A stretch of DNA of 45,308 bases from Eubacteriales bacterium (GCA_045535385.1 JAZSLN010000018.1:1-45308); one strand, 5' to 3'. Counted from the stretch's first letter, positions 1-45,308 are shown. Numbers and translations are program-made. Notes: generated from the letters alone by a model not told the origin.

Positions 1-1051
<1,051 letters not shown>

Positions 1052-1055
1052 TTAC

Positions 1056-4000
1056 TTATTCATCATAATTTTCGGATTCGTCATAAACGAAAACTTCTTC
1101 TTCGAGGCCGAGATCGTCGGGTTCTTCCTCAACAATGGGTTCGAGCGCGCTCAACTCATCGTCGTACATAACCTCGTCGCCGCTCTCGAGAACGCTCTTA
1201 CCGAGCTCTTCCTCGCTGAAGCGTCTTTCATCGGGTCCGTCATCGTCGTCGGAATAATCCTTAAGAGGAATTTCGTTATCGTTCTTGTCAAGCACGCGAA
1301 CGTCAAGCGCAAGCGACTGAAGCTCCTTCGCAAGAACCTTGAACGAAGCGGGAACACCGGGGGTGGGAATATTCTGTCCCTTGACGATAGCTTCGTATGC
1401 CTTTACACGGCCCTTGATATCGTCAGACTTAACGGTAAGAATTTCCTGGAGAGTGTATGCGGCGCCGTATGCTTCGAGCGCCCAAACTTCCATTTCACCG
1501 AAACGCTGACCGCCGAACTGCGCTTTACCGCCCAAGGGCTGCTGAGTAACGAGCGAGTAGGGACCGGTAGAACGAGCGTGGATCTTATCGTCAACGAGGT
1601 GGTGGAGCTTAAGGAAGTACATATAACCGACGGTAACAGGGTTATCGAAGGGCATACCGGTACGTCCGTCGTAAAGAACGGTCTTACCGTCAACAACCTT
1701 GATAAGATTGTCGGCGCGGAGAGCTTCGAATTCGTCCTTGTTGTCGGCGATCCATTCGCGGGAGAGCTTTTCGATATAAGGCTTTCCGCTTTCGGGATCG
1801 ATATTTTCTTTATAAATAGCCTTACCGTCGGGGTTCTCATCATATCTGAGGTCGCGGTAAATATTGGCTTTTGCGAGACATTCTTCGATGTCTTTTTCGT
1901 TCGCTCCGTCGAATACGGGAGTCATTACCTTCCAGTCGAGCGCCTTTGCAGCACGGCCAAGGTGAACCTCAAGAACCTGACCGATATTCATACGGGAAGG
2001 AACGCCCAACGGGTTAAGAACGATGTCAAGAGGAGTACCGTCGGCGAGGAAGGGCATATCTTCGCTCGGAAGGATACGGGAAATAACACCCTTGTTACCG
2101 TGGCGGCCCGCCATCTTATCGCCGACAGAGATCTTTCTCTTCTGAGCGATATAAACTCTGGCAACCTTGATAACACCGGGAGCGAGGATATCACAATCAT
2201 CTCGAGAGAATACCTGAACGTCAACTACGATACCCGATTCGCCGTGAGGAAGCTTCAAGGAAGTATCACGCACTTCACGAGCCTTTTCACCGAAGATCGC
2301 ACGGAGCAATCTTTCTTCTGCGGTAAGCTCGGTTTCACCCTTGGGGGTAACCTTACCTACGAGGATATCGCCGGAATGAACTTCAGCACCGATACGAACG
2401 ATACCATCGGCATCGAGATCGCGAAGCGCGTCGTCGCCGACGTTGGGAAGCTCGCGGGTGATTTCTTCCGGACCGAGCTTGGTATCTCTGGATTCGCAGT
2501 AATATTCTTCAATATGGATAGAGGTATAAACGTCATCACGAACGAGACGCTCATTAAGAAGTACAGCGTCCTCGTAGTTATAGCCTTCCCAGGTCATAAA
2601 GCCGATAAGAACGTTCTTACCGAGCGCGACTTCGCCATGGTCGGTAGCAGGACCGTCGGCAATAACGTCGCCCGCATGGATACGCTCGCCCTTCTTAACG
2701 ATAGGACGCTGGTTTACGCAGGTACCCTGGTTGGAGCGCTTGAACTTGGTGAGGTTATATACGTCTGTACCGCCTTCGTCCTTACGAACGACAACGGTAG
2801 AGGAGGAAACGCTTTCAACGATACCGTCATTCTTACAGATAACGAGAACACCGCTGTCGTATGCAGCCTTGTATTCCATACCCGTACCGATAACGGGAGA
2901 CTCGGTGATCATAAGGGGAACTGCCTGCTTCTGCATGTTCGAACCCATGAGCGCACGAGTGTTATCGTCGTTTTCAAGGAAGGGGATCATCGCGGTAGCG
3001 ACCGAAACAACCATCTTGGGCGAAACGTCCATAAGGTCGATCTTTGCAGCCTCGAATTCGAGGATCTCGTCGCGATGACGTGCAACGACCTTACGGTTCA
3101 AGAAGTTACCGTTTTCGTCGATAGGCTCGTTAGCGGTAGCAACAACGTATTCATCTTCCGCATCAGCGGAGAGATATACAACTTCATCGGTTACGATACC
3201 GTTCTTAACGACACGGTAGGGTGCTTCGATGAAGCCGAATTTATTGATCTTCGCATAAGTAGCAAGCGAAGAAATAAGACCGATGTTAGGACCTTCGGGG
3301 GTTTCGATAGGACACATTCTGCCGTAATGGGTATAGTGAACGTCTCGAACCTCGAAGGATGCTCTATCACGCGAAAGACCGCCGGGACCGAGCGCGGAAA
3401 GTCTTCTCTTGTGGGTAAGCTCCGCGAGGGGGTTCGCCTGATCCATAAACTGGGAAAGAGGGCTCGAACCGAAGAAATCGCGGATCGCCGAAACGATAGG
3501 ACGGATGTTGATAAGCGACTGAGGAGTAACGGTATCGATATCCTGAGTAGTCATCTTTTCCTTGACGATCTTGTCCATTCTCGAGAAGCCGATACGGAGC
3601 TGGTTAAGCAAAAGCTCGCCTACCGAACGTAAACGACGGTTGCCGAGATGGTCGATATCGTCGGTTTTGCCTATTTCGTGGTAGAGACAGGTGATATAGT
3701 TGACCGATGCAAAGATATCATCGATAGTGATATGTTTGGGGATAAGCTCATCATGTGCTCTGTCGCAAGCCTTCTTGAACGCATCAACATCGGAAAGACC
3801 TACTTCGCCGATGATACGCATAAGGGGAGCGAGAGCAACATATTCGCCGAGACCTAAAACATCGTCGGAAATGCCGGTAACGGCAGAAGCGTCAACCATG
3901 TAGTTAGAGAATACCTTAACTTCAACGATTTCGCCTTCTTCCTCGACGTTGAGCCAAACCTCGCAAACACCGGCACGCTCGAGCGCTTCCGCTTCGGAAC

Positions 4001-4973
4001 GCGAGAGCTTTCTGCCCGCTTCGTAGATAAGCTCGCCGGTAACGGGCGAAACGGCATCACGAGCGAGGGTATGACCGGTAATACGCTTTGCAAGAGCTAA
4101 TTTCTTATTAAATTTATATCTGCCGACCGGAGAAATGTCGTATCTCTTCTCGTCAAAGAAGAGGTTGTTTATAAGAATCTGAGCGCTTTCGACGATAGGG
4201 GGATCGCCGGGGCGCAATTTGCGGTAAATTTCCTTAAGAGCTTCATCAACGGGGTTGGTCATACCGCCGGATTGGATAACGCGGTCAACCTCTGCGAGCA
4301 TAGTATCCTTTTCAAAGGTAGCCTTGAGAAGGGGCTCGTCGCCGAATTTTTCAAGAATAGACTCGTTAGAGCCGAGACCGAAAGCGCGAAGCAATACCGT
4401 AATCGGAATCTTACGGTTTTTATCAATACGAACGTAGAATACGTCCGAGTTGTCGGTTTCGTATTCAAGCCACGCACCGCGATAAGGGATAACGGTAGCG
4501 GCAAGGAGATGTCTGCCGGATTTGTCGTCGATTGCTTCGTAATAAATACCGGGCGAGCGGACGACCTGAGATACAACGACACGTTCCGCGCCGTTGATAA
4601 TAAAGGTACCGCTGTCCGTCATGAGCGGGAAATCGCCCATGTAGATCTCCTGCTCCTTAACCTCGCTGGTAATCTTGTTCGTAAGACGAACGGTTACCTT
4701 GAAGGGGGTAGCATAGTTGAGATCGCGTTCTTTACACTCTGCGATGCTGTACTTAGGTGCTTCATCGAGAGAGTAATCGACGAATTCAATGATAAGGTTA
4801 CCCGAATAGTCTGCCATCGGCGAGATATCCCTTAATACATCACCGATATCGCGTTCCACAAAATCTTTGAAGGACTTTTTCTGCACTTCGATAAGATTAG
4901 GAATTTCGAGAACCTCATCGTTCTTGGAAAAAGACATTCTGAGATTTTTTCCGAGAAGTCGTTCTTTCACCAT
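1056..4973 (-). CDS. rpoB: RNA polymerase beta subunit
   Basis: Motifs [72 protein letters not shown]. Start placed at ATG 4973 ([12 protein letters not shown] upstream) rather than the ORF-track 5102. Confidence 0.98.
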
Positions 4974-5118
4974 TTGACCAATCACTCCATTCATTTTCTC
5001 CGCTTTTTCTAAGCGGGAATATCCACGGTGTTCGTTCTCCGGTGCGGAAAAACAGCACATTTTGTCATCATAGTTCAGACATTTATGGCATATCATCCGC
5101 ATTATAATGCAGTTTACT

Positions 5119-5147
5119 ATATTAACACCTTTTCAAGTGCTTGTCAA
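5119..5147 (-). promoter_or_regulatory. Putative sigma-A promoter of rpoBC
   Basis: TTGACA (5147-5142), 17-nt spacer, TAATAT (5124-5119). Confidence 0.65.
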
Positions 5148-5258
5148 GTGTTTTTTACGAATTTTCTATTGAATTTTAACAAAATCAGATTATTTTTTAT
5201 TGAATTTAGCGGAATGATGGTCTATTATATATATAATAGGTAAAGGGAGGGCGGAAAA

Positions 5259-6230
5259 ATGCCGAAATCGAGCAACCAAAAACAAAAACTCACCGTTTTG
5301 CGTTCGATTCTTTTGGAATATACCTCGAAAACACATCCGATGACGATGAAAGAGATAATCACCGAGCTCAAAAGCCGAGGCATTTCCGCCGAAAGAAAGA
5401 GCATCTACAACGATATCGAGATCCTTAAAATGCTCGGAACCGATATAAAAACCGTAAGAGAAAAAAGTGTCGGTTATTACGTCGACCAACGCGATTTCGA
5501 AACATCCGAGCTCAAGCTCCTTGTCGATGCGGTAAGCTCTTCTAAATTCATTCCCGAAAGCCAAAGCAAGCAATTGATAAAGAAGCTGACCTCGCTTACA
5601 AACATATACGACCGACCCTCTCTGAACAGATCGGTGTTTGTTTCCGACCGTGCAAATTCGGTCGACAGCGACGTTTTGGACAACGTAGACAAAATACATA
5701 TAGCCATCGAAACCGACCGTGATATAGCATTCTCTTATTTTCAGTGGACCCCCGAAAAGACAAAAGAGCTTCGCCGCGACGGAGCGCGCTACCGTGTAAG
5801 CCCCTGGGCTCTCGTCTGGGACGACAACAACTATTACCTTGTCGGATACGACGATGCTTACGGCGAGATGCGTCATTACCGCGTAGACAAAATGATTCGT
5901 GTCGGTATAACCGATTTCCCGAGAAGAGGAAAGGAGGACTTCAAAAAATTCAACATTTCCTCCTATTCAAAATCGGTCTTCGGAATGTTCGGCGGTGCGC
6001 CGATGAAGATAACCCTCTCCTGCGCCAACCGTCTTGCAAACACGATGCTCGACCGTTTCGGAAACGATACCGTTATATTAAAAGACGGCGACAGGTTCAG
6101 AATAACCGTAAACATCGTGCCGAGTCCCGTTTTCTTCGGCTGGGTTTTGAGCTTCGGCGGCGAGGTTAAAATCCTATCACCCGAAAGCGTCGCAAAAAAT
6201 CTGGACAGCCTCATCGAGTCTTTTAGGTAG
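5259..6230 (+). CDS. WYL-domain transcriptional regulator (wHTH-WYL-WCX, YafY/PafBC-like)
   Basis: N-terminal wHTH (ERKSIYNDIEIL), WYL core (VSPWALVWDDNNYYLVGYD...RHYRVDKM), WCX-like tail (FFGWVLSFGGEVKILSP); GGGAGG RBS. Confidence 0.9.
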   Translation: MPKSSNQKQKLTVLRSILLEYTSKTHPMTMKEIITELKSRGISAERKSIYNDIEILKMLGTDIKTVREKSVGYYVDQRDFETSELKLLVDAVSSSKFIPESQSKQLIKKLTSLTNIYDRPSLNRSVFVSDRANSVDSDVLDNVDKIHIAIETDRDIAFSYFQWTPEKTKELRRDGARYRVSPWALVWDDNNYYLVGYDDAYGEMRHYRVDKMIRVGITDFPRRGKEDFKKFNISSYSKSVFGMFGGAPMKITLSCANRLANTMLDRFGNDTVILKDGDRFRITVNIVPSPVFFGWVLSFGGEVKILSPESVAKNLDSLIESFR

Positions 6231-6289
6231 ATTTAAGAAAAAACAAGTACAATCCCTACGTTAACAAAAGCCGAAAGGAGATAACGCTT

Positions 6290-7027
6290 ATGGATATATA
6301 TATTTTCAAGCGCGTTGAAAAGAAATACCGCGTCGATCTCCGAAAAAAGCAGGAATTGCTATCCGCGATAGGAGAATATCTCGTTCCCGACGAACACGGA
6401 AAAAACACTATTATGAGCCTTTATATAGATACTCCCGACTATCTGCTGATACGTAATTCGATAGATGCAAAGGTCTATAAAGAAAAGCTTCGTCTGCGAA
6501 GCTACGGCACCCCCGAAAAAGACACCAAGGTTTTCCTCGAAATAAAAAAGAAATATAAAGGTGTTGTCTACAAGCGAAGGATATCGCTTCCGCTCGACCA
6601 AGCATACCAATACATAGAAACCCGCAACCGTCCCGAGGAATCACAGATAATGGACGAAATCGATTACGCGATGGATTTTTACCGTAATCCAAAGCCTATG
6701 ATGCTCGTTTCCTACGAACGCGAAGCATATTTCGCAAAGGATATGCCGACCGTGCGCCTGACCTTCGATTCGTCCGTCCGCTACCGAGAATCCGATCTGT
6801 TTTTGGAGAAGGGCTCTGACGGAAACGTCATTCTCCCCGAAAACGAGTTTATTTTGGAAATCAAAACCGACGGCGCGCTCCCCCTATGGCTCGTCCACGC
6901 GCTCGACAAATGCAATATATTCCCTGTTTCCTATTCGAAATACGGCACTGCTTACCGAACGAGGCTAAGCGACGCCCCCGAATCAGCTATCATTAAAGGA
7001 GAAGAAAAATATGTCTGTACTGTTTGA
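6290..7027 (+). CDS. VTC (polyphosphate polymerase-like, CYTH fold) domain protein
   Basis: FKRVEKKY, SLYIDT, KEKLRLRSY, FLEIKKK, YEREAY, RLTFD, ILEIK, SKYG motifs typical of bacterial VTC proteins; AAAGGAG RBS. Confidence 0.9.
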   Translation: MDIYIFKRVEKKYRVDLRKKQELLSAIGEYLVPDEHGKNTIMSLYIDTPDYLLIRNSIDAKVYKEKLRLRSYGTPEKDTKVFLEIKKKYKGVVYKRRISLPLDQAYQYIETRNRPEESQIMDEIDYAMDFYRNPKPMMLVSYEREAYFAKDMPTVRLTFDSSVRYRESDLFLEKGSDGNVILPENEFILEIKTDGALPLWLVHALDKCNIFPVSYSKYGTAYRTRLSDAPESAIIKGEEKYVCTV

Positions 7028-7679
7028 ATCGATAATAACCGGAGGAATAACCGCTTCAGGATTCTTCATATGCCTTCTTTCGGCATTGATATGCGGTATA
7101 ATCACCGCCTTCGGCGCATCCTTTAAGACCCAAACCACAAAAAGCTTTTTGGTGTCGCTCATCCTTTTGCCGATGATCGTTTCGACTGTTATAACTATGG
7201 TTAACGGAAACATCGGCACCGGCGTTGCGGTAATGGGTGCATTTTCGCTCGTCAGATTCCGCTCGGTTCCCGGCAAAGCGAAGGATATCGCGGCGATTTT
7301 TCTTTCGATGACGGCAGGCTTGGCTTGTGCGGGCGGGTTCGTAGCAATAGCGTTGTTGTTTACCGTTATCGTATGTGCCGTTATGATAATTCTTTCGTTT
7401 ATCCCCTTCGGCGATGACAAAACCCTCCTTCTCCAGATAACCGTTCCCGAAAGCCTTAATTTTTCGGATGCATTCGAGGATATTTTCAAGGAATACGCAA
7501 ACAAGCACCGACTCACCCAAACAAAAACGAGCAATATGGGAAGCCTTTTTAAGCTCACCTACAAAATCGAGCTTAAGGACCGCGCAAAAACCAAAGAATT
7601 TATCGACAAGCTCCGTTGCCGTAACGGCAACCTCGAAATTTCGGTTTCCGAAAATCCCGAAGGAGGCGAAGAGCTTTGA
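7011..7679 (+). CDS. DUF4956 family membrane protein (MgtC/SapB-like N-terminus)
   Basis: VNGNIGTGVAVMGAFSLVRFRS and LRCRNGNLEI signatures; usual position after a VTC gene, overlapping it. Confidence 0.88.
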   Translation: MSVLFESIITGGITASGFFICLLSALICGIITAFGASFKTQTTKSFLVSLILLPMIVSTVITMVNGNIGTGVAVMGAFSLVRFRSVPGKAKDIAAIFLSMTAGLACAGGFVAIALLFTVIVCAVMIILSFIPFGDDKTLLLQITVPESLNFSDAFEDIFKEYANKHRLTQTKTSNMGSLFKLTYKIELKDRAKTKEFIDKLRCRNGNLEISVSENPEGGEEL

Positions 7680-9445
7680 AAAAAGCAAAAGTTATCGCGG
7701 TTATCGTTGCTTCGCTTTTGGTTCTTTCGGCTTGCGACGAAGCCTCCGTCGACGAAAGCGCGGTTTCTGTCCCCGCCGTTCCCGAAGGAACGATTCCCGA
7801 AGACCTTTCGCTCAATGACACCTCGGGGATGGATTTCGCCTTTACCGACCGCGACCTGAAAACAGAATACGACGAAAAAACCGAATCGCTTTCGGGAAAA
7901 GAGATCAATATAAGCGCCGAGGGCACTTATGTGCTTTCGGGCGATATAACGTCGGTAACTGTCAATGCCGCCGACACCGCGAAAATCCGAATCGAGCTTG
8001 ACAACGCGAAAATTAACAACCCGAACGGACCTGCGATTTATATCTCAAAGGCTGACAAGGTTTTCATAACCGCTAAAGAAAACACCGAAAACGAGATTTC
8101 CGACGGAAGCGGATATACCTATTCTTCGGATGCCGATGCCGACGGTGCGATATTCTCGCGCGCCGACCTGACGGTAAACGGAAGCGGCAAGATCACCGTA
8201 AACGGAAACAACAAACACGGTATCGTTTCGAAGGATGACCTAATTATCGCAAGCTGTAACTTGGACGTAACCGCAAAAAACGTTGCGATAAACGGCAAGG
8301 ACTGCATAAAAATAAACGAAAGCACCATAAAAGCCGTTTCCGGAACCGATGGGCTCCGCTCGGATAACGACGAAGACAGCACACGCGGATTTATTTATAT
8401 CCAAAGCGGAAAAATCGACATAACCTCGGGCAACGACGGTATTCAGGCTCAAACCACCTTGCGTATCGACAACTGCGACCTCACCGTCTCGGCAGGCGGC
8501 GGAAGCGGAGGAACGCTTCAAAATTCCGAGGATTCTTTCAAGGGAATAAAATCAACTTCGGATATTCTTATTTACAACGGTAATTTCACAATAAACTCCA
8601 AGGACGACTGTGTCCATTCGAACAACACCGTTTGCATCACGAACGGCAAGTTCTCCCTTTCTTCGGGGGATGACGGAATCCACGCCGACACCGATCTATC
8701 CATCTCGGGCGGCGAAGTGAAGATTTCGAAAAGCTACGAAGGGTTGGAATCCAGCCGAATATTCATTTCGGGCGGTAACATCGACCTGACCGCTTCGGAC
8801 GACGGACTCAATGCCGCGGGCGGTAACGATTCCTCGGCGGTCGCAGGCCGTCCCGGTATGGGCGGTTTCTCTAACGGCATCGGCGAAATTATTATTTCGG
8901 GCGGCCAAACCGTTATAAACGCATCGGGCGACGGCATCGACTCGAACGGAACCATTTCGGTTACGGGCGGTGTAACTCTCGTAAGCGGACCTACGAATAA
9001 CGGAAACGGTTCTTTCGACTACGACGGAAGCGCAACTGTTACGGGAGGCGTATTGATCGCGCTCGGAAGCTCGGGAATGGCTCAAAGCTTCACCAACGCC
9101 GAGAATCAAGGTGTTATATTCCTTAACGTCGGCAACCAACAGGCAGGAACGGTTTTCAAGCTTTGCGACGAAAACGGCAAAGAAATAACCTCCTTCACCC
9201 CTGCCAAAGCTTACCAAACAGCGGTCGTAACCGCACCTCAGATCCTTGACGGAAAGACATATAAGATAGTCTGCGGTGAAACCGAAGTTTCAAGCGTTAC
9301 TATGAGCGGACTCCTCTACGGCGGCTCGGGAATGGGTATGCCCGGAGGAATGCCCGGTGGCCCCGGCGGCCACGGAGGAAATACCGGCAGACCTCCCGAA
9401 GGCGAAACTCCTCCCGAAAGACCTACCCCTCCCGGTCGTTGGTAG
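7676..9445 (+). CDS. Lipoprotein with Cthe_2159-type (DUF4353) beta-helix carbohydrate-binding domain
   Basis: TTG start overlapping the upstream TGA, AGGAGG RBS, lipobox LSAC, repeated DG(I/L)xS/A beta-helix turns, Gly/Met/Pro-rich tail; usual third gene of VTC-DUF4956 operons. Confidence 0.85.
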   Translation: MKKAKVIAVIVASLLVLSACDEASVDESAVSVPAVPEGTIPEDLSLNDTSGMDFAFTDRDLKTEYDEKTESLSGKEINISAEGTYVLSGDITSVTVNAADTAKIRIELDNAKINNPNGPAIYISKADKVFITAKENTENEISDGSGYTYSSDADADGAIFSRADLTVNGSGKITVNGNNKHGIVSKDDLIIASCNLDVTAKNVAINGKDCIKINESTIKAVSGTDGLRSDNDEDSTRGFIYIQSGKIDITSGNDGIQAQTTLRIDNCDLTVSAGGGSGGTLQNSEDSFKGIKSTSDILIYNGNFTINSKDDCVHSNNTVCITNGKFSLSSGDDGIHADTDLSISGGEVKISKSYEGLESSRIFISGGNIDLTASDDGLNAAGGNDSSAVAGRPGMGGFSNGIGEIIISGGQTVINASGDGIDSNGTISVTGGVTLVSGPTNNGNGSFDYDGSATVTGGVLIALGSSGMAQSFTNAENQGVIFLNVGNQQAGTVFKLCDENGKEITSFTPAKAYQTAVVTAPQILDGKTYKIVCGETEVSSVTMSGLLYGGSGMGMPGGMPGGPGGHGGNTGRPPEGETPPERPTPPGRW

Positions 9446-9500
9446 TTAACCACGCCGCAGAATACGGATTATAACCCTAAACTCATAACTAAAAGACCCT

Positions 9501-9533
9501 ATTGAGGCGTACTTATACTAAGTGCGCCTCAAT
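9501..9533 (+). terminator. Hairpin after the VTC operon
   Basis: attgaggcgtactta-tac-taagtgcgcctcaat inverted repeat 55 nt after the stop. Confidence 0.55.
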
Positions 9534-9610
9534 AATATTTTGTCGGAAACATATTGCCTTGCCCCCAAAAAACCGTTCGCCTTCTCTACAAATATTGGAA
9601 ATATGATATA

Positions 9611-9678
9611 ACACTTTCAAATATGAAAGTGTCTTTTTTGCATAAAAAGGAGACGCCTTCTTAACGAAGCGTCTCCTT
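9611..9678. repeat. 68-bp direct repeat, copy 1 (two hairpins, includes the terminator of the LRR gene)
   Basis: acactttcaaatatgaaagtgtcttttttgcataaaaaggagacgccttcttaacgaagcgtctcctt; 67/68 identical to 11869-11936. Confidence 0.95.
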
Positions 9679-9694
9679 TGAGTCGTTTTTGTGA

Positions 9695-11365
9695 TTATGA
9701 ATTGAAGTATGCTGACTTGACTGCCGCATAGTCAAACATATTTACCTTTCCGTCACCGTTTATATCGGCACGTTCAAGCATAGCTTCGTCGTTTGTGCCA
9801 ACGAAATAAGTGCTCTTGACCGCAAGGTAGTCTAGCATATTTATTTTGTTGTCACCGTTAACATCACACGGGATAAATTCATCTGCGCCGAGTGTTTCGA
9901 GTACAGAACCGCAATTCGAACACACCTTTTCCTTCGTTCCGTCATTAAGTACGTACCAAACGCATTTTTCGTGTTCGCACTTGATGTTGTTGTATGCGTT
10001 AATAAGAGGCTCGTTCCCTTCTTCGATGGTTATGCTTTCCCAATCCTCTTTGGTTCCGAGATAATTTACGGTGGTCAACGCGGAGCAACCGGTGAAAGCA
10101 TAATTGCCGACATACGTAACCGCCTTGGGAATGTATATGCTTGTCAAGCCAACACAATTGCCGAAAGATGCCCAGCCGATGGTTGTAACGCTCTCGGGAA
10201 TATCGACGCTTGTTAAGTTCGTGCAGTTATTGAAAGCGTCAGGCCAAATCGCGGTAATTCCTTCGGGAATAGTTATCTGTTTCAATTCTTTACAGCCTTC
10301 GAATGCCGAAGAGCCGATTATTGTAACCGAACCATCGTTGGGGATGGTACTGTTTTTGCATCCCAAAACAAGAGTCGAAGTTGTTATATCAATAAGACAG
10401 TTGTTGACGCTTTTGAATACTTTATTATTTTCGTCTACGGTAATAGATTCGAGAGAAGCTGCGCATCCGTCAAAAGCCCATTCGAGTTGAGAAACCTTTT
10501 CGGGAATATGAATGCTGCGCAATGCCGAGCAATTTTCAAACGCATAGCTCCATATAGATGTAACGCTTTCGGCGATAGATATACTTTCCAAACTCGTACA
10601 ACCGCTGAAAGCGCTGTCCTCTATTGCGGTAATACCCTCCGGAACAGTAAAGCTCGTCAGCCTTGTGCAGCCTCGGAACATATGACCGGTGATGTTACCG
10701 ACGCTTGCGGTCATAGTTACGCTTTCAAGGTTTACGCAGTTTTGGAATACGGATGTGCCGAGGGTTGTAACGCTTTCGGGAATCCTTAGGCTTGTTAAGC
10801 TTTCGCAACCCGAGAAGGCTCGATAACCGATAGAAGCAACCTTGTCGGGTATTGTTATTTCTGTCAAGGATACACAGTTCTCAAAAGCGTTGTTTTCGAT
10901 AGAAACAAGGTCTTTGGGGAGAATTGCGCCTTCAAGGCTCGAACAATTCTTAAAGGATGCATAGCCGATTGTTGTTACATATTGAGGAATTACTATGTTT
11001 TTCAAATCCGAGCATCCCTCGAAAGCGGATTTTCCAATCTCATCGATGGTGTTGGCAAGTAGGACGTATGAAAGTGAGGTATGTCCGTAAAATGCATATG
11101 AGCCTATGCTTCTAACGGTGTCTTCGATGACGACGTGCGTAATTAAGTTTTTGTGTTGATCCCATGGTATCGTCGTTGATTCGGAGTAACTCCACATTTT
11201 GCCGTCGCCCGATATGGTAAGCATCCCGGTTTCTCGGTCAAAAGCCCAACGCACATTTGGTCCGACATAACCCGAGTACTCAAGCGCAAAGGTACTAAGA
11301 GGACATAGCATAAGAACAAAAACAATAGCAAGCAGCAGTGAAAAAGCTCGTTGTTTGATTTTCAT
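9695..11365 (-). CDS. Secreted BspA-type (LRR_5) leucine-rich-repeat protein with C-terminal dockerin
   Basis: Signal peptide; many IGxxAFxxCxxLxxIxIPxxV repeats; Cys/His linker; duplicated Ca-binding loops CDVNGDNKINMLDY and ADINGDGKVNMFDY. Confidence 0.92.
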   Translation of the reverse strand: MKIKQRAFSLLLAIVFVLMLCPLSTFALEYSGYVGPNVRWAFDRETGMLTISGDGKMWSYSESTTIPWDQHKNLITHVVIEDTVRSIGSYAFYGHTSLSYVLLANTIDEIGKSAFEGCSDLKNIVIPQYVTTIGYASFKNCSSLEGAILPKDLVSIENNAFENCVSLTEITIPDKVASIGYRAFSGCESLTSLRIPESVTTLGTSVFQNCVNLESVTMTASVGNITGHMFRGCTRLTSFTVPEGITAIEDSAFSGCTSLESISIAESVTSIWSYAFENCSALRSIHIPEKVSQLEWAFDGCAASLESITVDENNKVFKSVNNCLIDITTSTLVLGCKNSTIPNDGSVTIIGSSAFEGCKELKQITIPEGITAIWPDAFNNCTNLTSVDIPESVTTIGWASFGNCVGLTSIYIPKAVTYVGNYAFTGCSALTTVNYLGTKEDWESITIEEGNEPLINAYNNIKCEHEKCVWYVLNDGTKEKVCSNCGSVLETLGADEFIPCDVNGDNKINMLDYLAVKSTYFVGTNDEAMLERADINGDGKVNMFDYAAVKSAYFNS

Positions 11366-11404
11366 TTCGATTAATCTCCTTTACATATGGTTATCAGCAA
11401 TAAC

Positions 11405-11433
11405 ATATTATCACTATAAATATAATATGTCAA
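11405..11433 (-). promoter_or_regulatory. Putative sigma-A promoter of the LRR-dockerin gene
   Basis: TTGACA (11433-11428), 17 nt, TAATAT; lies in the AT-rich region shared with the divergent XRE gene. Confidence 0.55.
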
Positions 11434-11494
11434 GTCTATATCTGTAATTATTTATCTCTTTAGAATATATAATTAAAGAAAAAAGAGGTGTGTT

Positions 11495-11794
11495 ATGGAC
11501 GTAAGCAAGCGAATTACGCAATTACGCGAGGCGAGAGGAATGACGACTAATAAACTCGCTAACCGCGCCGGAATATCCCAAAGCTATCTTCGTGAAATAG
11601 AACTCAGCGCGAAAAACCCTACGGTCGAAACACTTTCGTATATATGCGATGCTCTCGGAATTTCACTCGCTGAATTTTTCTCTGACGATTCATCGGGAGT
11701 CCAACCGTTCGTGATATCCGCTATTAAATTATTGAACGAGGATGAACAAATAAAACTCGCCGATTTTATAAACACGCTAAAGAAAAACCAATAA
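11495..11794 (+). CDS. XRE-family HTH transcriptional regulator
   Basis: RITQLREARGMTTNKLANRAGISQSYLREIE...NPTVETLSYICDALGISLAEFF; GAGG RBS. Confidence 0.9.
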   Translation: MDVSKRITQLREARGMTTNKLANRAGISQSYLREIELSAKNPTVETLSYICDALGISLAEFFSDDSSGVQPFVISAIKLLNEDEQIKLADFINTLKKNQ

Positions 11795-11868
11795 TTAAAA
11801 TCGGCTCATCCGACGTTGATATATGTTTAACTTCGTTCGTTTTCTCGACAAGTATTAAAAACGATATG

Positions 11869-11936
11869 ACACTTTCAAATATGAAAGTGTCTTTTTTGCA
11901 TAAAAAGGAGACGCCTTCTTGACGAAGCGTCTCCTT
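11869..11936. repeat. 68-bp direct repeat, copy 2
   Basis: Differs from 9611-9678 only by ttaacg vs ttgacg in the hairpin loop; 13 nt downstream of the lipoprotein stop. Confidence 0.95.
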
Positions 11937-11949
11937 CGGGTGATTATAT

Positions 11950-12993
11950 TTAATTAAACTCCAAAATATATCCCTGCGAACCGTTAAACACCCACGCGCG
12001 GTTATTATACGGCTGTGAGCCGCAATCGAATCCGTCGGGAGTAAGGTTGAATCCGCTTGACGAGACATAATAATATCTTCCGTCCTTGACAGCGAGATAA
12101 ACACCAACGTTTTCATTCGTCTGGCCGCTTATCACAAGGTCATATTCAAAAGGAAGAACGATACTTCCGTCTTTGACGATACCGTATTTTCCAAGCGCGG
12201 AAGTGTCGATATCAACAATCCCGTTTTCCATATAGTAGAGATAAATCGAATCCTCGGAGGAGTAATATCTGCAGTCGACAGTACCTTCGCCCACGCTTCC
12301 GTAAAGAGCATGGTCATAATAATACACTTTTCCGTCCGCTTCGGAATATATCGCGTTCACATCTTCAAGTCCATGTCCGTCGTGGTCGTTCAAGGTGTAC
12401 GTTACTATCGAATTATCGTTCTTATCTCGTACAAATCGTATAGAATAGGACGAATTGTGAGAATTAAGGTCGCCCGAAAGAAAAGTCCCGTCGCAGCAAG
12501 GATAAAGATATTTCCCGGAAATCGCGTGGAAATACGCGCCGTTTACCGAATCGAAAAAGCGTGTAACAATACCGTCATATACTGCAGTAATCCCTACGTT
12601 GCAGTTGGTGATACATTCCGTAGCGGAAAGCGCACTCTCTTTGGTGAATGCGATTCTATATCCCTTTGCATCCCGAATGTGATTTATGTTATAAATCGGC
12701 ATCAATCCGTCTTCATCCTCGGGCGGAAACTCGGGCGCGCTCGAATCCTCAACCGAGCTTTCCGAAGAAATCTCCTCGGAGGAATCTTCGGTCATATCCG
12801 AGCTTTCAAGCAAATCGCTTTCTTCGAAATTAACGGATATATCCTCCTTCGAAACGGCGAATGAGCTTTCGCCCGACATATCCGATGATGCCGAATTTTC
12901 AACCGACGATTCATGCGCCGTGTCTCCACAGGCAGACAGCAAAACGGCAAATAACAAAATAAACGCTAAAACCGAAGCAATTGTTTTTTTCAT
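11950..12993 (-). CDS. Hypothetical lipoprotein, Ser/Glu-rich linker, C-terminal WG-repeat-like segment
   Basis: Lipobox LSAC; ESS-rich linker; GKYGIVKDGSIVLPFEYD...YLAVKDGRYYYV resembles WG beta-repeats. Confidence 0.7.
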   Translation of the reverse strand: MKKTIASVLAFILLFAVLLSACGDTAHESSVENSASSDMSGESSFAVSKEDISVNFEESDLLESSDMTEDSSEEISSESSVEDSSAPEFPPEDEDGLMPIYNINHIRDAKGYRIAFTKESALSATECITNCNVGITAVYDGIVTRFFDSVNGAYFHAISGKYLYPCCDGTFLSGDLNSHNSSYSIRFVRDKNDNSIVTYTLNDHDGHGLEDVNAIYSEADGKVYYYDHALYGSVGEGTVDCRYYSSEDSIYLYYMENGIVDIDTSALGKYGIVKDGSIVLPFEYDLVISGQTNENVGVYLAVKDGRYYYVSSSGFNLTPDGFDCGSQPYNNRAWVFNGSQGYILEFN

Positions 12994-13012
12994 AATGACT
13001 CCTCGATAAGTT

Positions 13013-13717
13013 TCATTCGATTATCATAGGCTTAAAGTCCAGCCAATCAGCGGCGACAAGCGTAAGCTGAGCTCCTGCTATCTGGTGATAGAGTCGGCCT
13101 TTTTGCGCGCCGTGGAGATGTCCGTAAAACACTCGCTTTATTCCGTATTCGTGAATAACCTCACAAATACGTTCGCATTTCACCGAGCCGTAAGCAGGAG
13201 GATAATGCAAGAACACGATTATTTCTTTGTCGGGATTATCTTCCTTCAGCTTCAGTCCCGCGAGAATCGAGGTGCGGAGTCTTTCGGCTTCGCGGTTAAC
13301 GATTTTTTCATCATCGGGGCCGTAATTCGCCTCGGGAAACCAGCCTCGGGTACCGCAGATTATAAAGCTCTCGGCAACGTAGGCGTTATTAAAAAGAAAA
13401 TCGATACTCGTCGCGCCGACTTGGTCACGAAACTCGTAAAGCTTCTTCATCGTCTGCCACCAATAATCGTGGTTGCCCTTTGCGATTATCTTTTTTCCGT
13501 TAAGCGAATGGACAAATTCCAAATCGGCGAGCGCGTCGGCAACGCGCATTCCCCAAGAAATATCTCCCGCAATTATTACGGTATCCTCGGGTTTTACTAT
13601 CGATTGCCAATTTTCGCGCAAGCGCTCGGTATGGTTTTCCCACTTCGGGCCGAAAATATCCATCGGCTTATTCGTCGAATGAGAAAGATGCAGATCGGCG
13701 ATAGTGAAAACAGCCAT
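13013..13717 (-). CDS. Calcineurin-like metallophosphoesterase
   Basis: DLH, GD, GNHD, LHYPP and GHLH metal-binding motifs. Confidence 0.92.
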   Translation of the reverse strand: MAVFTIADLHLSHSTNKPMDIFGPKWENHTERLRENWQSIVKPEDTVIIAGDISWGMRVADALADLEFVHSLNGKKIIAKGNHDYWWQTMKKLYEFRDQVGATSIDFLFNNAYVAESFIICGTRGWFPEANYGPDDEKIVNREAERLRTSILAGLKLKEDNPDKEIIVFLHYPPAYGSVKCERICEVIHEYGIKRVFYGHLHGAQKGRLYHQIAGAQLTLVAADWLDFKPMIIE

Positions 13718-13802
13718 TTATATCTCCAACAAAATAATCTTAATGTATTTTTTTCTTCAAAAGTGAAACACTATTAAAAGAAAACAAGAAAGGAAATCCA
13801 AT

Positions 13803-13985
13803 ATGAATCAGATATCTTTTAATCAGGTCCCGAGACACATTCAAGGAATAAGCTGCAGCGTTTCGCACTGTGCTTATCACGACGGTGTTCATTACTGCAC
13901 CGCGCCCCAGATAACCGTAGGTCCTTCGACGGCGAAGAATTGCTCACAAACGGTTTGCGCGACTTTTAAACCCAAACAATTTTAA
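13803..13985 (+). CDS. DUF1540 family small Cys-rich protein
   Basis: GISCSVSHCAYH...CTAPQITVG...TVCATF pattern; AAAGGA RBS. Confidence 0.85.
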   Translation: MNQISFNQVPRHIQGISCSVSHCAYHDGVHYCTAPQITVGPSTAKNCSQTVCATFKPKQF

Positions 13986-13988
13986 TAA

Positions 13989-14020
13989 AAGGCTGTCGCA
14001 AGTCACCTTGTGACAGCCTT
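13989..14020. terminator. Hairpin between convergent DUF1540 gene and thrC
   Basis: aaggctgtcgcaag-tcac-cttgtgacagcctt; T-run follows on the minus strand. Confidence 0.7.
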
Positions 14021-14026
14021 CTTCAT

Positions 14027-15493
14027 TCAAAGCAAGGAATTAATCATTTCCGAAGGCTCAACGGTCTTCGTAAATCTCACCTCAGCCTCACGGAGAGAGG
14101 CGAGGTTCGCAGGAACGGCAACCTTAGTTACGGCGTTAAGCTTATCGAGCGCGTCGAAGTCGTCTTCGGGAACGCTTTCGCCCAAAGCGGAAAGAACCGC
14201 GGGAGCGAACTTATAAGGTGATGCGGTCGAAACAACGAGCATCTTATTCTTGCTTTCGCTTTCGAACTTCTTAGCCGCGCCTGCCGCAACGGCGGTGTGG
14301 GTATCGCAAAGATAGCCGTATTCGCCGAAGAATTCCGAAATAGTTGCTTTCGTTTCGTCCTCAGAGCAGGAATATCCCGCGAAATCGCGGCGGATAATTT
14401 CCATAGATTCGTTATCAAGCGAATAGATACCCTCTTTAGAAAGCTTTTCCATACATTCGCGAGTCTTTTCAGCACCTACGGTAAACCAAAGGAGGCGCTC
14501 CAAATTACTCGAGATGAGAATATCCATCGAGGGAGAAACGGTAGTAAAAAATTCGCGGCGGCGGTCATAAACGCCGGTATTTATAAAGTCGGTAAGGATA
14601 TCGTTACAATTGGAAGCGCAAACGAGCTTACCGAGAGGAAGTCCCATTTTCTTAGCGATATATGCGGCAAGGATATTACCGAAGTTACCCGTAGGAACGG
14701 TAACGTCCAAAAGGTCGCCGTAATTAAGCTCGCCCTCCGCAAGAAGGTCGCAATATGCTGAAACGTAATAAACGATCTGAGGAGCGAGTCTGCCCCAGTT
14801 GATCGAGTTTGCGCTCGAGAAGAAATAGCCGTTTTCGGCAAGCTTTGCCTTCGCGCTCTCGTCGGCAAAGATGGCCTTAACACCGCTTTGAGCATCGTCG
14901 AAATTGCCGTTGATCGAAACGACCTCGACGTTATTTCCCTTTTGGGAAGCCATTTGCTTTTTCTGAATATTCGAAACACCGTTTACGGGATAGAATACCT
15001 GAATACGGACTCTGTCGATATCGCAATAGCCCTCGAGCGCCGCTTTTCCGGTATCGCCGCTCGTCGCAACGAGAATATACGCGTCCTTTTCCTCGCCGGT
15101 CTTTCCGAGAGAAAGCGAGAGGAGGTGGGGCATAATCTGAAGCGCCATATCCTTAAACGCGCTCGTCGGTCCGTGCCAAAGCTCGAGGAAATACTTACCG
15201 CCCACCTTCGAAATAGGAGCGGCAGGGCCGTTGAATTTCGCCTCGCTGTATGCCGCCTCTGCAGCCGCGCGAAGCTCGGCTTCGCTGTAATCATCGAGGA
15301 ATAGCGAAAGAATATAGGTCGCTCTTTCGGTATAGCTCATCTTCGCAAGCGCCGCAATCGTAACCTCGTCAAGCGAGGGGATCTCTTCGGGCACATAAAG
15401 ACCGCCATCGGCAGCCAAGCCGTTTTTTATAACGTACGCGCTCGGAAAACCCGATTGGTTTTCTTTAGCTGTACGAGTGCTTACAAATTTCAT
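14027..15493 (-). CDS. thrC: Threonine synthase
   Basis: GLAADGGLYVP, ELWHGPTSAFKD (PLP lysine), ATSGDTG, SANSINWGRL, PTGNFGN, STASPYKF. Confidence 0.96.
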   Translation of the reverse strand: MKFVSTRTAKENQSGFPSAYVIKNGLAADGGLYVPEEIPSLDEVTIAALAKMSYTERATYILSLFLDDYSEAELRAAAEAAYSEAKFNGPAAPISKVGGKYFLELWHGPTSAFKDMALQIMPHLLSLSLGKTGEEKDAYILVATSGDTGKAALEGYCDIDRVRIQVFYPVNGVSNIQKKQMASQKGNNVEVVSINGNFDDAQSGVKAIFADESAKAKLAENGYFFSSANSINWGRLAPQIVYYVSAYCDLLAEGELNYGDLLDVTVPTGNFGNILAAYIAKKMGLPLGKLVCASNCNDILTDFINTGVYDRRREFFTTVSPSMDILISSNLERLLWFTVGAEKTRECMEKLSKEGIYSLDNESMEIIRRDFAGYSCSEDETKATISEFFGEYGYLCDTHTAVAAGAAKKFESESKNKMLVVSTASPYKFAPAVLSALGESVPEDDFDALDKLNAVTKVAVPANLASLREAEVRFTKTVEPSEMINSLL

Positions 15494-15909
15494 AATCTGT
15501 TTTCCCAGTCCTTTATATGGTTTACTTTACCCGATTCTTTATCGGGCGAAAGATATATTTCGATAACATCGATACGCTCTTCACGTATCCGCCGTCTTTT
15601 TTCGATGCCGAACGGATAAAAAACGGGAATCCTGCCTCCCGAACCGTACGCGGTAATAAAATCGCGGGCTGTTTTGCGGATCCGAGCCAACTTCTCTCCG
15701 TCGACCGCATCGGACGGACGACCGTAATCGTCATTAGAGCGCGCCTTGACCTCAAAATAGGCAAGAACGCCGAATCGGTAGGCGATAATATCTATCTCGC
15801 CTCCGCGCGCTTTATAGTTGCGCGATAAGATACACCAAAAGCGTTTTTTCAGATATTTTTCGGCGATATCCTCGCCTATATTTCCGAGTTGTTTAGCGGT
15901 TTTCATCAT
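15490..15909 (-). CDS. yraN: YraN (UPF0102) family putative endonuclease
   Basis: GNIGEDIAEKYL, NY..RGGEIDIIA, FEVKAR; usual position after rnhB. Confidence 0.88.
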   Translation of the reverse strand: MMKTAKQLGNIGEDIAEKYLKKRFWCILSRNYKARGGEIDIIAYRFGVLAYFEVKARSNDDYGRPSDAVDGEKLARIRKTARDFITAYGSGGRIPVFYPFGIEKRRRIREERIDVIEIYLSPDKESGKVNHIKDWENRL

Positions 15910-16514
15910 TTGTCACCGCAAATCTTTTTTAGAAAGCTCGGACGGTGAAGCGGGCTCATTCCGAGCGACAAGATCGCCTCTCTGTGTGCCTTGGTGCCGT
16001 AGCCCTTATGCTTTCCCAAGCCGTATCCGGGATAAAACTTTTCCTCTTCGTCCAAAAGCCTATCCCTCGTAACCTTAGCCAAAATCGATGCCGCCGCGAT
16101 AGAAGGACAGGTCGCGTCGCCTTTAATAACAGGCACTGCACGAGTTTCGAATCCTCGCACTACGTTTCCGTCAACCAAAACCAATTCCGGTTTTGATTTC
16201 AATTTGCCGACAGCGCGATTCATCGCAAGCATCGATGCGTTAAGGATGTTAAGCTTTTCTATTTCGTAAACCTCGGCATGACCGATAGCGTAATCGACGC
16301 AGTTTTCGAGAATCGTGTAATAAAGCGCTTCGCGCTTTTTATCGCTTAACTTTTTCGAATCGTCAAGACCTTCGATAACGAGTCCCTCGGGAAGTATTAC
16401 CGCCGCGGCAACAACCGGTCCCGCAAGCGGACCTCTGCCCGCCTCATCGCAACCGCAAACGACCGTTTCGCCTTCATGTCGGAAGGATATTTCGATTCCC
16501 CAATCAAGTGCCAT
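15906..16514 (-). CDS. rnhB: Ribonuclease HII
   Basis: GCDEAGRGPLAGPV, DSKKL, LVDG, KGD, SIAAASILAKVTRD, HKGYGT. Confidence 0.97.
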   Translation of the reverse strand: MALDWGIEISFRHEGETVVCGCDEAGRGPLAGPVVAAAVILPEGLVIEGLDDSKKLSDKKREALYYTILENCVDYAIGHAEVYEIEKLNILNASMLAMNRAVGKLKSKPELVLVDGNVVRGFETRAVPVIKGDATCPSIAAASILAKVTRDRLLDEEEKFYPGYGLGKHKGYGTKAHREAILSLGMSPLHRPSFLKKICGDK

Positions 16515-16532
16515 AAGGTTACCTCAAAAAAT

Positions 16533-17378
16533 TTATCTGTCGAGAGTTATTCTTCCGATCTTTCCTGCGCGGAATTCGTCGAGAATAACGCTTGCGGCGC
16601 GGTCCTCATCAATAACGCCGCCCGAACGGAGGAATCCGCGTTTACGCGCGATTTTTTCGAAAACGTCGTAATCGCTGTCCTCTTCCTCGATAACTATATT
16701 GAATCGCTCGTTTATACAACGCGAATAATGAACTCTTATAATGCCGATAAGACGGCAGGAAAGCTCAAGAGTGTCTAAAATATCGTCCTTTATCGAGCCG
16801 AGGCAGGCAAGCTTAACGCCGACAAGCTCATCGTCAAACTTATGCCAGAGAATACCGGGGGTATCGGTAAGCTCAAGCCCGAGCGAGGGGACGGAGATTC
16901 GCGCATTCTGTCGCGTAACACCGGGTCTGTCCTGCGCGACCACCTTTTTCGTACCGCAAATAGTATTTATAAGCGTGGATTTTCCGACGTTTGTTATGCC
17001 GACCACCATGGCGCGGATAGGACGTTTTATACCTCTCGCCGCGTCGCGCGCAAGCTTTTCGCTCATAAGGGTTCGGATGCCTGCATTAATATTCTTAATG
17101 CCCTTTCCGTCCTTACAGTCGATAGCGATGACCTCACGTCCGGTCGATTTAAGCTTATTTTCGTAATATTTAGTTGAATTCGGGTCGGCAAGCGAGCTCT
17201 TTGTCAAAAGCGTAAGAACAGGCTTGTTCCCGAAAAGGCTGTTAAAATCGGGGTTTTTGCTCGAAAGCGGTGCGCGTGCATCAAGAAGCTCGATAACCAT
17301 ATCGATATTCGGAAGCGCTTCTTTAATAAGGCGCTTCGCCTTCGCCATATGCCCGGGATACCAAACTATATCCGCCAT
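16533..17378 (-). CDS. rbgA: Ribosome biogenesis GTPase RbgA/YlqF
   Basis: WYPGHMAKA, DARAPLSSKNP, NVGKSTLIN, PGVTR, DTPGILW, FRAGKIGRITLD. Confidence 0.96.
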   Translation of the reverse strand: MADIVWYPGHMAKAKRLIKEALPNIDMVIELLDARAPLSSKNPDFNSLFGNKPVLTLLTKSSLADPNSTKYYENKLKSTGREVIAIDCKDGKGIKNINAGIRTLMSEKLARDAARGIKRPIRAMVVGITNVGKSTLINTICGTKKVVAQDRPGVTRQNARISVPSLGLELTDTPGILWHKFDDELVGVKLACLGSIKDDILDTLELSCRLIGIIRVHYSRCINERFNIVIEEEDSDYDVFEKIARKRGFLRSGGVIDEDRAASVILDEFRAGKIGRITLDR

Positions 17379-17391
17379 TATTTACTCCGTT

Positions 17392-18153
17392 TTACTCCAC
17401 GAATCCGAAATCGGGAGCTAATCTTATTATAACACGTCCGATAATACGGTTTTCGCCCATCTGGCCGAATCTCGCGTCGCGGCTATCCGCCGAGTTGTTA
17501 CGGTTATCGCCCATAACGAAAACCTTGCCCTCTTCGATAACGTATTCGGATATGCCGTCCTCACCGCCGCCGTTCATAGGCGCACCGTTCGCCAAAGCAC
17601 GCATCGCCTCGATATACGGCTCATCGAGCTTGACGTCATCAACGTATACTTCCCAATTTTTATGGTCGATACGAACGGTCTGTCCCTCGGTAGCGATAAC
17701 ACGTTTTATAATGGGATGGGGAGAGTCTTCGTAATATTCGGGGTTGATAACGATTATATCGCCGGTCTCGGGGGTATAGAAAAGATTGGAAATGATAAGC
17801 TTATCCTGATTATGAAGCGTCTCGCGCATAGAGGGGCCGTCGACGGTAACATAGCGGAAAACGAACAAAAACAAAACCATCATAACCGCGAGGGCGTAGC
17901 AGAAGGTCTCCAAATATTCATAAAAGGTCGACATCGCCGACTTTTTCTTGTTTTCAACGGGCTCGGAGTCAATATTTCCCTCCGAAACGGTTTCTTCGAC
18001 AGCTTCCTCGGTGGTTTCTTCGGCAATTTCTTCAGCCGATTCTTCGACAGTTTCCTCGGACTCGGACACATTTTCTTTCGAAATTATATCCAAAGCCGAA
18101 TCGACGCTATCCGCTTCTTCGGAAAGGTTATCCTTAGATTCAAATTCGTTCAT
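17392..18153 (-). CDS. lepB: Signal peptidase I with acidic N-terminal extension
   Basis: VDGPSM (catalytic Ser), IIKRVIA (catalytic Lys), FVMGDNRNNSADSR; start placed at ATG 18153 (MNEFES) downstream of the rplS terminator. Confidence 0.93.
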   Translation of the reverse strand: MNEFESKDNLSEEADSVDSALDIISKENVSESEETVEESAEEIAEETTEEAVEETVSEGNIDSEPVENKKKSAMSTFYEYLETFCYALAVMMVLFLFVFRYVTVDGPSMRETLHNQDKLIISNLFYTPETGDIIVINPEYYEDSPHPIIKRVIATEGQTVRIDHKNWEVYVDDVKLDEPYIEAMRALANGAPMNGGGEDGISEYVIEEGKVFVMGDNRNNSADSRDARFGQMGENRIIGRVIIRLAPDFGFVE

Positions 18154-18189
18154 ACAATCACCACAAATAGTTTTTTGTAAAAAAGTAAA

Positions 18190-18215
18190 GGTGTCTGCGA
18201 AAAAACGCAGACACC
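18190..18215 (-). terminator. Intrinsic terminator after rplS
   Basis: Perfect 10-bp stem ggtgtctgcg/cgcagacacc followed by TTTACTTTT on the minus strand. Confidence 0.8.
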
Positions 18216-18226
18216 AAAGAGTCTCA

Positions 18227-18568
18227 TTAGATTTTTTCCTTGACCTTAGCGTTTTTACCAACCCTGTCACGCAAATAGTAAAGCTTCGCACGGCGAACCT
18301 TACCGTATCTTACTACTTCAACAGCCTGAACGTTCGGGGAGTGAATGGGGAAGGTCTTTTCGGTGCCTACGCCGTAAGAAACACGTCTTACGGTAAAGGT
18401 CTCGGAAATACCGCCGTTCTTTCTGGCGATGACCGTTCCTTCAAAAATCTGGGTTCTGACTCTCTGACCCTCGACGATTCTCTGATGAACCTTAACGGTA
18501 TCACCTACATGGAATTCGGGGATCTCGGTTTTAAGTTGCTCATTTGTAAATGCTTTAATGATATCCAA
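18227..18568 (-). CDS. rplS: 50S ribosomal protein L19
   Basis: [42 protein letters not shown]; TTG start with GGAGG RBS. Confidence 0.98.
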
Positions 18569-18591
18569 AGCGTTTACCTCCGTTTTTTCTT

Positions 18592-18625
18592 CGTGCGTTC
18601 ATGCTGAGCTGCAGAGGACCGCCGA
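18592..18625 (-). ncRNA. Probable L19 leader (ribosomal protein autoregulatory RNA)
   Basis: Minus strand GCGGUC-CUCUGC-AGCUCA-GCA-UGAACGC hairpin between promoter and RBS; resembles my recollection of the Firmicute L19_leader family. Not checked with a covariance model. Confidence 0.6.
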
Positions 18626-18638
18626 GATTTATCGGTTG

Positions 18639-18667
18639 ATTATACCATACAAAAACCGAAAAATCAA
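18639..18667 (-). promoter_or_regulatory. Sigma-A promoter of rplS
   Basis: TTGATT, 17 nt, TATAAT with extended TG. Confidence 0.75.
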
Positions 18668-18749
18668 GTCTTTTTCAACATTTTCGGTATATTTTTGTCA
18701 ATTTCAATATCTTGTGCGGAGCTTTAATTTTCCACCCAACAAATTGCGT

Positions 18750-19466
18750 TTACCGTCTCGGTCTTACGCGCGAAGCGTAATAAATCATCTGCATTATCGA
18801 GGTTACGAGAGCCGCAACGTACGTTAAAGCCGCCGCGGTAAGAACCTTTTTCGCCCCCGACAATTCCTCTTTATCGAGCGCGCCGGTATTATTTAACGCA
18901 ACAAGCGCACGTCTCGAGGCGTCGAGCTCAACGGGAAGCGTTACGAGCTGGAAAAGTGCAACTGCGGAAAAGAGGATTATGCCTGCGAAATAGATCGCTG
19001 TGCCGAGAGGTATCATCGCCTCCGCGGCATAGGTAAGCATACCTCCGCCGATTATCATAAGCGGTCCGAGCATGGAGCCTATATTACAAACAGGCAAGAT
19101 CGCCATACGCAGCTTTATCGGCGAGTAGTTATAGGCATATTGCAATGCGTGTCCCGCTTCGTGGGCCGCAACTCCGATAGCGGCAACGCTCGTGCTTCCG
19201 TAAACGGGAGTTGAAAGCGAGATCGAGTTATTCCGAGGATCGTAATGGTCGTTAAGATTACCCGAAATACTGCCGATCGCAACGTTATTTACATTTCCTG
19301 CGCGAAGGACCATTCTCGCCGCCTCTGCACCGGTTATACCGCGCTTTGAAGCGATCTTTGAGAACCTTTTGAATCTCGATTTCACGAGAAACTGCGCGCC
19401 CAATCCAAGTAAAAGCGCGGGAAGCATAAATATAAGATATCCGAAATATCCGTAATATCCGAACAA
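18750..19466 (-). CDS. Membrane zinc metallopeptidase (YugP/Zn_peptidase_2 family)
   Basis: LNDHYDP, AAHEAGHALQ (HExxH), TLPVELDASRRA, VLTAAALTYVA. Confidence 0.92.
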   Translation of the reverse strand: MFGYYGYFGYLIFMLPALLLGLGAQFLVKSRFKRFSKIASKRGITGAEAARMVLRAGNVNNVAIGSISGNLNDHYDPRNNSISLSTPVYGSTSVAAIGVAAHEAGHALQYAYNYSPIKLRMAILPVCNIGSMLGPLMIIGGGMLTYAAEAMIPLGTAIYFAGIILFSAVALFQLVTLPVELDASRRALVALNNTGALDKEELSGAKKVLTAAALTYVAALVTSIMQMIYYASRVRPRR

Positions 19467-19482
19467 TTAAATCATCTCCGAT

Positions 19483-20058
19483 TTATTTTTTGAGTTTTTG
19501 TAACGGTACGCTTAGCAAAGACACTACCAAAAGCGCGATTATCATATTTCCGAGCATATAGCTTCCGTTATAGATAAACGAATACAAAACCGCGGTGTCT
19601 CCGCCGAAAACGTTGCCGAACAATTCGACAGAATCGCCTACGGCAAGACGCCAGACCGTAATGCCCGAGATAAAATGCGACAAAAAACGCGCTAAAGAGG
19701 CAACCAACGTACCCAAGATAAGCCCGTATTTTTTGTCCATAAAAATCCCCGACAAGCCGACTGCGCCATACGCGATAACGTAGTCGAAAAGCACCGCGAG
19801 GACACCGTAACCGAAATTACCGCCGATAAGACAGTCAATAAGTCCGAACGCGATACCTGCGGGAACAGCCCACTTAACGCCTCGACGCCAACCGAGGATT
19901 ATAAGCGGTACCATAACGAAATCCACTGCTCCGCCGTTGCCCCAGAGGTCAATACGAAACGGAGGAAAACGAAGAAGCGAGAAAACGACTGCCAACGCAA
20001 TCATTATCGCCGCTTCCGTGAGCGCGTGGAGGGAGGCTTTGATGTTTTTGTCTTTCAT
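19483..20058 (-). CDS. thiT: ECF-type thiamine transporter S component
   Basis: LTEAAIMIALA, DY..AY, RFLSHFISG, YSFIYNGSY motifs; TPP riboswitch upstream; start placed at ATG 20058 (AAAGGA RBS). Confidence 0.92.
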   Translation of the reverse strand: MKDKNIKASLHALTEAAIMIALAVVFSLLRFPPFRIDLWGNGGAVDFVMVPLIILGWRRGVKWAVPAGIAFGLIDCLIGGNFGYGVLAVLFDYVIAYGAVGLSGIFMDKKYGLILGTLVASLARFLSHFISGITVWRLAVGDSVELFGNVFGGDTAVLYSFIYNGSYMLGNMIIALLVVSLLSVPLQKLKK

Positions 20059-20164
20059 AACAAAAGTTCCTTTCTTTAGGGTTTCCCTACCAGCGCGGAA
20101 AAGAGCCGAAAAGACAAAAACGACAAGCCCGCAGACATCGGCACGCAAAGAACGTCTGCTTATG

Positions 20165-20258
20165 TCATATCTCCCTACGGCGGCATTATCCGCATCAGGT
20201 TCATTGGGTATATTCTCAGCCGTGCGTTAAAATTTCACACAGCACCCCATCATAAATA
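20165..20258 (-). ncRNA. TPP (THI-box) riboswitch
   Basis: Minus strand GGGGTGC...GGCTGAGA.TATACCC...GAACCTGAT.CGGATAATGCCG.CGTAGGGA matches the canonical aptamer core; upstream of thiT. Confidence 0.97.
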
Positions 20259-20262
20259 TATT

Positions 20263-21063
20263 TTATTTACTTTCCTGCGAAGCGTCCGAGCTTTCCGCAA
20301 CGTATTCCTTAATGACGACCTCGTCTCCAAAAGAATTATATGTAATCTTAGCACTTATATGCAGATCGATCGTATATTCTTCCTCGGGAGGAGTATATCC
20401 GGGAATATAAGCGGGTGTATCGAACAGCTTCACGTCAAATTCATAACGACAGGAGGTGATTTTTCCGTCGTTGACGGTATAAAAGCACTTCGCGTCCTTA
20501 TATTCGGTCTTGTCCTTTTGGAGATTTTTTATCGAAAAAACAAGCCCGAAAGTTTCTTCGCCGATAATACGCGAGAATATCTCCTTCGAATCGGTACGTG
20601 AAAATTCATAAACCGTACCTACACTCGATTCGATAACCGAAATATCACTGCACTTACCGTCGTGGAGCAACACCTTCGAATAGGGGAATTTCGAGAAAAG
20701 CTCGTTCACGTCGCGCGTTGATTCGTTTTTTTCGCCGTCATCCACGCTGATAACGTTACCGCCCGAAATATAGTTTTGCATAACGCTCGAATCGCCGAGA
20801 TAGGTCTGGCGAAAATCGGCATATGCGGTTTTATTCCCCATATCCCAAGCAATATCCCCGTCAGCTTGATACAAAACAGCATCGTTGCCGAAGGTTATCG
20901 AAATAAGGTATTCGCCGCCGACACGCGATTCTTTATTGATCGCCTCGGCGCAGGAATTGATCTTCTTTGCCGTTTCCTCGGTATTCACCGTGCTTTCGTC
21001 GGCACAGCCGAAAGCGAAAACAATTGAAACGGCAAGGAAAAACAGAACAAGCTTTTTAATCAT
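20263..21063 (-). CDS. Hypothetical lipoprotein, last gene of the Gld-like ABC operon
   Basis: Lipobox FAFGC; ATGA overlap with the upstream gene; beta-rich sequence. Confidence 0.75.
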   Translation of the reverse strand: MIKKLVLFFLAVSIVFAFGCADESTVNTEETAKKINSCAEAINKESRVGGEYLISITFGNDAVLYQADGDIAWDMGNKTAYADFRQTYLGDSSVMQNYISGGNVISVDDGEKNESTRDVNELFSKFPYSKVLLHDGKCSDISVIESSVGTVYEFSRTDSKEIFSRIIGEETFGLVFSIKNLQKDKTEYKDAKCFYTVNDGKITSCRYEFDVKLFDTPAYIPGYTPPEEEYTIDLHISAKITYNSFGDEVVIKEYVAESSDASQESK

Positions 21064-23507
21064 CGTCTTTCAACCGTACCGCCCGAAACGAAGGTAAGAA
21101 CGTCCTCCCTAACGTCGTCAACGTCCTCGACGAGCGCGTAATAGCTGCCCTCGCCGTCAACCGTAAAGTAGCATCTTGTCGCGGAAACGCGATAGAACAC
21201 AAATTCGGGGGAAGAAGATTCGGAATGAATCTTTATACGCAGGTATTCAGTCGGCTCGTCGCTGCCCTCGGAGGGAACATATTCGTCGTGCATCTGAATA
21301 CTCAAAATGGTCTGATAGAGGAACTTGAAGCTTTGGAGGTCCTCGTACTTTTTGCCGTTGTGGACAACCTCGCCGAGAGTACCGTCGGAAGCTACTCCTA
21401 AATCAAAGGCATATTCTTTACCGTCGAAGGTTATTTCCATTTCGGTGATATCAACGAGATACATAGAAAGAAGCGAATGGTCGAGAAATTCGACGAAGTC
21501 CCAGGAAAGCCATTTTGCGGTTTCGGTCGAAAGCTCGACGATAACGTCGGTGGTCGCAACCATATGCTTGCCTTCGACGTCTCCGCTGTAAGTGGAATAA
21601 GCGTAGTACTTGCCTTCCTCGTTGGGAGCCGAAACGTATACGTCGCAAACAACGCCGTCGTAGGTATATCCGTAATGTCTGGCGGGGTTAGCAAGACCGT
21701 ATTTTTCGAGAATATCCTTTTTGAGAAGCGTTTCGACCGCGTTTCCGTTATCCGAGAAGCCGCAAGCCACAACCTTTTCGCCCTCGAGCGCGGCGACACT
21801 TTGAACGAAATCATTAAAGTTCGTCATATCGAGGTAAGCGAAATTTCTTCCTTCGGAGAGATACTGCGTAGGCGAGATCAGCTTCCAGGTGCCTCCGATA
21901 GCGGAAGTAGGTTGAGCGTCGTCGCCGTCGGCATAAATTCTTATTTCATCGAAAACAACGTAGGTTTTAGCCTTTTGAGGTACGTCAAAGCCGAAACGGA
22001 TATATTTCACCGTCTTTTCGTCGGTAAAGGACGCGGTATATTTTTTAACCGATTTGTCATCCTGCTCGGGATGAACGGTTACGTACTCTTTTTCATGCCA
22101 GTTGATACCGTCGTAAGAAATATCAACGGTAACCTTCGCGGGGAGATAAGCGCCGTTTGCCTCGTCGCGCACCAAGCCGAACTCGAAGGAATAGTTGCCC
22201 TCGGGTGCAGTCTTTGCGATCGCGGCTTCGAGGTAGGTAGCCTTACCGTCCGAGCTGGTAAAGCCTGCGAAAACCTCCAAATGGTTTTGCCAACCGTCGG
22301 AGTAGCTGCTGTATTCATCGGCGTTTTTCTTATCCAAAATGATCTTGGTGATCGAGGATTGGTCGATAACGCTGAGATTGGGTGCAGGATTGAAATCGCG
22401 CATATTCTTAGCTACGGCATTGATTCCCTCTTCGTAGAAATCAATACGTATATCCTGAATACTGAAAAGCGCGTTCGTATCGGTTATTGCCGTCATAATA
22501 GTCGGCTTCATCATATCGGTTTGAGGAAGCGCGATAGACGCATCAACAGCCGAAACGGGCATCAAATAGATAAAATCGTTGGTCAGGTTGTGAAGAAGGG
22601 TTCCGTCCTTTTCGTCGCCCTCGTTCTTATACAAACCGCCTACGTATCGCGAATAATAGTGGGTTCCGCTCGAAGCGAGCGAACCTATATAGACCGAATG
22701 CATAAAATAATTTCCGTTTTCATCGGTCGTGGTAAGAATCGAATAATTAGCGGTTGCGGGGTTTTCTATATCGAGCCCGTAATCAGCCCATTTTCTGTCC
22801 TCGGGAAGCTTCATCTTACCCTGAGTAACAACATAACGGCAGTTGGTAGTAAGCTGGGCGAACATTTCTTCGTCGTAAGCGACAGCCTGAGAAGAATCGA
22901 AATAGAACTTTTCTTCGTATTGGTATATAGAATATTTTCCGTGCTCGTTATTAATCGTAAGATATTCGATCTGCGAACGTTCTATCGAAGGGAACATAAA
23001 GGGGTTGCCCTGCGAGGTAACCTGATGTCCGTCGGTATCGTAACCGGAAAGCGCGCGGAGCTTGAACTCGATCGTGTCCTTGCCCGCGAGAGAAAGAATA
23101 CCGTTTACGAGAAGCGACTCGCCGTCGAAAGCATAGCGGGTTCCGTCATAAAGAGTCTTAAAGAAGGAATCGAACTCGATCTTTATATCTCTTCCGTCAT
23201 ATTCGATCTCGACGCCCTTAAAGCTACTTTCGGGGTCGGTTTCAACGTCGACGTTACCCTCTTTTTTCATTGCTTTGGCAAAACGGTAAATAATCGTCCA
23301 ATAATCGTCGGCGGAATCGTATCCGCGGAGATAAAGCGTCGCGTCCTCGTCGAGATTATCGAGTGCGTGCGCCGCTTCGGGCGTCAGGACATAGAAGGGG
23401 TCGGCGACCTCTTCTATTCCGTCGTCCTTAAGGAAGACTATATAAGTAACAAAAAGCAAAACCGCAACGAGTGCAAACGACACAACGGTTATAATTTGTT
23501 TTTTCAT
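21060..23507 (-). CDS. Large membrane-anchored protein, probable DUF4340 family with extra domains
   Basis: N-terminal TM helix; YGL..P motifs (DYGLDIENP, KYGLANP); position after a GldG-like gene. Family call by recollection. Confidence 0.65.
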   Translation of the reverse strand: MKKQIITVVSFALVAVLLFVTYIVFLKDDGIEEVADPFYVLTPEAAHALDNLDEDATLYLRGYDSADDYWTIIYRFAKAMKKEGNVDVETDPESSFKGVEIEYDGRDIKIEFDSFFKTLYDGTRYAFDGESLLVNGILSLAGKDTIEFKLRALSGYDTDGHQVTSQGNPFMFPSIERSQIEYLTINNEHGKYSIYQYEEKFYFDSSQAVAYDEEMFAQLTTNCRYVVTQGKMKLPEDRKWADYGLDIENPATANYSILTTTDENGNYFMHSVYIGSLASSGTHYYSRYVGGLYKNEGDEKDGTLLHNLTNDFIYLMPVSAVDASIALPQTDMMKPTIMTAITDTNALFSIQDIRIDFYEEGINAVAKNMRDFNPAPNLSVIDQSSITKIILDKKNADEYSSYSDGWQNHLEVFAGFTSSDGKATYLEAAIAKTAPEGNYSFEFGLVRDEANGAYLPAKVTVDISYDGINWHEKEYVTVHPEQDDKSVKKYTASFTDEKTVKYIRFGFDVPQKAKTYVVFDEIRIYADGDDAQPTSAIGGTWKLISPTQYLSEGRNFAYLDMTNFNDFVQSVAALEGEKVVACGFSDNGNAVETLLKKDILEKYGLANPARHYGYTYDGVVCDVYVSAPNEEGKYYAYSTYSGDVEGKHMVATTDVIVELSTETAKWLSWDFVEFLDHSLLSMYLVDITEMEITFDGKEYAFDLGVASDGTLGEVVHNGKKYEDLQSFKFLYQTILSIQMHDEYVPSEGSDEPTEYLRIKIHSESSSPEFVFYRVSATRCYFTVDGEGSYYALVEDVDDVREDVLTFVSGGTVERR

Positions 23508-23544
23508 CTAAACAGTCCTTTAGTAAAAGCTTTGGGCTTACCGA

Positions 23545-25098
23545 TTACAGGTGTCTTCTGAGGTAGAACACTACCAAGCCCATAATAAGAATTATGCCGG
23601 GAATGATCGTACAAATACACCAAGTAAGCGTAGTTGCGGTACCGGTTTCGATCTCAAGCGCTGTGGAAGCAAATTCCTTCGGTTCGATATCGGGAGCAAC
23701 GCTCTTCGACGAGAATACACGCGCGGCGGAAAGCATAACGCGGCGGTTGCCGGTAGCGGTGAGAAGGTGGACGGGGTCGGCAAATTCGGTACTGCCGACG
23801 AGCATTACGTAGGAATATTCCGAAACGTTATTTTCGCCGTAGCCGAACTTTGTCGAAAGGAGCATCAGAGGCATTTCGCCTTCGGTGCCCATTTTGTCCG
23901 CGTTTTTGGATATCGCGGTAGGATGGGTCATAAGGACCTTTTCGATGCTGAAATTGTCCTGCGTGTTCTGACTCTTGACCTCGAGCTCAACACATTCGGG
24001 CATAGCGATATTAATACCGCCCTCGATATCGCTGATCGTCTTTCTTATCTGATAGGAAGCCGAGCCGCTTTGGGTTTCGGCATCTATTTCGGGATAGGTT
24101 GCGTTAATTATACTGGTTTTCGACTGAAGCGAATGCTGTTCGTCGGTAACACGGTAGTTTGCCTTATAGTTGATACCCCAGTTATCGCTCAAAAAGTCCT
24201 GAAGGTGAGAAAGCGCGGGGGTTTCGGAATCAACGAAGCAGAGAAAAGATTTTCTTTCGCCGAGATATTTATTAAGCTTGGCTATTTCGTCATAAGAGAA
24301 ATCGGCAACGGGATCGTAGGTGATAAGAATTTCGGTTCTGGGGTCGATGCTGTCCTGAGGAAGGTTTACGTATTTGATCTCGAAACCCGCTTCGGAAAGA
24401 AGCGCCGTCAAGCCGAGTATATTCGAATCCGACGCAACGGTGCCGTCCGCCTTGATAGGCTCGCCGTGACCGTAGGTGATCGAAACAACCTTAGGCTCTT
24501 TTATCGAGCTTTGAAGCATAGCGGCGGCAAAACGGTATTCACCGTTAAAGGAATGATATCCGCCCTCTTCGTTGGTTATGAAGAAAGCCTTAAGGTCGAG
24601 CACACGGAAATGGTGCTTGCCCTGAATTATAACGCTTGTCGCCGAAAGCTTTGTGGTAGATTCATCGTAATATTTTTTCTCGAATTCGGGGTCTTTATTA
24701 AGTTCCTTGTATTCAACACGGACGGTACCGCGGTTTCCGCTTCCGTCGAAGGTCTTTTCGAAGTTTTCTGCGAGGTCGCGGATGATTCCGGTTATGTTGA
24801 TACCGTTATACATATTGGCTTCGAGATCGAAATTATCGCGAGCCGACATAAAGTATATAGTGATATCAAGGTCTTTTCCGAGCGTTTCGAGGATCTGAAC
24901 CGTTTCCTCGCTTACCGAGGTAAAATCCTCCTGAGTCAAGTCAACGGTGAGCGAGCCCGAGAGAGAAAGCGAGGAGAAAACGAGGTTAAGAAGTATGACC
25001 AGCACTACAAAAACCACGGTAAATACGACCGAGATGGAGCCGTATTTATAACGTCTGCGGTCCTTCTTGGGGGCGGTGTTGTTATTATTTGCGTTCAT
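23545..25098 (-). CDS. GldG-like ABC transporter auxiliary component
   Basis: N-terminal TM followed by VDLT...SVSEET, FNGE, GHGE, DP..DFS..E..KL..YL, GN, C-terminal TM ending in RR. Confidence 0.88.
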   Translation of the reverse strand: MNANNNNTAPKKDRRRYKYGSISVVFTVVFVVLVILLNLVFSSLSLSGSLTVDLTQEDFTSVSEETVQILETLGKDLDITIYFMSARDNFDLEANMYNGINITGIIRDLAENFEKTFDGSGNRGTVRVEYKELNKDPEFEKKYYDESTTKLSATSVIIQGKHHFRVLDLKAFFITNEEGGYHSFNGEYRFAAAMLQSSIKEPKVVSITYGHGEPIKADGTVASDSNILGLTALLSEAGFEIKYVNLPQDSIDPRTEILITYDPVADFSYDEIAKLNKYLGERKSFLCFVDSETPALSHLQDFLSDNWGINYKANYRVTDEQHSLQSKTSIINATYPEIDAETQSGSASYQIRKTISDIEGGINIAMPECVELEVKSQNTQDNFSIEKVLMTHPTAISKNADKMGTEGEMPLMLLSTKFGYGENNVSEYSYVMLVGSTEFADPVHLLTATGNRRVMLSAARVFSSKSVAPDIEPKEFASTALEIETGTATTLTWCICTIIPGIILIMGLVVFYLRRHL

Positions 25099-25116
25099 TG
25101 ATCTGCACCGCCTTTC

Positions 25117-25824
25117 TTAAGCCCATCTGCGTTTTTCGATAACGCGGACGGTGAGGAATATGCCGATTGCGGCAAGGCTTACGTAGTAAACGATAGCCGA
25201 AACGTCGAGCATCTGGTTAGTAAAGGGAACAAAACGGTCGATAACCGAAAATGCCTTAAGAACAGTACGGAAGAAGGTGTTTTCAACTTCGCCTGCGATA
25301 AGGCTAATAAGAAGCATAGCGGCATTAACGCCCATAGCGGAAACAGCGGCAATAAGCTGGTTTTCGGTAAGAGAGGAAAGGAAAATACCGATAGCAATAA
25401 ATGCCGCGCCGAGAAGGAATATACCCAAAATATTGGTAAGGATAGAAATAACGTTGGGTGTGCCGAAACGGAAAAGAAGAACAAAGTTAAAGCTGTTCAC
25501 GAGGAACGTTGCGCCGAAAACGGTAAGCGCGGCAAGATATTTGCCCATAACGATACCGATGATCGAAACAGGAGAGGTCAAGAGGATTTGGTCGGTGCGG
25601 TTGCGTTTATCGTCCGCAAAAAGCTTCATCGTGAGAAGCGGAAGAAGGATAGCGAAAACGACCATCATCCATATAAAATATTCACCTATACTGTCGGTGC
25701 TCTGCGCCATAAGGGTGCATTGGGAAAACACAAGACCCGAAACAACGAGAAACATACCGCAGAAGATATAGCCGATAGGCGTGAGAAAATAGGATTTTAA
25801 TTCACGTGTATATATCGCAAACAT
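25117..25824 (-). CDS. ABC-2 type permease (GldF-like)
   Basis: AIYTRELKSYF.TPIGY, PLLTMKLFADDKR..TDQILLTSP, GKYLAA, SSLTENQLIAA. Confidence 0.92.
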   Translation of the reverse strand: MFAIYTRELKSYFLTPIGYIFCGMFLVVSGLVFSQCTLMAQSTDSIGEYFIWMMVVFAILLPLLTMKLFADDKRNRTDQILLTSPVSIIGIVMGKYLAALTVFGATFLVNSFNFVLLFRFGTPNVISILTNILGIFLLGAAFIAIGIFLSSLTENQLIAAVSAMGVNAAMLLISLIAGEVENTFFRTVLKAFSVIDRFVPFTNQMLDVSAIVYYVSLAAIGIFLTVRVIEKRRWA

Positions 25825-26807
25825 TATTTCGCACTCCTTTTCGACTTTTTGTTATCCTTGTCTTTTTCCTTTTCTTTTTCTTTTCCGACCAAGCGGATAA
25901 AGATATCTTCAAGGCTCAATTCAACGCCTTCAAGACCGATCAAAGGCCAATTTTTGCCCGCAAGCGCATAGAACAAGGGCTTACGGATATCAACTCTGTC
26001 CTGAGATTCGATAAGATAGCTTACGCTGTCGGTGTCGCGCTTACCGATAATATCGGCTGTCTTAACGCCGCCGACCGAGCGAAGCGTTTTAAGAACCTCA
26101 TCCTCGGGTCCGACGATCTTCGCCACAAGCTTTCTCGAGCCTTCGACCGCGTTGATAAGGTCCTCGGTCTTTTCGTTAGCGACGATCTTTCCCTTATTGA
26201 TAACGACGATCTTATCACAAACCGCCTGAACCTCGGGGAGAATATGGGTAGAAAGAATTATGGTGTGCTCACGTCCGAGCATTTTAATAAGGTTACGGAT
26301 CTCGATTATCTGACGGGGGTCGAGGCCGATCGTCGGTTCGTCGAAAATAAGAACCTTGGGATTTCCGATAAGTGCCTGAGCGATACCGACACGCTGACGG
26401 TAACCCTTGGAAAGGTTTTTTATAAGACGGTGGGAAACGTCCCAGATCTTAACGACCTCGCAGATCTCCTTAAGATGCTGCTTGCGGGGGAGCTTACAGC
26501 CTTTAAGGTCATAGGCGAAGTTAAGATATTCAAGAACCGTCATTTCGAGATAAAGCGGGGGGATCTCGGGAAGGAATCCGATATCCTTTTTCGCCTTCAA
26601 GGGTTCTTCGAGAATATCCGTGCCGTCGATCTTAACGCTTCCGCTGTCGGCGGAAAGGTAGCCGGTTATCATATTAAGTGTTGTACTTTTTCCTGCACCG
26701 TTCGGGCCCAAAAAACCCAAAATCTCGCCTTCGGCAACCGTAAACGATATTCCGTCAACGGCGTGCTTATCGCCAAAGCTTTTACGGAGTTCTGTAATTT
26801 CTACCAT
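25824..26807 (-). CDS. ABC transporter ATP-binding protein (GldA-like)
   Basis: GPNGAGKST, LSKGYRQRVG, LIFDEPT.GLDP, LSTH. Confidence 0.95.
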   Translation of the reverse strand: MVEITELRKSFGDKHAVDGISFTVAEGEILGFLGPNGAGKSTTLNMITGYLSADSGSVKIDGTDILEEPLKAKKDIGFLPEIPPLYLEMTVLEYLNFAYDLKGCKLPRKQHLKEICEVVKIWDVSHRLIKNLSKGYRQRVGIAQALIGNPKVLIFDEPTIGLDPRQIIEIRNLIKMLGREHTIILSTHILPEVQAVCDKIVVINKGKIVANEKTEDLINAVEGSRKLVAKIVGPEDEVLKTLRSVGGVKTADIIGKRDTDSVSYLIESQDRVDIRKPLFYALAGKNWPLIGLEGVELSLEDIFIRLVGKEKEKEKDKDNKKSKRSAK

Positions 26808-26863
26808 TAATTATACCTCTTCAAATCAGCAGTTTCCCTTTCGGGAAACCGCTTTAATGATTA

Positions 26864-28651
26864 TTACTCGCTTTTTTCTTCTTTAACAATAGAGATGCCC
26901 AATTCTGCGATAGCTTCGGCAGGCACTTCGGCGGGACAGTCGGTCATAAGCTCTTTCGCGTTTTGCATCTTCGGGAAGGCAACTACGTCGCGGAGGCTCG
27001 TCGCGCCGACCATTTGCATTACCAAGCGGTCGAGACCGATACCCATACCGCCGTGAGGAGGAGCACCGTAACGGAACGCTTCGAGGAGATAACCGAATTT
27101 AACCTGAGCTTCTTCCTCAGAGAGACCCAAAAGCTCAAAGATCTTCGCCTGAAGCGCGGGGTCGGTAATTCTTATCGAACCGCTCGAAAGCTCTACGCCG
27201 TTAAGAACGAGGTCGTACGCCTTGGCACGGACCTTACCCTTATCGCTATCGAGATACTGCACACATTCGTCGAGAGGAGAGGTGAAGGGGTGGTGCATGG
27301 CAACCCATTCGCCGGATTCGTAATCATATTCAAAGAAGGGCATTTCAACGACCCAAAGGAAATTGAAGCCGCTTCTTTCAACACCCAAACGGTTAGCCGC
27401 TTCGACACGGAGCTGACCGAGCTGGGTGAGAACCTTATTGTTATCGTTGTCGGCAAGAATAAGGATAACGTCGCCCTTTTCGCAATTTGCCGCCGCGAAA
27501 ATAGCGTTCAATTCATCTTCGCTTACGTGCTTAAGGAAGGAACCGCTTACCGCATCTGCGTTCTTCGCCCAGGCAAGTCCCTTGGCTCCGCAGCCCTTAG
27601 CATACTCGCCAAGCTTATCGATATCCTTACGGGACATCTTATCGGCATAGCCTTTAAGGTTGATCGCACGCACGCTGCCGCCCGCTTCAACAGCGGAAGC
27701 GAAAACGGGGAACGAGCAATTTTTAACCGCATCCGAGATATTAACGATCTCCATACCGAAACGAAGGTCGGGTTTGTCCGAACCGAAGCGTTCCATACAT
27801 TCGCGGTAGGTATATCTGGGAAGAGGAGTGGGAACATCGATTCCCATACAATCCTTAAAAATGTGCTTTACAAGTCCTTCGCCGACAGCGAGAACGTCAT
27901 CGGTGTCGACAAAGCTCATTTCCATATCTATTTGGGTGAATTCGGGCTGTCTGTCAGCACGAAGGTCTTCGTCGCGGAAGCAACGCGCTATCTGGAAATA
28001 TTTGTCGAATCCCGCAACCATCGAAAGCTGTTTATAAAGCTGAGGCGATTGGGGAAGCGCATAGAACGAGCCCTTATGAACACGCGAAGGAACGAGATAG
28101 TCGCGTGCGCCTTCGGGAGTGCTCTTTATAAGAATAGGTGTTTCGATTTCGATAAATCCCTGCTCGCAAAGATAATCACGAACCGATTTCGTAACCTTTG
28201 CGCGGAACATAATATTATTCTGTAAAACAGGACGGCGAAGGTCAAGATAACGGTGGGTAATACGAAGCTCCTCGTTAGTCTTGCAATCGTCGGTTATATC
28301 AAAGGGAGGTGTTTCGCTTTCGCCGAGAATCTTAACGCTGTCGGCGAAAATCTCGATGTTACCGGTAGGAATATCGGGGTTTTTGCTCGAACGCTCTCTT
28401 ACTACACCCCAAGCGGAAACGACATATTCGGTCTTTAATTCAAGCGCACGCTCAAAAACCGACGTGTCGCTGTTTTCGTCAAAAGCAAGCTGAACGATAC
28501 CGCTTCTGTCGCGAAGGTCGACAAAAACAAGGCTTCCGAGATTACGCGCCTTCTTTACCCAGCCCATAACGCAAACGCGTTCGCCGATATTCGATTCTCT
28601 CAAGTCGCCACAATAGTGTGTACGACGATCATTACCAAGAAATTCTACCAT
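26864..28651 (-). CDS. aspS: Aspartate--tRNA ligase
   Basis: RTHYCG, FVDLRDRSG, RYLDLRR, STPEGARDY, ALPQSPQ, FRDEDLRADRQPEFTQ, HHPFT, GAPPHGG. Confidence 0.98.
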   Translation of the reverse strand: MVEFLGNDRRTHYCGDLRESNIGERVCVMGWVKKARNLGSLVFVDLRDRSGIVQLAFDENSDTSVFERALELKTEYVVSAWGVVRERSSKNPDIPTGNIEIFADSVKILGESETPPFDITDDCKTNEELRITHRYLDLRRPVLQNNIMFRAKVTKSVRDYLCEQGFIEIETPILIKSTPEGARDYLVPSRVHKGSFYALPQSPQLYKQLSMVAGFDKYFQIARCFRDEDLRADRQPEFTQIDMEMSFVDTDDVLAVGEGLVKHIFKDCMGIDVPTPLPRYTYRECMERFGSDKPDLRFGMEIVNISDAVKNCSFPVFASAVEAGGSVRAINLKGYADKMSRKDIDKLGEYAKGCGAKGLAWAKNADAVSGSFLKHVSEDELNAIFAAANCEKGDVILILADNDNNKVLTQLGQLRVEAANRLGVERSGFNFLWVVEMPFFEYDYESGEWVAMHHPFTSPLDECVQYLDSDKGKVRAKAYDLVLNGVELSSGSIRITDPALQAKIFELLGLSEEEAQVKFGYLLEAFRYGAPPHGGMGIGLDRLVMQMVGATSLRDVVAFPKMQNAKELMTDCPAEVPAEAIAELGISIVKEEKSE

Positions 28652-28692
28652 TTTATACCTCTGTAATCTTACGTTTATAACAAAATTTTTTG

Positions 28693-29952
28693 TTAACGAA
28701 CTGCGTCAATTATCGCCTTTTCGCTTAATTCAACCTTTACCCTCCCGCCGGAGGACATATTGCGAAGCTCAGCTTCGTTTTGTTCGATTTCGTTATCACC
28801 GACAACGAGAACATATTTCGCACCCGCCTTGTCGGCATATTTCATCTGCGCCTTGAGGCTTCTTCCGCAAATATCCGTTTCGGCGGAAATACCCTCTGCA
28901 CGCAGCTTATGCGACATAACAAAAGCAAAGCCGGATGCGGTTTCACCGAGGGGAGCGATATAAATATCACAGCCGTTGTCCAATTCGGGAACAAGGTCCT
29001 CGTCCTTCAACGCCTGGATAAGACGGGTTATACCCATACCGAATCCGACCGCAGGCATTTCGGGACCGCCGATAGACGATAAAAGTCCGTCATATCTGCC
29101 GCCGCCGCAAACGGTGCTTTGAGCGCCGATGGAATCAACGGTAAATTCAAAAACAGTACCTGTATAGTAATCGAGACCGCGGACGATAGAGGGGTCTACG
29201 GTATATTCAACTCCGCAGGAATCGAGAAGAGCTTTCAATTTTTCGAAATGGGAATTACAGCCGTCGCAAAGGTGCTCGAGCGTTTTGGGCGCGGTCTTGG
29301 CAAAGCCCGAGCAAACGGGGCTCTTGCAATCGAGAACACGAAGCGGATTTTTCTGTAATCTTTCCTTGCAGGTATCGCAAAGCTCGCTTTCGTATTTCGA
29401 GAAATGCTCAAGCAATGCCTTACGGTAGGAAGGACGGCAATCGGGACAGCCGATCGAGTTTATACGAAGGGTTACCTTCGTCAAGCCGAGTTTTTTGAAG
29501 AGTGCATCGGCAAGCAAAATAACCTGCGCATCGGCCTCGGGGCTTGAACTGCCGTAAAGCTCGGTGCCGAATTGCCAGAATTCACGGCTTCTGCCCGCCT
29601 GAGGCTTTTCGCGGCGGAAGAAGTTGGAAAGATAAAACATTTTAAGGGGCATTGCGCCTGCATAAAGACCGTTTTCAATAACCGATCTTGCAACGCCTGC
29701 CGTACCTTCGGGACGAAGCGAAAGCGAGCTTCCGTCCTTATCGATGAAGGTGTACATTTCTTTGCCGACAACGTCGGTGGTATCGCCCACGCCGCGGCAG
29801 AAAAGCTCGGTCGCTTCGAAGGTGGGCATTCTTATTTCCGAAAAACCGTTAATACGCGCTATCTCGCGCACGGTGTTTTCGATATATTGCCAAAGTCCGA
29901 TATCCGCAGGAAGGATATCGAGGGTGCCTTTCGGCTTCTGGATCTTACTCAT
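28693..29952 (-). CDS. hisS: Histidine--tRNA ligase
   Basis: PKGT.D, KEMYTF, LRPEGTA, EKPQAGR.REF.Q, VRGLDYY, GGGRYD. Confidence 0.98.
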   Translation of the reverse strand: MSKIQKPKGTLDILPADIGLWQYIENTVREIARINGFSEIRMPTFEATELFCRGVGDTTDVVGKEMYTFIDKDGSSLSLRPEGTAGVARSVIENGLYAGAMPLKMFYLSNFFRREKPQAGRSREFWQFGTELYGSSSPEADAQVILLADALFKKLGLTKVTLRINSIGCPDCRPSYRKALLEHFSKYESELCDTCKERLQKNPLRVLDCKSPVCSGFAKTAPKTLEHLCDGCNSHFEKLKALLDSCGVEYTVDPSIVRGLDYYTGTVFEFTVDSIGAQSTVCGGGRYDGLLSSIGGPEMPAVGFGMGITRLIQALKDEDLVPELDNGCDIYIAPLGETASGFAFVMSHKLRAEGISAETDICGRSLKAQMKYADKAGAKYVLVVGDNEIEQNEAELRNMSSGGRVKVELSEKAIIDAVR

Positions 29953-29954
29953 TA

Positions 29955-30365
29955 TCAGAAACTTTCTCCGTTTTTAAGATTGGTTCGCCAGTCGAGGTCT
30001 CCTCTGTCAAGAGCGAGGATCAGCGCCTCGGCGGTAGCGATATTCGTCGCTACGGGCACAGTATATTTATCGCAGAGCTTTACGAGACCCTTTTCGGTCT
30101 CCGCATATTCGACATCGTTGCCGGTATCGCGGAAAAGTATGAGCACGTCGACCTCGCCGTAGGCGATCTTAGCGGCTATCTGCTCGCTTCCGCCCAAAGC
30201 ACCGGCAAGAAGTCTTTCAATATTAAGACCGGTTGCTTCGGATATGTATTTACCCGTGATCGCGGTCGCACATATGTTGTGTCGGGAAAGGATACCGCAA
30301 TAAGCAATACAAAATTCGGTGATAAGCTCTTTTTTCTTATCGTTGGCAATAATCGCAATATTCAT
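29955..30365 (-). CDS. mgsA: Methylglyoxal synthase-like protein with degenerate active site
   Basis: MGS fold motifs NIAIIA.D.KK, ATG, GG..QI, FRD, PVATNIATAE; catalytic residues substituted (see findings). Confidence 0.8.
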   Translation of the reverse strand: MNIAIIANDKKKELITEFCIAYCGILSRHNICATAITGKYISEATGLNIERLLAGALGGSEQIAAKIAYGEVDVLILFRDTGNDVEYAETEKGLVKLCDKYTVPVATNIATAEALILALDRGDLDWRTNLKNGESF

Positions 30366-31195
30366 ATTATTTCCTCCCTTGGTGCAATAGGTTTGCGAAG
30401 TTCTATTCCTTTATATGCCTTACGTTTTTTAAGCTGTTCCGCTCCGTCGAAAAGCTTCACACGATCGCCGCATAAACGCCGCGCGATATTGTAAAACGAA
30501 TTTTCCCACGGAGTCGCTTTTCGTTTAAGATTACTCATAAACGAAAGCTCGGCGGCCTCTTGCGCGGCTTGGAGCTTTTCGCTGTAAGGAACGACGCCGA
30601 GAAGCTTTACCGAAGAGCGGTTGATTATATCCGCTATATCGGGGAGCTTTCCCTTTTCGGCATAATTTGCGCGATAGCCGTTCACAACGAGCGACAATTT
30701 TTCTATCCCCATAGCCGACAGTCTCATAGCCGTTTTTTCGGCGGCACGCACAGAAGTCGATTGGTGGAGCGTAACTATTATCGCCTCGTCGGCTTGCGAC
30801 GCAAACGACATATAATATTCGGTCATTTCGGCGCAGGAATCGATTATGATAAAATCAAATTCGTCTCTCAGATCGGCAAAAAACGAGGAATAAGCCGATT
30901 TCGGGAAAGCACCGTCAACAAGGTTCATCGGTGCGGGGATAAACGAAAAGTCATGTGTCTCACCAACTTCGGTCAAGGCCGCCGTCGGAGAGCACCTTCC
31001 CGCAAGAATATCGCTGCAATCAAACAACGTATCGTTTTCCTTACCGAGAACCATATCCATACAACGCATTCCGAAATCGCCGTCGATGACAAGCACTTTG
31101 TTACCGAGCGCATAAAGCGTCGCGGCTATATTCGCGGAAACGGTAGTCTTACCGACACCGCCCTTGAAGCCGGTTACAAAAATAACTCTGCCCAC
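30362..31195 (-). CDS. minD: MinD-like P-loop ATPase
   Basis: KGGVGKTT deviant Walker A, IDGDFGMRCMDMVLG, FDFIIID; GTG start at 31195 with GGAGG RBS preferred over the ORF-track start. Confidence 0.82.
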   Translation of the reverse strand: MGRVIFVTGFKGGVGKTTVSANIAATLYALGNKVLVIDGDFGMRCMDMVLGKENDTLFDCSDILAGRCSPTAALTEVGETHDFSFIPAPMNLVDGAFPKSAYSSFFADLRDEFDFIIIDSCAEMTEYYMSFASQADEAIIVTLHQSTSVRAAEKTAMRLSAMGIEKLSLVVNGYRANYAEKGKLPDIADIINRSSVKLLGVVPYSEKLQAAQEAAELSFMSNLKRKATPWENSFYNIARRLCGDRVKLFDGAEQLKKRKAYKGIELRKPIAPREEII

Positions 31196-31241
31196 AGCAA
31201 ACCTCCGAAATTTTGTCATAGTTATACAATCATACACAGTA

Positions 31242-31270
31242 ATAATATCACTCTTTAACCTTTATGTCAA
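31242..31270 (-). promoter_or_regulatory. Sigma-A promoter of the minD-mgsA-hisS-aspS run
   Basis: TTGACA, 17 nt, TG-extended TATTAT. Confidence 0.7.
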
Positions 31271-31315
31271 GAAAAAGTGATTCTATTATCTTGTGAAATG
31301 TACAAAATACATAAT

Positions 31316-31344
31316 AAAAAGTTGCCTCCGTTAACGAAGGCAAC
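31316..31344 (-). terminator. Intrinsic terminator after the MFS gene
   Basis: gttgcct.cg/cg.aggcaac stem followed by TTTTT on the minus strand. Confidence 0.7.
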
Positions 31345-31362
31345 CTGTTTCTGTTATTTTTA

Positions 31363-32730
31363 TTATTTTTTGTCCTTTGCGCGGCGAACGAAGACACAGC
31401 TGATAATAAGTGCAACAACGTAAAGAGCCGCGGTAACGTAAAGAACCGCCTGATAACCGGTAGGATTGATAGCAACCTGACCGTCGAGAAGGTTGTTGGG
31501 GTCAACTACGACCTTAATTCCCTCTTCTACCCATTTCGCTTTATCGACGTATTCACCGAATTTGTTTACGATCCAGTTTGCAAGGTTATTTCCGGTAAGG
31601 CCTGCAAAAGCCCATGCCGAAAGGGTTATGCCGTGGATCGCGCTGATGTTGGACATACCGTAATGGTCGGAAAGAAGCGTGGGAACGTTCGAAAATCCGC
31701 CGCCGTAGCCCGCGTTTACCATCATAATAAGAATTACAACAAGCGCGGTAAGGACGAAATTGCCCGAGCCGTTAACGATACCCTTGGTAAATACAACCGC
31801 GAGAGTCGCAACGATGGAAATGGCAAAAATAACCTTATAAATAGTGTTTCTGTCCTTGCATTTATCGCCTGCGGCAGAGAAGCCGAGACGTCCGCCCGCA
31901 TTGAATACGGCAGAGATTACAGGGAAAATAACAACGGAAAGACCGAGACATTTAAGAATGGATTTTTCCTGCGAAATAAGCATAAGACCGCAGGTTATGT
32001 TAAGATAGAACAACAGCCAAATGCCAACGTAGTTGAGAATAGGTCTGGTTTTGATGACCGACATAATGCTCTTCTTTTCGCTCGCATCGGTAGGCTCGTG
32101 CCAATCGTCGGGCTTTTTGAGAAGAAGGTGGCCGATAAACATCATCACGAAGTAAACCACGGCAAGGATGAGGAACATCTTAAAGATACCGCCTTCGCCG
32201 AGGTTGCCGAGCATCCACTCCATAATAGGGGTTGCGATAGCCTTTGCGGCGCCGAAGCCGGCAACGGCAAGACCTGTCGCAAGACCTTTATTGTCCTTAA
32301 ACCAAAGCATCAATGTCTTAACGGGAGAAAGATAGCCCGTACCCAAACCAATGCCCATAATAAGACCGTAGCAAACGTAAATACCGATAAGCGAAACCCA
32401 GCTTCCTTGATGATTGCCACCGTACCAGATAAAGAAACCGGTTCCCGCCATACCGACGGCAAAGCAAATCGATGCAATAAGCGAGGATTTATGGATATCC
32501 TTTTCTACGATATTTCCCAAAAATGCCGCAGACATACCGAGGAAGAAGATCGCGAAGCTGAAAGCCCATTCGGTAGAGGTCTTTGAGAAACCTATATATT
32601 CGCCTATTTTTTCACTGAAGGTAGACCAGCAGTAAACAGTACCGATACTGCAATGGAGCAATAAAGCAGGGATAGCCGCGCGGATCCATTTGTTGGTGCG
32701 TCAACCGCCCTTTTTGACATCTGTACTCAT
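31363..32730 (-). CDS. OFA-family (oxalate:formate antiporter-like) MFS transporter; in-frame TGA at codon 10, possible pseudogene
   Basis: WIRAAIPALLLHCSIG, YLSPVKTLMLWF...GLATGLA..GFG, FNAGGRL, YGGGFS..P motifs. RBS AAAGGA + ATG at 32730 is in frame with the ORF, but TGA occupies 32703-32701. Confidence 0.85.
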
Positions 32731-32910
32731 ATCAAAATAATTCCTTTCGTTTTTTAACCAATATATATTACTACAATAAACTCGAAAAATCAAGAATTTT
32801 TTCATTTTTTGTCAATATTCGGCACACCGTTACCGATAAGCGGAAAACGGACTCTTTTTTCGTCTATTTTCGGAAATATGATCATATACATCAACAACGG
32901 AGTTGATAGT

Positions 32911-33204
32911 ATGTATAATGAAGAAATAGAATCCCGCGCCGTCGAAATCGCCGAATACGTCATTGCAACGGGTGCGACGGTACGGTCGGCGGCGGAAAGA
33001 TTCGGGATAAGCAAATCAACGGTACATAAAGACCTCACCGAGCGTCTGAAAAAAATCTCGCCGAAGCTGCACGGTGAAGTCTCGATCGTTTTGGCAAAAA
33101 ACCGCGCAGAAAGACATATAAGAGGCGGAATCGCGACGAAAAACAAATACCTGAAAGTCGCAAGCACACGAAACCTGTCGAAAGAAAAAGTTGACAAGAG
33201 ATGA
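32911..33204 (+). CDS. spoIIID: Sporulation transcription regulator SpoIIID
   Basis: ATVRSAAERFGISKSTVHKDLTERL...NRAERHIRGGIATKNKY; ATG 32911 with GGAG RBS. Confidence 0.96.
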   Translation: MYNEEIESRAVEIAEYVIATGATVRSAAERFGISKSTVHKDLTERLKKISPKLHGEVSIVLAKNRAERHIRGGIATKNKYLKVASTRNLSKEKVDKR

Positions 33205-33219
33205 AGTATGTTGTAAAAT
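33191..33219 (+). promoter_or_regulatory. Sigma-A promoter of rbsK, overlapping the spoIIID stop
   Basis: TTGACA (33191), 17 nt, TAAAAT (33214). Confidence 0.7.
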
Positions 33220-33259
33220 AATAAGGTAATTGATAAGAATTTATCGGAGGATAAAACCG

Positions 33260-34180
33260 ATGGCAAAAAGGATACTTGTCGCAGGAAGCTCCAACATCGA
33301 CTTTCTGCTTTCCACACCGTATATTCCCGCTCCCGGAGAAACCATGATCTCGGGCGGTTCTTATGCGTTCACTCCCGGAGGAAAGGGTGCCAACGCCGCC
33401 GTTGCCGCCAAATCGCTCGGCTGCGATGTTGTTTTCTGTTCGCGCGTAGGCGACGATGCTTACGGAGAACGGCTTGTTGCCCTTTTCAACGAACGCGGAA
33501 TCGATACGCGCTTTATAAAAACCGACCGTCTTGAGCAAACAGGACTTGCCGTTGTTATGCTTGAAAAGGACGGTGCGAACCGTATCATCGTTTACAGCGG
33601 CGCGAACAAAAAGATCAGCGACGTTGATGTGGAATCGGCATTTTCCTGCTATCCCGACGCGGTACTTACCCAATTTGAGATCCGCGACGAAGCGGTTATA
33701 TCCGCCGCACGAAACGCCGCCGAGGACTCTATTCCCCTCTTCGTCGACGCGGGCTCGGTCAAGAAGGATTTTCCTCTCGAACAGCTTGAACGAGTCGAGG
33801 TCTTCTCCCCCAACGAGGTAGAAACCGAAATACTTACGGGTATCCGCCCCAACACGCTCGATAACTGTCTCCGCGCTTCTATCGCGCTTTGCAACCGCGT
33901 TGATATTAAATACGTTGTTCTGAAGCTCGGAAGCAGAGGATGTTACGTTTACGACGGCAAATATTGCGACCTTATTTCGCCGTACGAGGTCAACGTAGTC
34001 GATACGACTGCGGCAGGCGACGTTTTCACCGCCGCGCTCGCATCCGAATATCTCCGCACAGGCGATATTCTCTCCTCCGCAAAATTCGCTAATGCGGCGG
34101 GCGCGCTTACTACTTCAAAGACCGGAGCGATAGCCTCGGTGCCCACTCTCGACGAGGTCAGAGCTTTGATGTCCAAATAA
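33260..34180 (+). CDS. rbsK: Ribokinase (PfkB family)
   Basis: GSSNID, PGET, GGKGAN.AVA, PNEVE, DTTAAGDVF; ATG 33260 with GGAGG RBS. Substrate assumed from similarity. Confidence 0.88.
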   Translation: MAKRILVAGSSNIDFLLSTPYIPAPGETMISGGSYAFTPGGKGANAAVAAKSLGCDVVFCSRVGDDAYGERLVALFNERGIDTRFIKTDRLEQTGLAVVMLEKDGANRIIVYSGANKKISDVDVESAFSCYPDAVLTQFEIRDEAVISAARNAAEDSIPLFVDAGSVKKDFPLEQLERVEVFSPNEVETEILTGIRPNTLDNCLRASIALCNRVDIKYVVLKLGSRGCYVYDGKYCDLISPYEVNVVDTTAAGDVFTAALASEYLRTGDILSSAKFANAAGALTTSKTGAIASVPTLDEVRALMSK

Positions 34181-34211
34181 TTGACGTAAAACGATGAAAG
34201 GAGGCTCAACA

Positions 34212-34763
34212 ATGCCAAAAGATAATACCGAAAACAAAAAAATATACATTGTGTTGAGCTCTACCCCCTCCATCGTCGCCCGTCTTATACGTATTTTTAC
34301 CCGTGAAAAATACAGCCACGCGTCGCTGAGCCTTACCGAAGACCTTAACTGGATGTATTCTTTCGGACGGATCTATCCCTATTACCCCTTTTACGGCGGG
34401 TTTGTGCGTGAATCGCCGAATATTTCGACCTTCAAACGTTTTCCGAAATCCCAGATCGCCGTTCTTGAGGTTTACGTAAGCCCCGAACAGCTCGAGGGTA
34501 TCCGCGAAGGTATCGAAAAAATGCTCCTCGAGCAGAAAAAATACCGGTATAACTATATGGGACTTTTCAAAGCCGGTGTGAATATGAAGCACGACCGCAA
34601 GGAATACAGATATTATTGTTCGGAATTTATAAGCGATCTTTTGGTGCGCCAGCAGGTTATCAAACGCGAGCAGCTCCCCGAAATAATCCACCCTATGGAT
34701 TTTCTCGGCCTTGATTACAACGTCGTATATTGCGGAAGGCTTTGCGAATACGTCGGAGGATAG
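34212..34763 (+). CDS. Permuted papain-like (NlpC/P60, YiiX/YebB-like) protein
   Basis: His before Cys: YSHASLS ... YRYN ... YYCSEF; AAAGGAGG RBS. Confidence 0.7.
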   Translation: MPKDNTENKKIYIVLSSTPSIVARLIRIFTREKYSHASLSLTEDLNWMYSFGRIYPYYPFYGGFVRESPNISTFKRFPKSQIAVLEVYVSPEQLEGIREGIEKMLLEQKKYRYNYMGLFKAGVNMKHDRKEYRYYCSEFISDLLVRQQVIKREQLPEIIHPMDFLGLDYNVVYCGRLCEYVGG

Positions 34764-34765
34764 TT

Positions 34766-35338
34766 ATGAAATCTCTTGTAAATAAACTTAGTTCCATGGG
34801 TTGGCGGATCAGCGTTGCCGAATCCTGCACCGGCGGTACGGTATCTAAAATGATAACCGATATACCCGGCGCGAGCTCGGTTTTCGATATGGCTGTTACG
34901 ACCTATTCGAACGAAGCGAAAATAAAATTACTCGGCGTAAGCCCCGAAACGCTCGCTCAATACGGTGCCGTTTCCGAACAGACCGCGCGCGAGATGGCAA
35001 CGGGTGTCAAGGCACTTTCGAACGCGAATATTGCCGTTTCGGTTACCGGAATCGCAGGTCCGTCAAGCGACGGAAGCGAAAAACCGGTCGGAATGGTCTG
35101 TATAGGCATCGCAACCGAAGAGCGTTGCTTCTCCTCGACCTTTCTTTTTACCGGAAGCCGCGCCGAAATACGCAGACTTTCGGCAAAAATGGCGCTGAGA
35201 ATGGCACTTGAGGAAATAGGCGGGGTCGAAAAAAGGGAAAAACTCAAGCTTTTCCGCCGCCCGAAGAAAGAAAACGGCGCAAATAAAACGAACGAAATGA
35301 AAAAAGTGAAAAAAACACTTGACTTTCGGAAAAAATGA
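34766..35338 (+). CDS. pncC: CinA C-terminal domain protein / NMN amidohydrolase PncC
   Basis: VAESCTGG, PGASS, YSNEAK..LLGV, GAVSE.TA.EMA, SVTGIAGP, KPVG; ATG 34766 after GGAGG. Confidence 0.88.
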   Translation: MKSLVNKLSSMGWRISVAESCTGGTVSKMITDIPGASSVFDMAVTTYSNEAKIKLLGVSPETLAQYGAVSEQTAREMATGVKALSNANIAVSVTGIAGPSSDGSEKPVGMVCIGIATEERCFSSTFLFTGSRAEIRRLSAKMALRMALEEIGGVEKREKLKLFRRPKKENGANKTNEMKKVKKTLDFRKK

Positions 35339-35347
35339 TGATAGAAT
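35319..35347 (+). promoter_or_regulatory. Sigma-A promoter of tRNA-Gln
   Basis: TTGACT, 17 nt, TG-extended TAGAAT. Confidence 0.7.
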
Positions 35348-35379
35348 AATCTGCGCGCGAGATAAGCGCAGATTAATAT

Positions 35380-35454
35380 AGCGGGATTGTGTAACGGTTA
35401 GCACGACAGACTCTGACTCTGTTTGTTGGGGTTCGAATCCCTATCCCGCTGCCA
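35380..35454 (+). tRNA. tRNA-Gln (anticodon CTG)
   Basis: Cloverleaf: AGCGGGA/TCCCGCT acceptor stem, GTGT/GCAC D-arm, ACAGA-CT-CTG-AC-TCTGT anticodon arm, GGTTCGAATCC T-arm, encoded CCA. Confidence 0.97.
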
Positions 35455-35491
35455 GAAAACGACAAGTTTCGACAGAAACTTTTCGTTATCA

Positions 35492-35683
35492 GTTATATTC
35501 GCCTTACGGCGAGTTATATGCACCTTCGGTGCGTGATATTTGCTTCGCAAGTGATATGCCTGCGGGCGTGAGTGGCGAATATAATATCACGCTTTTGCAG
35601 TATCTCGCCTATGGCGAGGTATGCAAAGCATATCACATTTTGCGCAAGCAAAATATATCACTCCGTCGTAGACGGAATATCAC
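35492..35683. repeat. Palindromic heptamer-plus-hairpin array (4x GTKATAT then 4x ATATCAC)
   Basis: GTTATAT at 35492 and 35513, GTGATAT at 35533 and 35551, ATATCAC at 35584, 35630, 35655 and 35677, each neighbouring pair within an arm separated by exactly one hairpin. Confidence 0.9.
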
Positions 35684-35759
35684 TAAAAACTAACGATTAC
35701 GTAAGAGTTCGAATTCATACGCAAAAACAGCAAAAATATCTTTTTTGTAGCCCATAGCC

Positions 35760-35796
35760 AAAACAAAAGCCATCCTATCGGATGGTTTTTTGTTTT
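35760..35796 (+). terminator. Long A/T-flanked hairpin, probable bidirectional terminator
   Basis: aaaacaaaagccatcc-tatc-ggatggttttttgtttt. Confidence 0.7.
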
Positions 35797-35929
35797 GTTT
35801 GTACGTTATGAAAGGGATTCGAACGGGTCGGTAGCGAATGATGTGCCGGGGGGGCACATCAGAGCCGACCCTGACGCGGGGTCCCCGCAAAACAAGTTTT
35901 GTGGGGTTTTACCAGCCCGCAGGCGAGAA

Positions 35930-35949
35930 CGAATCCCTATCCCGCTGCC
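35930..35949 (+). repeat. 20-bp direct repeat of the tRNA-Gln 3' end (att-like)
   Basis: cgaatccctatcccgctgcc, identical to 35434-35453. Confidence 0.92.
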
Positions 35950-35993
35950 GTAAAAGCAACTCTCTTATTTTTTCGCAATCACAAAAATAACCC

Positions 35994-36022
35994 TTGACAA
36001 ATACATTTTTGTGTGCTATTCT
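35994..36022 (+). promoter_or_regulatory. Putative sigma-A promoter
   Basis: TTGACA, 17 nt, TG-extended TATTCT upstream of 36067. Confidence 0.6.
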
Positions 36023-36066
36023 ATCGTCTTAAATCTCAGGTTAGATTTTAGAAAGAAGGATCTTAT

Positions 36067-37770
36067 ATGAAAAAAGTTTTAAGTCTTGTTCTTATTCTTA
36101 CGATGCTGTTATCCGCTGTGCCCTTTTCCGCATCGGCATTCACGTTTGACAACACCGCCGAATACGTATATATCGGCAACACAAAGCTGGTCGACGGTCA
36201 ATATTTGGCGCAGGGCTCGACAACGCCCGTTACTTCGCGCCCGTCGGGAGGATATGCGCATTTTTCCGACGGAACGCTTTATCTTGACAACTTCACCTTT
36301 AACGGGGTCGGATATGAATTCGGCGAGTCGGGCGGATTCGAACACGAAGGAATCACCTACCTCGATATCAAAACCGCTTCCATTTACAGCCCCGGAGACA
36401 TATGTATAAGCGTTTCGGGCAAAAATTCCATAAAAAACACCTACAAAAAACCTTCAAGTACCGATACGGTTATTTATCTCGATTTTATCGTTGACATATT
36501 TGTCGAGGGATATGTAAGCATTTACGGCGATGACGGAGCGCTTCATCTTAACAGCGATAACGGTTTGGTCTGCAGACCCGACCCCTCGGATTATTCTACC
36601 GACGACAACTCATATACGATAGCCTGCTCGGAATTTATTGCAAAAAACACCAACAATTCCATCGACGTAAGCGCTTACAGCCTAAAAACCGAACTCAACA
36701 TAAACTGCAAAAAGTTTTTTGTTGCGGCATACGACGGAATACGTATTGAACACGGAGATATAGAAGCCGGGTACCCTTCCGCGCCCACTTTGAATTTCAA
36801 CGGCGGAGATGCCACGGTATACGGTGTCAATGCCATAATGCTCAGCGACGTATATGATGTCGTGGGTGAAGAGTGTGTCGTGAATGCGACCGATACAAAA
36901 TTACGCATCTATTCCGGCCACCTCGGCATATCTGCCGGAACTTTCAAGATTCACAGCGGCGAGGTTTTTGTCGACGCGAAAACCTATTCACTCTCAGGAC
37001 TTCTTTGGCTTGACGACAGTATGGAGGTTACCGAAGGCTCTCCCTTTGAAAATCAATTCGCCGTCGCTCCCAAAAACCGTATTACCGCCGATTGCGATAT
37101 CAACTCCGATGGAAACGTGAATCTTTTCGACTATACTACCCTTAAATCGATCTGCGTGAAAAACGCGTCCGCTGCGGAAAGCGTTATGAAAAAATCCGAC
37201 GTCAACGGCGATGGAAAAACCAATATGTTTGACTATATGCTCGTGAAATCGCGCTATTTCAATCCTCCCATGGATGTTTCGTCGCTTGAGGGAATATCCT
37301 TCGATCTTTTGGCTGAATATATCACCGAGACGGGTTTTTATTCCTCCTCCGACAAGACCTATTCCATCAAGGCTACCGATGCCGTTTCGGGAACTCCTCC
37401 CTTCACTTATGCACTCAAAACCGATACAAACCGCTCGAAGATCATAGTTTCCGCCTCCACAAAAAATTCAAACGGTGATACCGTATCCGCCGAGCTGACT
37501 ATGACAAGAGAAAATATGGTCGGCACCGTCAAAACCACCGTTACGGGAAGCGAAAACCTGAGCGCGACATCGTCGTTGATCATAAACGAATGCTGTGTAA
37601 CCGAATTGGACCTGGTCGGCTTCGCTTGCTCCGACACGGGAAGCTATACGTCAGAAAGCTTCGAAGCCGAAACCGAGGCTCTTATTCGCAACGCATTGTT
37701 GCGTATTGATGAAAATTGGCCTCATGAAATCTACGTCGCCTTGTCAGACCTCGGTTTCCTGCATTTTTAA
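36067..37770 (+). CDS. Secreted protein with beta-rich N-terminal region and internal dockerin
   Basis: Signal peptide ending ASA; GTLYLDNF adhesin-like segment; CDINSDGNVNLFDY and SDVNGDGKTNMFDY duplicated loops. Confidence 0.8.
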   Translation: MKKVLSLVLILTMLLSAVPFSASAFTFDNTAEYVYIGNTKLVDGQYLAQGSTTPVTSRPSGGYAHFSDGTLYLDNFTFNGVGYEFGESGGFEHEGITYLDIKTASIYSPGDICISVSGKNSIKNTYKKPSSTDTVIYLDFIVDIFVEGYVSIYGDDGALHLNSDNGLVCRPDPSDYSTDDNSYTIACSEFIAKNTNNSIDVSAYSLKTELNINCKKFFVAAYDGIRIEHGDIEAGYPSAPTLNFNGGDATVYGVNAIMLSDVYDVVGEECVVNATDTKLRIYSGHLGISAGTFKIHSGEVFVDAKTYSLSGLLWLDDSMEVTEGSPFENQFAVAPKNRITADCDINSDGNVNLFDYTTLKSICVKNASAAESVMKKSDVNGDGKTNMFDYMLVKSRYFNPPMDVSSLEGISFDLLAEYITETGFYSSSDKTYSIKATDAVSGTPPFTYALKTDTNRSKIIVSASTKNSNGDTVSAELTMTRENMVGTVKTTVTGSENLSATSSLIINECCVTELDLVGFACSDTGSYTSESFEAETEALIRNALLRIDENWPHEIYVALSDLGFLHF

Positions 37771-37775
37771 TAGAC

Positions 37776-37810
37776 AAAGAGCGTCGCTTTTGCGCGACGC
37801 TCTTATTTTT
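37776..37810. terminator. Hairpin between convergent genes
   Basis: aagagcgtcgc-tttt-gcgcgacgctctt followed by attttttt. Confidence 0.7.
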
Positions 37811-38568
37811 TATCCTACCGCGAAATCGCTTTCTTCAACATTTTCGTTAGGGTTCTCGCTCGGTTTAGACTCGGATATCGGCTCGGATTTATCTATAATT
37901 TCCGCCTCGACAACCTCTCCGCAAGACGAGCATTTAACCGTTACTTCCCCTTCGAGAATAGTTTCGGCGACAAACTTATGGTCGATTTTGTCCAATGGCT
38001 CGCTCTTGGCGGCACCGCAAGCGATACAGCGCGAATCCACGCGACCCTTTTCGGTACACGTCGGCGCAACCGTTTCGACAGGCTTCCATTGATGGTTGCA
38101 TTGTTGAGGCATAACACCCATCATTACGGCAAATATAACCGTTATTATAAAATAAACGCACACCATACCGACGATACTCAGACCGATATTATGTTTCTTG
38201 AACAACGGCAAACGGTTTCTGAAAGAAAAGTTCGATAAAAATATATACGGTGCAACCATATACATCATTATTAATATACCGGTTATGCTCATTTCGGGGT
38301 CGTTCACATCGAACATGACAACAACGGGAACCAACATAAGTGCAACAAAGAACAAATATGCCGAAGATAGTATCATTTTCCATACTTTTCTCGAACGGAA
38401 ACCCAATAATTTCCCTTTTCGGGGCAACTTTTTGCCGCAATTCGAGCAAAAATCGCAATCGTCTCCGAGGTTTTCCGTACCGCACGAGCCACATACTATC
38501 CCGCGCTTTGTTCCGCAATTCGGACAGAAGTTGCCCTCAAACTCTCTTTCGCATTTTCTGCATTTCAT
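37810..38568 (-). CDS. Double-zinc-ribbon membrane protein
   Basis: Four CxxC pairs at the N-terminus, three hydrophobic helices, C-terminal CxH...PTCT..G...CxxCG module; AAGGAGAAGG RBS. Confidence 0.75.
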   Translation of the reverse strand: MKCRKCEREFEGNFCPNCGTKRGIVCGSCGTENLGDDCDFCSNCGKKLPRKGKLLGFRSRKVWKMILSSAYLFFVALMLVPVVVMFDVNDPEMSITGILIMMYMVAPYIFLSNFSFRNRLPLFKKHNIGLSIVGMVCVYFIITVIFAVMMGVMPQQCNHQWKPVETVAPTCTEKGRVDSRCIACGAAKSEPLDKIDHKFVAETILEGEVTVKCSSCGEVVEAEIIDKSEPISESKPSENPNENVEESDFAVG

Positions 38569-38598
38569 AACCTTCTCCTTAGGAGCAAATCTCCGCCT

Positions 38599-39399
38599 TT
38601 AAGCAATAAGCCACTTATACTTTTCGACGCTGTAAAGCGGAATGAACGGAACCATTATCGGAACGCTCTTTACATATTTTTGATATTCGGGGTCGTTGCC
38701 GTAATTTTTGTTCTGGCGGAGCTCGAGACGGCGCGCGCCGCTAAACATAACAAAGATTATTCCGATATAACCGACAGCTACGACAGCCCACTGCCAACCC
38801 GAAACGGCACCGATCGCAGACACAACGACACCCGTCCAGAAAATCATCTCGCCGAGATAGTTGGGACAGCGCACAAGGCGGTAGAGTCCTGTATCGACAA
38901 AACGGCGCGGATTGATCTTTTTGGCGTTGTTTTTCTGAATATCCGCGATCGTTTCGAGAATAAGACCGAGCGCCATAATGCCTGCACCGACGTAAACGAA
39001 AACGTTGTCGTTGCTCGCATTTTCAAGTCGATAGAAAACACCGGATACCTGAGTTACGTAGAGCAAAGCGCAGGTAACCCAAATGGCGATTTTGACACCG
39101 AAGGGAACGGTTTTTCCGTCCTTGATCTCGCCCTTCATATTCTTTTTATAGGAACTGCTTCCCAATTCGCGTATCGCAAGATAACCGCCGAGCCGCAAGC
39201 CGTATATTATAAATAACACACAGCAAATAATCGTGCCGATATGCAGCTGTTTGCCGTAAAGACACAGCATTAAAACACCCTCGCCGGCGATAGAGAAACC
39301 GTATCCGAGCGAGATAAACCATACATAATTCTTGAATCCGATAGCGCTTATAACCATAGCCGCTATAAAAAGCCACAAAAGCTCGATGGGAAAAACCAT
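38599..39399 (-). CDS. DUF1295 family (steroid 5-alpha reductase-like) membrane protein
   Basis: YGLRLG.YL, ETIADIQK, TGLYRLVRCPNYLGEMIFW, YQKYVK; start placed at ATG 39399 (AAAGGA RBS). Confidence 0.87.
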   Translation of the reverse strand: MVFPIELLWLFIAAMVISAIGFKNYVWFISLGYGFSIAGEGVLMLCLYGKQLHIGTIICCVLFIIYGLRLGGYLAIRELGSSSYKKNMKGEIKDGKTVPFGVKIAIWVTCALLYVTQVSGVFYRLENASNDNVFVYVGAGIMALGLILETIADIQKNNAKKINPRRFVDTGLYRLVRCPNYLGEMIFWTGVVVSAIGAVSGWQWAVVAVGYIGIIFVMFSGARRLELRQNKNYGNDPEYQKYVKSVPIMVPFIPLYSVEKYKWLIA

Positions 39400-39750
39400 A
39401 ATATTATCCTTTTCTCTTTTGAAAATTTTTCTGAAGATTTCAATATTGGAGTATATCACTCGTCGCAACATTTTGCAATATACGAAAACGAATTTCAACC
39501 GAATTATACCCCGTTGCGTTACAAATAGCTTTTTCTGCCTCAATACAAAAACTCCACGTGCGGAATCAAGTTGATCAATGAATGATGGGTCAGGAAAATG
39601 TATAACCGCTTGCAGAATATAAACTTAAGGTTTGTTTTCTCAATTTGGTTGAGCCGTTCAACCGAATTTATCAATTCCGGTTATTGAATATAGGAAACAT
39701 AATGCTATAATTAAAGCGTAGCTACAATAACAAGGAAAGGAACTATATAT

Positions 39751-40818
39751 ATGAATGTTAGCCTTGCAGATAAATTAAAAGAGCTTCGCAAAGCAAAAAA
39801 GGTTTCTCAAGAAAAACTTGCCGATTATCTCGGTGTTTCCTATCAGGCGGTCAGTAAATGGGAAAACGGAGTAACGTCGCCCGACATAATGCTACTACCC
39901 GATATAGCACGTTATTTCGGCATTACCGTCGACGAGCTTTTGCAGGCCGAAAAAATTGACGAAAAGGCATTATACAATGAATATGAAGCAAAAACAGCAG
40001 AGCTCTGCCGCAACGGACGAGACAGCGAAACGCTTGCTCTTTGGCAAGAAGCGTATAAAAAGATGCCGAACAATATCGAAGTAAAAGAAATGCTTATGTC
40101 AACATACTTCGATACCGACAAAGTGAAGTATCAAAAAGAAATTATTGAGCTTGGAACAGAAATATTCTACGGAGATTATCCGTCATATTACAAAGGGCAG
40201 GCTATCGAACAGGTTGCACGTACGTATGCATATAACGGAAACCGTGAAATGGCAGAAAAGTGGGCGTTCAAAGCGTTTCCGCTTATGCATTCGAGAGAAA
40301 TGCTGTTTGTTCAAATAACAGATGACGGCGAAGAAATGCTATCGGAATTTCGATTTGCAAATTATTGGTATTTGAACAGATTGTTCTATATGGCGGCGCG
40401 TATGTCCGGCTGCAAAAGCGTACCGGGCGGATTGGAATATACGCATTCGGCGGACAAAGCAATAGCGGCTGTATACGAACTTGTATTTCCTGATCTTGAC
40501 ATGGGTTTTGAAGACCTGCAACGGTTGTGTGTGCAATATAGAAGCATCGCCGAAGACGAGGTTTATTTGACAGGAAATGAAAAAGCAATTAAAAGCAACC
40601 TGACACGTGCGGTTGAATGTGCATTAAAGTCATTGACGGTAAAAGAACACGATTTGGTTCATCCGTTGGTAAAAGGTTGGAAAGTTTATGATGCTCCGGA
40701 GGATAATACTCAAATCGTAAGGTTGTTAAAATCAGAGTTGATGTGGGAATGTTTTGACGCATACCGAAACAAAGATTGGTTTGTCGAACTTGTCGCTCGG
40801 TTAGATAATGTTGAATAA
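39751..40818 (+). CDS. XRE-HTH regulator with helical (TPR-like) C-terminal domain, paralogue 1
   Basis: QEKLADYLGVSYQAVSKWENGVTSPDI..LP.IA.YFG...DELL followed by an all-helical region. Confidence 0.88.
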   Translation: MNVSLADKLKELRKAKKVSQEKLADYLGVSYQAVSKWENGVTSPDIMLLPDIARYFGITVDELLQAEKIDEKALYNEYEAKTAELCRNGRDSETLALWQEAYKKMPNNIEVKEMLMSTYFDTDKVKYQKEIIELGTEIFYGDYPSYYKGQAIEQVARTYAYNGNREMAEKWAFKAFPLMHSREMLFVQITDDGEEMLSEFRFANYWYLNRLFYMAARMSGCKSVPGGLEYTHSADKAIAAVYELVFPDLDMGFEDLQRLCVQYRSIAEDEVYLTGNEKAIKSNLTRAVECALKSLTVKEHDLVHPLVKGWKVYDAPEDNTQIVRLLKSELMWECFDAYRNKDWFVELVARLDNVE

Positions 40819-40862
40819 AGCAAAAGAGGGATCGTGCACGAAGTACGATTCCTCTTTTCGAT

Positions 40863-41861
40863 TCACAAAGATAAATTTGCAATTTCTCGTTTTGCCCAGT
40901 CAACACATTCGCCGTCGGAGATGCCGTAATCGTCGGAAAGCGATTTAATTATCAAATTCCACATTGATATCGCCTCGACTTTTCTTCCAAGGTTTGTGTA
41001 TAGAAATGCTCTTGCGTAAACCGAGTCCAATTCTTTGGGTTTGGGTGCTTTCTCGTAGGATTGTTCGTAAAGCAATATTGCCTTTTCGGAAAAACCGTGT
41101 TTGTTAAAACGTTCTGCAGCTTCGAAAAGTATATAATGGTCGTCGTTGTACTTTTGTGCTACAGATTCCCATATAGTAAACGCAGTATCTCTGTTACCGG
41201 TTAACATTTCTATATCCCCGAGTAATAAATCAAAAATTGCTTTGGGTACAGATGAAGCAATAAGCGTCTTCGCGTTGTCATATCTGCCTGCGATTATATA
41301 AACCTCAATCAGCTTCTCTTTGACTGTATCGTTCTTCGGGAACTTGTCGGAAAGAGATTCATAGAAATTTATTAGTCTGTCAGTTTCGCTCCGTTTGCGG
41401 CGAATACGAATGAGCTTTCCATGCAGAGCGATATTAGACGGTTCGAGCAAAATACCTTCTTCGCAAAGCCTGCCTGCGTTTAACGTATCGCGGTTTTCGC
41501 GGTGCTCGTAGAGTTCGACAAGCAGAGTTCTGGCATCATTGTTTTGGGGTTCGTCGCAAATAACGCCTTTTAAGTATCGCTCCGCCCAAACAAAATTTTC
41601 GTGGCTGATGGTGTGTTCGTCGCGTATCATATTGCCGATGCGCTCCATATAATCGTCTTTGTTAATTGCGAAAAGCGAATCGATGCTGACACCGAAAAAT
41701 AAAGCCAACTGCGGAATGATTGCGATATCGGGCGTGGTAGTGTTTGTTTCCCATTTTGAAACAGCTTGGAATGATACGCCGATTCTGTTCGCAAGCTCCT
41801 CCTGTGTAATTCCTCTTTCGGTTCTCAGCTTTTTTATTGTTGCTCCTAATTTAAGTTCCAT
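40863..41861 (-). CDS. XRE-HTH regulator with TPR domain, paralogue 2
   Basis: QEELANRIGVSFQAVSKWETNTTTPDI; TPR-like LGD...G..D.A...W and A..Y..LG...EA; start placed at ATG 41861 (GGAG RBS). Confidence 0.88.
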   Translation of the reverse strand: MELKLGATIKKLRTERGITQEELANRIGVSFQAVSKWETNTTTPDIAIIPQLALFFGVSIDSLFAINKDDYMERIGNMIRDEHTISHENFVWAERYLKGVICDEPQNNDARTLLVELYEHRENRDTLNAGRLCEEGILLEPSNIALHGKLIRIRRKRSETDRLINFYESLSDKFPKNDTVKEKLIEVYIIAGRYDNAKTLIASSVPKAIFDLLLGDIEMLTGNRDTAFTIWESVAQKYNDDHYILFEAAERFNKHGFSEKAILLYEQSYEKAPKPKELDSVYARAFLYTNLGRKVEAISMWNLIIKSLSDDYGISDGECVDWAKREIANLSL

Positions 41862-42030
41862 TACTAACTCCGTAAAAGTATTATCAGCTGACAATTGTAT
41901 TATATCCGAGAAATACGGATTAGTAAATAACCACGCGTTAGAATCAACTCGCTTGACAGGCGAATAGTGCTGATTTTTTCTATCAAAGATTGCATCGCAA
42001 CGGACAAACACAAGCCTAAAACACATGCTC

Positions 42031-42059
42031 TTGACATAGCGGTAAAAAAGGCTTACAAT
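42031..42059 (+). promoter_or_regulatory. Sigma-A promoter of the lipoprotein gene
   Basis: TTGACA, 17 nt, TACAAT. Confidence 0.7.
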
Positions 42060-42142
42060 AAAGACAGAATAAAGAGAATTGAATATCCTTCCGACCCGGC
42101 GGCAATTTACAACAAAAAATATTTTTTACAAAGGAGAGACCA

Positions 42143-42931
42143 ATGAAAAAAGTTATCTTGTTTACATTATCAGTCCTTTGCGTGTTGATGCTCCTTAGCG
42201 GATGCGGCGGTTCAAGTAAGCTCATAGGTGTGTGGGAAGAGGTTGACGGCGACGGAATACTTTACTTTGCCGAGGACAACAACGGTCTTTCGGCTAACGT
42301 GGTATATACCTCCGAATCCTTTGAGTACGAAGAAAAAGACGATACGCTTACCTTTATTGCGGAAAGCAGAGTAGAGACAAAATATGCCGTTGACGACAAA
42401 ATTCTTACAATAACGGCAGACGATACGAAATACCGTTACAAATTGGTTGAGCTTTCCGAAAGCGAGATCGAAGCATATCTTGCGGATCACGGCATAGACA
42501 TAAGCGTTCTGCCCGATGGCGGAAACGGCAGTAAAGAAGAATCTTTTGACGATTCCCGCCCCGACCTCGACACTTCGAAGGGGGACACCCCCGAAAAAGG
42601 CGATACTCCCGGTACGATGACCGACAAAGAGATTGCCGAATCGATCGTCGGAGCATGGAGAGGCGGCGATGACTCTATCACGATGGTCTATATCTTCTAC
42701 GAAGACGGCACCGGTATAGCGGGATTCTTCCCCTTCACCTATTCCGTCAAAGACGGTGTGATTTCGATGACTATAGAAGCCTTCGGAGAAGTTGCAAGTG
42801 GCAGCGGAAAATACGAAGTTTCAGGCGATTCCCTGACTGTTGTAGATGCCGACGGCGAGACACACGTATTACAAAGAGTCGATATGCCCGAAAATCTGCC
42901 CGAAATATCTTTCCCCGACAGATCAAACTAA
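42143..42931 (+). CDS. Lipoprotein with two tandem small beta domains (DUF5640-like)
   Basis: Lipobox LSGC; repeated module LIGVW...YFAED..G...FEY / IVGAW...IFYEDGTG...FTY; AAAGGAG RBS. Confidence 0.72.
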   Translation: MKKVILFTLSVLCVLMLLSGCGGSSKLIGVWEEVDGDGILYFAEDNNGLSANVVYTSESFEYEEKDDTLTFIAESRVETKYAVDDKILTITADDTKYRYKLVELSESEIEAYLADHGIDISVLPDGGNGSKEESFDDSRPDLDTSKGDTPEKGDTPGTMTDKEIAESIVGAWRGGDDSITMVYIFYEDGTGIAGFFPFTYSVKDGVISMTIEAFGEVASGSGKYEVSGDSLTVVDADGETHVLQRVDMPENLPEISFPDRSN

Positions 42932-43047
42932 ATTACACACAGTAAAGAGAACAACGCAAACGAGGAATCGTACTTTATGTGCGATTCCTTTTTAATTATT
43001 GCACCGCAGTATACAAAGAAAATGCCCCGCGAGAGCGGGGCTATATT

Positions 43048-43860
43048 TTATTCGCTTAACAGTTGTTCGATTTCTTTTCGTTGTTCGATTGCGCTTTCTA
43101 AAATAGTTGATTTGAAAAATTTTGTTTCGAGAAAATCTTCTTCGAAGGCATCGATTATTTTCAGGGCGATTTTGAATTGTGCATTAGCTTTTTCGGTTTC
43201 ACCGTTTTCTTTCAAGTGTTTGCCTGCAACCATAAGCATATCTATCAAGTCATACGCCGAAAGGTTTTTCTGCTTTTGCGCGGCTTCGTACATCTCTTCT
43301 CCTTCAAGAAGATGCGCAGCCACTTCAAGTTTTGTGAAATATATTTCGGGAATATGTTCAATGGCTTCTTTTGCTAATTGATATTCGCCTTTTGCCTTGT
43401 ATGCTTCCGCCATAATACGATATGCATCAAAACGCACGTCATCATATTTTGTGCTTTCGATAAGTGCTTTTCCGATTGTGATAACTTCATCATTCTTGCC
43501 CAATTCTGACATAACGCCTATCAAGCAATTTAATAAAACATCATTTCCCGGATACTTTTTCAATCCGTCGCGTATAACCTGCTCTGCTTTTTCTTTGTCT
43601 GTATCCCAATACTTGCTGTATTCATCAACAATAGCTTCAACTTTTTTCTCGACCTCATAAAGATTAAAGTCAAAAAGCTCGTCGGTGGTAACTCCAAAAA
43701 ACGAAGCGATCGCCGGAATCATCGCAACATCGGGCATCGTGTTTCCGTTTTCCCATTTTGAAACAGCTTGAAATGATACGCCAAGGTAATTAGCGAACAC
43801 TTCTTGAGAAATATTTCTCTGCTTTCTCAACGATTTGATTTTTTCTCCAAGTTTAATCAT
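43048..43860 (-). CDS. XRE-HTH regulator with TPR-like domain, paralogue 3
   Basis: QEVFANYLGVSFQAVSKWENGNTMPDV..IP.IA.FFGVTTDELF; LKKYPGN and MAEAYKAKGEYQLA helical repeats; GGAGG RBS. Confidence 0.88.
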   Translation of the reverse strand: MIKLGEKIKSLRKQRNISQEVFANYLGVSFQAVSKWENGNTMPDVAMIPAIASFFGVTTDELFDFNLYEVEKKVEAIVDEYSKYWDTDKEKAEQVIRDGLKKYPGNDVLLNCLIGVMSELGKNDEVITIGKALIESTKYDDVRFDAYRIMAEAYKAKGEYQLAKEAIEHIPEIYFTKLEVAAHLLEGEEMYEAAQKQKNLSAYDLIDMLMVAGKHLKENGETEKANAQFKIALKIIDAFEEDFLETKFFKSTILESAIEQRKEIEQLLSE

Positions 43861-44018
43861 CGTAATTCCTCCAAAATATTTTGGATCAGCGCTAATCTTG
43901 ATTTAATTATAGCTCATTTATAAAGAAATACAATAACGCATTCGGAGAGAATTTTTCTAACAAGGGTTGAATTTCATGCAAAACAAAGAAAAGCCCCACA
44001 AGAAGCGGGGCGAATGAA

Positions 44019-45305
44019 TTAAAGTGCGTATTCGCTTATACGGGTTTCGACCAAACGGTATTCAATATCATTGACAATCAATTTAGGATTGTCAGCAATG
44101 TGTTTCTTGAATTCATCGGTGTACCATTCGGTTTGTTCAATGCAATCAACCGATTCATACCAACGCATTAAAACAAGTCTACCGTTTGTATCAACGTAAT
44201 TTTCAGTGATATTGTTGTTATTTTGAACACGAATAAATTTGATCGTCTCAAATGTTCTTTCCCCTATTGTTACATCAAAGGCTCCCATTGTGTATCGAAT
44301 ATTATATTCGTCAATATAAATTTTATCATCAACAATCCTCGGAGGATTCTCTTTGATAAGCAACGGTCTGCCATGAACTCTGTCATTACCGTTAACAATT
44401 ACATCATAATCTTCTTCCAAAAAAGTGTATATCAATGTAGGGAAATCATCATCTTCGTCGCAATCACAATCAATTGTTGCAAGATCGCGAACATATTCAT
44501 CGGTAAGTTGCGAGAACCATATTTTTTCATTTTTGTAGAGTTTCCCTGCTCTGATATTGTAGGTATCTCTACATATTTTAACACCTGCAACCTCGTGTAT
44601 CATAGCTGCCTTGGGAACGTAACAAGTAGATACTAACGCAAGTTTATATCCGCGATATGTTCCTTCCGAATTTTTATTTCCGACAATCGGTACAATAAAA
44701 GATTCGTCGGCACATTTAACTTCAAAAAATGGACGAGAGCTTTCCTTGAGAATGAGCGCGGGCATATCCTCGGGGAAACCGCAGGTGTAATCTTTCTTTG
44801 CCATATTCTTTCTTCCTTTCTCAAACATCAAAATCTGTTCAGGGGTACACATAGAACGAAATTGTTTTCGCGCGTAATGTAAGCGACTTTTAACAGTACC
44901 AATTGGAATGTTCAAGCGTTTCGCAATATCAATTTGCTTATATCCTTGCACAGCTAGCTTTAACAGTTCTGCAGACTCTTTAGATAACAAATTCAAAACC
45001 TGATATGCGGTGTTGTCTTCCATTGTATCGGTATCAGCTATATCGGGTAATGCCTCTAACGAAATCAATTCGTTACCGTATTTTTTGCGAAACCACAAAT
45101 TACATTGATTTCGTGCAATGGATAATATCCAAGGCTTGAATAATTCTTTATTTCGAAGTTTTTCGTAACCAATATAAGCTGCATAATATGTTTCTTGAAT
45201 TACATCATCGGCATCAAAGGTGCTTGGCAATCTAAAATTGATATATCGCTCTACAACAACACGATGCTTTTTTAGCAATGCTTCAAAAGATAATTCTTGT
45301 TCCAT
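44019..45305 (-). CDS. ECF-type sigma-70 factor with ~260-aa C-terminal extension
   Basis: Region 2 DADDVIQETY...FKPWILSIARN; region 4 GYKQIDIAKRLNIPIGTVKSRLHYAR. The start lies 3 nt from the window edge, so its RBS is not visible. Confidence 0.88.
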   Translation of the reverse strand: MEQELSFEALLKKHRVVVERYINFRLPSTFDADDVIQETYYAAYIGYEKLRNKELFKPWILSIARNQCNLWFRKKYGNELISLEALPDIADTDTMEDNTAYQVLNLLSKESAELLKLAVQGYKQIDIAKRLNIPIGTVKSRLHYARKQFRSMCTPEQILMFEKGRKNMAKKDYTCGFPEDMPALILKESSRPFFEVKCADESFIVPIVGNKNSEGTYRGYKLALVSTCYVPKAAMIHEVAGVKICRDTYNIRAGKLYKNEKIWFSQLTDEYVRDLATIDCDCDEDDDFPTLIYTFLEEDYDVIVNGNDRVHGRPLLIKENPPRIVDDKIYIDEYNIRYTMGAFDVTIGERTFETIKFIRVQNNNNITENYVDTNGRLVLMRWYESVDCIEQTEWYTDEFKKHIADNPKLIVNDIEYRLVETRISEYAL

Positions 45306-45308
45306 ATG

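Follow-up and report, generated by a model that had tools for sequence, protein, structure and literature searches.

A dispersed, polar Gut-1 cassette of gut Clostridia directly behind a tRNA-Gln gene

RESULTS

Organization of the tRNA-Gln locus

The window, by which we mean the whole 45,308-nucleotide stretch of Eubacteriales DNA analyzed here, contains a tRNA-Gln gene that is followed at once by a series of short repeated words and hairpins. As listed in Table 1, the region between the CCA of the tRNA and the terminator is made up of a hairpin (H0), two arms of heptamers and hairpins on either side of a short center, and a right flank. This region is one copy of a dispersed, polar, noncoding cassette of gut Clostridia, and its core pairs two convergent copies of Gut-1, an Rfam motif: arm A, which is closed by a long-range helix (P0) and preceded by a terminator-like hairpin, and arm B, in which the heptamers are reverse complemented. 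Arm B combines reverse-complement heptamers with different hairpins, and it is therefore not a plain inverted copy of arm A.

Table 1. Features of the tRNA-Gln locus, in positions of the window
Feature	Position	Strand	Description
tRNA-Gln promoter	35319..35347	+	Sigma-70-like: TTGACT, 17 nt, TAGAAT, with TG; consensus scan only
tRNA-Gln	35380..35454	+	Anticodon CTG; the cassette begins one base past its CCA
Cassette copy	35455-35760		Full span of the copy in the window
H0	35458..35487	+	13-pair hairpin with one mismatch, loop GACA; directly 3′ of CCA
tcgtta and taacga	35483-88 and 35691-96		tcgtta belongs to H0
Arm A (tRNA proximal)	35492..35557	+	GTTATAT, GTTATAT, GTGATAT, GTGATAT and three hairpins; Gut-1 match on the + strand
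Arm A heptamers (starts)	35492, 35513, 35533, 35551		GTTATAT (first two), GTGATAT (last two)
Arm A hairpins, all perfect	35499-35512, 35520-35532, 35540-35550		5 bp, loop TTAC; 5 bp, loop TTC; 4 bp, loop TTC
X	35493..35503	+	5′ strand of long-range helix P0 (TTATATTCGCC)
Center	35558..35583	+	26 nt: small hairpin (35558-35567), linker, then X''
X''	35574-35584	+	Complement of X (GGCGAATATAA); pairs with X as P0
Arm B (distal)	35584..35683	+	Four ATATCAC and three hairpins, one of them a hairpin-in-hairpin; Gut-1 match on the − strand
Arm B ATATCAC (starts)	35584, 35630, 35655, 35677		
Arm B hairpins	35591-35629, 35637-35654, 35662-35676		39 nt; 7 bp, loop GCAA; 6 bp, loop GTA
Right flank	35697..35760	+	Common to some other copies and species; contains GAGTTCGAATTCATACGC and AAAATATCTTTTTTGTAGCCCATAG
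Intrinsic-terminator-like hairpin with T run	35765..35800	+	Native terminator of tRNA-Gln

In other copies, a terminator-like hairpin stands before the first arm; H0 of the window is a degenerate version of it without a clean T run, and its homologue is a perfect hairpin at two loci of relatives, L114 and L116. The right flank (35697-35760) is 87.5% identical to that of L034/L050, and 35675-35799 is 88% identical to L055; flank types vary, and other copies have flanks different from that of the window.

Two further repeats in the window were considered and set aside. A 20-nt copy of the tRNA-Gln end at 35930-35949 was rejected as the far border of the cassette: among the element-bearing tRNA loci, the window copy alone has this repeat, which was therefore assigned to a separate event. 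No direct repeat of the tRNA 3′ end (attL/attR type) was present at the other tRNA- or tmRNA-linked copies compared, and at L134 and L136 the cassette is placed after the tRNA-Gln pseudo-end, not before it. Elsewhere, a pair of GTGATAT words 36 nt apart (3691 and 3727) was rejected as an element, as it lies in ordinary sequence without flanking hairpins.

Assignment to Rfam family Gut-1

Arm A (35490-35562, + strand) matched Rfam family Gut-1 (RF01706) with 63.9 bits against a gathering score of 50, and it aligns to the model consensus as three hairpins split by conserved GUGAAAU-like linkers. Arm B (35579-35685, minus strand) scored 43.6 bits, which is under the gathering score because of the 39-nt hairpin. 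No other Rfam family scored near the window element. The element is a member of the known family Gut-1. The preliminary description of this DNA, which was made from the sequence alone, had been unable to name a family and had held that a match to a described Rfam family would remove the novelty of the element; with arm A above the gathering score, the family is not new.

Gut-1 was proposed as a probable noncoding RNA (ncRNA) from covariation, and its entry in Weinberg et al. 2010 (PMC2864571) describes it as "human gut only" and gives no function; the alignment in the supplement of that article includes a seed sequence that opens almost like arm A. Rfam gives RF01706 the type "Gene; sRNA," and Gut-1 has been used as a folding benchmark in one 2026 paper. 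Setting aside the supplementary motif notes of 2010, we found no published description of the paired, polar, tRNA-linked form or of DNA-type loops.

Significance of the heptamer-hairpin pattern

The layout of heptamers and hairpins next to tRNA-Gln had been set out in the preliminary description, and the sequence matches it as written. The pattern exceeds chance. GTGATAT occurs 19 times in the window, compared to 3.8 expected and 10 in the most extreme shuffle, and 6 of the 19 occurrences fall within 35533-35683. Across the whole genome, the spacer between adjacent family heptamers carries an end-anchored perfect stem of at least 4 bp in 42 of 122 cases, compared to 0.5 such stems in shuffled spacers (maximum, 4). 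Both strands folded far better than shuffled sequences, whether as RNA (z scores of −8.9 for the + strand and −7.4 for the − strand) or as DNA (−9.6 and −8.4, respectively). Also as described earlier, the loops on the ATATCAC strand are GTAA, GAA, GAA, GCAA, and GTA, the exception being the terminal loop of the 39-nt hairpin, and hairpins are conserved while their sequences differ, with 194 distinct hairpins among 261 units.

Copy number and host range

In the window's genome (G000; an assembly of 1.65 Mb in 124 contigs, 74% complete), the Gut-1 model gave 34 hits at E ≤ 1, 11 of them above the cutoff. Many are arranged as a + hit followed by a − hit 20 to 100 nt away, and many lie less than about 300 nt from a contig end. 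A motif-blind scan for any 7-mer in a word-hairpin-word arrangement returned ATATCAC (26), ATATCAT (17), and ATATAAC (9) as the top words, the next word reaching 6 and the shuffled genome at most 2. The earlier characterization of a REP/REPIN-like element holds in that the element is noncoding and two armed and occurs in many extragenic copies and in inverted pairs.

Of 24 genomes sampled within the genus, 22 contained Gut-1, as did 7 of 16 from other families of the order, and a single genome had as many as 49 hits. A pattern scan restricted to one genome per species found the arrangement in at least 123 places, and both spacers were hairpins in 91 of these 123. Among the matches listed, the hosts are almost all gut metagenome-assembled genomes (MAGs), under titles including Oscillospiraceae, Acutalibacteraceae, Ruminococcus, Christensenellaceae, Eubacteriales, and Clostridia. 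In viral contigs, by comparison, the spacers were hairpins in only 3 of 119 pattern hits. An origin from phages or plasmids was rejected: phages yielded one weak match (74.5% over 105 nt, in an unannotated metagenomic record), and plasmids yielded none.

Position relative to tRNA genes and other neighbors

An element with at least two units within 260 nt stands at 8 of the 18 tRNA-unit ends of G000 that have at least 150 nt downstream; all eight are downstream of the tRNA, at 31 to 76 nt. Two element-rich genomes, G011 and G027, were examined together. There, 24 of 60 arm hits followed a tRNA or tmRNA at a distance of up to 150 nt, and none preceded one; the nearer arm (30 to 62 nt away) was on the strand of the tRNA in 16 of 17 cases, and the farther arm (126 to 138 nt away) was on the opposite strand in 7 of 7. 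The P0-bearing arm was the proximal one in 6/6 cases, and in tRNA operons, the element was found only behind the last tRNA. For named genomes elsewhere, a tRNA was present in the 300- to 400-nt flank of 15 of 91 hits, and the element was downstream of it in all of them.

Other copies lie behind ordinary genes, which encode a MalK-like ATPase, HtpG, an alpha-amylase, a carboxylase subunit, and an acetyltransferase. By a crude open reading frame (ORF) rule, a co-oriented ORF ended 48 to 128 nt upstream in 6 of 12 cases, and polarity toward protein-coding neighbors is not strict.

The same tRNA-Gln locus in relatives

We compared 15 loci from 15 genomes of the genus, including that of the window, in which the tRNA-Gln gene has 90 to 100% identity to that of the window and is followed by at least 250 nt. 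An element was found within about 350 nt in 8 of the 15 loci, with five heptamer types represented, and none was found in the other 7. At L111, L115, and L127, the counterpart of the window's terminator at 35765-35790 comes immediately after the CCA. The hairpin was taken as the native terminator of tRNA-Gln because these relatives without a cassette have it in that position; relative to these loci, the window carries an insertion of about 300 nt between CCA and terminator. Of the relatives, L111 matches the DNA around the window's locus best, with 83% identity (about 17% difference). The comparison of filled and empty sites allows a 5-bp duplication, AAAAC, in a sequence that is A rich and between genomes that are about 17% diverged.

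In G011, near-identical cassettes follow tRNA-Gln, tRNA-Ser, and tRNA-Ala, the similarity starting with the first base behind the CCA and reaching midway into the flank. Such similarity points to probable recent copying or gene conversion.

Architecture of the cassette and alternative global folds

In the copies that were printed in full, the order is H0, arm A, the center with X'', arm B, the flank, and usually a terminator-like hairpin. Among 19 oriented elements, 15 have H0, a long and perfect hairpin with A- and T-run ends, directly next to the first heptamer. In the printed copies of two sets, the T run of H0 overlaps this heptamer, so that there is no room for a promoter before arm A.

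X'' forms the last 10 to 14 nt of the center and pairs with X, which comprises the first heptamer and the 5′ strand of the first hairpin. The resulting P0 helix is at least 10 nt long in 19 elements, and at least six different sequences of it occur (TTTTATTCGCC, AAATCCACCC, ATATCCGTTCC, TATATTCGTTCC, and ATGATATAAATCC among them); P0 therefore covaries. The covariation was read from a heptamer-anchored parsing of the copies, since a MAFFT alignment of 35 arms misplaced the hairpins. Because X is shared by P0 and the first local hairpin, the two pairings are mutually exclusive.

The heptamers come in at least nine types (GTGATAT, GTTATAT, ATGATAT, GTGAAAT, ATGAAAT, GCGATAT, ATGATGT, GTGAAGT, and ATGAAGC), several of which occur within one genome, and most types have a matching complement in arm B. 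They are spaced 16 to 29 nt apart, with no helical phasing. In the printed copies, the outermost heptamer together with TC is inverted at both ends, and the same word recurs inside the element. Left heptamers and reverse-complemented right heptamers of the same element agree at 6.26 of 7 positions, compared to 5.44 for permuted pairs (standard deviation, 0.10; maximum, 5.80). Among 129 nested heptamer pairs, 68 are fully complementary; position 3 (G or T) is mostly uncompensated, with 29 mismatched versus 10 compensated T-A pairs.

The preliminary description had proposed that nested pairing of the heptamers gives a ladder of three four-way junctions, closed further by tcgtta and taacga. This pairing is possible, and the heptamer types are matched, but there are T-C mismatches in the two outer pairs; both closing words are present in the window, but they have no counterpart in the other copies printed. 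Nor is the ladder the predicted minimum-energy fold (−42.2 versus −88.5 kcal/mol as RNA and −25.3 versus −53.8 kcal/mol as DNA), although this comparison puts the ladder at a disadvantage, since the center and the interior of the 39-nt hairpin were left unpaired and the model ignores coaxial stacking. P0 is better supported by the other copies, and in this fold, the partner of the first heptamer of arm A is the center, not the outermost heptamer of arm B. Altogether, the matched heptamer types give the ladder genuine support, but its pairing is imperfect in detail and competes with P0; the two global folds exclude each other, and the ladder is the less well supported of them.

Loop sequences and signals of transcription

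Loops were tabulated for 261 hairpin units in 97 distinct arms from three genomes. With four perfect outer pairs required for detection, the stems of these units contain 1,442 Watson-Crick pairs and 13 others, and the loop-closing pair is C-G in 231 of the 261 hairpins. The bias toward GNA and GNNA loops on the ATATCAC strand, to which the preliminary description had drawn attention, proved real and extreme: read in the Gut-1 direction, 173 of 231 loops of 3 to 4 nt are of the form T..C, 1 is G..A, and 57 are others. Of the 261 hairpins, 170 read C-GNA-G or C-GNNA-G on the ATATCAC strand, and 92 fit the strict form GCGN(1-2)AGC.

Triloops (148) outnumber tetraloops (94). Among the loops listed, the GNRA tetraloops GCAA, GTAA, GAAA, and GTGA (13, 11, 7, and 2; 33 in all) are nearly equaled by the non-GNRA tetraloops GTCA, GTTA, GATA, and GACA (10, 8, 7, and 2; 27 in all). 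This near equality and the dominance of triloops speak against GNRA loops of RNA. Read along the Rfam model, 173 of the 231 loops of 3 to 4 nt are U-N-C triloops or U-N-N-C tetraloops, which fit neither the UNCG nor the GNRA type. The loop bias fits single-stranded DNA (ssDNA) mini-hairpins. According to PMC13037366, d(GCGAAGC) and d(GCGAAAGC) melt at 76.5°C and r(GCGAAAGC) melts at 39°C, and mini-hairpin DNA is found in ssDNA initiation signals such as the phage G4 origin, ssiA, and the N4 promoters; the C-G closing pair of the DNA mini-hairpin is treated in PMC3201870.

Mismatches were also compared. Single mismatches in 474 stems were G-T in 12 cases and A-C in 14, in a test of low power whose terminator control was itself nearly symmetric, with only a mild G-T excess (126 versus 102); a looser count gave 22 and 23. 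As in RNA terminators, GAAA or GGAA loops are found on the strand of the gene in some of the H0-type hairpins before arm A.

A consensus scan found no promoter near the arms, the right flank included, and the would-be −10 element of the right flank was, by eye, not conserved between copies. In the window, with H0 degenerate, the + strand offers a T-run terminator only past the cassette, and read-through from the tRNA-Gln promoter is therefore possible.

Candidate mobilizing enzymes

A HUH recombinase acting in trans had been suggested as the handler of the element. G000 encodes a 174-amino-acid protein with, by reading, an HUH-like motif and a candidate catalytic tyrosine. It matched the model of REP-associated tyrosine transposases (RAYT) at E = 8e-17 with 61.4 bits, below the curated cutoff of 80, and scored 23 bits against Pfam Y1_Tnp. 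RAYT-like relatives of this protein were detected in 7 of 41 genomes but not in G011, G018, G026, G027, or G035, each of which has 29 to 49 Gut-1 hits; conversely, G033 has seven RAYT-like genes and one Gut-1 hit. Y1_Tnp (PF01797) was present in 13 of the 41 genomes; G018, G027, and G035 lacked a match, and in G011 the match covered just a 49-position fragment. The RAYT-like gene of G000 lies on contig C3, for which the scans listed no family heptamer array. On this co-occurrence with Gut-1, RAYT and IS200 enzymes were rejected as mobilizers, and the suggested recombinase gained no support.

The element also departs from REP sequences in form. The hallmark GTAG before a single hairpin is absent from it, and in place of a single conserved palindrome, there are heptamer words separated by many different hairpins. 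In three genomes, we saw no autonomous parent in which such ends would enclose a transposase; the ORFs beside or between copies encode a dockerin-like surface protein and other ordinary proteins, with no transposase among them.

DISCUSSION

We regard it as about evenly balanced that the cassette is a REP/BIME-like structured repeat that works or persists as DNA and is not a trans-acting small RNA (sRNA), and this is the reading we favor. Whenever a strand is single stranded or the duplex is extruded, one arm would present a row of very stable C-GNA-G or C-GNNA-G mini-hairpins with an identical heptamer between them, and the matched heptamers could zip the two arms together. Copies situated at the ends of transcription units, be they tRNA, tmRNA, or ordinary genes, may be copied or gene converted between sites by an activity of the host or some other activity. 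Several observations run against a role as DNA: Rfam and the original authors file Gut-1 as a likely ncRNA; hairpins that are kept while their sequence changes fit RNA as well as ssDNA; the window copy might be read through from the tRNA-Gln promoter; no enzyme moving or using the element was found; GAAA or GGAA loops occur in some of the hairpins before arm A; and the polarity toward protein-coding neighbors is loose.

A transcribed structured RNA is possible but appears distinctly less probable. The cassette would then form the read-through 3′ trailer of the tRNA or another upstream gene, folding as the ladder or as the P0 domain, or it would encode one or two sRNAs whose GUGAUAU-type linkers bind a protein or the other arm. 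Gut-1 was, after all, defined as a probable ncRNA by covariation (PMC2864571), and both the covariation of P0 and the matched heptamers need a single strand, which could be RNA; on the other hand, G-U pairs are as rare as A-C mismatches in the low-power comparison given above, and the loops in the Rfam direction are not those of stable RNA hairpins of the UNCG or GNRA type. A trailer is consistent with the proximal arm, which runs in the Gut-1 direction on the strand of the tRNA, and, in the window, with the position of the first + strand T-run terminator after the cassette. However, in most copies the first heptamer directly adjoins the end of a strong terminator-like hairpin, with no space for a promoter between the two, and the right flank offers no convincing promoter. 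Moreover, because the pair is convergent, a single transcript always carries one arm in the anti-Gut-1 orientation.

It is doubtful that the cassette is a MITE-like miniature transposon, in which the arms would be arrays of double-stranded DNA sites for a transposase or recombinase and insertion would be targeted behind tRNA genes or terminators. Words that repeat in one direction along an arm and in the other direction in its partner, arms that differ, and the constant tRNA-proximal placement of the P0-bearing arm are all in keeping with transposon ends, as may be outermost units that are mutual inverted repeats of a word also found inside the element; yet double-stranded sites leave unexplained why the spacers are perfect palindromes with strand-specific loops, and spacing without phasing argues against a protein array aligned on one face of duplex DNA. 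At least nine heptamer types, several of them in one genome, would each need a protein of its own. Filled and empty versions of the same tRNA-Gln site, near-identical copies at three tRNAs in G011, and the possible AAAAC duplication flanking the window copy, in A-rich sequence and diverged genomes, would suit insertion, but no autonomous copy was found, and the nearby ORFs encode ordinary or surface proteins.

A REPIN proper, that is, a pair of REP-like units mobilized as ssDNA by a RAYT or IS200-type HUH Y1 transposase as the preliminary description preferred, is highly improbable: a two-armed inverted arrangement, GNA loops, and the RAYT-like protein of G000 would agree with it, but the match of this protein falls under the curated cutoff, RAYT relatives and Y1_Tnp are missing from element-rich genomes, contig C3 has no listed heptamer array, and the GTAG hallmark is absent.

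Returning to the favored reading of the cassette as a structured repeat acting at the DNA level, a more specific role can be put forward as a speculation that we consider improbable. Gut-1 may be a chromosomal ssDNA signal instead of an sRNA, in which arrays of C-GNA-G hairpins that resist single-stranded DNA-binding protein (SSB) at the ends of heavily transcribed units would provide a landing or priming site, similar to ssi or primosome assembly sites, for replication restart after a conflict with transcription, or would act as a supercoil sink. If this were true, the two-armed array would show a row of C-GNA-G mini-hairpins whichever strand unwinds.

Since 2010, Gut-1 has been an orphan Rfam motif from uncultivated gut bacteria. 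It now gains genomes, a copy number, a full architecture, a preferred address directly behind tRNA and tmRNA genes, and a loop signature that argues for DNA. The Gut-1 alignment thereby raises questions that can be tested, namely, whether the cassette is transcribed, whether it is extruded or folds as ssDNA, and which agent copies it between tRNA ends. More generally, some of the "RNA motifs" found by covariation may be DNA structures.

Among known structures, the DNA mini-hairpins GCGNAGC and GCGNNAGC have the same loop and closing-pair consensus as the family in the window. In phage and plasmid origin signals, these are single sites recognized by a primase or polymerase, whereas the Gut-1 cassette presents chromosomal arrays of three to four per strand, without a known partner. 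STAXI resembles the cassette in that a small structured unit is tandemly repeated and the choice between ssDNA and RNA has been put to the loops; in the account that its authors give, they weighed the two by loop identity and judged STAXI, whose units are pseudoknots with UUCG loops beside DNA-handling genes, to be RNA (PMC2864571). For the Gut-1 cassette, the loop argument points the opposite way, and the neighbors are ordinary genes.

The REP, BIME, and REPIN sequences of Proteobacteria are extragenic palindromes that occur in many copies, together with a RAYT transposase. Gut-1 shares with them the short extragenic palindromes, the many copies, the 3′ ends of transcription units, the inverted units, the hairpins of a single strand, and the likeness among copies. 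It differs in that an arm has three to four different hairpins and a conserved heptamer instead of one conserved hairpin with GTAG; moreover, the host is a Firmicute, and no RAYT tracks the element. Tn7 and Mu have multisite, asymmetric transposon ends. Like these ends and MITEs, the cassette has words that are direct within an end and inverted between ends, unlike ends, and a fixed orientation behind a conserved gene; in contrast to them, it has no transposase that we could find, words of only 7 nt, and palindromic spacers that are under selection. Compared to Gut-1 as published, the element in the window has the same three short hairpins with GUGAAAU- or GUGAUAU-type words between them, the published motif coming from gut metagenomes. 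There, however, Gut-1 is a single unit of 77 columns filed as an sRNA of unknown function, whereas here it is half of a convergent pair in a larger polar cassette that is present in tens of copies per genome, often right behind a tRNA or tmRNA gene.

Variation in cassette architecture

The 39-nt hairpin of arm B, the ATATCAC side of the window's Gut-1 cassette, lies at positions 35591-35629 and is a hairpin nested in a hairpin. The sequence inside it (TACCTCGCC...GGCGAGATA) is similar to the hairpin type that comes first in arm A, and an identical kind of insert is found in the window's own genome (G000) at contig C107:1089-1145; it seems that one cassette unit can land in the loop of another. 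Two tandem cassettes of different heptamer types stand behind a single tRNA at two loci in related genomes, L034 of G011 (1480-1930) and L114 of G046. At L138 of G017 the order of the arms is reversed: the ATCTCAT/ATATCAT arm precedes the ATGATAT arm.

Repeats and tRNA-end copies outside the cassette

Downstream of the native tRNA-Gln terminator, the window carries a segment of about 130 nt (35812-35949) whose first part is complementary to the T arm of tRNA-Gln (GGGATTCGAAC) and whose last 20 nt (35930-35949) repeat the 3' end of that tRNA. The segment also lies 3' of tRNA-Gln in eight loci of relatives (L111, L115, L119, L127, L134, L136, L137, and L138), and L115 and L127 hold additional tRNA-Gln-end fragment copies. 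It looks like a scar of integrase-type insertions at tRNA-Gln or a conserved tRNA-like structure. Within the segment, a 31-nt stretch (35878-35908) is a further small dispersed repeat besides the Gut-1 cassette, with copies of 94-97% identity on three contigs of G000, at C20:6252-6282 and at contig ends in C66 and C57 (4-35); it is present, too, in locus L047 of G011. Two other tRNAs of G000 are followed by copies of their own 3' ends (table). Both copies, behind tRNA-Met and tRNA-Ser, are probably att scars, and neither is accompanied by a heptamer array. The table also lists a riboswitch found elsewhere in the window.

Other features in the window and in G000
Feature	Location	Strand	Detail
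tRNA-Met	G000 C27:14253-14328		28-nt copy of own 3' end 217 nt downstream
tRNA-Ser	G000 C53:17606-17696		18-nt copy of own 3' end 159 nt downstream
TPP riboswitch	window 20154-20259	-	65.2 bits

Genes and viral records

Among the genes adjoining element copies, the window ORF at 36067-37770 has a Dockerin_1 match (Pfam), the ORF of L003 (1685-2866) ends in what by eye is a dockerin-like repeat, and that of L043 (1895-3076) looks like a gene for a secreted surface protein. In G000, at C3:5519-6299 (locus L091 1134-1974), the RAYT-like HUH/Y1 gene (174 aa) adjoins a partial copy of itself in inverted orientation, which covers the first 75 codons at 84% identity; the two overlap by about 50 nt.

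Gut-1-like heptamer-hairpin units were also found in two IMG/VR contigs (L274 and L308), and an unannotated fecal "Bacteriophage sp." record (MT835815.1, 5074-5178) gave a 74.5% match to arm A. These three matches may represent prophage borders or misbinned host DNA.
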